A stretch of DNA of 64,000 nucleotides, taken from the NCBI GenBank assembly GCA_946500265.1, contig CAMMVE010000003.1, positions 21,882-85,881 on the forward strand, read 5' to 3'. Positions within the stretch are counted from its first letter, which is position 1, and each line of letters opens with the position of its first letter. The DNA is from an uncultured Clostridium sp. GTDB taxonomy: Bacteria > Bacillota > Clostridia > TANB77 > CAG-508. Of this stretch, positions 1 through 64,000 are shown in pieces. The notes below the pieces were generated by a model, which was given only the letters and a program-made list of their open reading frames with translations, was not told the origin of the DNA and ran no database searches. The position numbers and the translations under genes were made by a program.

Positions 1-1
1 T

Positions 2-751
2 ATAAAATCATATTATGCAGAAAAGAATCATATTGATCCAAGCAAGATTTATGTGGTTTCAGTAATGCCATGTATTGCTAAAAAATATGAAAGTAAAAGA
101 GAAGAAATGGAAGTGGATGGCAAAAGAGATATAGATAGCGTTATTACAACAAGAGAACTTGCAAGAATGATTAAACAAGCAAATATCGAATTTGATAAAT
201 TAGAAGATGAAACATTTGACAGTCCTATGGGAGAAGCAACAGGAGCAGCAGCAATATTTGGAGTGACTGGCGGAGTTATGGAAGCGGCACTTCGCACAGC
301 ATATGAACTTATAACAGGAAAAGAATTAGAAAAACTAGAATTCGAAGAAATAAGAGGAGCAAAGGGAATAAAAAAAGCAACTGTAAAAATAGGAGACAAA
401 GATGTAAAAGTGGCAGTAGCTCATGGACTTGGCAATGCTAGAAGAATAATGGAAGAAATAAAAAATGGAACAGCAGATTACAGTTTTGTAGAAGTAATGG
501 CATGTCCAGGAGGATGCATAATGGGAGGAGGACAACCAATAAAAAGCTCTAAAATCAGAATGACAGTTGATGTAGCCGGAAAAAGAGCAGAAGCAATGTA
601 CTCTATAGACGAAAGAAGCACAATAAGAAAATCACATGAAAATCCAGTATTAAAGCAAATTTACAAAGACTATATAGGAAAACCAGGAGAGCATAGAGCA
701 CACGAACTTTTCCATACGCATTACACTCCAATGGAAGAATATAGAATATAG
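2..751 (+). CDS. [FeFe]-hydrogenase catalytic subunit, C-terminal part (5' end lies outside window)
   Basis: Frame open from window edge; translation ...VVSVMPCIAKKYE... and MACPGGCIMGGGQP (H-cluster Cys motif) typical of HydA C-terminus; stop 749-751. Confidence 0.75.
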   Translation: MKSYYAEKNHIDPSKIYVVSVMPCIAKKYESKREEMEVDGKRDIDSVITTRELARMIKQANIEFDKLEDETFDSPMGEATGAAAIFGVTGGVMEAALRTAYELITGKELEKLEFEEIRGAKGIKKATVKIGDKDVKVAVAHGLGNARRIMEEIKNGTADYSFVEVMACPGGCIMGGGQPIKSSKIRMTVDVAGKRAEAMYSIDERSTIRKSHENPVLKQIYKDYIGKPGEHRAHELFHTHYTPMEEYRI

Positions 752-755
752 GGAT

Positions 756-789
756 TTGTTTTTAGGGACGGAGTTAAAAACAATTTTTC
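756..789 (+). terminator. Intrinsic terminator after hydrogenase gene
   Basis: Hairpin TTGTTTTTA-gggacggag-TAAAAACAA followed by TTTTTC. Confidence 0.5.
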
Positions 790-884
790 ACATATTTTTT
801 GATTACTAGATAATGGCTTTAAAAAAGAATTTTACCGCAAGACCTTTATCTAGTAATTTTTTTGATTAAAAAACAGAAAAGTAC

Positions 885-913
885 TTGAAAAACAAACAGC
901 AATAATGTAAAAT
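885..913 (+). promoter_or_regulatory. Sigma-A-like promoter of surface-protein cassette copy 1 (TTGAAA-17-TAAAAT)
   Basis: -35 TTGAAA 885-890, 17-nt spacer, -10 TAAAAT 908-913; same architecture at 3947, 17193, 58296 and 37352. Confidence 0.45.
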
Positions 914-1034
914 AAGAACATATCAAGAATCATATAGCCTAAAGTCAAATAATTGAAATACAAAATAATAGGGCAAAAAATAATACAAAAAAATAAAACA
1001 TAAGACGAGTATAATGGAAAAGGAGAAAAGACAC

Positions 1035-1103
1035 ATGAAAAGAAATAGAAACGCCAGAACCGTTGATACTGTAAGAGAGAGAGAGAGAGAGAGAGTAATT
1101 TAG
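1035..1103 (+). CDS. Putative leader-peptide uORF (MKRNRNARTVDTVRERERERVI) spanning the (AG)11 tract
   Basis: AAGGAG ~11 nt upstream of ATG 1035; equivalent SD-preceded uORFs at 4090-4146, 17278-17331, 58383-58484; translation unproven. Confidence 0.3.
   Translation: MKRNRNARTVDTVRERERERVI
1074..1095. repeat. (AG)11 dinucleotide microsatellite
   Basis: Perfect AG x11 read directly; identical tract at 4120-4141 and 17307-17328. Confidence 0.95.
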
Positions 1104-1286
1104 AAAAATTAAGCTTTATTTGTTGTGCACAAAATAAAATAGAAATAAAAAATAGATATGAGAGCATAAATAAAACAGATTATTTTGCAATATTTGAGTT
1201 GATAGTTACAAAGCAACTATTATTGCAGGATAGTCTGTTTTATTGACCTTTTGAAAAGAACAATACAAATTTCAGGAGGTAAGAAA

Positions 1287-3251
1287 ATGTTAATAAAAAT
1301 AAAAAGTAATGATATAGAAAAATCAGAAAAAGACAATGGTATAACATTAGTTGCATTAGTAATAACGGTAATAATTATAATAATTCTAGCGACGGTAACA
1401 CTAAACTTTACATTCGGAGAAGATGGAATAATAACGAAGGCAAACCAAGCAAAATACATGGCAGAATTATCAACATTTCAAGAAGAACTAGGGCTATATA
1501 AAGCAAATAAACAAATCTCAGAAGAAGGATTTAGTGCAGAGAGTATAACAGCAGGAGAAGGAAACTTAAGTTATGTAACAGATGATGGAATAGTAACAGA
1601 AGGAACAATATATGATGTAATAACAAGTTTAAGAGGAAGTAGTTTTGCAGGCAAAATGGAGATAATAAAAGGAGAGCTACTAATAAACTCACAAGATATG
1701 GAGGAGATAAGAGTAGCACAAAGTATGGGAATACAAGTAAATCCATATATAATAGTAGATGGAGAACTAAAGTCAGATGGAGCAAACCTAGCACTAATGG
1801 ATAGTTCTGGAACACTAACAATACCAGATGGAGTAACAGCAATAGGAGAGGGAGCATTTGCAGATTTAAGTGGATTAAAAACAATAATAATACCAGGGAC
1901 AGTAAAAGAAATAAGGCAAAATGCATTTAGAAATAATGCAGATTTAGAGAATGTGATTTTACAAGAAGGAGTGGAAGTAATAGGATATAGAGCTTTTCAA
2001 GAATGTGGTAACCTAAAAAATGTAGAATTACCAGAGAGCTTGATAGAGATAGGCGCGGGTGCATTTTTTAGATGCAGTAGTATAAATAATATAATAATAC
2101 CATCGAAGATAGAAATAATAAATGCTTATACTTTTTATTATTGTACTAGTTTGACAAATATAGAATTACCAGATGGACTACAAACAATAGGTGGTTGGTC
2201 TTTTCAAAATTGTACTAGTTTAGAAGAAATATATATACCAGGGAGCGTAAATAGCATAAATAGTACCGCATTTATGAACTGTACAAGTTTAAACAATATA
2301 GAAGTGGCAAGTGGTAATCAACATTATAAATATGATGAGGCAAGTGGAATGTTAATAACAACAGATGGAACAAATATTGTATTTATATCTGCTGCAATTT
2401 TAAGAAGCACAAACACTTTAAACATACCACAAGGAGTAACAAGTTTTACTACAGACATAAGTGAATATAGAAATATAACAACCATAATAATACCAACAAG
2501 TTTAGAAAGAATAGGAACTGCGGAAATATTCCCATTAACAATAAGTAATGTAGAAGTGGCAGAAGGTAACAATTATTTTACAGAGGAAAATGAGTGCTTA
2601 TATAATAAAGATAAAACCAATTTAATTATGTGCTTTACAAAAGATTCAACAGTAAAACTAGCAGATACATTAACAACAGTAAACGATTTTTCATTTAAAC
2701 AAGCACCTAACATAGGACAAGTGAATTTCCCAGATGCTGTTACCACTATAGGAGCTCAAGTATTCACACCTGGCCTTACAAGTTTGGAAAATATAAATAT
2801 AGGGCCAAATGTAACATATATACATCCACTATTTAAATGGAATAATTATTATGGAGAAGTAACAATAGATGCAAATAACCCAAACTACACTATAGAAGAT
2901 AATGAGATATATAACAAGGATAAAACCGAATTAATAGCAGTCTTGTATGAAATTAATGGGCAATACATTGTAAAAGAAGGAGTGACAAAAATAGGAGATA
3001 ATGCATTACATTATAGAACAAATATGACTTCGATAGTACTACCAGATGGATTAAAAGAAATAGGAAGTTCTTTCCAAAATAGTGGATTAACTACAATATA
3101 TATACCAAACAGTGTAGACACGATAGAAAGTAATGCTTTTCTAAATGCAGCAAATCTAACTCAAATCCAAATAGACAAAGAGCCTGGAAGTATAGCAGGC
3201 TCGCCATGGGGAGCAATAAGAGGAGATAGAATAGTAGAGTGGCTAAGATAA
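1287..3251 (+). CDS. BspA-type leucine-rich-repeat (LRR_5-like) surface protein with prepilin-like N-terminal hydrophobic segment
   Basis: AGGAGG 8 nt before ATG 1287 (ORF-track start 1251 has no RBS); repeated ~23-aa units xIGxxAFxxCxxLxxIxIPxSVxxI; N-term KDNG-ITLVALVITVIIIIIL resembles class III signal (Ala not Glu at +5). Confidence 0.8.
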   Translation: MLIKIKSNDIEKSEKDNGITLVALVITVIIIIILATVTLNFTFGEDGIITKANQAKYMAELSTFQEELGLYKANKQISEEGFSAESITAGEGNLSYVTDDGIVTEGTIYDVITSLRGSSFAGKMEIIKGELLINSQDMEEIRVAQSMGIQVNPYIIVDGELKSDGANLALMDSSGTLTIPDGVTAIGEGAFADLSGLKTIIIPGTVKEIRQNAFRNNADLENVILQEGVEVIGYRAFQECGNLKNVELPESLIEIGAGAFFRCSSINNIIIPSKIEIINAYTFYYCTSLTNIELPDGLQTIGGWSFQNCTSLEEIYIPGSVNSINSTAFMNCTSLNNIEVASGNQHYKYDEASGMLITTDGTNIVFISAAILRSTNTLNIPQGVTSFTTDISEYRNITTIIIPTSLERIGTAEIFPLTISNVEVAEGNNYFTEENECLYNKDKTNLIMCFTKDSTVKLADTLTTVNDFSFKQAPNIGQVNFPDAVTTIGAQVFTPGLTSLENINIGPNVTYIHPLFKWNNYYGEVTIDANNPNYTIEDNEIYNKDKTELIAVLYEINGQYIVKEGVTKIGDNALHYRTNMTSIVLPDGLKEIGSSFQNSGLTTIYIPNSVDTIESNAFLNAANLTQIQIDKEPGSIAGSPWGAIRGDRIVEWLR

Positions 3252-3335
3252 GATTAGTTTTAGAGTAAATAAAAGGCTGATTCAAAAATATTATGCAAAA
3301 GAAAATTGCCTACAAAATATTAAAAAAATAAATGA

Positions 3336-3373
3336 AAAATTGGTGGAGAATTAGCTCCTCTACCAATTTTTTG
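3336..3373 (+). terminator. Intrinsic terminator after LRR gene 1
   Basis: Imperfect hairpin AATTGGTGGAG..CTCCTCTACCAATT followed by TTTTTTG. Confidence 0.45.
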
Positions 3374-3639
3374 TTAGCATCAAACTAACAAATAAATTAA
3401 AAAATCCGTTACTTGTCCCAAAATGTGATTTGATAAATAGCTTTAATATAGTAATTTAAAAAAAATTATGATATACTAATGAGTATATAAAGATTAGTTT
3501 CAACGAAATAGCGGACAAGTATGTTTAATAAATTTGATTAACTAATAGTATAAATATAAAAATGGAGAAGAAATTATACATGTACATTTTGAAAGACTAA
3601 CTGACAATGGATTTGATAGTGTTAGGTTTGAACTTCCAA

Positions 3640-3870
3640 GTTGTAAAATACTATACAGATGAAGAAATAGAAATGTTTAGAGCGATAGTAGAAAGAGGTT
3701 TGCCATCTTTTTATAGATGGGCTAGACAAGGAGGGATTCTTAGTGCCTAATATACTAGAAATTTTACGGTTATAAAATTTATTTTTGGTCAAATGAGAAT
3801 AATGAGCCTATTCATATACACATTTCAAAAGGAAAGACAACACAAAACCCAGAGCAAGAAGTAAGATTTT
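3640..3870 (+). pseudogene. Degraded remnants of a DUF4160-like gene (..NENNEPIHIHISKGK.. motif) and a neighbouring small gene, split over frames
   Basis: Short frames ..YYTDEEIEMFRAIVERGLPSFYRWARQGGILSA* and ..TVIKFIFGQ / NENNEPIHIHISKGKTTQNPEQEVRFYC*; NEPxHxH motif recalled for DUF4160; no intact ORF. Confidence 0.3.
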
Positions 3871-3946
3871 ATTGTTAATGGTTGGAAGTTATAAGTTATA
3901 ATATATAAAGTTATTCCGTGAAGATGTAAAAAAATAAAATATATAC

Positions 3947-3975
3947 TTGAAAAATAGATGCTAATAAGGTAAAAT
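3947..3975 (+). promoter_or_regulatory. Promoter of cassette copy 2 (TTGAAA-17-TAAAAT)
   Basis: -35 3947-3952, -10 3970-3975; same context as 885-913. Confidence 0.45.
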
Positions 3976-4334
3976 AGAAAAAGTTAATATAAAAGAAGGA
4001 TATATAGCAAAAAGAGTAAATTTTAAACAGCATATTGCGTATTAAATAACGATAAGCATAAGAGTAAAAAACGAAGGAGAATGAAAAAAATGAAAAACCA
4101 GCAAACCGTTGATATTGTAAGAGAGAGAGAGAGAGAGAGAGCATAATTTAGAGAAATTAAGCTTTATTTGTGATGCACAAAATAAAGTAGAAATAAAAAA
4201 TAAATATGAGTATATAAATAAAACAGATTATTTTGCAATATTTAAGTTGACAGATACAAAGCAACCATTATTGCAGGATAGTCTGTTTTATTGACCTCTT
4301 GAAAAGAACAATATAAATTTCAGGAGGTAAGAAA
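3976..4334 (+). promoter_or_regulatory. Conserved 5' leader copy 2 (uORF 4090-4146 with (AG)11, GGATAGTCTGTTTT at 4276-4289)
   Basis: Near-identical to 914-1286. Confidence 0.4.
4120..4141. repeat. (AG)11 microsatellite
   Basis: Perfect AG x11. Confidence 0.95.
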
Positions 4335-6308
4335 ATGTTAATAAAAATAAAAAGTAATGATATAGAAAAATCAGAAAAAGACAATGGTATAACATTAGTT
4401 GCATTAGTAATAACGGTAATAATTATAATAATTCTAGCGACGGTAACACTAAACTTTACATTCGGAGAAGATGGAATAATAACGAAGGCAAACCAAGCAA
4501 AATACATGGCAGAATTATCAACATTTCAAGAAGAACTAGGGCTATATAAAGCAAATAAACAAATCTCAGAAGAAGGATTTAGTGCAGAGAGTATAACAGC
4601 AGGAGAAGGAAACTTAAGTTATGTAACAGATGATGGAATAGTAACAGAAGGAACAATATATGATGTAATAACAAGTTTAAGAGGAAGTAGTTTTGCAGGT
4701 AAATTAGAAATAATAAAAGGAGAGCTACTAATAAATTCACAAGATATGGAAGAAATAAAAGTAGCACAAAGTATGGGAATACAAGTAAATCCATACATAA
4801 TAATAGATGGAGAACTAAAGTCAGATGGAGCAAACTTAGCACTAATGGATAGCACAGGGACATTAACAATACCGGATGGAGTAACGAAGATAGGAAATGG
4901 AGCATTTGCAAACTTAAGTGGCTTAAAGACAATAATAATACCAGGAACAGTAAAAGAGATAGGACAAGATGCTTTTAGAAATAATGCGGATTTAGAAAGA
5001 GTGATATTACAAGAAGGTGTAGAAATAATAGGTACAAGTGCATTTTATAGGTGTGAAAACCTTACAAATATAAGTTTACCCAACAGCATAAAAACTATAA
5101 AAAATCAAGCTTTTATGGAATGTGATGTTTTAGACAATATATCAATACCAAATCAAATACAGATAATAGAAAACTATACATTTTATAGTTGTGACAATTT
5201 GACAAATTTAAAATTATCAGATAGTTTACAAAAAATAGAAGCTGCTGCTTTTGCTGGTTGTACAAAATTAAATAATATCTATTTGCCTATGAATTTAAAA
5301 GATATAACATATAATGCATTTGATAATTGCATAAATTTAATAAATATAGAAATAGCGAAAGAAAATACGAAATATAGTTATAATAAAGAAAATGGAATAT
5401 TATTAGATATAGAAAGCAATGACATTATATTCATATCAAGTTCAGCATTAAATAATATAACCACATTTAGTATACCAGATGGAATTAGAGAATTTAAAAA
5501 TGATATTAGTCAATATACTAATATACAAACAATAATTATACCTAAGAGTTTAGAAAAGATTTATTTGATAGAAATTCTTCCAAAAAGTATATCAAATATA
5601 GAAATTATTGAAGGAAATACAAATTTTGTTGTTGAAAATGAATGCTTATACAATACAGATAAAACAGAATTAATGTTATGTTTTACAAAAGATACAGAAG
5701 TAAATTTAGCAAGTAGCATAGTAAAAGTATATGATTACGCATTTAAGTGTGCACCTAATTTAGAGAATATAACATTTCCTAATTCAGTAACTAGCATAGG
5801 TGGTCAAGCACTAAGAGACTGCACAAAGTTAAAGAATGTATATATAGGACCAAATGTATCATCTATAAATCCAATTTTTAAATTTAAAAACTATAGTGGA
5901 ACAGTAGTTATTGATGAAGCAAATCCAAATTACAGTATTGAAAATAATGAAATATATAATAAAGACAAGACAGAGCTAATTTCTATATTACATGATATTC
6001 AGGGTAGTTATACAGTAAAAGATGGGGTGACTAAAATAGGAGACAGAGTATTTCATTATATGGGGAAAATGACAGAAATAATATTGCCAGAAGGCTTGAA
6101 AGAAATAGGAACTTCTTTTAATTCTTGTACAAGATTAACAGAAATATTTATACCAAACAGTGTAGATAAAATAGCATCAGATGCGTTTAAAAATTCAACA
6201 AACTTAATGCATATACGTATAGATAAAGCTCCAAACACTATAGAAGGAGCACCATGGGGAGCTATAAGCTGGGATAGAGCAGTAGAGTGGCTAAGACCGG
6301 AAGAATAA
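4335..6308 (+). CDS. BspA-type LRR surface protein paralog with prepilin-like N-terminus
   Basis: AGGAGG before ATG 4335; first ~140 aa near-identical to gene at 1287 then divergent LRR_5-like repeats; C-terminal APWGAISWDRAVEWLR shared. Confidence 0.85.
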   Translation: MLIKIKSNDIEKSEKDNGITLVALVITVIIIIILATVTLNFTFGEDGIITKANQAKYMAELSTFQEELGLYKANKQISEEGFSAESITAGEGNLSYVTDDGIVTEGTIYDVITSLRGSSFAGKLEIIKGELLINSQDMEEIKVAQSMGIQVNPYIIIDGELKSDGANLALMDSTGTLTIPDGVTKIGNGAFANLSGLKTIIIPGTVKEIGQDAFRNNADLERVILQEGVEIIGTSAFYRCENLTNISLPNSIKTIKNQAFMECDVLDNISIPNQIQIIENYTFYSCDNLTNLKLSDSLQKIEAAAFAGCTKLNNIYLPMNLKDITYNAFDNCINLINIEIAKENTKYSYNKENGILLDIESNDIIFISSSALNNITTFSIPDGIREFKNDISQYTNIQTIIIPKSLEKIYLIEILPKSISNIEIIEGNTNFVVENECLYNTDKTELMLCFTKDTEVNLASSIVKVYDYAFKCAPNLENITFPNSVTSIGGQALRDCTKLKNVYIGPNVSSINPIFKFKNYSGTVVIDEANPNYSIENNEIYNKDKTELISILHDIQGSYTVKDGVTKIGDRVFHYMGKMTEIILPEGLKEIGTSFNSCTRLTEIFIPNSVDKIASDAFKNSTNLMHIRIDKAPNTIEGAPWGAISWDRAVEWLRPEE

Positions 6309-6800
6309 ATGAGCACAGTACTCATATAGCAGAAAAAGTATAAAAATGCAAGAACACGATAATATAATAAGGAATTGCTTACTCCAAAGTTATACAAAGG
6401 TCGAAATATATCATAAAATGTCGAAAAGTTATGATTGATTTCGACCTATATTTGTGATATAAATATAAACATAATGATTAGGTCTAATGTGCAATTCAAA
6501 TTATTACTTTATGAAATAGTTTAATAGTATCTATTTTTTACTCAATAATATAATTAGTTCAATATATTAAAATTGAAATCTTGATTAATTAAAATATTCT
6601 GCATACAAATACATATAAATTTTTATTATTATTTGTTAATATATCTTAATATTTCATTAGTTTTCAATCAAATAAAATCCAAATGATTAATTTAATATAT
6701 TTAATTTAAACAAAATCTCAACAAAAAACCAAGAGAAAAATAAAAAATATACAATGTACACAAGATTTAATTGTTAAATAAATTTTAGGAGGAATTGTGT

Positions 6801-7703
6801 ATGGAACAAAACAAATCAAAAGAAATAAAGAAGGAAGAAATATTATCACCGATGATAGATGTAGTATTTCAAATGTTATTTGGAGAGGTGGGGAGTGAGA
6901 AGATAACACAAGATTTTTTAAGTGCAATATTAAAAGAAAAAATAGAAACAATAAGTTTAGATCAAAATATAGTATTACGAAGAGAGTTACCCAAAGGGAA
7001 AATGGGTATAGTAGATGTGTTAGCAAAAATAAATGACAATGAATTTTGCAATGTAGAAATGCAAATGGCAGACAAAAAGAATATGATAAAGAGGATGTTA
7101 TATTACTGGGCAAGGCAGTATGCAAAAGAAATAGGCAAAAAAGAGGAGTATAAAGAACTAAAAAGGACAATAGTAGTACTAATAGCAAATTTTGAATTTG
7201 ATAAATTGAGAGAATTAGGAGTACATAGCAGATGGAAAATAATAGAGGAAGAAAGGCGAAAAATAGTATTGACAGAGGATTTAGAGTTTAATATAATTGA
7301 AGTACCAAAAATGTATAAGGAGAAACAAGCAAGAGACGAAAAGCTAATAGAATGCCTAAAATTCTTGGAGAATCCGGAAAGCAAAGAGGTGCAGGGGTAT
7401 ATGAAAAAGAATGAGAATATGAAAGAAGCAAGAGAGAAACTAGACAAAATGAGTAAGGATGAGAAAGTAAGAAGGATGGCAGAATTAAGACAAAAGGCAC
7501 TAATGGATGAAAGAGAAGCTGAATATACAGGTTATATTAATGGGTTAGAAGATGGAATAAAGCAAGGAATGAAACAGGGACTAGAGCAAGGAATAGGGCA
7601 AGGATATAGAGAAATTGCGAAGAAAATGAAAGGCAAAGGAAAAGATATAAATGAAATAATTGAATTAACCGGATTAAGTAAAGAAGAAATAGAAAAGTTG
7701 TAA
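6801..7703 (+). CDS. Rpn-family recombination-promoting nuclease / PD-(D/E)XK putative transposase (YhgA-like)
   Basis: TAGGAGG 8 nt before ATG 6801; conserved N-terminal ..MIDVVFQMLFG..FLSAILK..DVLAKIND..NVEMQ.. block and Gly/Gln-rich C-terminal tail typical of the family. Confidence 0.75.
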   Translation: MEQNKSKEIKKEEILSPMIDVVFQMLFGEVGSEKITQDFLSAILKEKIETISLDQNIVLRRELPKGKMGIVDVLAKINDNEFCNVEMQMADKKNMIKRMLYYWARQYAKEIGKKEEYKELKRTIVVLIANFEFDKLRELGVHSRWKIIEEERRKIVLTEDLEFNIIEVPKMYKEKQARDEKLIECLKFLENPESKEVQGYMKKNENMKEAREKLDKMSKDEKVRRMAELRQKALMDEREAEYTGYINGLEDGIKQGMKQGLEQGIGQGYREIAKKMKGKGKDINEIIELTGLSKEEIEKL

Positions 7704-7720
7704 AAAAGTGTTAATGGTAA

Positions 7721-7819
7721 TTAATGCATGTACGTATAGATAAAGAGCCAAATACTATAGAAGGAGCACCATGGGGAGCAATAGCTTGGGCAAAATATGA
7801 TATAAATAACCAAGAATAA
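7721..7819 (+). pseudogene. Orphan 3' fragment of a third BspA-LRR paralog (..LMHVRIDKEPNTIEGAPWGAIAWAKYDINNQE*)
   Basis: 32-codon frame matches C-terminal 30 aa of genes 1287..3251 and 4335..6308 (NLMHIRIDKAPNTIEGAPWGAISW); no upstream ORF. Confidence 0.55.
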
Positions 7820-7976
7820 AAGCTAGATATTCTATTTTAGTTTGCAAGAAGTCAAGAAAAAATTGGCGAAAAATTAGTAGAATTTATTTGCATATTTCTA
7901 CAAAAAATATGATTAAGTAAAAGTATAATAAATATGCAATTTGAAGATATATAGATAAAATATAAAGATAGTATGT

Positions 7977-8078
7977 CATTCGGAGACCTATCCCTTGCCG
8001 ACAAAATGTCGGCTGGAGACCTGTTACCAAAGTGCTAAATTGGTGACTGTGGTCCTGTCCCTGAAGCAACAAAGGAGC
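7977..8078. repeat. B-type palindromic repeat cluster (GCCGACAAAATGTCGGC / GGAGACCTGTCCC units) immediately upstream of era
   Basis: Palindrome GCCGACA-aaa-TGTCGGC; units shared with 55832-55903 and 61197-61262. Confidence 0.55.
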
Positions 8079-8083
8079 AATAT

Positions 8084-8995
8084 ATGGAAAACGAGAAAAA
8101 ATTTAAGTCCGGTTTTGTTTCTATATTAGGTAGAACAAATGTAGGAAAATCGAGTATAATTAATAGTTTGGTTGGAGAAAAAGTTGCCGCAATTGCGAAC
8201 AAACCTCAAACTACCAGAACTGTAATAAGGGCTATTGTTAATAGACCAAATTCACAAATTATTTTTATTGATACTCCTGGCATTCACAAACCAAAGTCTA
8301 AACTTGGAAATGTAATGGTTGAAAATGCTTTTGAAGTGTCTAAAGATGTTGATGTTGTAATTTTTGTAGTTGAAGCCACTTCTGAGAATATTGGCAAAGG
8401 CGACAGAATGATTTTAGACAAGATAAAAGAAGCTAATAAAAAGACAATATTGGTTATCAATAAAATTGATTTAGTAGATAAAGCACAAGTTGCTAGTTTA
8501 ATTGATTTATTTAGCAAAGAGTATGACTTCGCGAGTATAATCCCAGTTTCTACAGTAAAAAATACAAATATAAATGTGATTTTGGATGAAATTGAAAATA
8601 ACCTTAAAGAAGGTCCAGCATATTATAATATAGAAGAATATACTGACCAAACTACAAGAGATTTAGTACAGGAGACTATTAGAGAAAAAGCGTTAAAACT
8701 TTTAAATGACGAAGTACCTCATGGAATTTTAGTTGAAGTAGATAAAATGAAAATGCGTAAAACCATGGAAAATGAAAAATTTTATAACATAGAAGCTACT
8801 ATTTATTGCTTGAGAGAATCTCATAAAGGCATAATTATAGGGAAAAATGGTAGCATGCTAAAGAAAATAGGAACGTATGCAAGAGAAGATTTAGAAAGAA
8901 TGTTAGGTATAAAAATAAATTTGAAGTTATGGGTAAAGGTTAGAGAGGATTGGATTAATAGTGATAAGTTTATCAAACCTTTCAAGGCATTTTAA
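8084..8995 (+). CDS. era: GTPase Era
   Basis: G1 GRTNVGKSS, G2-G4 motifs, C-terminal KH domain; followed by yqzL-like and recO as in Firmicutes. Confidence 0.9.
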   Translation: MENEKKFKSGFVSILGRTNVGKSSIINSLVGEKVAAIANKPQTTRTVIRAIVNRPNSQIIFIDTPGIHKPKSKLGNVMVENAFEVSKDVDVVIFVVEATSENIGKGDRMILDKIKEANKKTILVINKIDLVDKAQVASLIDLFSKEYDFASIIPVSTVKNTNINVILDEIENNLKEGPAYYNIEEYTDQTTRDLVQETIREKALKLLNDEVPHGILVEVDKMKMRKTMENEKFYNIEATIYCLRESHKGIIIGKNGSMLKKIGTYAREDLERMLGIKINLKLWVKVREDWINSDKFIKPFKAF

Positions 8996-9173
8996 AAATA
9001 AACTTCGCATTACGTCGTTAAAATTTAGATAAAAAATCGGTATATTTCTTAAAAAAAAGCTAATGATAAGGATAAAGAAGAAATAGGCAAAATGAAATTT
9101 TATAGTATTTATAAAATTCATGATATAACAAACAAAATATATTTGTTTATATTATTGCCTTACTGCTTTATGA

Positions 9174-9437
9174 ATGGAGATGATTAATTTGATTAAAAAG
9201 TTAGCCTGGAACACATTTAAAAACACAGGAGATATTAATACTTTTCTAGAATTAGTAGAGGTAGAAAATGTCGAAAAAAGTATGGGACTAGATGCAAATA
9301 AAGATATAGCAAAAGGTGAAAATATTATAGAAAATAATAATATAGCTTATAAAAATATGGTAGAGGCGGAAAAACAAAATGGGTTTAATAAAGGTGAAGG
9401 GAATAGTAATAGCGGAGAACAATATGAGCGACTTTGA
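9174..9437 (+). CDS. YqzL-family small protein
   Basis: N-terminal ..LAWNTFKNTGDINTFLELVE.. resembles YqzL (era-yqzL-recO context); overlaps recO start. Confidence 0.45.
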   Translation: MEMINLIKKLAWNTFKNTGDINTFLELVEVENVEKSMGLDANKDIAKGENIIENNNIAYKNMVEAEKQNGFNKGEGNSNSGEQYERL

Positions 9438-10107
9438 TAAAATGGTCACTATTTTGACTCCAAATGGTAAAATCGGGTGTGCTGCCAAAGGCGCAAGAAG
9501 ACCGAAAAGTCAGCTTATGGCAGCTACTCAATATTTATGCTTTGGTGAATATCTTATTTATCAAGGTGTCAGTACTTATCATATTAACTCATGTGAAGTT
9601 ACCGAAGTTTTCTATAATCTTAGAACGGATATAGACAAGCTTCAATATGCTGCACATATTACCAAAATAATTAACGATGTTACTGATGAAAACCAAAATA
9701 CATATAAAATTTTGCAGTTATTTTTGAATACTCTTTATGTATTATCTGAAACAGATAAAAACATGGATTTAGTAATTTCCATTTTTAAAATCAAATTAAT
9801 GAGTTTACTAGGATTTACACCTATTATTGATAGATGTGCCAATTGTAAGAAGACAGACAGCATATTAAATCACTTTAGCTTTAAAGATAGTGGCCTAAAA
9901 TGTGATGCATGTAGCAGAGCAGACAAGGGAGCTTTAGAAGTTTGTGAGGCTACTGTAAATGCTATAAAATATATAATAATGGCACCTCCTAAAAAACTTT
10001 TTTCATTCAACTTATCAGAGCAAGCGCTTAAGGAGCTTGAAATTATTGCTAATTTATATTTAAATGATAAATTAGACAAAGAATACAAATTAGAAAAATT
10101 CTTTTAA
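9379..10107 (+). CDS. recO: DNA repair protein RecO
   Basis: N-term ..GIVI..KMVTILT..GKIGCAAKGARRPKS.. and C-terminal CxxC...CxxC zinc finger. Confidence 0.85.
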   Translation: MGLIKVKGIVIAENNMSDFDKMVTILTPNGKIGCAAKGARRPKSQLMAATQYLCFGEYLIYQGVSTYHINSCEVTEVFYNLRTDIDKLQYAAHITKIINDVTDENQNTYKILQLFLNTLYVLSETDKNMDLVISIFKIKLMSLLGFTPIIDRCANCKKTDSILNHFSFKDSGLKCDACSRADKGALEVCEATVNAIKYIIMAPPKKLFSFNLSEQALKELEIIANLYLNDKLDKEYKLEKFF

Positions 10108-10142
10108 AAAATATATGATTTTTATTTTGAAGTTAATAGAAT

Positions 10143-10198
10143 ATGCAAAATTACTATTTGATTCATCTTAACCATCAAATAGTAATTTTGCATTTTTG
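10143..10198 (+). terminator. Strong intrinsic terminator after recO
   Basis: Perfect 19-bp stem ATGCAAAATTACTATTTGA/TCAAATAGTAATTTTGCAT, 12-nt loop, then TTTTTG. Confidence 0.7.
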
Positions 10199-10285
10199 TT
10201 CTCTATAAAATATTCTTGTTTTTTCTCTCCGTTCCACAAAAGAAGAATGTGCTTAGAACCTTACTCTCCCAGTAAAAACAAAATT

Positions 10286-10314
10286 TGACATAAAAATTAA
10301 AATATGATATACTA
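10286..10314 (+). promoter_or_regulatory. Putative promoter TTGACA-17-TATACT (TG-extended)
   Basis: TTGACA 10286-10291 ... TGATATACT. Confidence 0.4.
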
Positions 10315-10374
10315 AATCAGCTAAAAGTATTAATAACAGATAATGAAATAGCATTATCTAAAGGAGAAAGATAA

Positions 10375-11619
10375 ATGAGAGACACTATAAATTTTGGCAT
10401 AGGATTTGTTACAGGTAGACCAAATGTCTGTAAGGTAATTAATAGTACATACGAAAGATTAATAAACCAATTTAAAGATAGTGAGAAAAAAGTAAATATT
10501 ACAATATTTATTTTATTTGATTTAGGCTATCAATTTACTACAAGAATTGATTTTTATGGAGTAATTCCAAATGTATATAAAGATATAAAAGTTCAATATA
10601 TTACTCCAGAAGATATTGAAGAAGAGAAAAAAAGATTAATAGGACAAGAAATTCTTACAAAGCAAGAGTCAGAGTTGTACTTCGGTCATGGACATGCAAA
10701 AGGTAGAAATACTTTAATGTACTATGCTAAAAAGGCGAAAATGGATTATTTATTATTCTGGGATGATGATGAATACCCAGTTGCATGTATTAAAGAAGAA
10801 GGCTCAAATGATGTTATATGGAAAGAGCAAGATAACATTGCAATGCACCTAAAATACATAAAAGATGCTGATGTTACAATTGGATATCATTGTGGATATA
10901 TTTCTCCAATTCCATATGTTGAGCTTGATGAAGATGTTGACGAAGAAAAGTTTAAATACTATATAGAAGCACTTGGAAATGATATTATTTCTTGGGATTC
11001 AATAAAAGAAAAATTTAAGAAATATAATGGAATTACATATGCTGACAAAGATTTAGCTAATGGTATTGGAGCATATGAAATAAAGAAAGCAGGCGCTGGA
11101 AAATGGGTTGCAGGTTCAACATTATGTTTGAATCTTAACCACTTATCAAAAATTCCTGCATTCTATAATCCAGAAGATGCAAGAGGAGAAGATACTTTCT
11201 TTTCAACACAACTGATAAATTCAAAAGTTATAAAAGTGCCAGTATATCACTTCCATGATGGATTTTTAAAATACACAAATATTGCAAGACAGAAATATCC
11301 TAAAACATTGCGAAAAATAAGATCATCGGAAGAACAAATAGAACAGAGATTTTTCAAAGCTTCTAGAGGTTGGATTAGGTATAAGCCTTTATTAGAATAT
11401 GTATCTGATAAAGAAAATTATGCTGAAAAAATTAAGGAAACTCGAAGCAAACTAGAGTGTGGAATACCAGAAGTTAACAAATTATTTGATAATTCTGACT
11501 TTACTGTTCTTTTAGATGATTTGGATAAATACGATAAAAATGTAAAAAAACATTATAACGAAATGATTAAGACTAATGAAGTTTGGAACAAACTAAAAAC
11601 TATAAAAACAGAAAAATAG
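10375..11619 (+). CDS. Hypothetical protein, possible nucleotide-sugar transferase (DDDE/DxD motif)
   Basis: AAGGAG before ATG; 414-aa ORF with typical codon usage; ..LLFWDDDEYP.. motif; no confident family assignment. Confidence 0.55.
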   Translation: MRDTINFGIGFVTGRPNVCKVINSTYERLINQFKDSEKKVNITIFILFDLGYQFTTRIDFYGVIPNVYKDIKVQYITPEDIEEEKKRLIGQEILTKQESELYFGHGHAKGRNTLMYYAKKAKMDYLLFWDDDEYPVACIKEEGSNDVIWKEQDNIAMHLKYIKDADVTIGYHCGYISPIPYVELDEDVDEEKFKYYIEALGNDIISWDSIKEKFKKYNGITYADKDLANGIGAYEIKKAGAGKWVAGSTLCLNLNHLSKIPAFYNPEDARGEDTFFSTQLINSKVIKVPVYHFHDGFLKYTNIARQKYPKTLRKIRSSEEQIEQRFFKASRGWIRYKPLLEYVSDKENYAEKIKETRSKLECGIPEVNKLFDNSDFTVLLDDLDKYDKNVKKHYNEMIKTNEVWNKLKTIKTEK

Positions 11620-11706
11620 TTAATTTTATTGTTATTTAAGTTTGTATAATAAATTATTAGCAAAATATATTGCTAGTCTAATAAAACTTTAATTAGGAGG
11701 AAAGTT

Positions 11707-12675
11707 ATGGAAAAAATACCTTGCATAAGTGTAGTAATACCTGCTTATAATGCAGGAAAGTATATTGAAAAATGTATTCAAAGTATTATATCGCAGGATT
11801 TTAAAGACATGGAGATAATAATTATTAATGATGGCTCAACAGATAATACAAAGGAAATCTGCGAAAAATACGTAAAAATGGATAGCAGAATTAAATTAAC
11901 AACAACAGAAAACAGAGGAGCTGGAAGTGCCAGAAATACAGGAATAAGTAAAGCACAAGGAACATTCATTGCCTTAATAGATGCAGATGATTATATTTGT
12001 GAGGGATACTTTTCAAGATTATATAAGATGATTACAGAAACTAACTCGGATATAGCAGAAGGACATTATAAAAGAGTAAGGTCATATGTTGAAGAAGTGT
12101 TTACAAATACTGGAGAACAAAAAGAATTGACAAACATGGAGAAGTTATTGGTACTCTATGGGGAAGATGAAGGAGAATATATTAATTCAGTAATTGTAAC
12201 TAATAAATTATACAGAAAAGAATTATTCGAAAATGCAAAATTTCCAGTAAATCGTATAATAGATGATGAGTTTATTATGTACAAACTTATATATAATAGC
12301 AAAAAAGTAGTATCAACATCAGACATAATGTATGCATATGTACAAAGTGAAGAAAGCATTATGCGAGCTAGTTTTAAAGAAAGAAGAGTTCACGATACTT
12401 TAGATGTTTATGATGAAGTATATGATTTCTTTAAAGATAAGAACAATGATGAGTTAATTCAAAAGATATTAATCAGATATTTAGGATATGGAATAGAGTT
12501 AACACAAAAAACAAGTAGATCAAAAGATATTCAAGATAAAAGCAAGGTATATGAATTTATAAAAAACAAGTTTGAAGAAAAAGCAAAAATTGCGGAGGAA
12601 AAATTGGATAGAGAGATATATGAAAAAATTAGTAAAGAATTCTATGGAGCGCTAGAAGTAGCACAAAGAGAATAA
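11707..12675 (+). CDS. Family 2 glycosyltransferase
   Basis: N-terminal ISVVIPAYNAGKYIEKCIQSI..IIIINDGSTDNT.. and DADD motif. Confidence 0.8.
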   Translation: MEKIPCISVVIPAYNAGKYIEKCIQSIISQDFKDMEIIIINDGSTDNTKEICEKYVKMDSRIKLTTTENRGAGSARNTGISKAQGTFIALIDADDYICEGYFSRLYKMITETNSDIAEGHYKRVRSYVEEVFTNTGEQKELTNMEKLLVLYGEDEGEYINSVIVTNKLYRKELFENAKFPVNRIIDDEFIMYKLIYNSKKVVSTSDIMYAYVQSEESIMRASFKERRVHDTLDVYDEVYDFFKDKNNDELIQKILIRYLGYGIELTQKTSRSKDIQDKSKVYEFIKNKFEEKAKIAEEKLDREIYEKISKEFYGALEVAQRE

Positions 12676-12681
12676 AAGGAG

Positions 12682-13182
12682 ATGGCCATGAAAGTTGTAT
12701 TTATTTCTAACTTTTTAACACATCATCAAGTTCCATTTTGCTTAGAAATGCAAAAAAGACTAGGAGACGATTTCAAATTTATTTCAACTGTAAAAATATT
12801 TGACTGGAGATTAAAATTAGGATTTAAGGACCTAGATAATGAATACGATTTTGTTGTAAAAGCATATAAAGATGCACAAACATGGAAATATGCTAAAAAG
12901 CTAGCAAATGAAAGTGATGTTGTAATAATAGGTTCAACTACAGATGACTTGATAGAAGAAAGATTAAGACAAGATAAGCTAATTTTCAGATATAGAGCAA
13001 GAGTTTTTATATTTCCAGATGGATTTTTCAAAACAGCATGCGATTTAGACAAGTTAAAATTATTTTATGGAAGACATTTAAAGTATAGAAAGAATGAAAA
13101 CTTATATTTACTATGTGCAAATGCATATGGACCTGAAGATTTTAGAAAGTTAGGTTTGTATAAAAATAAAATATACAAATGA
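12682..13182 (+). CDS. Hypothetical protein (polysaccharide-cluster context)
   Basis: 166-aa ORF with GGAG before ATG; may be first half of a gene split by frameshift (frame of 13184 ORF open from 13154). Confidence 0.45.
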   Translation: MAMKVVFISNFLTHHQVPFCLEMQKRLGDDFKFISTVKIFDWRLKLGFKDLDNEYDFVVKAYKDAQTWKYAKKLANESDVVIIGSTTDDLIEERLRQDKLIFRYRARVFIFPDGFFKTACDLDKLKLFYGRHLKYRKNENLYLLCANAYGPEDFRKLGLYKNKIYK

Positions 13183-13183
13183 T

Positions 13184-13441
13184 GTGCTATTTGTATACAA
13201 TGGAGTGATGAAATCGAATTCATATTTAATAGCTGATTTCCCTGTTCATCATTATATTAGTGGAAGAAAAAATAGTATGACAACAACATTAAATTTAAAA
13301 AATATTTATGACACTGTAGATAATATTAGAGATATGCTAGAATTAAAAAAGCAAAGTGATACAGTAGAAATTAACACAAGAATAAAAAGAGAAATTGATA
13401 TGTGTAAAAAGCGTTTAGAGGATATATATTATTCAATGTAA
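13184..13441 (+). CDS. Hypothetical small protein (GTG start), possibly 3' part of preceding gene
   Basis: 85-aa ORF overlapping frame of upstream gene. Confidence 0.3.
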   Translation: MLFVYNGVMKSNSYLIADFPVHHYISGRKNSMTTTLNLKNIYDTVDNIRDMLELKKQSDTVEINTRIKREIDMCKKRLEDIYYSM

Positions 13442-13464
13442 CAAATTGATAAAGGGTGAAAAAA

Positions 13465-14028
13465 ATGTATATAATTGTAGGACTGGGAAACCCAGAGCCT
13501 GAGTATTCTAATACAAGGCATAATATGGGATTTGATGTGATTAATAAAATTGCACAAGATAATGATATTAGTCTTAATAAAACCAAATTTAATGCTATAT
13601 ATGGTACTGGAATTATACAAAGTGAAAAAGTGATTTTGATAAAACCACAAACATATATGAATAATAGTGGGGAAGCGGTAAAAAAGTTTGTAGAATTCTA
13701 TAAAGAACCTTTGGAAAACTTGATAGTAATTTATGATGATATGGATACAGAAATAGGAACAATTAGAGTAAGAGCAAAGGGAGGACCTGGCTCACATAAT
13801 GGAATGAAATCAATGGTTCATGAACTTGGCTCAGAAGATTTTCCACGAATTAGGGTTGGAATTGGAAAACCAGCTAATGAATTTGACAGAATCAATTATG
13901 TTATTGGCAGAATAGATGCTGAAGAATATGCCAAACTTCAAGAAGGACAAAATTTGGCAGTTAAAGCAGTATCCTGTTGGATACGAGAAGGAATAGACAA
14001 TACAATGAATAAGTTTAATAATAAATAA
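13465..14028 (+). CDS. pth: Peptidyl-tRNA hydrolase
   Basis: MYIIVGLGNPEPEYSNTRHNMGF.. canonical Pth N-terminus; ATG 13465 with AAGGGTG SD. Confidence 0.9.
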   Translation: MYIIVGLGNPEPEYSNTRHNMGFDVINKIAQDNDISLNKTKFNAIYGTGIIQSEKVILIKPQTYMNNSGEAVKKFVEFYKEPLENLIVIYDDMDTEIGTIRVRAKGGPGSHNGMKSMVHELGSEDFPRIRVGIGKPANEFDRINYVIGRIDAEEYAKLQEGQNLAVKAVSCWIREGIDNTMNKFNNK

Positions 14029-14044
14029 GAATGGATAGAAGAAA

Positions 14045-15235
14045 ATGCAAGAGTTATTAATAGACGTAGACAACGAAAATAAGAAAATATTATTAGTAGA
14101 AAATGGAAAGTTAATAGAAAAATATGAGGAAAATCCGGGAAGAGATAGGCTTGAAGGAAATATCTTTTTAGGAATTGTAGAAAATATACTTCCTGGAATG
14201 CAAGCAGCATTTGTTAATATTGGGAAAGAGAAAAATACATTTATACATATTAGAGATGTTGTTCCAAAAATAAGCGAAGTAACTGGAAATAAAAATGAAA
14301 ATTTTGGCAACTATAATATAAAAGATTATCTTAAAGTTGGTATGCCAATTATGGTACAAGTAAAAAAAGATAGCACAAACAAAAAAGGTGCTAGAATTTC
14401 TATGCATATTAGCATACCAGGAAGATTTATTGTACTAATTCCAAATGAAAAATTCATTACTTTATCTCAAAAAATAGATAACAAAGAAGAAAGAGAAAAA
14501 CTACTTAGCATAGTAAAAGAAAATATACCAGAGGGATATGGTGCTATAATAAGAACCTCTGCTATGGGAAAAGAAAAAGAAGAAATTATTACAGATATAA
14601 AAAGAACTGTAGAGACATATAAAAATGTAGAACAAGCTTTTGAAAAAGCCAAACAACAAAAAAATTTACAGCCAAAAATGATTTATAAAAGCGAAAATGT
14701 GGTACAAAGACTACTCACAGATTTGATGGATCAAGATTTATATCGAATTTGCACAAACGACGAAAAAGAATATAACGAAATTTCTAAAAGGCTGAAAGAG
14801 GCAAACAAAACTATAAAATTAGAAATGCAAGCTAATATTTTAGACATGTATAATATAAAAAATCAGTTAGAAGAATTAGAAAATAGGAAAATATGGTTAA
14901 AATGCGGAGGATTTATTACAATAGATAAAACAGAAGCATTAACAGCAATTGATGTAAATTCAGGAAAATACACGGGGAAAAAAGACTTAGAACAAACAAT
15001 TTTTACAGTAAATAAAGAAGCAACAATAGAAATAGCAAGACAACTACGATTAAGAGATATCGGAGGAATAATAATAATTGATTATATAGACATGCAAAAC
15101 AAAGAAAACGAAGAAAAAATATTAGAATTGCTTAGAGAAAACTTGAAAAAAGATAGATCAAAAACTCAAATAGTAGGATTTTCAAAATTAAACTTATTAG
15201 AAATGACACGTAAGCATATGTGTAGCAATGACTGA
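14045..15235 (+). CDS. rng: RNase E/G-family ribonuclease (S1 + catalytic domain), apparently short at C-terminus
   Basis: S1 domain, ..DVNSGKYTG.. and ..LLEMTRKH; ends MCSND* directly at palindromic repeat; full-length homologs recalled as ~450-500 aa. Confidence 0.75.
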   Translation: MQELLIDVDNENKKILLVENGKLIEKYEENPGRDRLEGNIFLGIVENILPGMQAAFVNIGKEKNTFIHIRDVVPKISEVTGNKNENFGNYNIKDYLKVGMPIMVQVKKDSTNKKGARISMHISIPGRFIVLIPNEKFITLSQKIDNKEEREKLLSIVKENIPEGYGAIIRTSAMGKEKEEIITDIKRTVETYKNVEQAFEKAKQQKNLQPKMIYKSENVVQRLLTDLMDQDLYRICTNDEKEYNEISKRLKEANKTIKLEMQANILDMYNIKNQLEELENRKIWLKCGGFITIDKTEALTAIDVNSGKYTGKKDLEQTIFTVNKEATIEIARQLRLRDIGGIIIIDYIDMQNKENEEKILELLRENLKKDRSKTQIVGFSKLNLLEMTRKHMCSND

Positions 15236-15333
15236 GACAAGGGGACAGTCCCCTCGTCTCAGTTTTGAACAGAAGGGACACTCCTTTTTGTTCAAGTTTT
15301 TGAACTTTTTGGAGTGTCCCTTCTGTTCAAGTT
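15236..15333. repeat. A-type palindromic element (two hairpins; perfect 21-bp inverted repeat CTTGAACAGAAGGGACACTCC) between convergent genes
   Basis: CTGAGACAAGGGGACAGTCCCCTCGTCTCAG then CTTGAACAGAAGGGACACTCC...GGAGTGTCCCTTCTGTTCAAG; likely bidirectional terminator. Confidence 0.65.
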
Positions 15334-15338
15334 CAATA

Positions 15339-17087
15339 TTAAGCATTTCCCAAAATTAATTTTAATTCTTCTTGTCTTTTTACTTTTTGGGTTGTTGTTT
15401 TTATAAGTGGGGTTTCTGTCAAAATTAATTCACGTATATATTTATATGCTGGCATTTTATGATTTACATTTATTTTTATATCTTCCCAAACTTTCTTATA
15501 TAAATCTTCTTTTGAAATTCCTGGGAAGTTTTGCTCTACATATTCTTGATTATATACAAGTTTAACACAAATTTTATAATCGCCATCAGGCTCAGGTCTT
15601 CCAAACACCATGCTTTCTGAAACATATGGTAGTTTATTTACCAATATTTCTAGTTCCTCTGGGAAAATATTTTTTCCATTCTTTAATACTATTACATCTT
15701 TCTTTCGTCCAGTTATAAATAAGAATCCATCTTTATCAAAATATCCTAAGTCGCCAGTATAAAACCAGTCATCTTTCATGACCTCTTTTGTTGCTTCTGG
15801 ATTATTTACATACCCAAGCATTACTGTTGGAGACTGTACAGCAATTTCACCAATTCCATCTTTATCTGGATTTGCAATTTTTACATTAATTCCAGGAAGT
15901 GGAAAGCCTACAGAACCACATCTTTTAAATTTATCGTTTTCGCCTGCTACAACAGGAGAAGTTTCTGTTAATCCATATCCTTGTAATAAATTTATGCCTA
16001 AATCTAAAAATCCTTGAATTGCATCTCTACTCATTGCTGCTCCACCAGCAATTAAAATTCTAATCTTTCCACCAAGATTATCTAAAACTTGTTTGAAAAC
16101 TTTTCTTCTAATATCAATTCCTACTTTTAATAGACCATTGCATATTTTAGTCATTCTATTTACAAGCTTAGTTTTACCTTGCTCTTCAATACCCTTTTTA
16201 ATTTTTTTATACATAATTTCTAGCATTAAAGGAACACATACAAAACCAGTAACTTTAAATTCTTTTAAATTTTTTTGTACGTATTTTATACCATCACAAA
16301 ATGCTACGGTTATACCTGAAAAGGTACCATATAAAAAAGTACATGTGGATTCAAATGTATGATGTAAAGGAAGAAAAGATAAGAAAGTATCTTCTTTTCT
16401 AATATCAGTCATTTGAGCTAAGGAGTATATATCTTCACAAATATTAGACTGAGAAAGTGCTACTGCTTTTGATATTGATGTAGTTCCTGATGTGAATAGC
16501 ATTATAGACATTTTATCGTTTTCGATTTTTACATTATCATATCTAGTATCACCATTTAAAATTAGCGAATGTCCTTTATGTATTAAGTTTGAGTAATTGT
16601 CAAATTCATCTAAGTTATCCATACAAATAAAATGAGACAATTTAGATTTTTTATTCGTAGCTAAATTTTTAAATACTTCTTCATATTTTTTATCAAAAAT
16701 AACTGCCTCAGCCTCACTACGTATTATTAAATCTTCAATTTCATTGTTTGGCAAAGCTCTATCAAGTGGAACAACTATCATGTCTGATGTAGTAATTGCA
16801 AGATAGCTAACACACCATTCATATCTATTTGGAGAAATAATTGCAACTTTTTTCTTAGTTAATCCCAAATTAATTAATGATGTGCCAAGAGCTTTAATAT
16901 CTTCAATAAACTCTGCATATGTGATTTTTACATGCTCAGTTGCATTAGGAGTTTTTTTGAATTCAAAAGCTACTTTGTCAGAATATAATTTGGAATATCT
17001 TGCAACCAATTCTCTAAAGTTATTTATTTTATCTGCGTCATATAATTTATTTTTAAACTTCATATTTGGCATTCCTCCAATTTCCAA
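15339..17087 (-). CDS. Long-chain fatty acid-CoA ligase (AMP-binding enzyme)
   Basis: AMP-binding motif LFTSGTTSISKAV, ..YGLTE.., 582 aa; GGAGG before start. Confidence 0.85.
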   Translation of the reverse strand: MEIGGMPNMKFKNKLYDADKINNFRELVARYSKLYSDKVAFEFKKTPNATEHVKITYAEFIEDIKALGTSLINLGLTKKKVAIISPNRYEWCVSYLAITTSDMIVVPLDRALPNNEIEDLIIRSEAEAVIFDKKYEEVFKNLATNKKSKLSHFICMDNLDEFDNYSNLIHKGHSLILNGDTRYDNVKIENDKMSIMLFTSGTTSISKAVALSQSNICEDIYSLAQMTDIRKEDTFLSFLPLHHTFESTCTFLYGTFSGITVAFCDGIKYVQKNLKEFKVTGFVCVPLMLEIMYKKIKKGIEEQGKTKLVNRMTKICNGLLKVGIDIRRKVFKQVLDNLGGKIRILIAGGAAMSRDAIQGFLDLGINLLQGYGLTETSPVVAGENDKFKRCGSVGFPLPGINVKIANPDKDGIGEIAVQSPTVMLGYVNNPEATKEVMKDDWFYTGDLGYFDKDGFLFITGRKKDVIVLKNGKNIFPEELEILVNKLPYVSESMVFGRPEPDGDYKICVKLVYNQEYVEQNFPGISKEDLYKKVWEDIKINVNHKMPAYKYIRELILTETPLIKTTTQKVKRQEELKLILGNA

Positions 17088-17192
17088 ATTTTTACGTATA
17101 TATTGTATATTATTAATATGTCGAATTCAAGAAAATTTTGTAAATAAATAAAAAATCTATTTTTTTTTCAAAAACAAATTTAAGCAAACTAC

Positions 17193-17221
17193 TTGAAAAA
17201 GAAATGCTGTTAAGGTAGAAT
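17193..17221 (+). promoter_or_regulatory. Promoter of cassette copy 3 (TTGAAA-17-TAGAAT)
   Basis: -35 17193-17198, -10 17216-17221; A-rich UP-like tract upstream. Confidence 0.45.
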
Positions 17222-17563
17222 AAAGGCATACTAAGATAAAAAAAGTAAAAGGATTAAAAAAATACAAAGGAGAAAAAATGAGAATGCATAGAACCATTGA
17301 TACTGTAGAGAGAGAGAGAGAGAGAGAGTAGAATTTAGAGAAACTAGCTTTTTTTGTGATGCAAAAAAAGTAGTAAATATATTAAAGATAGAAACAATAA
17401 ATATATGTGCAAATAAAGCAGATTATCAAGAAGTATTAGGAGTTTTTGAAATTCTAATGCTAACGGATAGTCTGTTTTTTTGGTGAGTTTATTAAAAACA
17501 AAATAAAGAGATAATAATAAAAGAAAGATTAAAATTTTAAGAAAACGGAGGTACAAAAAGAAA
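17222..17563 (+). promoter_or_regulatory. 5' leader copy 3 (uORF 17278-17331 MRMHRTIDTVERERERE, (AG)11, GGATAGTCTGTTTTTTT 17464-17480)
   Basis: Diverged but alignable to leaders at 914 and 3976; same order of elements. Confidence 0.4.
17307..17328. repeat. (AG)11 microsatellite
   Basis: Perfect AG x11. Confidence 0.95.
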
Positions 17564-27847: not shown

Positions 27848-28729
27848 ATGGATGGAATCATATTAATTAATAAGCCAAAAGGATGTACTTCGCATGATGT
27901 AGTGAATAAGATAAAACATGTTTTTAATGAAAAAGTTGGTCATACTGGAACTCTTGATCCAAATGCAACAGGCCTTTTACCAATTTTAATTGGTAAGGGT
28001 ACAAAACTTTCGTATTATTTAATTAATCATGATAAAGAGTATGAAGTTGTTTTGAAATTGGGAGAGAAGACTGATACTGCTGATAGTGAGGGGCAAGTTA
28101 TAGAAAAACGTGAAGTAAAAGATACTATGTTAGATGAGAATAATGTTATAGATAGCTTAAAACATTTTATTGGAAAACAAGAACAAGTTCCTCCAATGTA
28201 TTCTGCTATAAAAATAAAAGGCAAAAAGTTATATGAATATGCTAGGAAGAATATTAAAGTTGAAGTAGAGCCTAGACAAATTGAAATATACAGTATAGAA
28301 TTAAGTGATATTAACAAAACAGAACAAACTATTTCATTTAAAGTTAAATGTTCTAAAGGTACATATATAAGGTCTTTATGTGAAGACATTGCAGAAAAGT
28401 TAGGAACAGTTGGTTATATGAAGGAACTAAATAGAACTCAAGTTGGTATTTTCAATATAACAGATAGTATAAGCTTAGATGAATTAGAAGATAATAAAAA
28501 TAATAATGATTTTTTACAGAAACATTTAATCACAATAGAAAAACTTTTTATTAAACTATATAAAGAAAATGAAATACAATTAAATGATAAAAAGTTACAA
28601 TTGTTTTTAAATGGAGTAAAGTTTTCTTTGAATAATCCAGAAGGACTTTATAGAATTTATGATGAAAACAATAAATTTATAGGAATAGGATGTATAGAGT
28701 CAGGAAGACTATCAAGAAAAATAGTTTAG
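27848..28729 (+). CDS. truB: tRNA pseudouridine(55) synthase TruB
   Basis: GIILINKPKGCTSHDVV..GHTGTLDPNATGLL conserved TruB core. Confidence 0.9.
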   Translation: MDGIILINKPKGCTSHDVVNKIKHVFNEKVGHTGTLDPNATGLLPILIGKGTKLSYYLINHDKEYEVVLKLGEKTDTADSEGQVIEKREVKDTMLDENNVIDSLKHFIGKQEQVPPMYSAIKIKGKKLYEYARKNIKVEVEPRQIEIYSIELSDINKTEQTISFKVKCSKGTYIRSLCEDIAEKLGTVGYMKELNRTQVGIFNITDSISLDELEDNKNNNDFLQKHLITIEKLFIKLYKENEIQLNDKKLQLFLNGVKFSLNNPEGLYRIYDENNKFIGIGCIESGRLSRKIV

Positions 28730-28839
28730 AGTGCTAACTTTGTAAATACTTTGTGAAAATTCAAAAATTGTATTGAAAAAAATAATTTAATATGATAATA
28801 TATAGTTACATTAAGAAAATAAATATTAATTCCCTGCGT

Positions 28840-29012
28840 AGTGCGTGTAGACTGGAATTTTAGAACCAACAATAGATTAAAGGGAGTCCGCCTTTGAATG
28901 TGGCGTGTAAGCTTGCATTTATGTAAGAAACCCAGGAGCATTCAACAAGACACCCACCTGTGAAAGCAGGCTCTTAAAATTTCATTCATCTTGCGGCTAA
29001 TGTGGGGGATTT
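28840..29012 (+). promoter_or_regulatory. GC-elevated ~170-nt candidate structured RNA / cis-regulatory leader ending in terminator-like CACCCAC...GTGGGGGATTTTTG
   Basis: Local GC far above the 28% background with no ORF; GNRA-like hairpin CCTG-tgaaag-CAGG; T-run just before RBS of gene at 29031; family not identified. Confidence 0.3.
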
Positions 29013-29030
29013 TTGTATGGAGGAAAGTCT

Positions 29031-29933
29031 TTGACAATTGGTAAATTAAAAGAAATAGGAAAAAAACAGCTAGAAAATTTAGAAGATGGAAAAATAAAAG
29101 CACATATTTTATTAGAATTTATTTTAAATATGAGTAATTCTGAGCTTGTTATATATGAAAATAAATCTGTGGATGAGCAAGATGTAAATGCATATCTGCA
29201 ATATTTAAATGAGGTAAAAGAAGGTTATCCAGTGCAATATATAACTCATAATCAAGCTTTTATGGGACTTGATTTCTATGTAGATGAAAATGTTTTAATT
29301 CCACAACCAGATACGGAAATTCTAGTAGAAGAAGCAATTAGAGTAATTAATGAAAAAAATACTAATATTACGAAAGAAATAAATAAAAGAGAAAAAGTCA
29401 TAGATGCTCAGAAGATTAATCAAGAAGAATACAATGTTTTAGATTTATGTACAGGAAGCGGTGCTATTGCAATTTCTATTGCTAAGTATACAAATGCTAA
29501 AGTATATGCATCAGATGTAAGCAATGAAGCTTTAAATGTAGCCAGAAAAAATGCTAAAAAACATGAAACTAATATAGAATTTATAAATTCTGATATGTTT
29601 AATAATATTGCAAAAAATGATTTTGATATTATTGTTTCAAATCCACCTTATATAGAAAAAAGCACAATACCTTTGTTAGATAAAGAGGTGCAAAGTGAGC
29701 CACAAATTGCTTTAGATGGTGGAGATGATGGATTAGATTTTTATAGAATTATATCAGAGCAAGCATATAGATTTTTAAAAAAAGACGGAAGTTTAATGCT
29801 GGAAATAGCTTATAATCAAAAAAATAGTGTAAGTGAACTGTTAGCTCAAAACGAACATTATTCAAATATAGAATGTATTAAAGACTTAGCTGGAAATGAT
29901 AGAGTAATTATTGCGAGAGTAAATAAAATTTAA
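29031..29933 (+). CDS. prmC: Release-factor glutamine N5-methyltransferase (PrmC/HemK-like) with ~30-aa insertion
   Basis: NPPY motif IIVSNPPYIE, SAM-binding LDLCTGSGAIAIS; TTG start 29031 with GGAGGAAAG SD (ORF-track 29013 start unlikely). Confidence 0.65.
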   Translation: MTIGKLKEIGKKQLENLEDGKIKAHILLEFILNMSNSELVIYENKSVDEQDVNAYLQYLNEVKEGYPVQYITHNQAFMGLDFYVDENVLIPQPDTEILVEEAIRVINEKNTNITKEINKREKVIDAQKINQEEYNVLDLCTGSGAIAISIAKYTNAKVYASDVSNEALNVARKNAKKHETNIEFINSDMFNNIAKNDFDIIVSNPPYIEKSTIPLLDKEVQSEPQIALDGGDDGLDFYRIISEQAYRFLKKDGSLMLEIAYNQKNSVSELLAQNEHYSNIECIKDLAGNDRVIIARVNKI

Positions 29934-29971
29934 GTTCATGTAAAAAATATATAAGTATAAGAGGTAAGTTT

Positions 29972-30832
29972 ATGTCGTTTTCTACAGATGTAAAAGAAGA
30001 GTTAAGTAAATTAAGTAATTTAGCAGATAAAACTTGTGTAAAAGCAGAAATGTATGGCTATTTGTGTTCTAATAATGTATCAGAGGACAAATCGTGCATA
30101 CGCTTTTCTACAGAGAGCGAGTATAATATTAATAGATTTAGTAAATTACTAAATAATTTAAATATAATAAAATATGATATAAATATTGTGGGAAAAAATT
30201 ATAATATTGTTATATCGAAAGAAGGAAGCATCATATTAAGAGAACTCTATAAAGAATATGAGTTGGAAGATAAAGAAAATATAAAAAAAGCATTTATACG
30301 AGGGGTTTTTCTTGGAAGCGGAACTATAAATAATCCTAAAAATAAATATCATTTGGAAATTATATTTAGGAAAATGGAATTTGCTCAAACTTCGATAGAA
30401 ATATTAAAAGAATTTGGAATTGCCTTAAAAATATTAAACACAAGTGAAAGATATTCTCTATATACAAAAGACGGAGAGGAAATTTCTAAATTTTTAGCAT
30501 TTATCGGAGCAAGTAGTTCTGTATTAAAGTTTGAAGAAATCAGAGTATACAGAGATATGAGGAACAATATTAACAGAATAGTGAATTGCGAGACTGCAAA
30601 CCTTTCAAAAACTGTGAATGCTGCAGTAAAGCAAATCGAAGCGATAAATAAATTAAAAGAAAATGGGAAATTTGCCAAGCTTCCAGACACTTTAAAGGAA
30701 TTGGCGGAATTAAGAGTCGAAAATCCAGAGTCATCTTTAACAGAATTGGGAAAAATACTTAAATCGCCAATTGGCAAATCAGGTGTAAATCATAGGCTAC
30801 AAGCTATATTAAAAATTGCAGAAGAAGAGTAA
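29972..30832 (+). CDS. whiA: DNA-binding sporulation/cell-division regulator WhiA
   Basis: N-term MSFSTDVKEELSKL.., C-terminal HTH ..LKELAELRVENPESSLTELGKIL..GVNHRL. Confidence 0.85.
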   Translation: MSFSTDVKEELSKLSNLADKTCVKAEMYGYLCSNNVSEDKSCIRFSTESEYNINRFSKLLNNLNIIKYDINIVGKNYNIVISKEGSIILRELYKEYELEDKENIKKAFIRGVFLGSGTINNPKNKYHLEIIFRKMEFAQTSIEILKEFGIALKILNTSERYSLYTKDGEEISKFLAFIGASSSVLKFEEIRVYRDMRNNINRIVNCETANLSKTVNAAVKQIEAINKLKENGKFAKLPDTLKELAELRVENPESSLTELGKILKSPIGKSGVNHRLQAILKIAEEE

Positions 30833-30911
30833 TTAATGTATGAGAATAATACGCTTTTTATTAGAGTTTTAATAAATATGAAAGGTTATATAGAAAGGAA
30901 AGACAGCAAAA

Positions 30912-32085
30912 TTGAAAACAAAAAATATAGGAATATACATACATATACCATTTTGCAAAAGGAAATGTGAATATTGTGATTTTGTATCTTATTCAAATTG
31001 CAATAATTTAATACCGGAATATGTTAAGTGGTTAAAATATGAAATAAGAGAAATAGGAGATTCGAATAAATTAGATTTCGAAAATGGATTAGATGATTTT
31101 GTTATAGTAAAAACAATATATATTGGTGGAGGAACTCCTTCAGTTATAGATGAATGCTATATTAGAGAAATTATGCAAGAACTTAAAAGTCATTTTACCA
31201 TATCAGAAGATGCAGAAATAACAATAGAAGTAAATCCGGGTACTGTAGATGAGAGAAAGCTTGCATCATATAGAAAATCAGGTATAAACAGACTTAGCAT
31301 AGGCTTGCAATCAACGAATGATAAATTATTAAAATTATTAGGAAGAATTCATTCATATGAAGAATTTCTAAGTACATATAACATGGCAAGAAAAGTTGGA
31401 TTTAGTAATATAAATGTAGACTTAATGATAGGACTTCCACAGCAAAAATTAGAAGATGTAGAGAAAACTATAGAAGAAATAATAAAACTAAATCCAGAGC
31501 ATATATCAGCATATTCGCTAATAATAGAAGAGGGAACTCCTTTTGCAAAGAAGATAGAAAGCGGAGAATTGCAGTTACCAGATGAAGAAATTGAAAGAAA
31601 GATGTACTGGCTAGTAAAGAAAAAATTGGAGGAAGCGGGATATAGTCATTATGAAATTTCAAACTTTGCAAAGTTAGGATATGAGTCAAAGCATAACACG
31701 TCATGTTGGAACCAAGATGAATATATAGGAATTGGTGTGGCAGCACATTCTTACACAAATAATGTGAGATATTCTACAATTGAGAGTATTAGTGAGTACA
31801 TAAATAATTTTGAGACTAATAATGAATCAGATAATTTAATATTTCATGAAAAACAAAATAGAGAAAGTAAGATGAAAGAATTCATGCTTCTAGGACTTAG
31901 AAAACTAAAGCGGAATTTCTATAAAGGATTTTAAAAATAAATTTGGTGAAAATCCAATATTCCTATATAGAAACGAATTAGAAAAATTAGTAGGAGAAGA
32001 ATTGCTAGAAATAGATGGAGATTATATAAAACTTACAGAGAAGGGAATAGACTTAGCAAATTTAGTATGGGAAGAATTCGTGTAA
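30912..32085 (+). CDS. hemW: Radical-SAM heme chaperone HemW (HemN-like), interrupted by apparent frameshift between 31908 and 31930
   Basis: CxxxCxxC (FCKRKCEYCDF); main frame stops 31934 but adjacent frame continues ..KDFKNKFGENPIFLYRNELEKLVGEELLEIDGDYIKLTEKGIDLANLVWEEFV* = typical HemW C-terminal domain. Confidence 0.75.
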
Positions 32086-32096
32086 GAACTTGGAAA

Positions 32097-32137
32097 CTTG
32101 AACAAAAGGGACACTCCTTTTTGTTCAAGCTCTTGAA
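32097..32137. repeat. A-type palindromic element CTTGAACAAAAGGGACACTCCTTTTTGTTCAAG
   Basis: Hairpin with GACACT loop; shares core with 15272-15330, 33051-33172, 63508-63600. Confidence 0.6.
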
Positions 32138-32217
32138 CATTTGAGATAGTTATATTCGTTCAATTCAAGAAAAACAAAAGACGAAAGGATCTACTGCCTT
32201 TCGCTTAAGTTTTCTAT

Positions 32218-32940
32218 TTAATTAAATTGTTCATAGTATTCGTCCAAGCTATCAAGCAAATCATTTGCATCCGATTCAGATAAATAGCCATATTCTTGCA
32301 TATCCGATATTACTTTTTCTTGACGGCTTCTTGTTAAGTCCGGATTTACTGTAGGAGCATATACACTAGGAGCATTTGGCACTCCTGCCATCATTGTACA
32401 GTCTGCTAAAGTCATTTCCGTTGATGATTTGCCTAGGTAACCTTGGCAAGCTTCTTCTATTCCATAATATCCATCTCCAAAATATATTGTATTTACGTAT
32501 AATTCTACAATATCATCTTTGGAGTATTTGTTTTCTAAATCAAATGCTGTTATTATTTCTGCTATTTTTCGTACAATAGGTCTATCTTCTTCTATATAGA
32601 ATATATTTTTAGCTACTTGCTGAGCAATTGTGCTTCCACCTTCACGCAATGACATAGTTGTTATATTTACATATAGAGCACGACCTATTGCAATAATGTC
32701 TATTGCTCCATGGTCTCTATATCTATGATCTTCTACAGCTATAACTGCATTTATATAATTCTGCGGCAAATCTTCATATTGAACATAGCTAGGGTCGAGC
32801 TGTATATCTTCTATAACTTCTTCAAGGGTTTGATCTCCGAGAGCTTCTTTATACATATTATTACCGAGTACAAATAATGTAATTCCAGTTATAAGGATAA
32901 TTGCTAATATAATTAGTAGTACATTTCTTACTATTTTCAA
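32218..32940 (-). CDS. Monofunctional peptidoglycan transglycosylase (GT51 domain) with N-terminal TM anchor
   Basis: ..AVEDHRYRDHGAIDIIAIGRA..REGGSTIAQQVAKNIF.. transglycosylase motifs. Confidence 0.8.
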   Translation of the reverse strand: MKIVRNVLLIILAIILITGITLFVLGNNMYKEALGDQTLEEVIEDIQLDPSYVQYEDLPQNYINAVIAVEDHRYRDHGAIDIIAIGRALYVNITTMSLREGGSTIAQQVAKNIFYIEEDRPIVRKIAEIITAFDLENKYSKDDIVELYVNTIYFGDGYYGIEEACQGYLGKSSTEMTLADCTMMAGVPNAPSVYAPTVNPDLTRSRQEKVISDMQEYGYLSESDANDLLDSLDEYYEQFN

Positions 32941-33050
32941 ATCTAGTCACCTCTTATACTTTTTTATTTATAAATTCTATCTATCTCTACTAAAAAATAT
33001 TATAACATATAAATGTATATTTTTTTATTAATAATTTATTAAAATTAAAA

Positions 33051-33172
33051 GTGTCCCAAAAGTTCAAAGACTTGAACGAAAAGGAGTGTTCCTAAAGTTC
33101 AAAGACTTGAACGAAAAGGAGTGTCCCTAAAGTTTAAAAAATGGACAAAAAGGAGCGTCCTTTTTGCCCAAG
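33051..33172. repeat. Tandem array (about 3 units) of A-type elements (GGAGTGTyCCTAAAGTTCAAAGACTTGAACGAAAA) ending in hairpin CAAAAAGGAGCGTCCTTTTTG
   Basis: Direct repeats read in sequence; last hairpin plus T-run on minus strand serves as murC terminator. Confidence 0.6.
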
Positions 33173-33179
33173 ATAGAGC

Positions 33180-34559
33180 TTAGTCTACTAACATTGGTCC
33201 TAGATTTGTTATTGTTCCTGCGCCAAGTGTTAAAACTATGTCATTTGGCTCAGCATGTTCTTTTAAATAATCTACAATTTCTCCAAAACCTGACATATAT
33301 TGTGCATCGCGTCCTAATTCGTTGATTTTTTTAACTAAATCTCTTGATGATATGTTATATGTATTGTTTTCTCTTGCAGCATAGATATCTGTAACGATAA
33401 TATTATCAAAATTCAATAAAGCATTTGCAAAATCATCTAATAAATTTTTTGTTCTGCTATAAGTATGTGGTTGAAATACAACCCAAGATTTATTATACTT
33501 TTTTTGTTTTAATGCATTTGCGGTAGCAACTATTTCAGTAGGATGATGACCATAATCATCATAAACATTTACTCCATTAAAACTTCCCTTGTATTCAAAT
33601 CTTCTGTGTGCGCCAGTGTATTTTAACAATGCATTTTTTATACTTTCTCTTTCAATTCCATATGCTTGACATACAGCAACGCAAGCAAGTGCATTCATAA
33701 CATTGTGCATTCCTGGAACAGATAGAGTTATAGTTTTGAAAAATGTGTTGTTATAATATACATCAAATGTAGGGAAACCATTATTGTTAAATACGATATT
33801 TCTAGCTATAAAGTTAGCATTTTCACTTTGAATTCCATAAGTTAATACTTTAGCACTTGTATTTTTTGCAAGTTTCCTACAATTTGGGTCATCCCAATTT
33901 ATAACTAGAAGTCCATTTTCTGGAATAAGTTTTATATAATTTCCAAATGATTTAATAATGTTTTCTAATGTACCAAAATAATCTAAATGGTCATTATCTA
34001 CATTTAAAATAACTTCTGTTTTAGGGAAGAGCTTTAAATAACTTTCTACGTATTCACAAGCCTCAATAATAAAATAATTGCTATTACCAACTCTATAATT
34101 TCCATCAAGTTGTTTTAAATAAGCACCAACTTGAATAGAAGGGTCTTTATGATCCTCTAAAAAACATAGAGAAATCATAGAAGTTGTTGTTGTTTTTCCA
34201 TGTGTACCAGATACACAAATAGTATCTTTAAAAGATTTTGTGATAATTCCTAAGAAAGTTCCTCTTTCAATAATAGGTATATTAAGTTCTCTTGCTCTAA
34301 TTAATTCAGGATCATCCTTTTTTATAGCAGCACTAAAAACTACTAAATTAGCTTTTTCAACATTTTGTAAATCATGACCTATTGTAACAGGAATATGATT
34401 TTTTACTAATTTATCAGTTATTTCAGATTGAGCCCAGTCTGAACCAGTAACGATAAAACCACATGAATGAAGTATTTCTGCGATACCGCTCATACTAACT
34501 CCGCCTATACCTATCATATGTATATGTTTGTATTGCTTTAAATCTTCAATTTCTATCAT
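33180..34559 (-). CDS. murC: UDP-N-acetylmuramate--L-alanine ligase
   Basis: ..IHMIGIGGVSMSGIAEIL.., GTHGKTTTTSMI P-loop, Mur ligase C-terminal domain. Confidence 0.9.
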   Translation of the reverse strand: MIEIEDLKQYKHIHMIGIGGVSMSGIAEILHSCGFIVTGSDWAQSEITDKLVKNHIPVTIGHDLQNVEKANLVVFSAAIKKDDPELIRARELNIPIIERGTFLGIITKSFKDTICVSGTHGKTTTTSMISLCFLEDHKDPSIQVGAYLKQLDGNYRVGNSNYFIIEACEYVESYLKLFPKTEVILNVDNDHLDYFGTLENIIKSFGNYIKLIPENGLLVINWDDPNCRKLAKNTSAKVLTYGIQSENANFIARNIVFNNNGFPTFDVYYNNTFFKTITLSVPGMHNVMNALACVAVCQAYGIERESIKNALLKYTGAHRRFEYKGSFNGVNVYDDYGHHPTEIVATANALKQKKYNKSWVVFQPHTYSRTKNLLDDFANALLNFDNIIVTDIYAARENNTYNISSRDLVKKINELGRDAQYMSGFGEIVDYLKEHAEPNDIVLTLGAGTITNLGPMLVD

Positions 34560-34802
34560 TTTTGAACACTCCCCATATATTAATGCCTAAACCACGAATA
34601 TTATATACTCTTTTTTCAAGTTTTTCAATATAATATATGATAAATTTGTGATTTTAGTGTTAGAAAAATATTTTGTAGAAAAATGCAAAAATAAAGAAGG
34701 AATTATTATTTTTTTGAAGAATAATATAATTGTACATAGAAAAGGTCACAAAAGACAATTAAAATGTACAAATTTTAAAAAACTCGGAAGGCGGTGCACA
34801 AA

Positions 34803-35078
34803 ATGCAAATAACAGATGTACGTTTAAGAAAAGTAAATTCAGAGAACAGAATGAAAGCTGTTGCTTCTGTAACATTCGATAATGAATTCGTTGTACACGA
34901 CATTAAAGTTATCGAAAGCCAAGATGGATTATTCATTGCTATGCCAAGCAGAAAAACTCCAAACGGAGAATTCAAGGATATAGCTCATCCAATAAATCCA
35001 GAGACAAGAGAGAAAATTCAAAAAGCTATATTAGAAGCTTATGAAGCTCCTGAGGCTGATGAAACTTCAGCAGAATAA
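34803..35078 (+). CDS. spoVG: Septation protein SpoVG
   Basis: [38 protein letters not shown].. highly conserved SpoVG. Confidence 0.9.
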
Positions 35079-35098
35079 TAAATATAGATAAAAAAGTA

Positions 35099-35129
35099 AG
35101 AGGGTACCTATCAAGGTTCCCTCTTTTTG
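35099..35129. terminator. Bidirectional intrinsic terminator between spoVG and minus-strand gene
   Basis: AGAGGGTACC-tatcaa-GGTTCCCTCT then TTTTT. Confidence 0.6.
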
Positions 35130-35144
35130 TTAGGATACAATTGT

Positions 35145-35603
35145 TTATCCTAACAGTTTGAAGAAGTTGTCTACGCCTATGCTAATGGCTAAGTCCTTGG
35201 TTTCGAAGGAAACCAACAAGACGTAGAGTGAGTCAGGGTATTCCTCTGGCATTTCAGTTAAATCCAAATGCATATGGCATTTGTTGGATTTGACTGACTT
35301 GATGTTGCTAGACTGAATAGCACTTAACATGTTGAACATGGAGCAAAATTTGCTCATTTCTGTAACGTTAACTGCTTTTGCCGTGGGCTTCATTAATGCC
35401 TCGCTTGAAAGCGAAGCTCTTGAAAGCGGTGCCTCGCCTTCATTTACCACTACAGATGGAATGAAGGTAAGCTTGCTGTTAGCCCATTGACTCAGGTACT
35501 TCACGGGTCCATCTGAATCCTTAATAGAATTCATAAACCGCTTGAAGTGTGCACTTGGCTCTTTGTAAAGAGGCAAGTAGAGCTTGTAGCTGTAAGTTTC
35601 CAT
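35145..35603 (-). CDS. Hypothetical protein with atypical (about 42%) GC
   Basis: 152-aa ORF, compositionally distinct from flanks; no recognisable family. Confidence 0.55.
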   Translation of the reverse strand: METYSYKLYLPLYKEPSAHFKRFMNSIKDSDGPVKYLSQWANSKLTFIPSVVVNEGEAPLSRASLSSEALMKPTAKAVNVTEMSKFCSMFNMLSAIQSSNIKSVKSNKCHMHLDLTEMPEEYPDSLYVLLVSFETKDLAISIGVDNFFKLLG

Positions 35604-35734
35604 GTTGAATTTGCGCCTCCTACGCGTTTAACTAAACAATTCCTTCAAACGAACAACGTTACATTACTGTAACAATATAATTATAGCATAAAACATGATA
35701 TAATGCAAAAAAATCAACTTTTACCAAATTTTTC

Positions 35735-35763
35735 TTGAAATATATTACCAATTACTGTATAAT
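35735..35763 (+). promoter_or_regulatory. Putative asnS promoter TTGAAA-17-TATAAT
   Basis: -35 35735-35740, -10 35758-35763; ~140-nt leader without T-box motif. Confidence 0.4.
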
Positions 35764-35907
35764 ACTATTATTAATTTATGCAGAGGTTGAAGCAAAAGAA
35801 AAGCAGAAAATGAGGCTATATTACTTTTCTATGAGAAATAATATAAATAGCAAAACTACTTTTCTTATATGACTTAAAATTTACCTTTGGGGAGGAATGA
35901 CAATAAT

Positions 35908-37302
35908 ATGAAAGATTACACTTTAGTAAAACAGCTATACAGAAACACTGATGAGTATAGTGGAAAAAAAGTTAAATTGGCTGGATGGATAAGAACTCTA
36001 AGAGACTCTAAGAATTTTGGATTTATAGAATTAAATGACGGTTCATTTTTTAATAATGTACAGGTCGTTTTTGATAATAATTTAAATAATTTTGAAGAAG
36101 TGCGTAAGTTAACAATTAGTTCCTCAATTGAGGTTGAAGGAGAAGTTGTTAAAACAGAAAATGCTAAACAACCTTTTGAAATTAAGGCTACTAAAATAGA
36201 TGTTGTAAATTTGGCAGACTCAGATTATCCACTTCAAAAGAAAAGACATTCTTTTGAATATTTAAGAACAATTGCACATCTAAGACCTAGAACAAACACA
36301 TTTAATGCAGTTTTTAGAGTAAGGTCTGTGTTATCATATGCAATTCATAAATTCTTCCAAGAAAAAGGTTTTGTTTATGTTCATACACCAATAATAACTG
36401 GAAGCGACTGTGAGGGAGCAGGAGAGATGTTTGGAGTAACAGCTCTTGATATGGATAATCCTCCAAAAGGAGAAGATGGAAAAGTTGACTTTTCTCAAGA
36501 TTTTTTTGGAAAATCTTCTCATTTAACAGTTAGTGGACAGCTTGATGTAGAAACTTTTGCACATGCTTTTAGAAATGTATATACTTTTGGACCTACTTTT
36601 AGAGCAGAAAATTCAAATACTGTAAAACATGCAGCAGAGTTTTGGATGATAGAGCCTGAAATTTGTTTTGCTGATTTAACAGATTTTATGGATTTAGCAG
36701 AAGAAATGATGAAATACATTATAACTTATGTAAGAGAGAATGCACCAGAAGAAATGGAATTCTTCAACAAGTTTGTAGACACTGGACTATTCGAAAGATT
36801 AGACAATGTGGTTAATAATGATTTTGGAAGAATAACATATACAGATGCTATAAAAGAATTAGAAAAAGTAAACGATAAGTTTGAATTCCCTGTTCATTGG
36901 GGTGTAGACATACAAACAGAACATGAAAGATACTTAAGTGAAGTTATATTCAAACGTCCTGTTTTTGTTACAGATTATCCAAAAGATATTAAGGCATTCT
37001 ATATGAAACAAAATCCAGATGGAAAAACAGTTGCAGCAGCTGATTTACTAGTTGCAGGAATTGGGGAGATAATTGGTGGAAGTCAAAGGGAAGATGATTT
37101 TGAAAAATTAGAAGAAAGAATGAAAGAATTAAAATTATCAAAAGAAGATTACTGGTGGTACATGGACTTAAGACGTTATGGCTCTTGCCCACATGCTGGA
37201 TATGGATTAGGATTCGAAAGAATGATGATGTACTTAACAGGTGTGCAAAATATACGTGATGTGCTTCCATTCCCAAGAACACCAAAAAATTGTGAATTTT
37301 AG
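35908..37302 (+). CDS. asnS: Asparagine--tRNA ligase
   Basis: N-terminal OB-fold region and class II aaRS core (..[25 protein letters not shown]..) ; ATG 35908 with GGGGAGG SD. Confidence 0.9.
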
Positions 37303-37351
37303 GGCAAATCACATAAAAAGTCGTTAAATAAAAAGTTGAATAAAAAAGCAC

Positions 37352-37380
37352 TTGAAAAATAAATGCTACTAAGATAGAAT
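37352..37380 (+). promoter_or_regulatory. Orphan copy of the cassette promoter (TTGAAA-17-TAGAAT) without (AG)n leader
   Basis: CACTTGAAAAATAAATGCTACTAAGATAGAAT nearly identical to 17191-17221 and 58294-58324. Confidence 0.35.
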
Positions 37381-37602
37381 AAAACTATCATGGGACAAGG
37401 ATCATTTCTTCCAACTTATTTTTATTTGTAGCAGCTTCTTGCTCTTTGTATTGCTCAATTTGAAGCTCCATTAATTCTTGTGGTGAATATCCATATAAAC
37501 AATAATGTGGAAGTAGGAAGAAAATCTTTCAAAAAAGTTGTAATAAATGCTAAATTATTATATAATATATATGTACTTTATTTAATTGAATATGGAGGAA
37601 AT

Positions 37603-37896
37603 ATGCCAACAGAATTAAAAAAATATTTTTGGGATACTGATTTTGAAAGATTAGATTTACAAAAAAATAAAGAATATATAATATCAAGATTATATTGTTA
37701 TGGAGATTTGAAAGCAATAAGATGGGTAAACAATACATATTCAAGAGAAGACATAAAAAAAGTTGCTATAAAAAGGAGAGATTTAAAACCAATTGTTGCC
37801 AATTATTTAAGGCAGCAGTTCAATTTGAAAAAAGAAGAGATGGCGTATTATAGAACAGTATCAGCAATAAATTACGAATATTGGAAGGTGAATTAG
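37603..37896 (+). CDS. Small protein upstream partner of AbiEii-like toxin (possible antitoxin)
   Basis: TGGAGGAA SD before ATG 37603; 97 aa (..KKYFWDTDFERLDLQKNKEYIISRLYCYGDLKAIRW..); ends 4 nt before next gene. Confidence 0.5.
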   Translation: MPTELKKYFWDTDFERLDLQKNKEYIISRLYCYGDLKAIRWVNNTYSREDIKKVAIKRRDLKPIVANYLRQQFNLKKEEMAYYRTVSAINYEYWKVN

Positions 37897-37899
37897 CAT

Positions 37900-38550
37900 A
37901 TGCATTTTGAAATAATAGATAAAGCTAGGTTTGAATTATTAAAAAAAATAACAGAAAATGTAAGTATTCCTAATTATTATATGATAGGTGGCACAGGACT
38001 TTCGCTACAGTTAGGACTTCGAGAATCTTTTGATTTTGATTTTTGCGTAAAAGACCAATTTAATAATGAACTCCTATTAGAAGAACTAAAATGTTTAGGT
38101 CAAACTGAAGTAAAACAAAATCAAAAAGGTACTTGCGATGTAATAATTAATGGAGTACAAGTTAGCTTCTTTTATTATCCTAACAAAATTATAAACAATT
38201 ATGTAACAACAAAAGAAATCCCTAAATTAAAAATAGCTAGTATTCTAGATATTGCAATAATGAAAATTGTAGCAATAGGAGGAAGAGGTGCTAAAAAAGA
38301 TTTCTTTGATTTATATCAGATAATAAATAAATGTAATATTAGTCTTAATGATTTAGCAAATGGATTAATTCAAAAGTGTGGAACAAATGTGAACTTTGCC
38401 AATATTGTTATGGGATTAAGCTATTTTGAAGATGCAGAACAAGAAAATTTACCTAAAACTTTTGTAGAATACAACTGGAATGAAATAAAAAAATTTTTTG
38501 TGAAATTTCAAGCAGAATTTTGCAACATATTAGAAAAACTAGAAACATAA
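37900..38550 (+). CDS. AbiEii/AbiGii-family nucleotidyltransferase toxin (DUF1814-like)
   Basis: N-terminal ..YYMIGGTGLSLQLGLRESFDFDFCV.. matches the GGTAL...R.S.DIDF nucleotidyltransferase motif of AbiEii toxins. Confidence 0.65.
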   Translation: MHFEIIDKARFELLKKITENVSIPNYYMIGGTGLSLQLGLRESFDFDFCVKDQFNNELLLEELKCLGQTEVKQNQKGTCDVIINGVQVSFFYYPNKIINNYVTTKEIPKLKIASILDIAIMKIVAIGGRGAKKDFFDLYQIINKCNISLNDLANGLIQKCGTNVNFANIVMGLSYFEDAEQENLPKTFVEYNWNEIKKFFVKFQAEFCNILEKLET

Positions 38551-38580
38551 AAAATATATATGAAAAATTAGCCAAAAGTG

Positions 38581-38607
38581 TTGACTTTTGGCTTTTTTCA
38601 TTATATA
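38581..38607 (+). terminator. Terminator after AbiEii-like gene
   Basis: GCCAAAAGT-gttga-CTTTTGGC then TTTTTTC. Confidence 0.6.
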
Positions 38608-38619
38608 ATATTTAAGCAT
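38591..38619 (+). promoter_or_regulatory. S10-operon promoter TTGACT-17-TATAAT
   Basis: -35 38591-38596, -10 38614-38619. Confidence 0.55.
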
Positions 38620-38740
38620 GAATTTGGCGATGAAGTAAGATGTGGCTACACAAGGCTTAGTTCTAAGCTTTGATGGAGGGAACTCTTATGGAGTATGTCG
38701 TGGCATAGACCAGGCGGTAAGTTTAAAATAAAGCACTTAT

Positions 38741-38772
38741 CCCAAGAAAATCATGCATAACTTGGGTTTTTA
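38741..38772 (+). promoter_or_regulatory. Attenuator-like hairpin + T-run in S10 operon leader
   Basis: CCCAAG-aaaatcatgcataa-CTTGGG followed by TTTTT, ~85 nt before rpsJ start. Confidence 0.45.
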
Positions 38773-38855
38773 TATTGGTGAAACAAGAAACACTAGGGTG
38801 CGTTTATAACTTCCGACCAACTATAATTTATTTTTTATTAAGGAGGGAATTTTAA

Positions 38856-39188
38856 ATGGCAGCAAAAAAAGAAAATGCGGTAACAAGTGAGAAAATCAGA
38901 ATAAGATTAAAGGCTTATGATCATGTTGTTTTAGAACAGTCTGCTCAAAGAATAGTAGATACTGCTAAAAAAACAGGAGCAAAAGTTTCAGGTCCTATTC
39001 CGTTACCAACAGAGAAGGAAATTATAACAATTTTACGTTCTCCACACATGCACAAAGATTCAAGAGAGCAATTTGAAATGAGAACACATAAAAGAGTTAT
39101 AGACATTCTTTATCCAACACAAAAAACTGTAGATAATCTAATGAAAATAGATTTGCCAGCAGGTGTTGATATTGAAATCAAATTATAG
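38856..39188 (+). CDS. rpsJ: 30S ribosomal protein S10
   Basis: ..[40 protein letters not shown].. S10 signature. Confidence 0.95.
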
Positions 39189-39266
39189 TTATTAATCATA
39201 AAACCAAGCTGGTATAACATTTTTAAAATGCAATACAATATATCAGCCAATAGTTAGGAGGAAAAA

Positions 39267-39899
39267 ATGAATAAAGGATTAATAGGAAGAAAAGTAGGAA
39301 TGACTCAAATATTTGACGAGTCAGGAAAAGTAATTCCAGTAACAGTTATTGAAGCTGGACCTTGTGTAGTAGCACAAGTAAAAACAATGGATAATGATGG
39401 ATACGAAGCTATCCAATTAGGTTTTGGAGATGTTAAAGAGAAAAAATTAACAAAACCAGCAAAAGGACATTTTACAAAAGTAAATGTTACACCTAAAAAA
39501 CATTTAAGAGAATTTAGATTAGATTCAGTAGCAGAATATACAGTAGGTCAAGAATTAAAAGCTGATGTATTTGCAGCTGGAGATAAATTAGATATTCAAG
39601 GAACTTCTAAAGGAAAAGGTTTCCAAGGGGTTATCAAACGTCATGGACAACACAGAGGACCAATGGGACATGGTTCTATGTATCATAGAAGACCAGGTTC
39701 AATGGGACCAACATCTACACCAGGTAGAGTTTTCAAAGGTAAGAAATTACCAGGACATATGGGAGCTCAAACAATTACAATTCAAAACTTAGAAGTTATC
39801 AAAGTAGATTTAGATAAGAATGTAATATTAGTTAAAGGTAGTGTGCCAGGAATTAAAGGTGCAATACTAAAATTAAAATCAAGTGTAAAATCAAAATAG
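39267..39899 (+). CDS. rplC: 50S ribosomal protein L3
   Basis: [18 protein letters not shown].. L3 signature. Confidence 0.95.
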
Positions 39900-39917
39900 A
39901 GAAGGAGGAGAAACGAA

Positions 39918-40541
39918 ATGCCTAAAATGGATGTATACGATATACAAGGTAAAAAAGTTAGCACAGTTGACTTAAAAGATGAAATATTTGGTATTGAACC
40001 AAATGAAGCTGTAGTACATAGCGTTTTAGTTAACTTTTTAGCTAATCAAAGACAAGGTACACAAAGCACTAAAACAAGAGCAGAAGTTCGTGGTGGTGGT
40101 AGAAAACCTTGGAGACAAAAAGGAACAGGTAGAGCAAGACAAGGAAGTATTAGAGCTCCACAATGGATTAAAGGTGGTATAGCTTTAGGTCCAAAACCTC
40201 GTTCATACAAATATACAGTAAATAAGAAAGAAAAGAGATTAGCAATTAAATCTTGCTTAAGCTCTAAAGTGTTAGAAAAAGAATTAACAGTTGTTGATAG
40301 CTTACCATTAAAAGAAATCAAAACTAAAGAAATGATAAAAGCATTAAACAACTTAAAGGTAGAAGGAAAAACATTAATTCTTTTACCAGAAAAGAATGAA
40401 ACAGTACAAAAATCAGCAAGAAATATTGAAGGAGTTAAAACAACTCTAGTAAATACAATAAATGTATATGATTTATTAAAATACAAAAATCTTGTTATTA
40501 CATTAGATACTGTTAAGAAATTAGAGGAGGTGTACGCATAA
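39918..40541 (+). CDS. rplD: 50S ribosomal protein L4
   Basis: Conserved L4; TAATG overlap with rplW. Confidence 0.9.
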   Translation: MPKMDVYDIQGKKVSTVDLKDEIFGIEPNEAVVHSVLVNFLANQRQGTQSTKTRAEVRGGGRKPWRQKGTGRARQGSIRAPQWIKGGIALGPKPRSYKYTVNKKEKRLAIKSCLSSKVLEKELTVVDSLPLKEIKTKEMIKALNNLKVEGKTLILLPEKNETVQKSARNIEGVKTTLVNTINVYDLLKYKNLVITLDTVKKLEEVYA

Positions 40542-40888
40542 TGGTAGCAGAAGATATTATAATAGCACCAGTTGTTACTGAAAAAAGTAGCGATGGAATT
40601 GCAGAAGGAAAGTACACTTTTAAAGTAAATAAAAAGGCTACAAAAATAGATATAAAAAGAGCTGTAGAAAAATTATTTGAAGTTAAAGTATTAAATGTAA
40701 CTACAATAACAGTTAAAGGAAAAGAAAAAAGAGTTGGAAGAAATGTTGGAAAAACATCTGACTGGAAAAAAGCAATAGTTACAATTGACACAAATGCTTC
40801 AGAAAAATCTTACCTAACAAAAGGTGGAAAAGAAGTTAAAGTAAATAAGAAATATAAAGACTCTATTGATGAGTTCATGGGAGCTTAA
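40541..40888 (+). CDS. rplW: 50S ribosomal protein L23 (with ~20-aa C-terminal extension)
   Basis: Conserved L23 core; position. Confidence 0.85.
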   Translation: MVAEDIIIAPVVTEKSSDGIAEGKYTFKVNKKATKIDIKRAVEKLFEVKVLNVTTITVKGKEKRVGRNVGKTSDWKKAIVTIDTNASEKSYLTKGGKEVKVNKKYKDSIDEFMGA

Positions 40889-40890
40889 TT

Positions 40891-41085
40891 ATGAATGAAG
40901 ATAGAAAAAAATTTTTGGAGAGACTACAAAAAGAAGCGGCACAAAGAGATGATGGAATAGCAGAAGACTGGGAAAAACTAGTTAAAAGTGGAACTATTCA
41001 AAAAATCATGGAAACAGAACAAAAGTATAAAGAATCTGGAGGATATCATGAACTAGATTCGACAGAAGAAGATATTGAGAAATAA
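40891..41085 (+). CDS. Unexpected 64-aa acidic hypothetical ORF inserted between rplW and rplB
   Basis: ATG 2 nt after rplW stop, weak GGGAG SD; hydrophilic MNEDRKKFLERLQKEAAQRDDGIAEDWEKLVKSG..; not part of canonical S10 operon. Confidence 0.4.
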   Translation: MNEDRKKFLERLQKEAAQRDDGIAEDWEKLVKSGTIQKIMETEQKYKESGGYHELDSTEEDIEK

Positions 41086-41159
41086 CTCAGAAAATAAATT
41101 TTATCTGCAATGCGGAGCAGGAAAAAATCCGTAAATATTATTTAAAGGAGAAATAAAAA

Positions 41160-41987
41160 ATGGCAGTAAAAAGATTCAAAGCCTACACACCATCAAGAAG
41201 AAACATGACAGTTTTAGATTATAGTGAAATTACTAAAAAAACTCCTGAAAAATCTTTAATTACAACAAAGAAAGAAAAAGCAGGAAGAAATGCACAAGGT
41301 AAAATCACAGTTAGACATCAAGGTGGAGGTAACAGACAAAAATATAGAATAATTGATTTTAAGAGAAATAAAGAAAATATGCCAGCAACAGTTATTGGTA
41401 TAGAATATGATCCAAACAGAAGTGCAAATATAGCTTTAATTCAATATGAAGATGGAGAAAAAGCATATATATTAGCACCAGTTGGATTAACAGATGGAGC
41501 AGTTGTAGTATCAGGAGATAAAGCTGATATTAAACCAGGAAACTGTATGAAAATTGAAAACATACCAGTTGGTACTATGATTCACAATATCGAATTAAAT
41601 CCAGGTCAAGGTGGAAAATTAGTAAGAGCAGCAGGACAAGAAGCACAATTAATGGCTAAAGAAGGAAAATATGCTCATGTAAGATTACCATCAGGAGAAA
41701 TGAGATTAGTAATGGCTGTATGTAAAGCTACAATAGGAACAGTTGGAAATCAAGAACATGAAAATGTTAAACTTGGTAAAGCTGGTAGAAAAAGACATAT
41801 GGGATGGAGACCAACAGTTAGAGGTTCTGTTATGAACCCAGTAGATCACCCACATGGTGGTGGTGAAGGTAGAGCTCCAGTAGGACACAGCGGACCAATG
41901 ACTCCTTGGGGTAAACCAGCACTTGGATATAAGACAAGAAAGAAAAACAATAGAACAGATAAATTTATAGTAAAAAGAAGAAAATAA
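41160..41987 (+). CDS. rplB: 50S ribosomal protein L2
   Basis: ..GHVRLPSGE.., ..HPHGGGEGR.. L2 signature. Confidence 0.95.
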
Positions 41988-42012
41988 TAAATAAATAGTA
42001 AGGAACACAAAT

Positions 42013-42098
42013 AACTGACATCACTTATTCACAAGTAGGGGACATATCGTGTCCCGAGTGGAAGTGACAGAAGAGAAAAGATGTGTCCCTTACCGATG
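42013..42098. repeat. D-type ~90-bp repeat (..ACTGACATCA..CACAAGTAGGGGACATATCGTGTCCC..GTGACAGAAG..TGTGTCCCTTACCGA) inserted between rplB and rpsS
   Basis: Near-identical copy at 44420-44506 and related copy at 47798-47862; hairpin GGGACA-n5-TGTCCC. Confidence 0.65.
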
Positions 42099-42116
42099 AA
42101 AAGGAGGAAATAGGTA

Positions 42117-42395
42117 ATGTCAAGATCAAGTAAAAAAGCACCATTTGTTGCTCCAGAATTAATGAAGAGAATTGAGGCAATGAACGAGAGCGGTAATAAA
42201 GAAGTTATAAAGACATGGTCAAGAGCTTCTACAATTTACCCACAAATGGTTGGACATACAATAGCTGTGCATGATGGAAGAAAACATGTACCAGTATATA
42301 TATCAGAAGAAATGATTGGACATAAATTAGGAGAATTCGTTCCAACAAGAACATTCAAAGGACACGCAGGAGATAAGACAACAACAACTAAATAA
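42117..42395 (+). CDS. rpsS: 30S ribosomal protein S19
   Basis: Conserved S19; AAGGAGG SD. Confidence 0.95.
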
Positions 42396-42422
42396 GTAAA
42401 TTGATAGAAGGAGGTAATTAAG

Positions 42423-42782
42423 GTGGAAGCAGTTAAAGAAAATGTGCCACAAGCACACGCTACACTAAAATATGCTAGAATTTCTTCAAGAAAAGTTAAA
42501 ATTGTAGCAGATTTAATTAAAGGTAAAAACGTAGATGAAGCTACAGCTATACTTAAATATACACCAAAAGCTTCATCAGAAGTATTAGAAAAATTACTAA
42601 AATCAGCTATCGCTAATGCTGAAAATAACCATAACATGGCTCATGAAAAATTATATGTTGCTGATATATATGCAAACCAAGGTCCTACATTAAAGAGAAT
42701 AAGACCTGCTGCAAAAGGTTCAGCAGTAAGAATTAGAAAAAGAACAAGCCATATTACAATAGTTTTAAAAGAAAGAGATTAG
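42423..42782 (+). CDS. rplV: 50S ribosomal protein L22 (GTG start)
   Basis: ..[28 protein letters not shown].. L22 signature. Confidence 0.9.
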
Positions 42783-42808
42783 AAGAGAGGAAGGAGGACA
42801 TTTAAAAA

Positions 42809-43471
42809 ATGGGACAAAAAATGGATCCACATGGATTAAGAGTTGGTGTTATAAAAGACTGGGATTCTAAATGGTATGCAAATTCAAAAGATTTTGCAGA
42901 TTACTTAGTAGAAGATCACAAAATCCGTGTGTTTGTAAAGAAAAAATTATATGCAGCTGGAATTTCTAAAATAGAAATTGAAAGAACAGCTAAATTTGTA
43001 AAAGTTAATGTTTATGCTGCTAAACCTGGAATTATAATAGGTAAAGGCGGAAACTTAGCTGAAAGCTTAAAAAATGAATTAGAAAAAATGATTAAGAAAG
43101 AAGTTAATTTAAATATAGTTGAGGTTAAAAATATAGACTTAGATGCTCAATTAGTTGCAGAAAACATAGCAGGACAACTAGAAAGAAGAATATCTTTCAG
43201 AAGAGCTATGAAACAATGTATGCAAAAAACTATGAAAGCAGGTGCTTTAGGTATCAAAACTGCAGTATCTGGTAGATTAGGTGGAGCAGATATGGCTAGA
43301 ACTGAATTCTATAAAGAAGGAACAATTCCACTTCAAACTTTAAGAGCTGATATCGATTACGGATTTGCAGAAGCAAATACTACTTATGGAAAAATCGGTG
43401 TAAAAGTTTGGATTTATAAAGGAGAAGTTCTTCCTACTAAAAAGAAAGTAGTGGAAGGAGGAGACAAATAA
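42809..43471 (+). CDS. rpsC: 30S ribosomal protein S3
   Basis: [24 protein letters not shown].. S3 KH domain. Confidence 0.95.
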
Positions 43472-43914
43472 TGCCATTAATACCAAAAAGAACAAAATAT
43501 AGAAAACAACAAAAAGGTAGAAATAGAGGAAAAGCTACAAGAGGTAATAGAGTTACAGACGGTCAATTCGGACTACAAGCTTTAGAAGCTGGACAAATAA
43601 CATCTAACCAAATAGAAGCAGCCCGTGTTGCTATGACACGTTATATAAAAAGAGGTGGTAAAGTTTGGATTAAAATATTCCCAGACAAACCAATCACAAG
43701 AAAACCTATTGGAACTCGTATGGGTAAAGGTAAAGGTGCTGTTGAATTTTGGGTAGCAAATGTAAAACCAGGAAGAGTAATGTTTGAACTTGCTGATGTT
43801 AGCGAAGAAATTGCTAGAGAAGCGTTAAGACTTGCAGCAAACAAACTATCTGTTAAGTGCAAATTTGTACAAAAGGAAACTGAAATAGGTGGTGAGATAG
43901 ATGAAGATAAATAA
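43471..43914 (+). CDS. rplP: 50S ribosomal protein L16
   Basis: [20 protein letters not shown].. L16 signature. Confidence 0.95.
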
Positions 43915-44101
43915 AATAAAAGAAATGTCTTCACCTGACTTAGAAAAAGAATTAGTAGAATTAAAATCTGAACTATTCAAACTAAGATTTAGCTTAGCAA
44001 CACATGGTTTAGATAATCCTATGAAAATTAAAGAAGTTAAGAAAGACATTGCTAGAATAAAAACAGTTCTAACAGAAAGAAAATTAGCAGAAAATAAATA
44101 A
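43901..44101 (+). CDS. rpmC: 50S ribosomal protein L29
   Basis: ..[21 protein letters not shown].. L29; overlaps rplP end. Confidence 0.85.
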
Positions 44102-44120
44102 TTAAGAAAGGAGATTTAAC

Positions 44121-44384
44121 ATGGAAGAAAGAAATCTTCGTAAAGAAATGGTTGGCGTTGTTTCATCAGATAAAATGGATAAGACAGTAGTTGTATCTGT
44201 TCAAATGAACGAAAAACATAAAACTTATGGTAAAGTTCAAAAGAAAACATACAAACTAAAAGCTCATGATGAGAATAATGAATGCCAAATAGGAGATAAA
44301 GTAAGAGTAATGGAAACAAGACCTCTATCAAAAGATAAAAGATGGAGAGTTGTTGAAATTCTTGAAAAGGCAGTAATTAAATAA
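44121..44384 (+). CDS. rpsQ: 30S ribosomal protein S17
   Basis: ..[28 protein letters not shown].. S17. Confidence 0.9.
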
Positions 44385-44419
44385 AATAGATAACTAAAAA
44401 TATAGTAAGGTAGCACAAG

Positions 44420-44506
44420 AACTGACATCATTAATTCACAAGTAGGGGACATACATTGTCCCGTGTGAAAATGACAGAAGGAAAAGGTGTGTCCCCTTAC
44501 CGAGAA
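44420..44506. repeat. D-type repeat copy between rpsQ and rplN
   Basis: ..ACTGACATCATTAATTCACAAGTAGGGGACATACATTGTCCCGTGTGAAAATGACAGAAGGAAAAGGTGTGTCCCCTTACCGAG. Confidence 0.65.
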
Positions 44507-44524
44507 AAAGGAGGAAAATCAAAA

Positions 44525-44893
44525 ATGGTACAACAACAAACTATATTAAAAGTAGCAGATAATACAGGTGCAAAAGAAATTATGTGTATCAGATGTCTAG
44601 GTGGTTCATATAGAAAATATGCTAGAATTGGTGATATCATAGTTGCTTCTGTAAAAACAGCTATACCAGGTGGTGTTGTAAAAAAAGGTGACGTTGTAAA
44701 AGCTGTTGTAGTTAGAACAAAGAAACCTACAAGAAGAGCTGATGGTTCTTATGTTAGATTTGATGAAAATGCAGCTGTTATAATAAGAGACGACGGAACA
44801 CCAAGAGGAACTCGTATATTTGGACCTGTTGCAAGAGAGTTAAGAGAGAAGGATTATATGAAGATTCTTTCCCTAGCACCAGAGGTTTTATAG
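44525..44893 (+). CDS. rplN: 50S ribosomal protein L14
   Basis: [18 protein letters not shown].. canonical L14 start with AAGGAGG SD; ORF-track extension to 44456 is read-through of the repeat. Confidence 0.95.
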
Positions 44894-44956
44894 TCTTAAA
44901 AATAAGAGTTCAAAAAGAAATGAAATCTCGCTTAAAGGAAGAGGTGAAATAAAATA

Positions 44957-45265
44957 ATGAGAATAAAGAAAGGCGATACAGTTAAAGTTTTATCAGGAAA
45001 TGACAAAGGTAAAACTGGTGAAGTTTTAGAAGTAATACCAAAAACAGAGAAAATAATAGTTAAAGGTGTTAATGTAAGAAAAAAACACGTTAAAGCTAGA
45101 AAACAAGGAGAAGAAAGTGGTATTATACCTGTAGAATGTGCTATACATAGCAGTAAAGTAAATGTAGTTTGCCCAAAATGTGGAAAGGCTACAAGAGTTC
45201 AATATAAAATTGAAAAAGATGAAAAAGTTCGTGTTTGCCAAAAATGTGGAGCAAAATTAAAATAA
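44957..45265 (+). CDS. rplX: 50S ribosomal protein L24 (Cys4 zinc-ribbon type)
   Basis: MRIKKGDTVKVLSGNDKGKTGEV.. KOW motif; CPKCGK...CQKCG. Confidence 0.9.
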   Translation: MRIKKGDTVKVLSGNDKGKTGEVLEVIPKTEKIIVKGVNVRKKHVKARKQGEESGIIPVECAIHSSKVNVVCPKCGKATRVQYKIEKDEKVRVCQKCGAKLK

Positions 45266-45292
45266 TTATAGGAAGGAGGACTATTTAGACTT

Positions 45293-45832
45293 ATGGAAAT
45301 ATTAAGAGAGCAATATGAAAAAGAAGTTATACCAGCAATGATGAAGAAATTTAACTATAAATCAGTTATGGAAGTTCCAAAGTTAGACAAAATAGTTATT
45401 AATATAGGTTTAGGTGATACAAAAGATAATCCTAAATCATTAGAAAATGCTATAAATGACCTTACAATTATAACTGGACAAAAACCAATTATAACTAAGG
45501 CAAAAAAAGCTATAGCAGCTTTCAAAATAAGAGAAGGAATCAACATGGGATGCAAAGTTACATTAAGAAAAGGTAAAATGTATGATTTTGCATATAAACT
45601 ATTCAATGTAGCACTTCCAAGAGTTAGAGATTTTAGAGGAGTGTCAACTGATTCATTTGATGGTAGAGGAAATTATTCAATGGGAATTAAAGAACAACTT
45701 ATTTTCCCAGAAATCGAATATGACAAAATTGATAAAATTAGAGGAATGGATATAATTTTCGTTACAACAGCTAACACTGATGAAGAAGCTAAAGAACTTC
45801 TTACTTTGTTAGGAATGCCTTTTAAAAATTAA
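45293..45832 (+). CDS. rplE: 50S ribosomal protein L5
   Basis: Conserved L5. Confidence 0.95.
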
Positions 45833-45852
45833 TTTGATGAAAGGAGAAAAAA

Positions 45853-46038
45853 ATGGCTAAAAAATCTTTAAAAGTAAAACAACAAAGAGCCCAAAAGTAT
45901 AAGACAAGAGAATATAATAGATGCAAAATTTGTGGAAGACCACACGCATATATTAGAAAATATGGAATTTGCCGTGTATGTTTTAGAGAATTAGCTCATA
46001 GGGGAGAAATTCCAGGAGTTAAGAAAGCTAGCTGGTAA
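45853..46038 (+). CDS. rpsN: 30S ribosomal protein S14 type Z (zinc-binding, 61 aa)
   Basis: [38 protein letters not shown]. Confidence 0.95.
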
Positions 46039-46054
46039 TAATTTGTTTGAAAAT

Positions 46055-46152
46055 CAGCAGTCTGCGTCGTTAAACTGCGTAAAAATTTTTTCAATGTACA
46101 GCTTGTACTATTTCAAAAATTTTTACTTGTTTGCCTAGCATCCTACTAATTT
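46055..46152. repeat. C-type large imperfect palindrome between rpsN and rpsH
   Basis: Arms GCGTAAAAATTTTTTCAATGTACAG / CTTGTACTATTTCAAAAATTTTTAC; ..TGCCTAGCA.. tail shared with other copies. Confidence 0.6.
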
Positions 46153-46211
46153 TGAAATAAATTAAAATAATAACATTTGTGAATTCCAAAGAAAGAAGGA
46201 GGGAAAATAAA

Positions 46212-46610
46212 TTGAATACTACAGATCCAATAGCAGATATGTTAACAAGAATAAGAAATGCAAACAGCTCTAAGCATAAAACAGTTGATGTTCCAGCATC
46301 AAACATGAAAAGAGCAATTGCTAACATCCTATTCAAAGAAGGATATATAGCAGCATTTGAGGAAATAGATGACTCTCGTCAAGGAGTTATAAGAATAACT
46401 TTAAAATATGACGAGAAGGGTAAAAGAGTTATTGATGGAATAAAGAGAATAAGCAAACCAGGTCTAAGAGTATATGCATCTAAAGATGAATTACCTAGAG
46501 TATTAAATGGTTTAGGAATAGCTCTTATATCTACTTCAAAAGGAATAAAAACAGATAAAGAAGCAAGACAAGAAGGCCTAGGAGGAGAAGTCTTAGCTTA
46601 CGTATGGTAA
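46212..46610 (+). CDS. rpsH: 30S ribosomal protein S8 (TTG start)
   Basis: (M)[16 protein letters not shown].. canonical S8; GGAGGG SD; ORF-track 46179 start reads through repeat. Confidence 0.9.
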
Positions 46611-46637
46611 TATCTAAAAAAGGAGGGAAATAAAACA

Positions 46638-47177
46638 ATGTCAAGAATAGGAAATAAACCTATTAATGTACCAGATGGTGTAGAAGTTAAAGTTGATGGA
46701 CATCACATTACTGTAAAAGGACCAAAAGGAACATTAGAGAAAGACTTACATAAAAATATGGAAGTTGTTTTGGCAGATAAAGTAATTACAGTAAAAAGAC
46801 CAAACGACGATCCAGCAAATAAAAGTTTACATGGTTTAACAAGAACATTAATTAATAACATGATAGAAGGTGTTCTTAACGAATATAAAAGAGACCTAGA
46901 AATTAATGGTGTTGGTTACAGAGCTCAAAAGAAAGGAAATAAACTAGTAATGAACCTAGGATATTCTCATCCAGTTGAGATGGACCCACCAGCAGGAATT
47001 ACTTTTGATGTTCCAGATGCTAACCATATTACAGTTAGAGGAATTGATAAAGAATTAGTAGGTCAAACAGCAGCAGTTGTAAGAACAAAAAGACCACCTG
47101 AAGTATATAGAGGTAAAGGTATTAAATATGCTGAAGAGCATATTAGACGTAAGGAAGGTAAAGCCGGCAAGAAATAA
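46638..47177 (+). CDS. rplF: 50S ribosomal protein L6
   Basis: MSRIGNKPINVPDGVEVKVDG.. L6. Confidence 0.95.
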   Translation: MSRIGNKPINVPDGVEVKVDGHHITVKGPKGTLEKDLHKNMEVVLADKVITVKRPNDDPANKSLHGLTRTLINNMIEGVLNEYKRDLEINGVGYRAQKKGNKLVMNLGYSHPVEMDPPAGITFDVPDANHITVRGIDKELVGQTAAVVRTKRPPEVYRGKGIKYAEEHIRRKEGKAGKK

Positions 47178-47355
47178 AAGCTTAAATGAAAAGCTTCGTC
47201 TTACGTTGTTAGCCTTCACAAATAATTTTTCAATCTACAAATCGTACTATTTCAAAATTATTTGCTTGGCTGCCTAGTAATACTTGCTTTTGATTTAAGC
47301 AGAGACATGCTGAAAGCAATACTCGTTTTTGATTAAAATTTGCCGAGTATATAAT
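47178..47355. repeat. C-type repeat (two sub-units) between rplF and rplR
   Basis: AAGCTTCGTCTTACGTTGTTAGCC..TTTTTCAATCTACAAATCGTACTATTTCAAAA..GGCTGCCTAGTAATACTTGCTTTTGATT.. ; aligns to 52765-52965. Confidence 0.6.
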
Positions 47356-47429
47356 TAAGAAGATTAAATTAAAAATAAATCTAAAAATAAACTAAGAGCA
47401 AAATCTTTTAGTTAGAAAGGAGATTTAAA

Positions 47430-47789
47430 ATGGTAAAGAAAACAGATAGAAAAGCAGAAAGAGTAAGAAGACATGCAAGAGTACGTAGAAAAATTTCTGG
47501 AACAGCTGAATGCCCAAGATTAAGTGTATTTAGAAGTAACAGCAATTTATATGTACAAGTAATTGATGATACAAAAGGAATTACTTTAGTTCAAGCTTCA
47601 ACATTAGATAAAGAAGTAAAAACAAAACATTCAAACAAAGAAGCTGCTAAAGAAGTTGGAACATTAATTGCAAAAAGAGCAATCGAAAAAAATATCAAAA
47701 CAGTAGTTTTTGATAGAGGTGGATATATTTATCATGGAGTTGTAAAAGAACTTGCTGATGCTGCTAGAGAAGGCGGATTAAACTTTTAA
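47430..47789 (+). CDS. rplR: 50S ribosomal protein L18
   Basis: ..[24 protein letters not shown].. L18. Confidence 0.95.
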
Positions 47790-47797
47790 AAAATGCT

Positions 47798-47862
47798 AAA
47801 ACCCGGCGGGGACATACCGCGACCCAAGTGGCAATGACCTAGGGGACAGGTGTGTCATCGTT
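47798..47862. repeat. D-type related repeat between rplR and rpsE
   Basis: ..CGGGGACATACCGCGACCCAAGTGGCAATGACCTAGGGGACAGGTGTGTCATCG.. Confidence 0.55.
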
Positions 47863-47899
47863 AGAAAATTAAATTCAAATAGAGTTAGGAGGAAAGAGA

Positions 47900-48391
47900 A
47901 TGCAATCAGAAAACATATCTGAATTAAAAGAAAAAGTTGTAGCTATTAACAGAGTTGCAAAAGTTGTTAAAGGTGGTAGAACATTCAGATTTAGTGCAGT
48001 TGTAGTTGTTGGTGACGAAAACGGACATGTAGGCGTTGGAAATGGTAAAGCAGCTGAAGTTCCAGATGCTATAAAGAAAGCTATTGAAGATGCTAAAAAG
48101 AACTTAGTTGAAGTTCCAATAGTAGATACAACTATTCCACATGAATATGTTGGAAAATTTGGTAGTGCTAATGTTTTACTAAAGCCAGCAGCAGAAGGTA
48201 CTGGAATTATTGCAGGTGGTAGCGTTAGACCTGTTCTAGAACTTGCTGGATACAGAAATATAAGAACAAAAATTATAGGTACAAATAATCCTAGAAATGT
48301 TGTTTATGCAACTATAGAAGGACTAAAATCTATGCAAACTGTAGAACAAGTAGCTAAAAAAAGAGGTAAAAAAGTAGAAGAAATCTTATAG
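47900..48391 (+). CDS. rpsE: 30S ribosomal protein S5
   Basis: ..[28 protein letters not shown].. S5. Confidence 0.95.
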
Positions 48392-48413
48392 AAAGAGGAG
48401 GTGTACATACAAA

Positions 48414-48848
48414 ATGAAATTAGACGAATTAAAGCCAGCACAAAAAAATAAAACTAGAACAAGAGTTGGACGTGGAATCGGTTCTGGTTTAGGAAAAACT
48501 TCTGGAAGAGGTCACAAAGGTCAAAAAGCAAGATCTGGTGGCGGAGTTAGAAGAGGTTTTGAAGGTGGCCAAACACCATTATATAGAAGATTACCAAAAA
48601 GAGGATTTACAAATATCCATGCTAATAACTATACAGAAGTAACTTTAACAATGTTAAACAAAGCTACAACTGAGGAAGTTACAGCAGAAAGCCTAATTAA
48701 AGATAATATAATTAGCAAAGCAAATGATGGAATAGTAATACTTGCAACAGGTAAACTTGATAAAAAATTAACAGTTAAGGCTGTAAGATTTACTAAAGCT
48801 GCTAAAGAAAAAATAGAAGCTTTAGGAGGAAAGGCAGAGGTGATTTAG
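48414..48848 (+). CDS. rplO: 50S ribosomal protein L15 (no rpmD/L30 gene between rpsE and rplO)
   Basis: [37 protein letters not shown].. L15. Confidence 0.95.
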
Positions 48849-50186
48849 TTGTTTAAAACAATAAAAAATGCACTAAAAACACCAGACGTTAGAAAGAAAC
48901 TATTATACACATTATTATTAATAGTAATATTTAGACTAGGATGCTATATAACTGTTCCAGGAGTAGATACTTTTGCTTTAAGCGAAGCATTTGGAGAAGC
49001 AAATGGAATGGCATCACTTATAGACTTGATCTCAGGTGGAGCTTTCTCAAGATTTTCTATCTTTGCAATGTCTATAAGTCCATATATTACAGCATCAATC
49101 GTACTTCAATTATTGTCAATGGTAATACCTGCTTTAGAAAGACTTACTAAAGAAGGTGGAGAAGAAGGAAGAAAGAAAATAAATAGATACACAAAAATTC
49201 TTACTGTATTCTTAGCTTTAATTGAAGGTTTAGGAATATACTTAGCTTATAGCTCAACAGGAATATTTATTGGAAATAATTTTGCTACAGGTGCAACAGT
49301 TGTTATATCTTTAATGGCAGGTACTGCATTACTTATGTGGTTAGGAGATGAAATTACTAATAAAGGAATTGGTAATGGAATTTCAATAATCATATTTGTA
49401 GGTATTATTGCAGGTCTACCAGGAGCAGTAACAATGATATGGGATTTAATAATGCCAGTTGCAACTACAGGAGTAAGAGCTTTTAGTACAACAGGATTAT
49501 TAGTTTCATTAGGAATAATAATAGGAGCAATAATATTAGTTGCAGCAGTTGTATTTGTGCAACAGGCCGAAAGAAGAGTTCCTGTACAATACTCAAAAAG
49601 AGTAGTAGGAAGAAAAATGGTAGGTGCTCAAAACACACATATTCCATTGAAGTTAGTTATGGCTGGTGTTATGCCAATAATATTTGCATCATCATTCTTA
49701 ACATTCCCAGCAATGATAATTCAAATGTTTATACCAGACATAGCAACTCAAACTGGATTTTGGGCAACTATATATAATTTCTCTATAGCATCTTCAACAT
49801 CTCAGGTTGGATTAGGATATACAATAGCAAATGCTTTAGTTTATTTGCTATTAATAGTAGGATTTACATTCTTCTACACATATGCTACATTTAACCCAGC
49901 AGAAGTATCAAATAATATTAAGAGAAATGGCGGTTTTATACCTGGTATAAGAGCAGGAAAACCAACAACAGATTACTTATCATCAATAATAAGTAAACTT
50001 ACATGGTTTGGTGGATTATATCTAGCAATAATTGCTATATTGCCAATGCTTGTAAGATTCATTCCAAATGTAAACTTAGCATTTGGTGGTACTTCAATAT
50101 TAATCGTTGTAGGTGTTGCATTAGAGACAATACAACAATTAGAATCTCAATTAGTAATGAGACATTATAAAGGATTTTTGGAATAA
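48849..50186 (+). CDS. secY: Preprotein translocase subunit SecY (TTG start)
   Basis: 10-TM profile; ..LLYTLLLIVIFRLG.. SecY N-terminus; spc operon position. Confidence 0.9.
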   Translation: MFKTIKNALKTPDVRKKLLYTLLLIVIFRLGCYITVPGVDTFALSEAFGEANGMASLIDLISGGAFSRFSIFAMSISPYITASIVLQLLSMVIPALERLTKEGGEEGRKKINRYTKILTVFLALIEGLGIYLAYSSTGIFIGNNFATGATVVISLMAGTALLMWLGDEITNKGIGNGISIIIFVGIIAGLPGAVTMIWDLIMPVATTGVRAFSTTGLLVSLGIIIGAIILVAAVVFVQQAERRVPVQYSKRVVGRKMVGAQNTHIPLKLVMAGVMPIIFASSFLTFPAMIIQMFIPDIATQTGFWATIYNFSIASSTSQVGLGYTIANALVYLLLIVGFTFFYTYATFNPAEVSNNIKRNGGFIPGIRAGKPTTDYLSSIISKLTWFGGLYLAIIAILPMLVRFIPNVNLAFGGTSILIVVGVALETIQQLESQLVMRHYKGFLE

Positions 50187-50286
50187 AATATAATATAAAG
50201 CTCTGGCCGCACTCTAAAAGTGCGGGCAGTGCTGTGTATGCATATATAACAAAATTAAGTTAATGAAAATTAGGAGTAGTGATTCG

Positions 50287-50949
50287 ATGTATATAGTGAT
50301 GCTAGGAGCTCCAGGAACAGGAAAAGGAACAATAGGAAAAATATTATCTAAAGATTTAAATTTAGTACATGTTTCTACTGGAGACATATTTAGAGATCAA
50401 ATAACAAAAGGAACAAAACTTGGAAAGAAAATTCAAGGATTTATCGAAACAGGCGCATTAGTTCCAGATGACGTGGTTATAGAAACTGTAAAAACAAGAT
50501 TATTAGATGAAGATGTTAAAGAAGGAGCAATACTTGATGGATTCCCAAGAACAGTAGCTCAGGCAGAAGCTTTAAGAGATTTCTTAAAAGAAAATAAGCC
50601 TGGAGCAAAAAGGGTAGCTTTAGAGTTAGATGTTCCAGATGACGAGATTATAAGAAGAGTAGTAAATAGATTAATATGTTCAAATAAATCTTGTGGAGCA
50701 ATTTATAATAAAGAGACAAAACCACCAAAAAAAGAAGGAATTTGCGATATCTGTGGTAGTGAACTTAGAAGAAGACATGATGATAACGAGGAAACTGTTA
50801 CAAAAAGATTAGCTATCTATCATGAAAATTCTAATGATTTAATAGATTTTTATAGAAAAAACAATGCTCTATATTCAATTTATCCAAAAGACTTAGATGT
50901 CGCTGTGAAAGATATAGAGAATTTCTTAGATGAGTATAGAAGGAAGTAA
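50287..50949 (+). CDS. adk: Adenylate kinase (zinc-lid type)
   Basis: MYIVMLGAPGTGKGT P-loop; lid CSNKSC...CDICG; TAGGAG SD. Confidence 0.9.
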   Translation: MYIVMLGAPGTGKGTIGKILSKDLNLVHVSTGDIFRDQITKGTKLGKKIQGFIETGALVPDDVVIETVKTRLLDEDVKEGAILDGFPRTVAQAEALRDFLKENKPGAKRVALELDVPDDEIIRRVVNRLICSNKSCGAIYNKETKPPKKEGICDICGSELRRRHDDNEETVTKRLAIYHENSNDLIDFYRKNNALYSIYPKDLDVAVKDIENFLDEYRRK

Positions 50950-50955
50950 TATAAA

Positions 50956-51726
50956 GTGGTTACTATAAAGTCAGAAAAAGAAATAAAATTAATGCGCGAA
51001 GCATGTAGAATTACTAGTTTAGTATATAAAGAAATTGAAAAAATCATAAAACCAGGAATGTCTACTTTAGAACTTGATAATTTTGCAGATAAAATTATTA
51101 GAGAAAATGGCGGAATACCAGCGCAAAAAGGTTATCCTAGTGGAATGAAGGGAGTACCAGCATTTCCTGCAACCCTTTGCATTTCTATAAATGACGAAGT
51201 AATTCATGGAATACCATCTTCAAAAAAGATAATTAAAGATGGAGATGTTGTTAGTATAGATTTAGTTGTTTATAAAGATGGATTTAATGGAGACGCAGCA
51301 AGAACATTTATTGTTGGCAATGGTAGTAGCGAAGCTAAAAAATTAGTAGATGTTACTAAACAAGCTTTCTTCGAAGGAATTAAATATGCAAAACCAGGCA
51401 ATAGAATAGGAGATATATCACATCGTATAGGAGAATTTGTAGAAAGCAATGGTTTTAATGTGGTAAGAGAATTCCAAGGTCATGGAATAGGAAGAGAAAT
51501 GCATGAAGATCCAGGTATACCAAACTATGGAAAAGCAGGTCGTGGAATAAGACTTGAACCTGGCATGACACTAGCGGTTGAGCCAATGGTTATAGCAGGA
51601 AGAAGAGATATTTACCAAGATTATGATGGTTGGACAATTTTAACACAAGATGGAAGCTTATCTGCACATTACGAAAATACAATATTAATTACAGAAAAAG
51701 AGCCAGAAATCTTGACATTGGTTTAA
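50956..51726 (+). CDS. map: Type I methionine aminopeptidase (GTG start)
   Basis: ..IKSEKEIKLMREACRI.. and metal-binding D/D/H/E/E pattern. Confidence 0.9.
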   Translation: MVTIKSEKEIKLMREACRITSLVYKEIEKIIKPGMSTLELDNFADKIIRENGGIPAQKGYPSGMKGVPAFPATLCISINDEVIHGIPSSKKIIKDGDVVSIDLVVYKDGFNGDAARTFIVGNGSSEAKKLVDVTKQAFFEGIKYAKPGNRIGDISHRIGEFVESNGFNVVREFQGHGIGREMHEDPGIPNYGKAGRGIRLEPGMTLAVEPMVIAGRRDIYQDYDGWTILTQDGSLSAHYENTILITEKEPEILTLV

Positions 51727-51798
51727 TTTTGTTATATACTATATGGGTATTTTATTGTAAAATAGTACAATTGACTAAAAAAGAAAATGGAGGACATT

Positions 51799-52017
51799 AT
51801 GTCAAAAGAAGATGTTATTGAAGTAGAAGGAGTTGTTGTTGAAACATTGCCTAATACTACATTTAAGGTAGAACTTGAAAATGGACATCAAATTTTAGCT
51901 CATATTTCAGGAAAACTTAGAATGAATTACATAAAAATTCTACCAGGTGACAAAGTAAAGGTTGAGTTATCACCATATGACCTAAATCGTGGAAGAATTA
52001 CATGGAGAGCTAAATAA
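51799..52017 (+). CDS. infA: Translation initiation factor IF-1
   Basis: [62 protein letters not shown]..; GGAGG SD. Confidence 0.95.
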
Positions 52018-52066
52018 AATAAATATTAACCCAAACATATAATTCTAGAGTAAAGAGGTGTAGAAA

Positions 52067-52180
52067 ATGAAAGTAAGACCATCAGTTAAGAAAATATGCG
52101 AAAAATGTAAGGTTATAAAAAGAAAAGGTGTAATTAGGGTAATTTGCGAAAATCCTAAACACAAACAAAGACAAGGATAA
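52067..52180 (+). CDS. rpmJ: 50S ribosomal protein L36 (not in ORF track, 37 aa)
   Basis: [37 protein letters not shown] translated by hand; GAGGTG SD. Confidence 0.9.
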
Positions 52181-52393
52181 TTTAAAATTTTGTTAATAAC
52201 ACAAATCCAGATTAGCGGCTGTAACTGTTAGAAAGTATAATCTAACAGTTATATATCGGGTTTGTGTCTATATATCGTTTGAAAACATATTAAAGATTGA
52301 TATATTTATTCCATATATCAATGCATTTCACCTTTAATATAGCTCAAACAAACATAATAATTAAAAATAACATATGGAGGTGCTAGAAAAATT

Positions 52394-52759
52394 ATGGCTC
52401 GTTTAGCAGGAGTTGATTTACCTAGAGAAAAAAGAGTTGAGATAGGATTAACATACATTTATGGTATTGGATTATCTAGCTCACAAAAAATATTAAAAGC
52501 AGCAAACGTTAACCCAGATACAAGAGTTAAAGATTTAACAGATGACCAAGTACAAGCAATTAGAAAAGCTATGGATGGTTACAAAGTAGAAGGAGACTTA
52601 CGTAGAGAAGTTGCTTTAAATATTAAAAGACTTACAGAAATAGGATGTTATAGAGGAATCAGACATAGAAGAGGTTTACCTGTAAGAGGACAAAGAACAA
52701 AGACAAATGCTCGTACTAGAAAGGGACCTAGGAAGTTGGTTAGCAAGAGCAAAAAATAA
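52394..52759 (+). CDS. rpsM: 30S ribosomal protein S13
   Basis: [26 protein letters not shown].. S13. Confidence 0.95.
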
Positions 52760-52764
52760 AACAA

Positions 52765-52965
52765 ATGAAAAGCTTCGTATTGCGTTGTCAAGCGTCGCAT
52801 AAAATTTTTTCGATATACACAAGTATTATCTCAAAAATTTTAGCTAGCTTTCCTAGCACTACTCGCTTTTGATTTGTTTTAAATAAAAAAGAATTAAAAG
52901 TACGTCTAACAAAATATGCTGAAAATTAGCTCGGCTGCCTTGTTATACTCGCTTCTAATTCGAAT
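52765..52965. repeat. C-type repeat (two sub-units) between rpsM and rpsK
   Basis: GAAAAGCTTCGTATTGCGTTGTCAAGCG..TTTTTTCGATATACACAAGTATTATCTCAAAAATTTTAGCTAGCTTTCCTAGCACTACTCGCTTTTGATT.. and ..CTCGGCTGCCTTGTTATACTCGCTTCTAATT. Confidence 0.6.
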
Positions 52966-53075
52966 AAAAAAATTATACACTTTTGAAGAATTTATATAAA
53001 AAGTTAAAATTTCTTTAATAAAAGAAAAAATTACTTTAAGAGTAAGGAATAATTTAAGAAGGAGGAAATTTTAAA

Positions 53076-53471
53076 ATGGCTAAAGCTGTAGCAAAAAAAG
53101 TTACTAGAAGAAGAGATAGAAAAAACATTGAAAAAGGTATGGCTCATATTCATTCTAGTTTCAATAATACAATAGTTACAATAACAGATACTCAAGGTAA
53201 TGCATTATCTTGGGCAAGTGCAGGAGAACTTGGTTTTAAAGGTTCAAGAAAAAGCACACCATTTGCAGCTGGAGAAGCAGCTGAAACAGCAGCTAAAGCA
53301 GCAATGGAACATGGACTAAAATCAGTTGAAGTTTATGTTAAAGGACCAGGTTCTGGACGTGAAGCTGCAATTAGGTCTTTACAAGCAGCTGGTTTGGAAA
53401 TAAGCAGTATCAAAGATGTTACTCCAATACCACACAATGGTTGTAGACCACCAAAAAGAAGAAGAGTTTAA
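53076..53471 (+). CDS. rpsK: 30S ribosomal protein S11
   Basis: ..[30 protein letters not shown].. S11. Confidence 0.95.
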
Positions 53472-53498
53472 AAAAAGAAGGAAAGGTGAAAATATAAA

Positions 53499-54125
53499 AT
53501 GGCAAGATATAAAGATGAACAATGCCGTATTTGCCGTAGAGAAGGACAAAAATTGTTTTTAAAAGGTTCAAGATGTTATACTGACAAATGTAGCATTTCA
53601 AGAAGAAATTATGCACCAGGACAAAATGGTCAAAAGAAGAAAAAACTTTCTGAATATGGTACACAGTTAAGAGAAAAACAAAAAACTAAAGCTTACTATG
53701 GAGTAAGTGAAAAACAATTTAGAAAATACTTTGAAATGGCTTTAACAGAAAAAGGCATTACAGGTGAAGTATTACTTCAAATATTAGAAAGTAGATTAGA
53801 CAATGTTGTATATAGACTAGGTTTTGGAAGTTCAAGAGCACAAGCAAGAATGCTTGTAACACATGGTGCTTTTGAAGTAAATGGACATAAAGTTGATATA
53901 CCATCATATTTAGTAAAAGCAGGAGATGTAATCTCTGTAAGAGAAATTAGAAAAGATAATAAAGCTATACAAGCAAATGTAGAAGAAAATGCAGCAAGAC
54001 CTGTTCCAGCATGGCTAGAAAAGGATGCTGAAAAATTAAGTGGTAAAATAGTAAGACTTGCTTCAAGAGAAGATATAGACTTACCAGTAGAAGAGCACTT
54101 AATAGTAGAGCTTTACTCTAAATAA
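53499..54125 (+). CDS. rpsD: 30S ribosomal protein S4
   Basis: [31 protein letters not shown].. zinc-finger S4. Confidence 0.95.
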
Positions 54126-54258
54126 TAGCTAGAAGTTAGTTGTAATCAATTTAGAAATTGGCACAATATTTCTAAAATTAAATAAAAGATGAAGTAGGGA
54201 AAAGGGGAAAGATTAATCTTTAACTACCAACCTCTAACTTCTAAATTAGGAGGTAAAA

Positions 54259-55206
54259 ATGATAGAATTTGAAAGACCAAATATTAAATGCTTAGAAATT
54301 GACAACGATAGTAATTATGCAAAATTTGTTTGTGAGCCATTAGAAAGAGGATATGGAATTACAATAGGAAACTCACTAAGAAGAATATTACTATCTTCAC
54401 TTCCTGGAAGTGCTATTACAAGCGTAAAAATAGATGGAGTTCTACATGAATTTTCTACAATACCAAACGTAGTAGAGGATGTTCCAGAGATAGTTATTAA
54501 CTTAAAGAGTGTAAGACTTAAGCTAGACAGAAATGAAGAGAAAGTATTAAGAATTGACTTTAAAGGACCAGGAGAGGTTAAAGCTGGTGATATAATTACA
54601 GATGGAACAGTAGAAATATTAAATCCAGATTTACATATAGCAACAGTTTCAGAAGGTGGAACACTAAAGATGGAACTAACAGCTGATATGGGTAGAGGTT
54701 ATAATAATGCTGAAAAAAATAAAAAACCAGACCAAGCAATAGGAGTACTTCCAATAGACTCTATATATACACCAGTTAAGAAAGTAAACTATTCTGTTGA
54801 AAATACTAGAGTTGGTCAAAGAGTAGATTATGACAAATTAACTATAGAAGTATGGACAGACGGAAGCTTGAAACCATATGAGGCATTAAGCTTGGCTGCA
54901 AAAGTTATGACTGGACATTTAGAATTATTTATTGACTTATCAGAAACAGCAAAAAATACTCAAGTAATGGTTGAAAAAGAAGAAAACAAGAAAGAAAGAG
55001 TATTAGAAATGTCAATAGAAGACTTAGAATTATCTGTTAGATCATTCAACTGCTTAAAGAGAGCAGCAATTGCAACAGTTGAAGATTTAACAAATAAGAC
55101 AGAAGCTGATATGATGAAAGTAAGAAATCTAGGAAAGAAATCTCTAGATGAAGTAACAAATAAATTACATGCATTAGGATTAGACTTCAAGAAAGAAGAA
55201 GAATAG
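54259..55206 (+). CDS. rpoA: DNA-directed RNA polymerase subunit alpha
   Basis: Conserved N-terminal dimerisation domain and C-terminal ..[20 protein letters not shown].. CTD. Confidence 0.95.
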
Positions 55207-55294
55207 AATTTATAACTGTTACAAGTTAAAATCAAAGAATATTTCTTTATAAAACAAAACATAGACTAGAACAATGAAGAGGAGGGAAAACAAA

Positions 55295-55819
55295 GTGGCA
55301 ACTAATAGAAAGTTAGGTAAAACAACTGATATAAGATTAGCAATGCTTAAAACTCAAGTTACTGATTTAATATTACATGGAAAAATAGAAACAACAGAAG
55401 CTAGAGCAAAAGAAGTAAAAGCAATAGCTGATAGCTTAATCTCATTAGCTGTAAAAGAAAAAGATAACTTTGAAACAGTTGAGGTTAAAGTTTCTAGAAC
55501 TAAATTAGATGCAAAAGGAAATAAAGAAACAGAACTTGTAAAAAGCAAAAATGGTAAAGAATATCTAAAAGTAGTTAGAGAAGAAGTTACAGAAAAAAGA
55601 CAAAAAGATATGCCATCAAGATTAAATGCAAGAAGAAAAATGATGAAAACATTAAACAAAGTAAAAGACGAAAACGGAAAAAATATAGACTTAACTGCAA
55701 AACTATTCAATGAAATAGCTCCAAATTATGAAGGAAGAGTAGGAGGATATACACGTATCCTAAAACTTGGACAAAGAAGAGGAGACGCAGCAGAAATGGT
55801 TATATTACAATTAGTATAA
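55295..55819 (+). CDS. rplQ: 50S ribosomal protein L17 with ~55-aa internal insertion (GTG start; ORF-track ATG 55274 overlaps the SD)
   Basis: ..[16 protein letters not shown].. and C-terminal ..[38 protein letters not shown]; central Lys/Glu-rich segment absent from typical L17. Confidence 0.85.
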
Positions 55820-55831
55820 GATGAATGAAAT

Positions 55832-55903
55832 ATGTCGCATTGGGGACAGGTCTCCAGGCGACATTTTGTCGTTTTAGGGACAGGTCTCTCGCCGACATTT
55901 TGC
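55832..55903. repeat. B-type repeat, two tandem units (GGGACAGGTCTC..GCGACATTTTGTCG)
   Basis: Inverse orientation relative to 61197-61262 and 7977-8078. Confidence 0.6.
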
Positions 55904-56058
55904 AATACAAATTGGGAATACTGTTCCTAATTTGTATAAAATGATGCATAGATTATTGCAGGACGAATAAACAAAAAGTTTCTAATAAAATTTTTATAGC
56001 GAACAACTTCACCTTTTAAATCATATAATAGAGTAACAATAAAATATTACTAGTTTAT

Positions 56059-56442
56059 ATGAGCATTGAAAGGGATGAAATTGATATGTTGGACTTTATA
56101 ATAAATGGAATATTCTGGGTGCTTGCACTATATGGCTTATTTGAGATAATTAAAAATATTATATATATTTGTACATATACAAATCTGAAATCTGATGGAA
56201 TCTATGTGATTATAGCAGCTAAAAATCAGGAGAATAAAATAGAAGGCTTTTTACGTACAATTCTATTTCGAATAATGTATGGCAAGGAAGAATGCGTAAA
56301 AGATGTTATAGTTACAGATTTAAATTCAAGTGATGATACGATGAAAATCCTTGAAAAATTGAGTAAAGATTATGATGGAATAAAAGTAGTTAATTGGAAA
56401 GAATGTAAGGAAGTAATAGATAATATAAAAGAGGCAAGCTGA
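56059..56442 (+). CDS. Hypothetical membrane protein with truncated GT2-like segment
   Basis: N-terminal TM helix; ..GIYVIIAAKNQENKIEGFL..VIVTDLNSSDDT.. resembles start of a GT2 domain but ORF is only 127 aa. Confidence 0.45.
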   Translation: MSIERDEIDMLDFIINGIFWVLALYGLFEIIKNIIYICTYTNLKSDGIYVIIAAKNQENKIEGFLRTILFRIMYGKEECVKDVIVTDLNSSDDTMKILEKLSKDYDGIKVVNWKECKEVIDNIKEAS

Positions 56443-56473
56443 AAAAGAGCGTAAAAAGCTCTTTTTTTGTTTA

Positions 56474-56725
56474 TTATAAATCAATTCCATCAAACAAATC
56501 TGATATTGAAACTTTTAATGCTTTAGCAAATCGATAAACTTCGAAGTCTGCAATAAACTTTTTTCCGTTTTCTAGTTTAGAAATATCAGAACGACTGATT
56601 TGATATCCCATTACTTGCATCCTGGCACACAAATCTTCTTGAGTTACCTTTTTTTCTTTTCTTATTCTTAGTATGTTATTTCCGGTAATATTATATGAAT
56701 CATTAAATTTCTTATTTTTTTGCAT
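56474..56725 (-). CDS. XRE-family helix-turn-helix transcriptional regulator
   Basis: ..ILRIRKEKKVTQEDLCARMQVMGYQISRSDISKLENGKK.. HTH_3 pattern. Confidence 0.8.
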   Translation of the reverse strand: MQKNKKFNDSYNITGNNILRIRKEKKVTQEDLCARMQVMGYQISRSDISKLENGKKFIADFEVYRFAKALKVSISDLFDGIDL

Positions 56726-56859
56726 TTCTCTCTCCTAAAAATGTTCTAAAAAAGAACAAAAGTTACAAATGTAAGATTACAAAATTTCACCTTTTTATGT
56801 TGCTAAAAAAATTAAACTGTAATATAATGTAGAAGAAAATAAAATCTTGGAGGAAAAAG

Positions 56860-57909
56860 GTGAATATACAAAAGAAACTATCAAGATTAGGGATACAAAA
56901 AATAGAAGAATTAAATAAAAAAGATGTGAATTATTTAGCTCATTATATGGCAAATTGTATGACAAATACATTTTCATCTTTGCAAGATTTCTATAATGAA
57001 ATTTTAGCAAAATTGTTAAATTGTAAAATGTATTATGCACGAATTGAGGGAGATTTGTCTAAAGTAAATTATATCTACGAAGACAATTGTATTTATATAG
57101 ACGAAAATGTAAATATATATGAACCAAATGAGCAGTTATTTCATGAACTTATACATTATTTACAGGTAGTAAAAAAGAAAAACGGAAAAATAAAACAAAT
57201 AGGTTTGTGCGATTTTGGAGATTTTTCATTAACTGGATTAGGAATAAATGAAGCATTAGTTCAATACATGTCAGCTAGACTTATGAAAAGAGTAAAGGAA
57301 AGAGCTTTTGTTTATGGACTAGAAATAAATACGATTAGTCCAGAAACTTATCCAGTGTTAACTAATTTAATGGAACAACTAATTTATTTGCTAGGAGAAG
57401 AGCAAATTATATTAGCGTCTCTAAATTTTAATAATAAATTTGATGATTTATTTTATAATACTTTTGAAGAAAAAGGCAAATTAATCATAAAAAACTTTGA
57501 CAAGATTTTGGATTTAAAAAATAAATTATTAGAATCAAAAGAAGGAATTTACAAAAAAGAGACAAAAGAAATACTTGAGGAATGCATACTATATGCATAT
57601 TTAGAAATGCAAAACATGATGATGACAAAGTATTTTGACAAGATTGTTACATTATTAACATCAATTGAAGAAGTTGATTTTTATATAGAAAAATTCTTGA
57701 ACTATAGAAAATTATTAGGAGTAACAGAAAAAAATAGATATGAGGTGTTAGATTTTTACGAAGAATATAAAGATGGAATAATGACAAAATTCGACAAACA
57801 GCTTATGAAAATAAGTAAAAATCAAGGTAAAAATACATTATCATTATATAATAATAAATTTGGAGCTTTTTTAAAGAAAATGATATCACGTTTTGGAGCA
57901 AAAGGATAA
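56860..57909 (+). CDS. ImmA/IrrE-like (DUF955) metallopeptidase-motif protein, divergent partner of XRE regulator
   Basis: HExxH motif LFHELIHYLQ; 349 aa; divergently transcribed from 56474..56725 with 134-nt spacer. Confidence 0.5.
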   Translation: MNIQKKLSRLGIQKIEELNKKDVNYLAHYMANCMTNTFSSLQDFYNEILAKLLNCKMYYARIEGDLSKVNYIYEDNCIYIDENVNIYEPNEQLFHELIHYLQVVKKKNGKIKQIGLCDFGDFSLTGLGINEALVQYMSARLMKRVKERAFVYGLEINTISPETYPVLTNLMEQLIYLLGEEQIILASLNFNNKFDDLFYNTFEEKGKLIIKNFDKILDLKNKLLESKEGIYKKETKEILEECILYAYLEMQNMMMTKYFDKIVTLLTSIEEVDFYIEKFLNYRKLLGVTEKNRYEVLDFYEEYKDGIMTKFDKQLMKISKNQGKNTLSLYNNKFGAFLKKMISRFGAKG

Positions 57910-57961
57910 TAAGTACGATTTATATGATTGTATAAATGAAATACAATATAATTATTAATTA

Positions 57962-58283
57962 AAAGAATAGTTTTAGTATATTTAATAAAAGCGTTGAAAT
58001 ACCAACTTTCCATGAAACACGCAAAGTTGTAAGAAGACCATTTTTAATTATAGAAAGATTATAATTTTTACGAACAGTCAAAGCTAAGCAATTAGTTTCG
58101 GCTGTTTCTTTTTGGTCTGCAATTTCTGCAACTGAAAAATCTGATTCTAGAGATGGTTGCACTTCGGAAATCGATATATGATTATTTGCAGAAGTATCAG
58201 AAGGGTCTTCAAAAGAAGGAACGTCACTTGCTAAAATAGTTCCTTGACTATTTTCCTGAACTTCATTAACAAATAAAAAAAAT
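57962..58283 (-). pseudogene. 5'-truncated gene fragment (acidic/Ser-Thr-rich C-terminal ~105 codons, no start codon) abutting cassette promoter
   Basis: Minus-strand frame ..VNEVQENSQGTILASDVPSFEDPSDTSANNHISISEVQPSLESDF.. open only to 58283, where cassette UP/promoter sequence begins. Confidence 0.4.
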
Positions 58284-58295
58284 CATAAAAAATAC

Positions 58296-58324
58296 TTGAA
58301 AAATGAATACTGTTAAGGTAGAAT
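58296..58324 (+). promoter_or_regulatory. Promoter of cassette copy 4 (TTGAAA-17-TAGAAT)
   Basis: Identical spacing and near-identical sequence to 17193-17221; downstream leader retains uORF start (58383) but (AG)n reduced to (AG)3 and GGATAGTCTG motif lost. Confidence 0.4.
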
Positions 58325-58608
58325 AAGAATATGCTAGAAGGTTACGCATGAACAAATGAAAATAAGGAGAAAAAATAAAGAAATGAAAATTGATAAAACT
58401 CTTGATACTGTAGAGAGATACAATTTACTCAACATGGATATCGAAATCAGTATCAGAAGAGAACTATACAGAAGAATTAGATAGAATAAAAACAAGTGAA
58501 GGCTTAAGAAATGATATTGAATTAAGTCTTATTTGTGATATAGAAAAAGTAAAAAGGAAGAATGTCACAATATAGTACGAAAAAACTAGAAAAAGGAGAT
58601 AAAAGAGT

Positions 58609-64000: not shown

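Follow-up and report, generated by a model that had tools for sequence, protein, structure and literature searches.

A candidate slipped-strand phase-variable family of LRR surface proteins with 5' gene conversion between paralogs in an uncultured Clostridium sp.

We analyzed a 64,000-nucleotide stretch of DNA from an uncultured Clostridium sp. (hereafter the window) and found that it encodes a family of surface proteins that is probably subject to phase variation by slipped-strand events at a repeat, with gene conversion acting on the 5' ends of the paralogs. We place the probability of this reading at about 0.65. An (AG)n tract in a leader ORF is most likely the on/off switch. Homologous recombination and gene conversion between paralogs would repeatedly overwrite the leader-proximal ~0.6-1 kb, resulting in concerted evolution of this part, and the LRR bodies would evolve as separate, stable lineages; the same shared homology would also drive deletions and fusions, giving rise to the one-gene and chimeric alleles found elsewhere. 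The arrangement is best read as a combination of the leader-peptide/terminator logic seen in Streptococcus gallolyticus pil1 with 5' conversion of the type seen in the Helicobacter bab genes.

The LRR gene pair, its membrane anchor and its relatives in the window

The two genes at the center of this study, LRR-1 and LRR-2 (Table 1), encode tandem BspA-type LRR paralogs, as a reading of the sequence alone had proposed. They are colinear and almost gap-free in alignment, with 76.3% identity over 2394 columns (blastn; 868-3248 vs 3929-6296), and searches with the Pfam LRR_5 profile (PF13306) recovered four stretches in each protein, with scores of 237.3 and 274.9 bits that are well above the curated cutoff of 27.7 bits. 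An exact copy of the LRR-1 protein is present in public data (P0023). Both genes start with an ATG (1287 and 4335) that has AGGAGG 8 nt before it; a TTG at 1251 was rejected as the start of LRR-1 in favor of this ATG.

Table 1. Positions of the LRR gene pair, its leader elements and associated features in the window
Feature	Position	Strand	Details	Basis
LRR-1 promoter-like site	885-913	+	TTGAAA-17-TAAAAT	consensus scan
Leader ORF 1 (uORF)	1035-1103	+	22 codons at (AG)11: MKRNRNARTVDTVRERERERVI	
(AG)11 simple sequence repeat in leader ORF 1	1074-1095	+		
Hairpin 2, terminator-like	1169-1244	+	followed by UUUUAUU	RNA fold
Hairpin 3	1246-1280	+	pairs ACCUUUUGAAA with UUUCAGGAGGU	minimum-energy and centroid folds
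385-nt exact repeat	1267-1651 = 4315-4699	+	longest exact run; core of conversion tract	
LRR-1	1287-3251	+	654 aa; LRR_5 E 4e-71	ORF call; Pfam
Decayed DUF4160-like remnants	3560-3840	+	spacer between the LRR genes; 39-aa fragment	Pfam DUF4160 E 4.8e-7
LRR-2 promoter-like site	3947-3975	+	TTGAAA-17-TAAAAT	consensus scan
Leader ORF 2	4081-4146	+	21 codons at (AG)11: MKKMKNQQTVDIVRERERERA; 69-71 codons at n=9 or 12	
(AG)11 repeat in leader ORF 2	4120-4141	+		
Hairpin 2 of LRR-2 leader	4217-4292	+	-42.5 kcal/mol, z -7.8	
RBS-masking hairpin 3 of LRR-2	4294-4328	+		predicted fold
LRR-2	4335-6308	+	657 aa; architecture as LRR-1; LRR_5 E 9.5e-83	
Rpn-family PD-(D/E)XK nuclease / putative transposase gene	6795-7703	+		PDDEXK_2 E 1.9e-45; TIGR01784 E 1.7e-44
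Remnant of another LRR gene	7721-7795	+	last ~25 codons; 80% identity to LRR-2 C-terminus; repeat family D6	tblastn
Third family member	17193-18976	+	same promoter type as LRR genes, here with TTGAAA-17-TAGAAT	
Third member leader ORF	17278-17331	+	(AG)11 at 17307-17328	
Third member hairpin	17415-17478	+	followed by U7 at 17479	
Third member gene	17564-18976	+	470 aa; GITLVALV anchor; non-LRR ectodomain	
Fourth family member, degenerate	58296-60079	+	promoter type TTGAAA-17-TAGAAT; leader ORF from 58383	

An AF2 model of LRR-2 (pLDDT 88.7, pTM 0.80), from which the architecture of LRR-1 was read off, predicts that a short tail of charged residues precedes a TM helix (residues 18-43) whose sequence begins GITLVALV, followed by a long helix, a small beta domain and the BspA-type solenoid of LRRs. 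In Foldseek searches with this model, the best matches among solved structures were LRR proteins of the cell surface, namely 4gt6 (E 3e-15), 4fs7, PcpA 4cp6 and TpLRR 6mlx, the last with a TM(target) of 0.75; the proteins are presumably located at the cell surface. Conservation of the N-terminal anchor extends to the whole family, and the small beta domain occurs in two types. At the other end, the final 60 nt of the two genes are 81.7% identical. This similarity had been taken as a sign of recombination; however, 49 family members all have the C-terminal PWGA..W without change, and it is thus a motif conserved in the family and no sign of recombination.

We also considered a type IV pilin-like identity for the N-terminus, which found no support in profile searches, the signal motif or the gene neighborhood. 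Although the profile searches suggested by the earlier reading bore out LRR_5, N_methyl had no Pfam match at E<=10 over the N-terminal 187 aa, and TIGR02532 had no NCBIfam match at E<=1. When examined as a pilin signal, ..NG/ITLVALV.. has the Gly at -1, but an Ala instead of Glu at +5; A23 is nearly invariant among the 49 family members. No prepilin peptidase or pilus-assembly gene was found among the neighboring ORFs scanned, which make up part of the window's ORFs and are housekeeping genes (hydrogenase, era, recO, nusA-infB, ribosomal proteins), Rpn-family, AbiEii-like or without a Pfam match. The Rpn-family gene adjoining LRR-2 is absent, fragmentary or placed elsewhere in other strains.

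In all, the window holds four family members, two with LRR ectodomains (1287 and 4335) and two with non-LRR ectodomains (17564 and 58609), the latter sharing the 5' module of the LRR pair. The third protein has no Pfam family except for a faint FGE-sulfatase match. The fourth is degenerate: its repeat has collapsed to AGAGAGA, its hairpin is gone and its gene is split into 58609-58725 and 58760-60079 by a +1 frameshift (TTTCGG, ~58713). Every one of the four has its own leader and promoter-like site (TTGAAA-17-TAGAAT ahead of the genes at ~17193 and ~58296), these sites being consensus matches of which shuffled sequence yields equally many.

Leader ORFs, the (AG)n repeat and the hairpins

The sequence-only reading was correct in listing an (AG)11 uORF in both LRR leaders, and did so without recognizing its likely role as a switch. 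In leader ORF 1, AAGGAGA lies 7 nt 5' of the ATG and the repeat begins at codon 14. With n=10 or 13 the ORF grows to 69 codons; in n=7 strains it has 67. Across the leaders, whose RBS and ATG are conserved, the change in n takes the ORF from 15-22 to 67-85 codons: one frame is open for 49-68 codons past the repeat, and the other two are closed within 2 codons. In each of four leader types, shuffling gives a P of ~0.01 for the open frame and ~0.0007 for the whole frame pattern. As in contingency loci, an uninterrupted tract in an RBS-preceded ORF varies in length between strains, and its length decides whether this ORF is long or truncated.

The repeat is polymorphic among strains carrying an identical Era protein. 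Across 44 tracts n ranges from 6 to 12, with n=11 the commonest (24/44). Leader 1 has n = 6, 7, 9, 10, 11 or 12 in other strains; of 14 tracts of the LRR-2-type leader, 13 have n=11 and one has n=10; and the leader of the third member has n = 10, 11 or 12 in strains with identical flanks, and n=8 in L034, where the downstream flank has diverged. Several pairs of strains differ in n alone when flanks of 250 nt before and 450 nt after the repeat are compared. Thus, leader 1 of the window (n=11) and that of L032 (n=10) are alike at every base of these flanks, and at the 17.3-kb leader n is 10, 11 or 12 with 0 mismatches in the 700 nt. Long-phase leaders are present in L028, L032 (two leaders), L035 and L039, and leader peptides of the long phase account for five public protein clusters. 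In the more distant relatives L042-L044 the same repeat, there as MK..TVDTV(RE)n, is joined to the LRR gene and lies inside its coding sequence; here a 675-733-aa protein results from n=10 or 13 only, with 22-23 codons otherwise, and n again differs by sample (12 vs 11).

Between leader and gene lie two predicted hairpins. Hairpin 2 of the LRR-1 leader (-42.2 kcal/mol, z -7.6) was matched in stability by 0 of 200 shuffles. This hairpin is rich in A+U and has a large loop, the U-tract after it is broken in the LRR leaders (UUUUAUU), and a consensus terminator scan left the region unflagged. Divergent leaders have a hairpin at the equivalent place, in which either the inner stem has changed (z -5.5) or 45 nt are inserted (z -3.5). 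The pairing of ACCUUUUGAAA with UUUCAGGAGGU in hairpin 3 is predicted to mask the RBS of LRR-1 (GGAGG, 1275-1279). The short-phase stop of leader 1 (1101-1103) is 66 nt ahead of hairpin 2; its long-phase stop (TGA, 1244-1246) overlaps the final base of hairpin 2, and the long-phase stops of leader 2 (TGA, 4292-4294) and of the third leader (17484-17486) are likewise at the hairpin foot. A weak hairpin right after the repeat was no better than shuffles, leaving a scheme of alternative structures unsupported.

These features suggest the following mechanism. A slipped-strand change in (AG)n would shift the phase of the leader ORF, making expression probably phase-variable. In two of the phases (OFF) the ribosome would halt 0-2 codons past the repeat, at least 66 nt ahead of the U-tract hairpin, the transcript is predicted to terminate, and the RBS would be kept masked by the second hairpin. 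In the third phase, which we infer to be ON, the leader ORF would be ~50 codons longer and end at the 3' foot of the hairpin, abutting the anti-RBS arm, such that leader translation is predicted to block formation of the terminator and expose the RBS. With n=11, all three tracts of the window would be OFF, a single AG unit away from ON. Across the 44 tracts, which are non-independent as several represent one strain sampled repeatedly, the predicted ON phase accounts for 5, as against the 1/3 expected under neutrality. The excess of n=11 and rarity of the ON phase could reflect selection for OFF, or the tract could be less variable or less relevant than we propose.

An alternative is that the leader ORF is a decayed relic of an ancestral N-terminal extension like that of the fused L042 form, with n neutral and the genes expressed constitutively from their own RBS. 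We regard this as unlikely. The main genes do each come with their own strong RBS and ATG, the majority of tracts are short-phase with n=11 dominant, and the fourth copy has dispensed with both repeat and hairpin. However, such loss is what would be expected of a relic generally, whereas four diverged leader types retain the open third frame and the two-frame stops right after the repeat. Moreover, the leader RBS and ATG are conserved, the main-gene RBS is masked in the predicted fold, and the very stable U-tract hairpin between leader and gene has been maintained despite sequence turnover.

A different role for such repeats is seen in Haemophilus hif, where the length of (TA)n sets the spacing of the promoter -35 and -10 elements. 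That (AG)n is a promoter spacer of this kind we consider distinctly improbable. In all leader types TTGATA does occur just 5' of the repeat and TAGAAT, CATAAT or TAATTT just 3' of it, and n=6, which would give a 17-nt spacing, is found along with n=7 (L046, L052, L035, L039). Yet the usual n=10-12 gives a 25-29-nt spacer, far outside functional spacing, and the motifs are also accounted for by the leader peptide (..T-V-D-T-V) together with two out-of-frame stops. The conserved leader RBS and ATG, the 50-codon open third frame and the in-CDS repeat of the relatives would all go unexplained.

Recombination in the 5' module

Segment-wise alignment of the LRR pair, a comparison of the kind put forward with the earlier reading, revealed strongly non-uniform divergence around a block of identity. 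The region 885-1034 is only 44.8% identical to 3947-4080; this rises to 89.2% for 1035-1272 vs 4081-4320 and to 360/360 for 1273-1632 vs 4321-4680, and then falls to 87.4% over 1633-1990 and 64.7% over the LRR body (1991-3188). Thus, the near-identical 5' block claimed previously does exist, and the residue differences quoted for it (GKM/GKL, MDSS/MDST) are accurate; however, it spans ~1035 to 1990 in LRR-1 coordinates rather than beginning at 885/3947, where the promoter-like site is all that is shared. Codons 1-120 of LRR-1 and LRR-2 show 0 synonymous differences, and third-position identity in the LRR body is ~50%.

Comparison with other strains, all of them represented by metagenome assemblies prone to mis-joins at repeats, shows where the alleles differ. 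The LRR bodies are 100% identical among the strains carrying each (the window, L032, L033 and L036), and the locus has three body types only in ~20 assemblies. By contrast, it is the 5' module that is mosaic: its conversion tracts are short, its N-terminal domain is of either of two types, and some alleles are chimeras of genes 1 and 2. LRR-1 of L032 equals that of the window except at ~1647-1737, where it has LRR-2 variants, and the first ~200 nt of the L033 LRR-1 are foreign. L047 and L048, which come from different samples (L048 representing four further similar places), have a chimera with a gene-1-type leader and first ~190 nt; from there on, it matches gene 2 of L046 exactly. Between the orthologs L001 and L002, identity in the 3' part is 95-100%, yet their N-terminal domains are of different types. 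Three single-gene strains (L034, L035, L039) are without 3794-6154 of the window, a deletion that begins within the DUF4160-like spacer; in L034 position 3793 is joined to 6155 at a CAAA microhomology. At the population level, leader 1 precedes body type 1 or 8 and leader 2 precedes type 2 or 8. Among the alleles compared, the breakpoints are in the 5' module and none is inside the LRR array. Together, the absence of synonymous changes over 360 nt, the chimeras and the foreign 5' tracts support the proposal, already made in the earlier reading, that recombination and gene conversion act at this locus, and place it on the shared 5' module.

The pattern is the reverse of what that reading had envisaged, namely variable LRR cassettes behind a constant module. 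In pilE/pilS and vlsE, which combine an expression site with a silent archive, gene conversion alters a surface-protein gene, and conversion among related sequences does so here too. Antigenic variation of this kind, with a constant expression and anchoring module receiving LRR cassettes, is suggested by the common 5' end and divergent body of the LRR pair and by the combinations of leader and body type noted above. However, both LRR copies are complete, each with a promoter-like site, leader ORF, RBS and start; tblastn with both proteins found no silent or promoterless LRR segment in the 64-kb window beyond the 25-codon decayed remnant, and hence no organization into expression site and archive; and the ligand-binding LRR part is invariant among strains. 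Related strains vary in copy number, with one-gene and chimeric alleles, and not in the sequence of each LRR body. Cassette-type variation is thus largely refuted, and we judge it very improbable. As it is the conserved 5' end that undergoes conversion, the genes would be homogenized rather than diversified, in contrast to pilE and vlsE.

We give still less credence to an assembly artifact, in which assemblers collapse or cross-join paralogs or strains to create the exact repeat and the mosaics. The data are indeed all from metagenomes, and several contigs break in the LRR 5' region (L036-L038, L049-L055). Nevertheless, independent samples (the window, L032, L033) agree in the two-gene arrangement and identical block, three in the single-gene allele and two in the L047/L048 chimera; P0033 is the same in long-read and short-read assemblies, the three long-read-style contigs L002-L004 mutually agree, and a 22-nt repeat is far shorter than a sequencing read. 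Least credible is a recent tandem duplication under strong N-terminal purifying selection without ongoing conversion: although the anchor is conserved across the entire family, this account is already contradicted at the sequence level, since selection on the protein leaves synonymous differences (0 in 120 codons, vs saturation elsewhere), 100% identity from recent copying is incompatible with ~65% in the rest of the gene, and the tract ends vary by strain with 5' types swapped in orthologs.

Relationship to known switching systems

The closest parallel to the proposed switch is found in S. gallolyticus pil1/pil3, for which phase variation by a leader-peptide repeat and a terminator has been shown experimentally (Danne et al. 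2014, PMC3894217). In pil1 the repeat is the pentanucleotide GCAGA in 13-23 copies, and the out-of-frame phases yield a long leader; an early leader stop well ahead of the hairpin results in low expression, and reading into or through the hairpin in high expression (PMC3894217). The LRR leaders resemble this system in the repeat within a short leader ORF 5' of a surface gene, the predicted, terminator-like stem-loop between leader and gene, the short-phase stop well 5' of the hairpin with the long-phase stop here at the hairpin end, and the presence of the device at more than one locus per genome. They differ in using the dinucleotide AG in 6-12 copies, with one phase in three being long, and in that the long leader ORF ends exactly at the RBS-masking hairpin, suggesting an added translational layer. 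The proteins are monomeric and TM-anchored, with LRR or non-LRR ectodomains, as opposed to sortase pili; the host is an uncultured low-GC Clostridia-like bacterium of gut type; and relatives of the window species carry the repeat fused in frame to the gene.

The proposed conversion finds its counterpart in the outer-membrane protein (OMP) genes of Helicobacter pylori (babA/babB/babC, oipA, hopZ), which have 5' CT repeats with frame-dependent ON/OFF states (review PMC5483490). Among the bab paralogs the 5' ends are nearly the same and the middle parts diverge, and intragenomic recombination between them produces chimeras and moves the repeat-bearing 5' end (PMC5483490). The family described here likewise has a 5' dinucleotide repeat (CT being AG on the opposite strand), paralogs that are alike at the 5' end and divergent beyond it, and chimeras and copy number that vary by strain. 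Whereas the bab repeat lies in the signal-peptide coding region, a placement matched only by the L042-type relatives, that of the window species lies in a separate leader ORF; further, the window pair is tandem and the bab loci are dispersed, and the proteins, envelope and organism differ.

With other BspA-type LRR proteins (Tannerella BspA, Treponema LrrA/TpLRR, pneumococcal PcpA and the gut-commensal 4gt6/4fs7) the LRR members of the family have LRR_5 and the solenoid in common. They are set apart by their anchor, which comprises the charged tail, GITLVALV.., the long helix and the small beta domain of two types, rather than a lipoprotein signal or a choline-binding, LPXTG or Por-type anchor. 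Literature searches found no report of repeat-based switching of LRR_5 proteins. What we describe is most likely a known bacterial device in a large undescribed family of membrane-anchored surface proteins, and its switching may serve to evade or vary recognition by the host.

The tandem LRR pair and its 5' identity block

The two LRR ORFs lie between a hydrogenase gene and era in a window of about 30% G+C, with nusA-infB and then a ribosomal-protein cluster downstream of recO (see table). The profile check confirmed the pair as BspA-type LRR proteins with strong Pfam matches. In both genes an AGGAGG lies 8 nt upstream of the ATG, for which reason the TTG at 1251 picked by the ORF finder is not taken as the LRR-1 start; the public gene call for an identical 654-aa protein (P0023) has the same start as ours. 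Elsewhere in the window, a 6S RNA gene is flanked by truB and a gene for a PrmC-like methyltransferase, and an ORF with an AbiEii-like toxin domain lies just upstream of the ribosomal-protein cluster.

The pair is colinear and nearly gap-free, and a segment comparison revealed that its identity changes sharply along the length. Judged from the alignment, the 5' identity block is real and far above chance, since the identity is so non-uniform, an exact run of 385 nt is present and codons 1-120 contain 0 synonymous differences; third-position identity in the LRR body is only ~50%. The block noted in the sequence-only reading thus exists, but it starts at the leader ORF (1035) and not at the promoter (885), as 5' of 1035 the pair has only a promoter-like TTGAAA-17-TAAAAT in common. 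The similar C-terminus, which had been regarded as a further sign of recombination, is instead a family feature because the motif PWGA...W does not vary among 49 family members.

The locus was recovered from about ten other assemblies via an identical Era protein and from ten more via a 98%-identical Era, the comparison sequences all being metagenome assemblies. Among the strains carrying a given LRR body (the window and loci L032, L033 and L036), its sequence is 100% identical, and only three body types (1, 2 and 8) occur at the locus across all recovered assemblies; there are 93-95% variants of type 1, and identity between types 2 and 8 is 72%. The mosaic part of the genes is their first ~600 nt. 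For instance, LRR-1 of L032 equals that of the window except at about 1647-1737, where its bases are those of LRR-2, and LRR-1 of L033 differs from the window in its first ~200 nt. The orthologs in L001 and L002 are 95-100% identical downstream, yet have swapped types of a small domain at residues about 63-190. The single gene of L047 and L048 combines a leader and first ~190 nt of gene-1 type with a remainder identical to gene 2 of L046. The number of LRR genes at the locus is one or two depending on the strain: L034, L035 and L039 lack window 3794-6154 but retain a 142-nt LRR-2 tail, with CAAA microhomology at the junction. As these comparisons indicate, the 5' identity is concerted evolution via gene conversion and unequal recombination in the shared module rather than shuffling of LRR cassettes, because the bodies are invariant and the 5' ends mosaic or swapped between strains. 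Hence, the recombination proposed from the sequence alone is borne out, but with its roles reversed: the supposedly variable LRR cassettes are conserved and the supposedly constant 5' module is the mosaic part.

Among other explanations, cassette-type antigenic variation is contradicted by the invariant LRR bodies and by the lack of silent LRR cassettes within the 64-kb window, where only a 25-codon remnant was found. Duplication with purifying selection alone does not account for 0 synonymous differences in codons 1-120 vs a diverged body, and an assembly artefact is dismissed as the key alleles recur in independent samples. The decayed DUF4160-like pieces in the LRR-1/LRR-2 spacer and the LRR C-terminal remnant 3' of the Rpn gene point to repeated gain and loss at the locus. 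A second locus that is surface-related and varies by strain lies downstream of recO (window 12682-13400, compared between L032 and L033, L036 and L038): there is a 166-aa ORF in the window, and same-Era strains have two small ORFs (164 and 85 aa, L032) or two glycosyltransferase genes (381 and 265 aa).

Features of the locus and its family (window coordinates unless stated otherwise)
Feature	Position	Details
[FeFe] hydrogenase gene, 3' end	53-751	
LRR-1	1287-3251 (ATG 1287)	654 aa; Pfam LRR_5 (BspA-type), E 4e-71
LRR-2	4335-6308	657 aa; Pfam LRR_5 (BspA-type), E 9.5e-83
era	8084-8995	
recO	9379-10107	
Pair segment	885-1034 vs 3947-4080	44.8% identity
Pair segment	1035-1272 vs 4081-4320	89.2% identity
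Pair segment	1273-1632 vs 4321-4680	360/360 identical
Pair segment	1633-1990 vs 4681-5038	87.4% identity
Pair segment	1991-3188 vs 5039-6236	64.7% identity
Pair segment	last 60 nt of each gene	81.7% identity
Longest exact run	1267-1651 = 4315-4699	385 nt
AG tracts	1074-1095, 4120-4141, 17307-17328	exactly 11 units each
Hairpin, LRR-1 leader	1169-1244	76 nt; -42.2 kcal/mol; z -7.6
Hairpin, LRR-2 leader	4217-4292	z -7.8
Hairpin, 17.3-kb leader	17415-17478	z -5.5
Long-phase stop TGA	1244-1246, 4292-4294, 17484-17486	3' foot of hairpin
Second hairpin, LRR-1 leader	1246-1280	35 nt
Recurring leader	17290-17403	81% identity
Third family member	17564-18976	470 aa
Recurring anchor, fourth member	58639-58768	77%
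Anchor motif	1338-1400, 4386-4448, 17633-17700, 58639-58700	
LRR-2 model	residues 1-17	disordered charged tail
LRR-2 model	residues 18-43	hydrophobic helix, starts GITLVALV
LRR-2 model	residues 48-78	second long helix
LRR-2 model	residues about 94-165	small beta domain
LRR-2 model	remainder	LRR solenoid
Two-type small domain	1473-1856, 4521-4904	residues about 63-190
TTTCGG site	about 58713 (58705-58725)	L046 about 7724; L049 about 133; L056/L057 about 5955
Rpn-family genes (PDDEXK_2)	6795-7703, 19495-20292	
Rpn-like C-terminal fragment	60652-61044	weaker, Pfam-negative
DUF4160-like pieces	3560-3840	decayed
LRR C-terminal remnant	7721-7795	25 codons
ORF downstream of recO	12682-13182	166 aa
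6S RNA gene	28828-29012	Rfam RF00013, 108.7 bits
AbiEii-like toxin domain ORF	37900-38550	E 4e-9

The (AG)n leader ORF and its hairpins

The most informative feature of the locus is the (AG)n leader ORF. The sequence-only reading had correctly described an (AG)11 uORF, present at both LRR leaders, but did not recognise its likely role as a switch. The collected loci contain 44 (AG)n tracts, which are not independent samples, with n (the number of AG units) between 6 and 12; n is 6, 7, 9, 10, 11 or 12 among strains in the LRR-1 leader and 8, 10, 11 or 12 in the 17.3-kb leader of the third family member. Several strain pairs differ by repeat number alone within the 250 nt upstream and 450 nt downstream. 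The mode is n=11 (24/44 tracts), which puts each leader type in a predicted OFF phase; in the LRR-2-type leader, with 'cataattt' after the repeat, 13 of 14 tracts have n=11, and the other leader types vary freely.

By scripted translation, all three window leader ORFs at n=11 end 0-2 codons past the repeat (17-22 codons), and one phase opens a leader ORF of 67-71 codons, namely at n = 7, 10 or 13 in the LRR-1 and 17.3-kb leaders and at n = 9 or 12 in the LRR-2 leader. For four diverged leader types taken one by one, shuffles give P of about 0.0007 for one frame staying open over 49-68 codons of A+T-rich sequence with the other two shut within two codons. Long-phase leaders are present in L028, L032 (two leaders), L035 and L039, where gene callers call them as 67-69-aa genes, and five public protein clusters are long leader peptides; the predicted ON phase is found in only 5/44 tracts. 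A genome-collection scan with the pattern TTGATRYTGT-N(10-40)-AATTTAGARAAAYTA gave 19 matches, all by chance and none with an AG tract; true leaders made up 4/8 matches of a metagenome scan with an AG-anchored pattern.

A stable hairpin lies between the repeat and LRR-1, with a twin ahead of LRR-2 and UUUUAUU directly 3' of both; the 17.3-kb leader has a hairpin in the same place with another inner stem, followed by U7, and the L028 leader retains it despite a 45-nt insert (z -3.5). The long-phase stop falls at the 3' foot of the hairpin in all three window leaders, and in both LRR leaders the 35 nt that follow fold into another hairpin, with the main-gene GGAGG paired within it. We term the first hairpin a putative terminator, given that a consensus terminator scan does not flag it. 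Rfam searches of the leader returned no family at the gathering threshold; in E-value mode they gave sub-threshold look-alikes of microRNA hairpins and nothing else. A MAFFT alignment of the diverged leaders places the hairpin arms out of register. A small hairpin directly after the repeat, with supposed covariation, was discarded as its stability is not above shuffles (z -0.3 to -2.5).

A large family of anchored proteins sharing the module

Searching the 5' module against the window recovered further copies: the leader recurs ahead of a gene with the same anchor and a non-LRR ectodomain, and the anchor recurs ahead of a fourth, frameshifted member. All four window members share the promoter-like site and have, behind a good RBS, a short ORF whose product is M..T(V/I)D(T/I)V(RE)n; three of the four have exactly (AG)11 and then the long hairpin, and the fourth has AGAGAGA only and no hairpin. 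Protein searches found >2,400 LRR-family and >4,600 non-LRR-family matches in public metagenome relatives, both families being large and unnamed. Rpn-family PD-(D/E)XK nuclease/putative transposase genes lie directly 3' of two family members, with an Rpn-like fragment 3' of another; at the era locus, other strains lack this gene, have a fragment of it or have it on the opposite side of the LRR gene.

The AlphaFold model of LRR-2, built from 49 homologs (pLDDT 88.7), is closest among solved structures to 4gt6 (E 3e-15), 4fs7, PcpA 4cp6 and TpLRR 6mlx, which are LRR cell-surface proteins from gut commensals and pathogens. Members that are otherwise 40-50% identical and have unrelated ectodomains share an almost unchanged anchor motif, G-ITLVALVIT(V/I)II. 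It is like a prepilin cleavage site, but without Glu at +5; the type IV pilin (N_methyl) identity suggested earlier found no support in HMM searches of the N-terminal region, nor a significant fold match. The domain between anchor helix and LRR array is of sequence type A (FQEELGLYKANKQISEEGF...) or B (YKEELSMWQMGKSMEHEEF...), and either type combines freely with various tails and LRR bodies in different strains and species.

A proposed repeat-driven switch

Phase variation in gut Firmicutes and Clostridia is known chiefly from invertible promoters, and contingency loci driven by repeats are a characteristic feature of Neisseria, Haemophilus, Campylobacter and Helicobacter. In the relatives L042 (a 1.65-Mb contig), L043 and L044, the LRR coding sequence itself starts with the M..LDTV(RE)n repeat. 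The full protein (tail, GITLVALV anchor and LRR domain; 675-733 aa for intact genes) requires n=10 or 13; the assemblies have n = 11 or 12, with n of one and the same gene varying from sample to sample. This fused form is a textbook contingency-gene arrangement with a 5'-coding repeat, and it also reveals the long frame of the leader in the window species as the homologue of a real N-terminal extension.

The split-off layout matches the leader-peptide mechanism of Streptococcus gallolyticus pil1 and pil3, in which GCAGA repeats alter leader-peptide length and pilus transcription rises when a long peptide reads into the terminator hairpin downstream (PMC3894217); these pili were the only leader-peptide/terminator repeat switch in the literature searched. 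By analogy, the long phase would be ON via anti-termination, probably with RBS unmasking too, and the two short phases OFF, which would leave all three n=11 window copies OFF and one repeat unit from ON. The alternative that (AG)n acts as a promoter spacer draws on the TTGATA and TAGAAT/CATAAT flanking the repeat; it is a poor fit to the usual n of 10-12 and leaves the fused relatives unexplained, and we consider it very improbable. For a 5' dinucleotide repeat with conversion between paralogs, the closest known case is the Helicobacter pylori bab genes (PMC5483490).

At the Phe-Gly position just past the anchor helix, three paralog types have the same +1 frameshift, TTT-C-GG, where intact copies have TTC GGA or TTT GGA. 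About 20 of the best 120 LRR matches are 599-602 aa and start MAELSTF, which fits the same split, and CGG is almost unused in the window (5/14,475 codons). The site looks like a hungry codon at which a +1 ribosomal frameshift is programmed, or else like an allele with a frameshift that conversion has spread.

Together, these observations lead us to a tentative joint reading, to which we assign a probability of about 0.4: one portable 5' module (promoter, (AG)n leader ORF, terminator and masked RBS) would control anchored surface proteins that form a large, unnamed family in uncultured gut-type bacteria of low GC. The module would exist in two evolutionary states, fused in frame as a translational switch or with a split-off leader peptide as an attenuation switch, and would have spread among paralogs by gene conversion, with a possible second layer at the conserved UUU-CGG site. 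The elements joined are of known kinds, i.e., contingency loci, leader-peptide attenuation and bab-like conversion; the setting is an undescribed, large gene family in uncultured bacteria. The switch model would correct the annotation, in which gene callers by turns call or miss the 67-71-aa 'gene' and truncate the fused genes. If it holds, it would explain the assembly breaks and differences at these loci, and leader repeat length in metagenomic reads could indicate whether the surface antigens are ON or OFF. It would also add a second, independent leader-peptide/terminator case, across a whole multigene family of putative adhesins, whose relatives would show a route from a coding-sequence switch to an attenuation switch.

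Follow-up and report, generated by a model that had tools for sequence, protein, structure and literature searches.

Three genes for surface proteins in the 64,000-nt stretch of DNA analysed here (the window) are each preceded by a leader in which a perfect AG repeat lies within a short open reading frame (ORF), and the number of AG units determines whether that frame stops at the tract or continues across a large terminator-like hairpin. The apparent "uORF" is the front part of an ∼64–78 aa leader ORF, put out of frame by the tract. We interpret the arrangement as slipped-strand phase variation of the leader ORF coupled to read-through of the putative terminator, an interpretation to which we give a probability of roughly 0.6; the AG tract would then most likely be a random on/off switch for the surface-protein genes. 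An earlier note on the same DNA was right about the short ORF and about a stop that is moved by the repeat, but missed the long frame, the terminator-like hairpin, and a further hairpin that sequesters the Shine–Dalgarno (SD) site of the main gene.

Leader reading frames and AG tract length

The three perfect (AG)11 tracts that had been pointed out in the cassette leaders lie at 1074–1095 (copy 1), 4120–4141 (copy 2), and 17307–17328 (copy 3), all on the plus strand, as are all the cassette features described below. Matches to the AG tract as 16-mers number 12 in the window, whose G+C content is 30%, as against 0 expected from shuffles of it, and the window holds no further long AG tracts besides these three. 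In each copy a short ORF preceded by an SD site crosses the tract and stops just after it, as the earlier note had described. The copy 1 ORF, in its present out-of-frame short state, spans 1035–1103 (22 aa, MKRNRNARTVDTVRERERERVI*) and ends with TAG at 1101–1103; its SD site, GGAG at 1022–1025, is 9 nt before the ATG at 1035. Copy 2 (4081–4146, stop TAA at 4144–4146) can start at ATG 4081 or ATG 4090, the SD spacing being better for the latter (10 nt from the GGAG at 4076–4079, compared to 1 nt), while copy 3 (17278–17331, 17 aa, stop TAG at 17329–17331) has GGAG at 17269–17272 and a spacer of 5 nt to ATG 17278. The GGAG sites are therefore present as claimed, and the spacings, though shorter than the 11–13 nt given for them, are workable. 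A decayed fourth copy (58296–58625) keeps the promoter and the leader start, and carries only (AG)3 at 58412–58417, again as previously noted; it is without the terminator hairpin, and its main ORF is frameshifted.

Three-frame translation of copies 1–3 reveals a second open frame of ∼50 codons running from the end of each tract: at 1097–1246 in copy 1 (NLEKLSFICCAQ...DSLFY*, also given as NLEKLSFICCAQNK...DSLFY*; stop TGA 1244–1246), at 4145–4294 in copy 2 (stop TGA 4292–4294), and at 17331–17486 in copy 3 (EFRETSFFCDAKK...DSLFFW*; stop TGA 17484–17486). The other two frames over the same stretch contain 6–9 stops, and an open frame that long arises in ∼1% of dinucleotide-preserving shuffles of this AT-rich sequence. 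Used alone as a protein query, the C-terminal frame retrieves 26 metagenome proteins of 64–88 aa, most of which join the N-terminal "uORF" to the continuation in a single frame; the fused leader ORFs found in metagenomes are 64–78 aa long and have identical flanks. Copy 1-type fused proteins consist of MKRNRNARTVDTV, then RES, RERES, RERERES, or RERERERES, then NLEKLSF..., corresponding to 4, 7, 10, and 13 AG units; copy 2-type fused proteins correspond to 9 and 12 units; and the copy 3-type ORF, used as a second protein query, retrieves fused alleles with one to four ER units. In-frame fused ORFs overall thus have 4, 7, 9, 10, 12, or 13 units. The long frame is restored by 7, 10, or 13 units in copies 1 and 3 and by 9 or 12 units in copy 2, and none of the three window copies, at n = 11, is in the long frame. 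We reject the idea that the two frames are joined by programmed ribosomal frameshifting or by transcriptional slippage, because copies 1 and 3 would need a −1 shift but copy 2 a +1 shift, and because real DNA alleles exist in every frame.

Orthologous loci were reached through their neighbours (the Era gene, and the copy 3 protein), so that the sample is unbiased by the state of the small ORF. On gut-metagenome contigs the tract has 7, 10, 11, and 12 units at copy 1 loci, 11 and 11 units at copy 2 loci, and 8, 10, 11, and 12 units plus a non-repeat allele at copy 3 loci, all of these being consensus lengths that vary between strains or assemblies. The flanks of the window tract (n = 11) and of that on contig L026 (n = 10) are 100% identical over 204 + 216 nt, and ten copy 3 leaders differ only in the tract, in one SNP, and in three A/T homopolymer runs. 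Counting AG units in other strains, a check proposed in the earlier note, therefore yields variation between assemblies (7, 8, 10, 11, and 12 units), and that note's argument for selection on a length of 11 units does not hold, since the known lengths range from 4 to 13 and 11 is out of frame in all three copies. Selection for exactly 11 units is thereby rejected; the equal length of the three window tracts is not conservation, because orthologous loci vary from 7 to 12 units, and 11 units is just the commonest state. Short-frame alleles make up 16 of the 20 neighbour-reached loci (the window counted), a predominance that counts against the switch model.

The non-repeat copy 3 allele (GTAGAGAGAAG), present on 5 of 10 contigs (L016, L018, L020, L022, and L023), is a locked short-frame state, with the downstream gene unchanged. 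Since this locked allele is common and is accompanied by an identical downstream protein, either basal read-through suffices or some expression persists in the short state. In the non-repeat haplotype the U-run of the large hairpin is T6, not T7, and two of its five contigs also have T6 in the T run of hairpin 1 (both hairpins are described below). Contig L021 bears an in-frame derivative of the non-repeat allele, encoding 73 aa.

Promoters, hairpins, and stop positions

Each leader starts from a promoter with a 17-nt spacer, TTGAAA and TAAAAT in copy 1 (885–913) and copy 2 (3947–3975), and TTGAAA and TAGAAT in copy 3 (17193–17221); the block ACTTG(A/C)AAAA, 17-nt spacer, TA(A/G)AAT is common to all leader types. 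Just after the short-frame stops comes a small A/U-rich hairpin, hairpin 1 (1113–1140 in copy 1, UUUAUUUGUG...CACAAAAUAAA), the pairing of which is kept in copy 3 with a different sequence (UUUUUUUG/CAAAAAAA); it is a putative pause site. The large terminator-like hairpin follows at 1169–1244 in copy 1 (dG −32 to −34 kcal/mol, z −8.6, end GUUUUAUU), at 4217–4292 in copy 2 (dG −29 to −31 kcal/mol, z −7.8), and at 17410–17482 in copy 3 (dG −27 kcal/mol, z −5.2, then U7). It is 64–76 nt in length, with a U-run at its end or just 3′ of the stem. The outer stem, 24 bp in copies 1 and 2 (AAUAAAACAGAUUAUUUUGCAAUA with UAUUGCAGGAUAGUCUGUUUUAUU), shows 93% pairing across 13 distinct leaders, and the apical stems keep their pairing with unrelated sequences (GUUG/CAAC, GGAG/CUCC, GUAUUAGGAG/UUCUAAUGC); in the leader of contig L045 the entire hairpin differs in sequence while its position is unchanged. 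Covariation in the outer stem is modest, with 2 pairs changed on both sides in the MAFFT alignment. We disregarded the "compensatory" counts in the SD helix, which come from misaligned long-spacer types.

A consensus terminator scan of the window does not call the large hairpin, because the 3–8 nt loop rule of that scan excludes it. Two features of the hairpin are caveats on its reading as a terminator: its stem is longer and richer in A and U than usual, and copy 1-type leaders have a broken U-run (UUUUAUU, or UUUUACU in L002). Rfam gives no match at gathering score for the leader, and its sub-threshold matches to the large hairpin are solely to eukaryotic miRNA hairpin models; in the leaders we found no alternative pairing that would make an antiterminator.

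The stops of the three frames hold regular positions relative to the hairpin. Across 12 leader types, in which the dG of the hairpin ranges from −21 to −36 kcal/mol, short-frame stops fall 0–10 nt past the tract and 47–76 nt before the hairpin, and the long-frame stop falls −5 to +5 nt from the hairpin 3′ end; the exception is one short frame of L045, whose stop lies 29 nt past the tract, 21 nt short of the hairpin. The proposal that a change in repeat number moves the ORF stop is thus strongly supported, the two positions being at the tract and, ∼150 nt later, at the hairpin.

In copies 1 and 2 a further hairpin is predicted to sequester the SD site of the main gene (1246–1280, ACCUUUUGAAA with UUUCAGGAGGU, and 4294–4328, ACCUCUUGAAA with UUUCAGGAGGU). 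This 11-bp hairpin on the AGGAGG of the main gene occurs in the short-spacer leaders (copy 1, copy 2, L038, L040, L042, and L043), and in all six the final base of the long-frame stop is also the first base of its 5′ arm. No SD hairpin is predicted in copy 3, L036, L039, L044, or L048, which have spacers of 55–275 nt.

Downstream of the large hairpin, a weak promoter-like match (9/12) overlaps the hairpin end in copy 2 (4291–4319), and no plus-strand promoter-like site lies between the copy 3 hairpin and its gene. In L045 (760–900), from a distant relative, a GC-rich insert of ∼70 nt, flanked by ∼25-nt inverted repeats, separates the terminator-like hairpin from the main gene, and a second promoter-like site (TTGCAA, 17-nt spacer, TATAAT) follows the hairpin. 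The promoter-like sites in copy 2 and L045 weigh against the switch model, and the lack of one in copy 3 in its favour.

The proposed switch and its alternatives

In the mechanism that we propose, a sigma-70-type promoter would be followed after ∼105 nt by the SD site and ATG of the leader ORF, and then by (AG)n, hairpin 1, the 64–76 nt hairpin and U-run acting as an intrinsic terminator, and the gene for the surface protein. Slipped-strand mispairing would change n by whole AG units and so shift the frame of the leader ORF. In two of the frames ribosomes would stop 0–10 nt past the tract, 47–76 nt upstream of the hairpin; the hairpin would form and transcription would end, giving an OFF or low state in which, for copies 1 and 2, the SD site of the main gene would also remain paired. 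All three window copies (n = 11) would be in this state. In the third frame the ribosome would cross both hairpin arms, translating ∼50 extra codons, and would stop ≤5 nt from the 3′ end, at a point that in copies 1 and 2 adjoins the arm pairing with the SD site; terminator formation would be prevented and read-through allowed, and the SD site would be opened with translational coupling, giving the ON state. That the hairpin terminates transcription and that translation overrides it, and hence which frame is ON, we infer by analogy with the pil1 operon of S. gallolyticus (PMC3894217; see below), and tract frame would set expression by this route. Transcription–translation coupling is loose in some members of the Bacillota, which counts against the model. 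The phase-variation or attenuation switch suggested in the earlier note stands insofar as the tract is the single hypervariable site in otherwise identical leaders and its frame sets the stop; the argument from selected length that was offered for it does not.

The same frame switch might instead act after transcription, with long-frame translation unmasking the ribosome-binding site of the main gene or shielding the ∼24-bp duplex from RNase III, and with termination unmodulated. The SD hairpin of the six short-spacer leaders, so placed that the long-frame stop touches its 5′ arm, speaks for such an effect, as does a stem whose length, AU-richness, and perfect pairing are atypical for an intrinsic terminator. 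Yet the five leaders for which no SD hairpin is predicted keep the large hairpin, the U-run, and the stop position, and a U-run follows the stem in every leader type; we therefore regard a purely post-transcriptional effect as unlikely. Less probable by about half is that the ∼70-aa product is itself functional, as a regulator or as an accessory factor of the surface protein, which would make the tract a classic contingency-gene switch. A complete ORF with SD site and ATG is indeed kept in all types, in-frame length variants from (RE)1 to (RE)4 are tolerated, and the leader peptides share a conserved segment, (N/E)(L/F)(E/R)K.SF(I/F)CDA(Q/K), as well as DY and LF motifs. Against a function of the peptide, variable sites in ten aligned leaders number 14, 15, and 16 at codon positions 1, 2, and 3, with no excess at third positions, and the replacements are radical (C/D/N, I/N, S/Y, V/D, and L/P). 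The C-terminal half of the leader ORF tracks the hairpin sequence, shows no peptide motif, and is wholly different in L045. Synonymous sites in the conserved segment are conserved too, so that constraint at the nucleotide level is indicated, namely from the alternative-frame stops and hairpin 1. The peptide has no family in Pfam or NCBIfam, and AlphaFold2 predicts a single long featureless helix (pTM 0.27, uninformative on function).

We consider it very improbable that the tract is a neutral 5′-leader microsatellite, with length differences that are of no regulatory consequence or are assembly noise. The assembly lengths are, it is true, consensus values, and the non-repeat allele has an intact downstream gene. 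However, at least 12 leader types retain tracts of 9–13 units despite the divergence of their flanks, exactly two frames stop directly past the tract with the third open to the hairpin, and reads are easily long enough to span a 22-bp tract, the same lengths recurring in independent assemblies. The features conserved across leader types are the start and the tract, the stops close behind it in two frames, the openness of the third frame, the hairpin, and the stop position. As judged from these alignments, translation rather than the peptide appears to be under selection, and the pattern is the signature that a cis-acting leader ORF would leave. Phase variation of the leader ORF coupled to terminator read-through is accordingly the reading that we prefer.

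Surface-protein genes, genomic setting, and known switches

The main ORFs begin 190–235 nt past the tracts, each with its own SD site and ATG. Genes 1 (1287–3251) and 2 (4335–6308) encode proteins of 654 and 657 aa in which a hydrophobic, pilin-like segment at the N-terminus is combined with BspA-type LRR_5 repeats (PF13306, 237 and 275 bits, above gathering score); gene 3 (17564–18976) encodes a 470-aa protein that shares the pilin-like N-terminus and matches no Pfam domain. The N-terminal module (R/N/K)GITLVALVIT.I..IILATVT is common to the downstream genes, and the C-termini across the family are BspA-type LRR_5, an FGE-sulfatase-like domain, or of no known domain. We do not identify these proteins as type IV pilins or pseudopilins: the N-terminus (..NG|ITLVALVITVIIII..) has A at +5 where a prepilin signal has E, and the sole match to a pilin model is to TIGR01710 GspG (E 0.03, 14 bits against a cut-off of 88.85). 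By sequence, the resemblance to pilins is confined to the N-terminal hydrophobic segment.

Members of the family are found at six or more genomic sites, namely after a hydrogenase gene (twice) and after AMP-binding, pheST, CmpB, and NTP-transferase genes. The host, an uncultured member of the Bacillota that recurs in many independent gut-metagenome assemblies, is probably spore-forming, given the nusA–ylxR–ylxQ–infB gene order and a SpoIVA gene on contig L048, whose sample also yielded contig L001/L026, near-identical to this locus. In tblastn, Era is at most 48% identical to known Bacillota. Of the wider searches, a genome-contig scan with the leader DNA pattern gave five matches, all in unrelated taxa and ascribed to chance, and recovered no relative, a metagenome-contig scan with the small-protein alignment returned one partial locus (L025), and plasmid blastn with the leader returned no match.

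Cassettes in the window are trailed by genes, or a remnant, for PD-(D/E)XK (PDDEXK_2, Rpn-like) nucleases/transposases, at 6795–7703, 19495–20292, and ∼60650–61045, and these genes could promote recombination between cassettes. On contigs L027 and L029 a single 656-aa LRR gene, without PDDEXK_2, lies between the hydrogenase gene and era, an interval that in the window (1287–7703) holds two LRR genes and a PDDEXK_2 gene; the change in cassette number between strains is consistent with recombination between repeated leader/N-terminus modules. A broader scheme, in which the leader frame would set read-through and SD unmasking independently at six or more paralogous loci with a common promoter, leader, and N-terminus module, the Rpn-like PD-(D/E)XK nucleases would shuffle or delete cassettes, and the helical RE-repeat peptide would perhaps have a length-dependent function, would amount to two-layer combinatorial variation of the cell coat; we offer it as speculation, somewhat less probable than the post-transcriptional effect considered above.

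Several other elements of the window were noted in passing. A structured repeat of ∼95 nt sits in three ribosomal-protein operon gaps, rplE|rpsH (46048–46138), rplF|rplR (47187–47277), and rpsM|rpsK (52766–52856); its consensus folds into a long hairpin with 34 pairs, of which 11 are changed on both sides among the three copies, and it has no Rfam match. Palindromic/tandem 35-nt repeats (TTGAAC..AAGGGACACTCC..), resembling a REP or MITE element, are intergenic at 15265–15330, 32098–32163, 33035–33177, and 63509–63594. A cassette-like promoter precedes a DUF6922 and AbiEii pair (type IV toxin–antitoxin-like) at 37331–38550, and the spacer from cassette 1 to the cassette 2 promoter (3540–3900) holds broken ORF fragments (..NNEPIHIHISKGK..) that suggest a decayed small gene.

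Several well-known systems share parts of the proposed design. Neisseria opa genes, discussed in PMC3894217, carry CTCTT repeats in the signal-peptide coding region; the AG cassettes are similar in forming a multi-locus surface-protein family in which slipped-strand frameshifting would switch each member independently, most copies probably being OFF at a time, but here the repeat is in a separate upstream ORF, outside the structural gene. A classic intragenic contingency gene with a simple sequence repeat is ruled out, since the tract lies outside the main coding sequence; switching would therefore work through transcription/translation coupling and not through product truncation. The cwpV gene of Clostridioides difficile, switched by site-specific DNA inversion with no leader translation, likewise has phase-variable terminator formation in the 5′ leader of a clostridial surface-protein gene, whereas the agent here would be repeat slippage together with a translated leader ORF. 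As in trp-type attenuation, the position of a ribosome on a leader ORF would decide whether the downstream terminator forms, but without regulatory codons or an antiterminator, and with a heritable frame change rather than charged tRNA as the input.

The closest parallel is with the pilus operons of Streptococcus gallolyticus. The pil1 and pil3 operons there are preceded by GCAGA repeats of 13–23 units in a leader peptide, followed by a stem-loop terminator of dG ∼−28 kcal/mol, and for both it has been shown experimentally that long peptides extending to it give high expression (Danne et al. 2014, PMC3894217). Both systems have a repeat unit not divisible by 3 inside a leader ORF, a promoter upstream, and one or more surface-appendage genes downstream; a stem-loop of comparable stability (∼−28 kcal/mol in S. 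gallolyticus and −27 to −34 in the AG leaders); short-frame stops tens of nucleotides before the hairpin and long-frame stops within or just past it; more than one locus per genome; and a gut-associated host of the Bacillota. They differ in that the repeat here is AG in 7–13 units as compared to GCAGA in 13–23, that one frame of three is long here whereas out-of-frame changes give the long peptides there, and that the long-frame stop here is fixed ≤5 nt from the hairpin 3′ end. An SD-sequestering hairpin is added in one subfamily here, and the targets are single pilin-like/LRR genes at six or more paralogous loci, not sortase pili. Switching is experimentally shown for pil1 and pil3, whereas for the AG leaders it is predicted from sequence. 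As judged by the repeat unit, no sequence relationship to the pil1 leader is evident, and the AG leaders are best called an analogue of it.

Repeat-controlled leader-peptide attenuation is a rare switch type: our literature search found no further example of it beyond S. gallolyticus, in whose pili alone the combination of a repeat-bearing leader peptide with phase variation at a terminator has experimental proof. The AG cassettes look like an independent, non-homologous invention of the pil1 logic, with a dinucleotide repeat and at multiple loci. If this is borne out, the switch design would be a general solution rather than a curiosity, and it would have a signature by which it could be searched for: a repeat tract with stops close behind it in two frames, and a third frame that runs to a terminator. 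A frameshifted "uORF" before a surface-protein gene in a metagenome-assembled genome would then be a switch state, not annotation noise or a pseudogene.

Follow-up and report, generated by a model that had tools for sequence, protein, structure and literature searches.

Genes of the Rpn nuclease family stand beside genes for surface proteins in the stretch of DNA analysed here (64,000 nucleotides of an uncultured Clostridium sp., hereafter the window), and the question that this arrangement raises is whether the nucleases serve to vary the neighbouring proteins. A sequence-only reading of this DNA had proposed exactly that, namely a dedicated variation system in which a gene fragment behind the first Rpn gene is a leftover recombination substrate. 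The Rpn family is very widespread and has only recently been recast as toxin–antitoxin and anti-phage genes, with action as a transposase judged unlikely (PMC10400941).

The Rpn-family genes of the window

The first Rpn gene, rpn1, lies at 6801-7703 (ATG at 6801, TAA at 7701-7703; all features given here are on the forward strand unless stated otherwise), is intact and encodes 300 amino acids. Its product matches PF12784 (PDDEXK_2; E=1.8e-45, 155.9 bits, cut-off 27.4) and TIGR01784, ‘Rpn family recombination-promoting nuclease/putative transposase’ (152.8 bits, curated cut-off 52.1). The catalytic residues D20, D72, E86 and Q88 are all invariant across 36 homologues and are the counterparts of D11, D63, E82 and Q84 of RpnA (PMC5350276), with 52 residues between the two aspartates in both proteins. 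A weak tblastn match of Rpn1 on the reverse strand (32233-32826, E=0.008), considered as a possible fourth copy, proved to be a transglycosylase (PF00912, E=8e-55). A scan of reference genome contigs with Rpn1 matched only two short MAG contigs.

The second gene, rpn2 (19495-20406), has an intact nuclease core with the catalytic residues D19, D70, E84 and Q86, and is only 27% identical to Rpn1. It matches PF12784 (E=7.7e-44, 150.6 bits, cut-off 27.4) and TIGR01784 (87.3 bits, cut-off 52.1). Its reading frame ends at 20292, and the C-terminal tail goes on in the +1 frame from about 20257, where the four-residue repeat tract begins; this frameshift is absent from the sequence-only reading. The frameshifted product of 265 amino acids represents a 24-member cluster (P0243), and intact relatives of 291 amino acids exist at 91-92% identity. 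The region upstream of rpn2 (19098-19494) is conserved in a three-way alignment with the third locus and with another organism (L116), and has a promoter TTGATA (19451-19456)-17-TAAAAT (19474-19479). It also contains the window repeat families D12 and D14.

The third gene, rpn3 (60662-61044), is a 3′ remnant whose nuclease half is deleted, with 84% nucleotide identity to the 3′ part of rpn2. It has none of the four catalytic residues, and its TIGR01784 score of 37.5 bits falls under the cut-off of 52.1 because just the C-terminal third is left. The Rpn2-type upstream region is kept at this locus (60261-60661, 76-92% identical to 19098-19481), including a promoter TTGATA (60615-60620)-17-TACAAT (60638-60643).

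The sequence-only reading had placed the three genes at exactly these coordinates, and its assignment to the Rpn family is borne out by the profile matches and, for rpn3, by the identity to rpn2. The YhgA-like profile PF04754 (Transposase_31) gave no match at E<=0.01 for the window Rpn genes. By their profile matches these genes are placed in the PDDEXK_2 branch (PF12784/TIGR01784; COG5464), as relatives from a sister branch and not orthologues of YhgA-like genes. The RpnA model NF007361 matches just the C-terminus of Rpn3 (18.5 bits against a cut-off of 583, E=1e-3), and PADLOC (2023) returned no defence-family match or fitting model for the window Rpn genes beyond a marginal ‘putative invertase’.

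The three genes probably follow the design described for E. coli and C. difficile, in which a full-length nuclease (RpnL) is restrained by a small protein, RpnS. Synthesis of RpnS begins at a start codon inside the rpnL gene, and the protein consists of the C-terminal three-helix domain that bears the repeats. A candidate internal start is found in rpn1 at 7386-7403, with a Shine–Dalgarno sequence GAGGTG (7386-7391), a spacer of 9 nt and an ATG (7401-7403, Met201) from which an RpnS-like protein of 100 amino acids is predicted. Met201 is invariant among the aligned homologues, and an internal ATG with an SD-like GAGGT or GGAGG 9 nt upstream is found in nearly all of 22 Rpn1-like lineages (47-100% identity). 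The SD-like motif overlaps conserved codons and uses GAG codons though the genome is 30% GC, and the start signal appears to be conserved over a large PDDEXK_2 clade of gut Clostridia. The candidate internal starts of rpn2 and rpn3 likewise have GGAGG with an ATG or GTG behind it; in rpn3, GGAGG (60729-60733), a spacer of 8 nt and GTG at 60742 open a 100-aa RpnS-like ORF that ends at 61044. Furthermore, a perfect sigma-70 consensus inside rpn1 (7269-7297, TTGACA-17-TATAAT, 12/12 matches) is a candidate internal promoter for the RpnS-like product, and internal promoters occur in E. coli rpn genes (PMC10400941). From these signals we infer that RpnS is translated from the internal start in the window Rpn genes.

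The repeat tract of rpn1 (7554-7604), which encodes GIKQ GMKQ GLEQ GIGQ, belongs to the long helix within the C-terminal domain. The number of GxxQ/GxxE repeats of this type ranges from 1 to about 12 among homologues, and a protein of 94% identity (P0034) has one. For the Rpn2 type the number is about 1-6, and the lengths of the relatives (288-324 aa) group at steps of about 4 aa. Repeat number also differs among close relatives in the RpnL/RpnS genes described before (PMC10400941).

The AlphaFold model of the Rpn3 ORF consists of one long and two short helices, with pLDDT 87-90 over the last 30 residues. Its best PDB fold match is E. coli RpnA-S (7TH0; probability 1.00, target-normalised TM 0.84, rmsd 0.6 Å), with 42% identity over 40 columns (E=0.12), and a profile search of PDB sequences with the RpnS-like domain gave 7TH0 as the sole match (E=0.11); the E-values are weak because the domain is short. 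In addition, PF27070 (HTH_Rpn_C) is a precomputed annotation on many of the Rpn homologues.

Collectively, the three genes fit the published gene-within-gene RpnL/RpnS architecture of toxin–antitoxin and anti-phage genes; extrapolating from distant relatives, they would have toxin, antitoxin and anti-phage activities. We consider it probable that they are toxin–antitoxin nuclease genes of the ordinary Rpn type, one of them intact and two decayed, which travel with surface-protein loci. Rpn2 has lost its C-terminal domain by the frameshift inside the hypervariable repeat tract. Rpn3 has lost the nuclease, but its promoter, its RpnS-like ORF and the candidate internal ribosome-binding site remain, as an orphan antitoxin-like gene; stand-alone RpnS homologues have been reported (PMC10400941). 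Three life stages are displayed together in the window: an intact gene, a repeat-tract frameshift and an orphan RpnS-like remnant with its promoter.

Surface-protein cassettes and the sources of their diversity

The Rpn genes form the 3′ border of small accessory islets that separate housekeeping operons (hydrogenase/era, AMP-ligase/rimP and O349/recD2), and the same islets carry type-IV-pilin-like adhesin genes, here called cassettes, with LRR or FGE-like C-terminal domains. In one relative (L115) hydrogenase and era adjoin, with no islet between them. The first islet holds two tandem paralogues, LRR1 (1278-3251; PF13306, E=4e-71) and LRR2 (4335-6308; PF13306 LRR_5, E=9.5e-83), the latter with a pilin-like N-terminus joined to a BspA-type LRR surface protein. 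The spacer between LRR1 and LRR2 carries the relic of a DUF4160 gene (3766-3879; PF13711, E=4.8e-7, 30.3 bits against a cut-off of 23), and there is no Rpn gene after LRR1. At the second locus, S470 (17564-18976) combines a pilin-like N-terminus with an FGE/SUMF-like C-terminal domain: its family profile matches type IV pilins (E=0.003) and SUMF2 (1Y4J, E=0.0037), and the single sequence reaches the Pfam FGE domain at just E=0.12. The third cassette, S439 (58611-60118), is FGE-like and decayed. Its pilin-like leader is frameshifted, the upstream (GA)n is degenerate, and after a 3′ frameshift the expected C-terminus (LYVK and stop) sits in a different frame at about 60092-60118.

The sequence-only reading had called the cassettes a mosaic family, which we can confirm. 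Over the 5′ portion, about 750 nt long, LRR1 and LRR2 show 87-100% identity, including a block of 100% identity at 1312-1611; beyond it the identity is 61-71%. A more distant strain (L006) has a different LRR body within a frame that is 98-99% identical, an allele replacement in which identity to the window rises from 60-80% to 91-99% at about 6200. Homologous recombination within the conserved 5′ and 3′ ends is probably one source of cassette diversity. Among the near-clonal strains L001 to L005, which are 99.6-100% identical over the cassettes bar (GA)n indels, no shuffling of cassettes was found. An explanation of the FGE-like cassettes by a diversity-generating retroelement was also considered and rejected: Avd and a reverse transcriptase stand beside a cassette homologue in L110, yet there is no template/variable repeat pair, only paralogous cassettes. 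No reverse transcriptase gene was found near the window cassettes. A search of Rfam with the repeated element upstream of era gave no credible match.

A second source of diversity would be a change in the length of (GA)n in a leader ORF ahead of a terminator-like hairpin. The leader of LRR1 (1035-1250) consists of a short ORF with (GA)11 at 1074-1095, followed by a long hairpin (fold z-score -5.1) and a T-run; there are equivalents at 4081-4300 and 17268-17500 and a degenerate counterpart at 58378-58418. In the LRR1 leader the window has (GA)11 where L001, at 99.9% identity, has (GA)10, and the S470 leader has n of 11, 10 or 12 in strains that are also 99.9% identical. At n=10 the leader ORF has 68-69 aa, and at n=11 a stop follows directly past the tract. 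This length is what actually changes between near-clonal strains. Judging by the position of the leader, we infer that the cassettes are controlled by leader translation. The (GA)n leader occurs with or without Rpn across organisms, and the switch is independent of Rpn. Variation of the surface loci appears to come from the slippery (GA)n tract and not from Rpn. For annotation, these loci should not be read as Rpn-driven antigenic variation; the switch that can be demonstrated is the dinucleotide repeat of the cassette leaders.

The fragment behind rpn1 is as the sequence-only reading had described it, an orphan LRR 3′ end at 7721-7819 (32 codons and stop) that begins 17 nt past the rpn1 stop and has no upstream gene body. 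Its first 63 nt (7721-7783) are 92% identical to 6204-6266 (blastn E=4e-20; tblastn 80% over 25 aa), which belong to the conserved 3′ end of LRR2 (6204-6308), where the strain-level recombination breakpoint also lies. The homology begins abruptly at 7721 and fades near 7790, and the bases diagnostic against the LRR2 3′ end are AAAGAGCC and GCTTGGGCAAAA. With in-frame stops immediately 5′ of it and a frame other than that of rpn1, the relic is no part of a longer gene. Identical copies are present in the near-identical strains L001, L004 and L005. The 63-nt direct repeat at 6204 and 7721 is gene-derived and not a target duplication. Further silent 3′ fragments had been suggested as a thing to look for; tblastn of all four cassettes against the 64-kb window finds just this relic, at 7721-7795, and thus only the conserved 3′ end. 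Homology 3′ of the relic is limited to a brief, inexact similarity with the LRR1 terminator region, without blastn support.

We interpret the relic as a scar: a segment that bears rpn1 abuts the remnant of a further LRR copy. The junction would have been illegitimate, without shared homology. Rpn-induced breaks could be the cause of the junction; nothing requires them.

Linkage between Rpn genes and cassettes

All three Rpn copies of the window follow a cassette. We estimate from the ORF map that the chance of three randomly placed Rpn genes all falling into the 4 post-cassette slots among about 60 intergenic slots is about 1e-4. Rpn2 and Rpn3 have about 400 nt of homologous upstream DNA in common, and loci 2 and 3 therefore count as one ancestral linkage and not two; with the two taken as one event the same estimate is about 3e-3. 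The claim that each surface locus is followed by an Rpn gene fails for LRR1, which is followed by the DUF4160 relic and then by LRR2.

In a related species (L024), an LRR gene, the intergenic region and an Rpn1-like gene are collinear with 4373-7707 of the window. This block lies directly upstream of rimP, the slot of S470 and rpn2 in the window; its flanks join the left flank of window locus 3 to the right flank of locus 2, and its Rpn1-like copy is N-terminally truncated. In L116, the slot between DUF4912 and valS has a cassette-type promoter that runs straight into the Rpn2 upstream region, behind which stands an intact Rpn2, and in L111 the slot between DUF4912 and valS holds two cassettes and an MNT/HEPN pair. 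We considered whether the Rpn2 unit of L116 had replaced a cassette and left the cassette 3′ flank behind, and rejected this, as the alignment shows the shared right flank to be the upstream region of valS. Cassette and Rpn gene have been inherited, duplicated and moved between slots as one block, and the linkage is therefore real in this lineage, yet it is not general.

The co-occurrence expected by the sequence-only reading is not seen in wider sampling. A cassette lies directly upstream in only 2 of the 19 distinct contexts of distant Rpn homologues, and of the 8 cassette homologues that were identified without regard to Rpn, none has an Rpn gene behind it; the genes beside them are PemK, MNT/HEPN, Avd/RT, Asp23, NuoE and DUF4364. 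Most Rpn homologues stand in unrelated housekeeping contexts, for example between dnaE and an ABC transporter (P0095) or between gyrB and gyrA (P0108). Over the approximately 200-kb flanks of the 19 distant contexts, the sole two cassette genes both occupy the immediately upstream slot (chance roughly 0.01), and members of three different Rpn lineages (the Rpn1 type, the Rpn2 type and the L066/L099 type) stand immediately 3′ of pilin-like genes. The adjacency is non-random and exceeds what simple clustering of accessory genes predicts. The linkage nevertheless seems likely to reflect the joint transfer of accessory or selfish (or defence) genes and their clustering in shared islets, and not a need of the cassettes for Rpn.

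We entertain, as a tentative and rather unlikely possibility, that in this group of gut Clostridia the Rpn nuclease and a phase-variable pilin-like adhesin make up a two-gene unit in which double-strand breaks by Rpn drive duplication, translocation between intergenic slots and local deletions. Such deletions would include the relic at 7721, the cassette-less module of L116 and the internally deleted rpn3. If true, the Firmicutes would have in this unit an equivalent of the PDDEXK2-cif islands, and Rpn proteins would contribute to genome plasticity as well as to defence.

It is rather unlikely, in our judgement, that cassette and Rpn form a mobile two-gene element in which Rpn acts like a transposase or homing enzyme and copies or moves the block between slots. 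The positions of the LRR+Rpn1 block (the era slot in the window, the rimP slot in L024) and of the Rpn2 module (the rimP, recD2 and valS slots) agree with movement of this kind. So does the right end of the conserved block, which is the Rpn stop codon in five copies, whereas the left ends are undefined and differ between copies, and the block ends lack consistent terminal inverted repeats or target duplications (only AT-rich chance pairs are seen), as rpn genes do in general (PMC10400941). The flank junction of L024 implies a rearrangement with breakpoints at islets, but the same pattern is expected from homologous recombination via the conserved promoter/leader and the Rpn 3′ end. In Wolbachia, PDDEXK2 genes are reported always to stand next to cid pairs, with co-phylogeny (PMC12445526, PMC13439711). 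Against an element of two genes, Rpn with about 290 nt moves without a cassette (L066 compared with L075), many Rpn homologues are solitary single-gene insertions, and no autonomous transposase of this fold is known. An element of this kind would parallel the PDDEXK2-cif ‘genomic islands’ proposed in Wolbachia.

The proposal of the sequence-only reading, that Rpn nucleases are a dedicated RecA-independent recombination system that diversifies the adjacent surface genes with the 7721 fragment as silent donor or substrate, we regard as improbable. RpnA overexpression does raise RecA-independent recombination in E. coli (PMC5350276), the strain-level breakpoint at about 6200 falls where the segment with a second copy at 7721 begins, and to these can be added the adjacency at all three window loci, the mosaic cassettes and the recurrence of independent Rpn lineages beside pilin-like genes. 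However, the breakpoints of the mosaic are situated in long tracts of high similarity, as ordinary homologous recombination predicts; two of the three window Rpn copies are defective and the L024 copy is truncated; the 8 independently sampled cassette homologues have no Rpn neighbour; and the (GA)n leader is found whether or not Rpn is. With cassettes and relic unchanged in strains that are 99.6-100% identical overall, a single relic of 70-99 nt as the only silent fragment in 64 kb, and a (GA)n length that varies instead, a dedicated Rpn variation system is unsupported, and co-inherited selfish or defence genes in shared islets are the better reading.

We also regard as improbable the idea that Rpn is an addiction module whose islet, once lost, takes RpnS with it and kills the cell, so that neighbouring cassettes are preferentially retained: classical toxin–antitoxin pairs (MNT/HEPN, PemK, YoeB/Phd) flank other cassette homologues, a DUF4160 relic lies between LRR1 and LRR2 and the predicted Rpn architecture would suit a toxin–antitoxin system, but RpnS is encoded inside rpnL, so that a deletion takes toxin and antitoxin together and different half-lives would be needed, locus 3 is wholly decayed despite its Rpn gene, and L116 has kept the Rpn gene and lost the cassette.

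Comparison with known systems

The closest likeness of the window genes is to the RpnL/RpnS genes (E. coli RpnA-E, plasmid RpnP2, C. difficile; Zhong et al. 2023, PMC10400941; Kingston et al. 2017, PMC5350276), with which they share the PD-(D/E)XK core (D..D..ExQ), a candidate internal start ahead of the C-terminal three-helix domain, a hypervariable four-residue repeat within the long helix, stand-alone RpnS-like genes, gain and loss as single genes without inverted repeats or target duplications, and many copies that break metagenome assemblies. They differ in that they belong to the PDDEXK_2 branch and not to the YhgA-like PF04754, and in that this lineage repeatedly has Rpn at the 3′ edge of pilin-like adhesin islets, a placement of which we found no description in the Rpn literature.

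The cassettes recall silent-cassette variation (Neisseria pilE/pilS, Borrelia vlsE) in having a promoterless partial copy near an expressed copy and conserved ends around a variable body. Unlike those systems, the window has one short relic, which derives from the conserved 3′ end and not from the variable part, and the near-clonal strains are without switching. The leaders resemble simple-sequence-repeat contingency loci, as a dinucleotide tract 5′ of each surface gene varies between otherwise identical strains and shifts a reading frame; the difference is that the tract lies in a leader ORF before a terminator-like hairpin, and not in the structural gene or promoter.

For the linkage itself, the nearest known case is that of the PDDEXK2 ‘transposase’ genes beside cif/cid in Wolbachia and Rickettsiaceae (PMC13439711, PMC12445526). 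There as here, a PDDEXK_2 gene immediately adjoins a polymorphic, multi-copy and recombining family, and the pair recurs as a repeated unit at several positions, apparently travelling together from one genome to another. In Wolbachia, the PDDEXK2 copies are monomorphic and belong to prophage regions with group II intron and MutL genes, whereas the window copies are divergent (27% identity between Rpn1 and Rpn2) and partly decayed, the islets are tiny, chromosomal and set between housekeeping operons, and what they carry is a gene for a pilin-like adhesin that has a (GA)n switch of its own. Adjacency of this type holds at all three window loci and in L024, but at none of the 8 cassette homologues elsewhere. 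Taken together, the recurrence of Rpn genes with (GA)n-controlled pilin-like adhesins in tiny islets is an echo, in gut Clostridia, of the unexplained PDDEXK2-cif linkage in Wolbachia.

Surface-protein cassettes and their (GA)n leaders

Four genes in the window (30% GC) encode a type-IV-pilin-like N-terminus (…GITLVALVITxIIIIILA…). In LRR1 (1278-3251) and LRR2 (4335-6308) it is joined to BspA-type LRR_5 repeats and in S470 (17564-18976) to an FGE/SUMF-like C-terminal domain, while S439 (about 58611-60118), frameshifted at both ends, is 22% identical to S470. The S470 family comprises 4370 proteins (E<=1e-8) without a Pfam domain, a highly diverse set of gut-metagenome proteins that lack Glu5 in the pilin-like N-terminus, and the nearest non-identical relative of S470 is 71% identical. 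The family profile matches pilins at its N-terminus and sulfatase-modifying factor 2 (1Y4J, E=0.0037) at its C-terminus. We found that a contig of an uncultured gut Clostridia MAG (L006) matches the window at 99% at the protein level, and several human-gut assemblies hold near-identical contigs.

Upstream of every cassette lie a conserved promoter and then a leader, which combines an ORF containing a (GA)n tract with a long hairpin. The leaders are at 1035-1250, 4081-4300 and 17268-17500, with a degenerate copy at 58378-58418. Across strains that are 99.9% identical, n is 11 or 10 in the LRR1 leader and 11, 10 or 12 in the S470 leader, and the sole differences between the window and one metagenome contig (L001) over 17.7 kb include 2-nt changes in (GA)n tracts. 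With n=10 the leader ORF has 68-69 aa and runs through the hairpin; with n=11 it ends just past the tract, at about 23 aa. The strong hairpin (z=-5.1) has a stem of ~24 bp with a T-run 3′ of it; further downstream, the Shine-Dalgarno sequence is covered by a second stem. The CCGTTGATACTGTA(GA)n leader is also found 5′ of cassette homologues in organisms without an adjoining Rpn gene, and (GA)n leaders occur at five other loci (L108, L110, L111, L112 and L114). The leader looks like a device for phase variation through leader translation and attenuation, conserved across organisms.

An extra cassette-type promoter (CACTTGAAAAATAAATGCTACTAAGATAGAATAA, 37331-37382) lies 5′ of a non-cassette ORF (37480-37896); the spacer sequence common to these promoters could be bound by a regulator or sigma factor rather than reflect shared ancestry. 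Locus 3 (58378-60118) is a wholly decayed module, with its (GA) tract down to GAGAGA, a frameshift near 58730 in its pilin-like leader, and the C-terminal ...LYVK* that S439 should conserve out of frame near 60092-60118.

State of the Rpn genes and their linkage to cassettes

The sequence-only reading had placed three Rpn-family nuclease genes and an orphan LRR piece beside the cassettes, and all of these coordinates were confirmed, as was the family assignment (PDDEXK_2/TIGR01784, 'Rpn family'). Rpn1 (6801-7703) is intact, with 300 aa. Rpn2 (19495-20406), of the same family, shares just 27% identity with Rpn1 and carries a frameshift at about 20257, exactly where a four-residue repeat tract begins; its ORF terminates at 20292 and the C-terminal tail lies in the +1 frame. 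The frameshifted product represents a 24-member cluster, which excludes an assembly error, and intact 291-aa relatives are 91-92% identical. Of Rpn3 (60662-61044), an Rpn2-type gene (84% nucleotide identity to Rpn2), only the 3′ third remains, and ~400 nt 5′ of it are homologous to the Rpn2 upstream region (76-92%). Because both parts are of Rpn2 type, Rpn3 arose by an internal deletion of ~530 bp, with loss of the start codon and the nuclease domain.

Mutagenesis of E. coli RpnA identified D11, D63, E82 and Q84 as catalytic (PMC5350276). D20, D72, E86 and Q88 of Rpn1 are the exact counterparts, with the same 52-residue spacing from D to D, and are invariant across 36 homologues; Rpn2 likewise has these counterparts. 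The window Rpn proteins belong to the PDDEXK_2 branch and gave no match to PF04754, which is where Pfam places the E. coli Rpn proteins.

That an Rpn gene follows every cassette locus holds for the three loci but not for LRR1, which is followed by a DUF4160 gene relic (3766-3879; PF13711, 30.3 bits) in the LRR1-LRR2 spacer, then LRR2, without an Rpn gene 3′ of LRR1. Just 5′ of the DUF4160 relic, about 3560-3750, lies a possible relic of a partner gene. Chance is an unlikely explanation of the linkage inside the window, with an estimate of 1e-4, or 3e-3 if Rpn2 and Rpn3 are counted as a single event.

In related sequences, cassette and Rpn can be seen to move together. In L024, a contig of a species whose housekeeping genes are about 75-85% identical to those of the window, window 4373-7707 has a collinear counterpart made up of an LRR gene, the intergenic region and an Rpn1-like gene (85%). 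This block is directly 5′ of rimP-nusA-infB, the slot held by S470 and Rpn2 in the window. Its left flank (L024 1733-2017) matches window 56473-56757, beside locus 3, and L024 5192-12128 matches window 20423-27630, the right flank of locus 2; a chromosomal rearrangement has joined the two flanks, with breakpoints at cassette/Rpn islets. In a second relative (L116), a unit without a cassette lies between DUF4912 and valS: a cassette-type promoter runs directly into the upstream region of Rpn2 and then an intact copy of the gene (80% over 1.3 kb). The same slot holds two cassettes and an MNT/HEPN pair in L111, and in L115 a hydrogenase operon adjoins era, with no islet. These comparisons indicate that the islets are replaceable accessory segments between conserved operons and that cassette-plus-Rpn blocks have been copied from slot to slot.

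Other elements were also observed. REP-like palindromic intergenic elements (TTGAACAGAAGGGACACTCCTTTTTGTTCAAG), sometimes 35-nt tandem arrays, lie at 15265-15330, 32098-32163, 33035-33177 and 63509-63581 and are conserved in L116 (4401-4490, 12150-12209, 12695-12787). An unclassified ~38-nt motif, (G)ACAAAATGTCGGCnGGAGACCTGTCCCnAAAGC, occurs as two tandem copies at 7978-8075 and 61195-61262, directly 5′ of the era and recD2 start codons, and at 55840-55902 on the minus strand; an Rfam search of the motif gave no match. A 6S RNA gene (28828-29012; RF00013, 108.7 bits) represents the sole Rfam family at gathering score in the window.

Among 80 Rpn1-like metagenome loci (46-64% identity), the 38 with at least 1.5 kb upstream reduce to 19 distinct contexts, and a pilin-like gene is directly upstream in two (L066, L099). 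Both cassette genes in ~200 kb of flank occupy the directly upstream slot (chance roughly 0.01), and Rpn1-like genes are still enriched directly 3′ of pilin-like genes despite the 2/19. Two homologous proteins lie elsewhere, P0095 between dnaE and an ABC transporter and P0108 between gyrB and gyrA. When S470 homologues were chosen independently of Rpn, the downstream neighbour was known for eight cassette genes and was in no case an Rpn gene; the neighbours were PemK, MNT/HEPN, Avd/RT, Asp23, NuoE-like and DUF4364. The linkage does not hold in general: the association is genuine, though its penetrance is low. What the islets have in common is that small selfish or defence genes accompany the cassettes, and Rpn is this lineage's form of that pattern. 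In other organisms, tandem pairs of cassette homologues, at L110 4539-11441 and L111 8001-13023, are split by toxin–antitoxin genes (PemK; MNT/HEPN). The L110 homologues adjoin genes for bAvd and a reverse transcriptase as well as a group II intron, and a DGR template/variable repeat pair was looked for and not found.

Mosaicism and the relic at 7721-7819

LRR1 and LRR2 (1160-1900 vs 4208-4950) share 87-100% identity through the leader and codons 1 to ~200, reaching 100% over 1312-1611; 3′ of the shared part, identity drops abruptly to 61-71%. Such a profile is the mark of a recent conversion event between tandem paralogues. In L006 the LRR body differs (60-80%), and from about 6200 the 3′ end, the intergenic region and Rpn1 are 91-99% identical. 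Cassette mosaicism is real, and its breakpoints fall inside long conserved tracts, where ordinary homologous recombination would be expected to place them.

The proposal that the Rpn nucleases and the 7721 fragment form a dedicated system varying these genes is unsupported: contigs from other samples, 99.6-100% identical overall, carry LRR genes and a relic identical to those of the window. Decay has also affected Rpn2, Rpn3, the Rpn1-like copy in L024 (231 aa) and locus 3 in its entirety, which speaks against a dedicated enzyme maintained by selection.

The orphan fragment itself is genuine. Its first 63 nt (7721-7783) share 92% identity with 6204-6266 (E=4e-20), the homology starting abruptly 17 nt past the Rpn1 stop, and the fragment is not part of a longer gene, with upstream in-frame stops and a reading frame other than that of Rpn1. 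The right part (…AWAKYDINNQE*) diverges from LRR1 and LRR2, so the relic comes from a third allele; it is the only cassette fragment in the 64 kb. The relic-Rpn1 junction shows no shared homology, and in all five compared copies the conserved Rpn block terminates within ~3 nt of the stop codon. On its simplest reading, the relic would be the scar of an illegitimate join, in which an Rpn1 segment was placed against a further LRR copy or most of that copy was deleted. Rpn1 could still be lost by recombination between the two 63-nt direct repeats (6204 and 7721), and the repeats could also be the mark of a Campbell-type circle insertion. That Rpn promotes the movement or deletion of blocks is a minority reading, which we regard as improbable.

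Comparison with known systems

The window nucleases are ordinary Rpn genes, correctly observed. Previous work has described rpn genes as toxin–antitoxin and anti-phage genes-within-genes, in which the toxic full-length nuclease is kept in check by RpnS, a small product of an internal start; the first helix of RpnS has a four-residue repeat of strain-dependent copy number, RpnS homologues also stand alone, rpn genes are gained or lost one at a time without inverted repeats or target duplications, and a transposase role is unlikely (Zhong et al. 2023, PMC10400941). Each sequence-level trait named there has a counterpart, or at least a candidate for one, in the window Rpn genes. There are four GxxQ units in Rpn1, one in P0034 (94% identical) and up to ~12 in other close homologues; repeat number also varies among Rpn2 homologues, whose lengths (288-324 aa) cluster at ~4-aa steps. 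Met201 of Rpn1 is ATG in 22/22 Rpn1-like lineages (47-100% identity), with a GAGGT/GGAGG motif ending 9 nt 5′ of it in nearly all, and a candidate internal start (GGAGG, then ATG or GTG) is at the equivalent site of Rpn2 and Rpn3. A 12/12 sigma-70 consensus at 7269-7297 is a candidate promoter within rpn1.

The RpnA-S structure (7TH0) is the sole PDB sequence match of the Rpn family profile. It is also the best fold match (probability 1.00, target-normalised TM 0.84, 0.6 Å, 42% identity) of the AlphaFold model of the 100-aa Rpn3 ORF, one long helix and two short ones. Besides this ORF, Rpn3 retains a promoter (TTGATA-17-TACAAT, 60615-60643) and a putative internal ribosome-binding site. Rather than mere debris, it would seem to be an orphan gene of the RpnS type.

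In the Wolbachia PDDEXK2-cif islands, a recombining multi-copy gene pair always has a gene of the PDDEXK2 Pfam family beside it, which has been proposed to mobilise the pair (PMC12445526, PMC13439711). These islands, which have the Pfam family in common with the window, are the closest analogue of the Rpn-cassette linkage, and RpnL/RpnS is the closest known system, which the window Rpn genes would match in every feature testable by sequence.

Follow-up and report, generated by a model that had tools for sequence, protein, structure and literature searches.

We have explored three unusually long spacers in the S10-spc-alpha ribosomal protein (r-protein) operon of an uncultured Clostridium sp. 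and find that they contain two ~96-nt long copies and one short copy of a single repeat family. The three sequences are copies inserted between the stop codon of one gene and the next gene's own Shine-Dalgarno (SD) sequence. Judging from the genomes compared here, the family consists of undescribed small, non-coding, structured insertion elements, and its hosts form a clade of uncultured gut Clostridia with ~30% GC. Within this low-GC clade, as far as the collected sequences show, the family is a structured repeat that is restricted to operons and locked in orientation. A full-text search of the literature on repeats or MITEs in r-protein operons returned no description of such elements.

Three copies in the long spacers and their empty sites

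The window (the whole stretch of 64,000 nucleotides that was analysed) has 30% GC and carries a Firmicute-type S10-spc-alpha operon on the + strand, from rpsJ at 38856 to rplQ at 55819, in which the other spacers are mostly 18-30 nt. The original prediction had proposed that the rplB-rpsS, rpsQ-rplN and rplR-rpsE gaps, estimated at 130, 140 and 110 nt, hold related, structured elements inserted in normally short spacers. Our measurements support this, with gap lengths of 129, 140 and 110 nt (Table 1) at sites where sister strains and related species have short spacers. The first two gaps align locally with z=49 over ~125 nt against dinucleotide shuffles, each of them aligns with the third gap with z ~6.7 over the 50-nt core, and control spacers from the same operon score at shuffle level. 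The comparison with shuffled controls, which had been named as a way to refute the prediction, thus places all three elements far above chance (z=49, ~6.7 and ~6.7). The core GGGGACATANNNNGWCCC, for which 0.10 occurrences are expected in 64 kb, is found three times in the window and is restricted to the three long spacers.

The limits of the copies had to be redrawn. Copies 1 and 2 had been taken to begin at 42013 and 44420; because the 5' arm pairs with the 3' end, their true starts lie ~15 nt earlier, at a GTAAGG (41998 and 44405). These two copies are ~80% identical and match the covariance model with 72.9 and 76.6 bits, respectively. Folded alone, copy 1 forms an extended hairpin of -29.5 kcal/mol (z=-3.3), and copy 2 folds with -30.3 kcal/mol (z=-3.5) and has an orthologous copy in a related locus, L012. 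Copy 3 is a distinct short form. The hairpin GGGACA-n5-TGTCCC, announced for every copy, holds for the long copies, while copy 3 has GGGACATACCGCGACCC instead; similarly, the long copies do end just upstream of the SD as was claimed, and the stem of copy 3 ends ~30 nt before it. Copies near-identical to copy 3 stand as tandem short forms in the rpsQ-rplN gap of another locus (L011). When whole spacers were folded, the z-scores against shuffles were -3.7 for copy 1, -3.2 for copy 2 and -1.3 for copy 3, the last being no better than shuffles.

Table 1. Positions in the window of the long spacers, the three copies with their parts, and the native SDs downstream of them.
Feature	Position	Strand	Details
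rplB-rpsS spacer	rplB end 41987, rpsS start 42117	+	129 nt
Copy 1 (long form)	41998..42093	+	96 nt, rplB-rpsS spacer; 5' arm GTAAGGAACAC, 3' arm GTGTCCCTTAC
Copy 1, 5' flank segments (TCACTT..TTCAC)	42021..42032	+	pair with loop 42058-42067 GTGGAAGTGA (P2/P3)
Copy 1, core hairpin	42038..42090	+	MFE of the whole spacer uses the core stem; stem covariation
Copy 1, core strands	5' 42038-42048; 3' 42080-42090	+	5' GGGGACATATC; 3' GATGTGTCCCT; loop GTGTCCCGAGTGGAAGTGACAGAAGAGAAAA
Native rpsS SD	42101..42107	+	AAGGAGG; 7 nt 3' of copy 1, outside the element
rpsQ-rplN spacer	rpsQ end 44384, rplN start 44525	+	140 nt
Copy 2 (long form)	44405..44500	+	96 nt, rpsQ-rplN spacer
Copy 2, core hairpin	44445..44496	+	GGGGACATAC.. 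/ ..GGTGTGTCCCC
Native rplN SD	44508..44514	+	7 nt 3' of copy 2; SD context kept across relatives
rplR-rpsE spacer	rplR end 47789, rpsE start 47900	+	110 nt
Copy 3 (short form)	47801..47884	+	rplR-rpsE spacer; covariance-model match 47801-47864, 68.8 bits
Copy 3, core stem	47811-47818 / 47849-47856	+	GACATACC / GGTGTGTC
Copy 3, flanks		+	5' ACCCGGCG; 3' CATCGTTAG; A/T-rich tail up to ..AAATAGAG
Native rpsE SD	47887..47892	+	AGGAGG

The state of the spacers before insertion can be read from same-species contigs of human-gut and other metagenomes, which were picked by an identical S17 protein. In one of them (L004) the rplB-rpsS spacer is empty and consists of 18 nt, just AGAAGGAGGAAATAGGTA; in the second (L005) the rplR-rpsE spacer is empty, with 19 nt, just AGAAAAAGGAGGAAAGAGA. 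The remaining spacers of both contigs are unchanged. Presence or absence of a copy is accordingly polymorphic between close relatives at two sites, among strains with identical S17. We also fetched the operons of further relatives via S17 homologues (83-91% identity). The operon is almost fully compact in two of these loci (L037/L038) and compact at the three gaps and at most others in two more (L029/L030), and other related species have spacers of 130-260 nt at positions that differ (gap matrix of 18 loci). With the 18- and 19-nt empty alleles, these compact and mostly compact operons bear out the view that such spacers are normally short.

The SD downstream of each copy belongs to the host gene. 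Across species, the lineage-specific native SD and its spacer are kept 3' of each insertion, gap by gap, and the rpsS SD and spacer are identical in the empty allele of L004. Since each gap keeps its own lineage-specific SD, the SD is not supplied by the element, and we discarded the possibility of an element carrying its own SD. A target-site duplication of the SD was ruled out by comparing the recent rplB-rpsS insertion with the empty allele. More generally, no direct repeat is found at the junctions, either at rplB-rpsS (L004 against the window) or at rplR-rpsE (L005 against the window), and in both empty/filled pairs a few spacer bases have been replaced at the junctions. The site of the element is A/T-rich and lies after the stop codon and before the native SD. 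Long forms stand 6-12 nt before the SD, with a distance of 24-34 nt from stem to start codon. We also considered that flanking spacer had been co-transferred into L011 from the rplR-rpsE gap, where the tail and the SD context looked imported, and rejected it: the tail recurs with short forms in several gaps and therefore belongs to the element, and the SD context in L011 matches the native rplN context of L031.

These results leave next to no room for a chance likeness between low-complexity spacers, or for ancestral sequence that stayed in place in the operon. A/T-rich spacers with similar terminal SDs would give some similarity alone, but the z-scores of 49 and ~6.7 with controls at shuffle level, the empty sites in sister strains, the compact operons in related species and the presence of the same element in different gaps in different species are at odds with both versions, and we regard them as refuted.

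A conserved core stem and a pairing 5' arm

All forms share a 13-bp stem, GGGGACAUAYNNN / NNNRUGUGUCCCC, which closes a conserved loop of ~27 nt with GNCCC..GUGR..UGAC. This was established on alignments of 15 and then 32 distinct copies, obtained with MAFFT and then with a covariance model built on the first alignment. Among the 32 copies the core stem is 93% paired, against 36-68% in slid controls. Pair 17-65 is never broken (22 CG, 10 UA), pair 20-62 is UA in 18 and CG in 7, and 0 of 500 shuffles reach the observed covariation score. The same core stem is recovered by RNAalifold from 22 long forms. The conserved pairing is this long-range stem, GGGGACAUA.. with ..UGUGUCCCC. We rejected the local GGGACA-n5-TGTCCC hairpin as the conserved feature, as it lacks covariation and is broken in 5-6 of 15 copies. 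Furthermore, a U·G wobble in the core stem is invariant (32/32 copies). Since the opposite strand would have an A·C mismatch in its place, the structure is strand-specific.

The long form adds a 5' arm with two segments that pair with the core loop. On a separate realignment of the 22 long forms, these helices are 92% (P3) and 84% (P2) paired, against 31-44% in slid controls, and their covarying pairs include 46-75 (CG13/UG6/UA3), 38-82 (CG11/UA4) and 30-87 (GC10/UA7). A further helix, P1, joins the 3' strand of the core stem to the outermost 5' nucleotides, GTAAGGnACAC or, in other subfamilies, AGGAGAACAC. The long form thus possesses terminal inverted repeats, 5' GTAAGGnACAC and 3' GTGTnCCTTAC, which form the closing helix; the corresponding ends of other subfamilies read (C)AGGAGAACAC and GTGTYCCCTG, and the short form has the core stem only. 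The short form is made of the core, a 5' CCCSRCR, a 3' CGTYAG and an A/T-rich tail, the latter recurring with short forms in other gaps. As P2 and P3 cross the core stem, the long form would adopt either an H-type pseudoknot or an alternation between the extended hairpin and the core hairpin. Connecting loops of 5-7, 7 and 12 nt would make the pseudoknot sterically conceivable. By partition-function prediction, the favoured alternative fold varies from copy to copy, and we abandoned consistent bistability because the predicted equilibrium is not uniform among copies. More is conserved than pairing would require, namely two invariant strands (9 nt and 8 nt) and a set of loop residues.

Such a structure close to a start codon raises the possibility of a translational operator or RNA switch, in which a trans-factor (an r-protein, another RNA-binding protein or a small ligand) would bind the invariant core or the pseudoknot, shift the fold balance and, via translation of the downstream cistron, provide a common control input for many translation-apparatus cistrons and dnaK. 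RBS pseudoknots are the classical operators of ribosomal proteins such as S4 and S15. The two crossing helix sets, both with compensatory changes, are the hallmark of a pseudoknotted or two-state RNA; the invariance of strands and loop residues beyond pairing needs and the fixed distance from element to SD and start codon also speak for an operator. We nevertheless consider it unlikely: a dozen different genes lie downstream rather than one regulator's own operon, sister strains and whole related species lack the element, short forms lack the 5' arm that the second helix set needs, and the SD is sequestered in no predicted fold. On this last point, sequestration by the C-rich 3' strand was excluded, as this strand is always paired to its 5' partner and the SD is mostly open, with a predicted probability of being unpaired of 0.42-0.86.

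The searches for known RNAs and signals point the same way. With Rfam 15 at gathering thresholds, 6S RNA is the sole match in the window, and at E<=10 over 41900-48000 nothing overlaps the elements, so that no known RNA family accounts for them and the operator loses a further argument. Against the 16S, 23S and 5S rRNAs of E. coli rrnH, taken as a stand-in for the clade's own rRNA, the best covariance-model match has 5.6 bits (E=1.3) and local alignments of the element are at shuffle level; with this reference, likeness to rRNA, which an operator might show, does not go beyond shuffles. The coding strand of the elements contains no consensus for a sigma-70 promoter or an intrinsic terminator, which excludes an internal promoter or terminator of these types. 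In comparison with r-protein leaders (the r-leader families of Rfam; the S4 and S15 pseudoknots), the element is likewise a structured RNA near the RBS with a possible pseudoknot; unlike them, it has no Rfam match, no single regulator or site and no detectable rRNA mimicry, it is strain-polymorphic, and it leaves the SD unsequestered. It lacks both the Rfam match and the fixed site that define such leaders. With regard to riboswitches, the crossing helices do covary, and in the predictions neither fold sequesters the SD and there is no terminator. Stable vertical presence, as expected of a riboswitch, is not what we see, given the strain-level variation and whole related species without the element.

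Distribution, orientation and copying of the family

The distribution was investigated with two scans that presupposed no genomic context. The first used a 20-base degenerate core pattern on one genome per species (185,579 species) and gave six matches, all in the r-protein operon and on the coding strand, in four different gaps, with hosts that are MAGs labelled uncultured Clostridia, Clostridiaceae or Clostridium sp. The second, with a looser pattern on a metagenome collection, found the window's species and one more distant relative (rpsE-rplO gap), one copy directly 5' of a dnaK SD, a related subfamily on two contigs with 45-49% GC, and two matches evidently due to chance; its matches in low-GC Clostridia are all in r-protein operons or 5' of dnaK. 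Covariance-model searches covered the window and the fetched loci of ~20 kb, rather than complete genomes of the clade, and brought the total to ~45 copies, which are spread over 11 operon gaps, the leader of rpsJ and dnaK, with a maximum of seven per operon. The genes preceded in the various genomes are rpsJ, rpsS, rplV, rpsQ, rplN, rpsH, rplR, rpsE, rplO, rpsD, rplQ and dnaK. The copy before dnaK is found in L021 and L043 and is missing from L039-L042, whose DnaK is 93-94% identical to the query. With the same model, the other 47 kb of the window contain no match better than E=0.7, and the non-operon flanks of the fetched loci contain zero copies.

All of the ~45 covariance-model copies are sense (~45/45) and, being on the coding strand, they are transcribed within the polycistronic mRNA. 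Dispersal over the genome in both orientations is thus not observed: copies of the low-GC clade are found in r-protein and dnaK spacers only. The higher-GC subfamily (four copies in L017 and L026) lies in intercistronic gaps of unrelated, non-ribosomal operons, antisense to the genes, which shows that a ribosomal operon is no inherent requirement of the wider family. The r-protein operon also carries, in other gaps, hairpin repeats of another, unrelated family (D8), which stand in either orientation. The confinement to operons across many species, the division into two forms and the second family all lie beyond the original prediction. The strand of the operon is purine-rich (GC skew +0.23) and presumably the leading one, so that gene sense and replication direction are confounded.

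Sequence divergence tells of both age and copying. In four gaps, L031 and L035 have positional orthologues with 79-83% identity, compared with 77% for the fourfold-degenerate positions of the genes on either side; orthologous copies of the window and L012 are 89% identical against 84% at such sites, and in a further comparison the copies are 94% and the fourfold-degenerate sites 98% identical. Since orthologous copies diverge about as fourfold sites do, many copies are old and show no overall excess conservation, which we consequently rejected for the copy as a whole, the invariant part being the core alone. At the same time, copies cluster by genome: those of L031 are 90-91% and those of L035 80-88% identical among themselves, against 77-80% to their positional orthologues. 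Copies within a genome being more alike than copies in the same gap, the family spreads or is homogenised within the operon; on these sequence comparisons, the clustering indicates intra-operon copying or gene conversion. Moreover, L013 has, in its rpsE-rplO gap, a long form with a short form nested in its apex, and tandem copies are found in L011 and L031.

Much of this would be expected of a selfish or neutral hairpin repeat (MITE/REP-like) without host function and copied by a DNA-level process, and we give this explanation serious though less than even credence. The mechanism could be hairpin-stimulated template switching or gene conversion, or an ssDNA-hairpin transposase encoded elsewhere. 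Copies would persist because the closed hairpin keeps the stop codon and the SD effectively near each other; their uniform orientation would follow from strand or replication polarity of the copying mechanism or from the loss of harmful antisense insertions; and the invariant core would be a requirement of the copying machinery. Presence/absence polymorphism in near-identical strains, the grouping of copies by genome and not by gap, the nested and tandem forms just mentioned and an overall orthologue divergence equal to that of synonymous sites all agree with such a repeat, as do the unrelated D8 hairpins in other gaps of the operon, the antisense copies of L017 and L026 in unrelated operons and the co-orientation of the operon with the purine-rich, presumably leading, strand. 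What does not agree is that neither empty/filled pair has a target-site duplication, that the context-free scans revealed no copies of the low-GC clade beyond r-protein and dnaK spacers, and that no transposase is linked to the family in the loci of ~20 kb. Viral contigs, plasmids and phages gave no match to the family, which also led us to reject a phage, plasmid or IS-end origin. Furthermore, ~45 of ~45 copies are sense whereas D8 stands both ways in the same gaps, and neither the U·G wobble nor the loop sequence varies, even among copies whose inheritance seems to have been vertical.

The known small repeats offer an instructive comparison. The intercistronic palindromes REP/BIME, ERIC (IRU) and Correia/CREE, and the MITE-like BOX, RUP and bcr1 of Firmicutes, number tens to hundreds of copies scattered over the genome, with both orientations represented; REP protects upstream mRNA from 3' exonucleases, and Correia elements are cut by RNase III. 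Like REP/BIME, ERIC, Correia, BOX, RUP and bcr1, the element is small, non-coding and hairpin-forming, lies in transcribed intergenic regions of operons, varies between strains and builds tandem and nested arrays, and those repeats are known or proposed to alter mRNA stability and processing. Unlike them, it is found in r-protein and dnaK spacers only and in sense only, without target-site duplication or a conserved GTAG-type tetranucleotide, and unlike simple palindromes its core combines a 13-bp stem, a large conserved loop and the invariant U·G. A REP-type GTAG precedes the stem only in copies 1 and 2 and in the rplR-rpsE copy of L013; elsewhere the tetranucleotide is GCAG, CGTG, GTGT, CGTT, GGCG or GGGA. 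The high extragenic copy number of REP/BIME across the genome is absent as well, both in the collection scans and in the other 47 kb of the window. The element therefore lacks traits that define a MITE (target-site duplication, dispersal) and a REP (tetranucleotide, copy number).

A candidate role in operon mRNA processing

We tentatively favour, with somewhat less than even confidence, a role of the element as a candidate intercistronic barrier or processing module in the operon mRNA; a selfish repeat is nearly as likely. By analogy with known stabilisers, an RNase Y-like endonuclease would cut the A-rich single-stranded spacer, so that the very stable structure would cap the downstream fragment at its 5' end and the upstream fragment at its 3' end. 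Exonucleases of both polarities, 3'-5' and 5'-3' (RNase J-type), would be stopped there, with the native SD left open 6-12 nt beyond the element. The outcome would be a segment-specific mRNA stability, and hence protein ratios, set along a long operon. The element has, in the predicted folds, the anatomy of a stabiliser hairpin: a structure directly 3' of an A-rich single-stranded stretch, with an accessible downstream SD. Its strict sense orientation, the A-rich spacer site, the predicted open SD and the lack of promoter or terminator consensus also fit the processing and stability reading, and with it the modulation of polarity, processing or differential stability that the original prediction had put forward, although a neutral or selfish origin would account for much of the same evidence.

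Precedents are known. RNase Y prefers single-stranded A-rich RNA with structure downstream, and a downstream hairpin stabilises the processed products of cggR-gapA and glnRA (PMC11780869); SD-like stabiliser sequences block RNase J1 (PMC4113751). Like the cggR-gapA and glnRA hairpins and the STAB-SD of cry3A, the element puts a structure after an A-rich single-stranded stretch and before an open SD (PMC11780869, PMC4113751). An SD-like AGGAG opens many long forms, and the same RNase J-type block may be proposed by analogy. Unlike cggR-gapA, glnRA and cry3A, which are single, locus-specific and fixed in the species, the element is repeated, spread by copy-and-paste and conserved across loci and species. 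The AGGAG, which is not followed by a start codon, opens about half of the long forms (GGGTAAACAC and similar in L035); unlike the STAB-SD of cry3A, the SD-like 5' motif is thus present in only about half of them, and we rejected it as a universal STAB-SD-like motif.

Several observations count against a processing role. Strain-level presence and absence shows that each copy is dispensable, and the accumulation of D8 in the same operon in both orientations suggests that these spacers are perhaps merely permissive, or hot, for hairpins. The differences in fold equilibrium from copy to copy, the antisense copies of L017 and L026, the confounding with replication direction and the divergence of orthologous copies at about the rate of fourfold sites also weigh against it. 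A further idea, which we think improbable, joins mobility with function: the element might be a self-propagating cis-regulatory RNA cassette, a pseudoknot or two-state module, whose invariant core is read by a dedicated trans-factor (an RNase, an r-protein or a different RNA-binding protein) and which targets the spacers of translation-machinery and chaperone genes. If this were true, the host would gain a modular and evolvable means to retune r-protein stoichiometry post-transcriptionally.

In conclusion, few bacterial gene arrays are as conserved or as tightly packed as r-protein operons, whose short spacers are thought to be essential to translational coupling and balanced output. In the gut Clostridia of this clade, an r-protein operon can carry up to seven copies of the element, tolerated or put to use, together with a second hairpin family; so many tolerated insertions, and the restriction to r-protein and dnaK spacers, would surprise specialists. 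Because a single species offers natural alleles that carry a given copy and others that lack it, the functional question is directly testable. If the elements are selfish, their niche would be unusually specific for a bacterial repeat, and they would offer a natural experiment on how much spacer expansion an r-protein operon can tolerate. If they set processing sites or segment stability, they would represent a mobile form of post-transcriptional operon tuning.

Other repeats and genes in the window

Besides the structured element of the S10-spc-alpha operon, the window holds another palindromic repeat family, with a GGGACAC/GTGTCCC core and TTGAAC..GTTCAA flanks, which is partly arrayed as tandem 35-nt units. 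The GGGACA motif is common to both, and the covariance model built from the aligned copies of the structured element does not detect this palindromic family (E of at least 2). Dinucleotide tracts, (GA)9-11, are associated with three paralogous large ORFs, the tract being upstream or in frame, and these ORFs are candidate slipped-strand phase-variable genes. The gene pair that adjoins the S10 operon leader looks like a toxin-antitoxin or abortive-infection module.

Features located in the window and in L004, a strain with identical S17
Feature	Sequence	Coordinates	Strand	Position or remark
(GA)9-11 tracts	window	1035-1095, 4081-4141, 17268-17328		directly after ATG
GGGACAC/GTGTCCC palindromic repeats	window	15265-15330, 32098-32163, 33035-33177, 63509-63581
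D8, weak copy	window	26096-26175		infB-rbfA spacer
6S (SsrS) RNA	window	28828-29012	+	Rfam RF00013, 108.7 bits
DUF6922 gene and AbiEii-like gene (faint Pfam hit)	window	37480-38550		upstream side of the leader
Small acidic ORF, 64 aa	window	40891-41085		between rplW and rplB
D8 copy	window	46048-46160		rpsZ-rpsH spacer
D8 copy	window	47186-47298		rplF-rplR spacer
D8 copy	window	52765-52876		rpsM-rpsK spacer
D8 copy	L004	6763-6876	+
D8 copy	L004	7132-7026	-

D8 hairpins and gene content of the operon

A second repeat family, D8 (about 113 nt), is unrelated to the structured element and folds into a long, near-perfect hairpin (z=-3.7 to -6.3). Other ribosomal protein gaps carry D8 in relatives, in both orientations (L004, and also the loci L007, L012 and L023). 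Two inverted copies occupy, in L004, the place of the small ORF between rplW and rplB, which is kept in several relatives at a length of 54-81 aa and for which the 64-aa form has no Pfam hit on record.

The gene rpmD (L30) is absent between rpsE and rplO in the window, where the spacer (48392-48413) measures 22 nt, and is also absent in all relatives examined. In two of the relatives' loci (L029 and L030, 9641-9958), the product of rpmC (L29) is longer at its C terminus by a stretch of about 40 aa rich in Lys and Glu, and measures 105 aa in total as against 66 aa.

Spacer plasticity in a more distant relative

In L023, which comes from a more distant relative, tandem repeats of about 90 nt precede the copy of the structured element in the rpsE-rplO gap (~9170-9356, minus strand), and the rpsK-rpsD spacer contains a (GGAAATT)n microsatellite. 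These tandem repeats and this microsatellite provide further evidence that the spacers of the ribosomal protein operon are unusually plastic across the clade.
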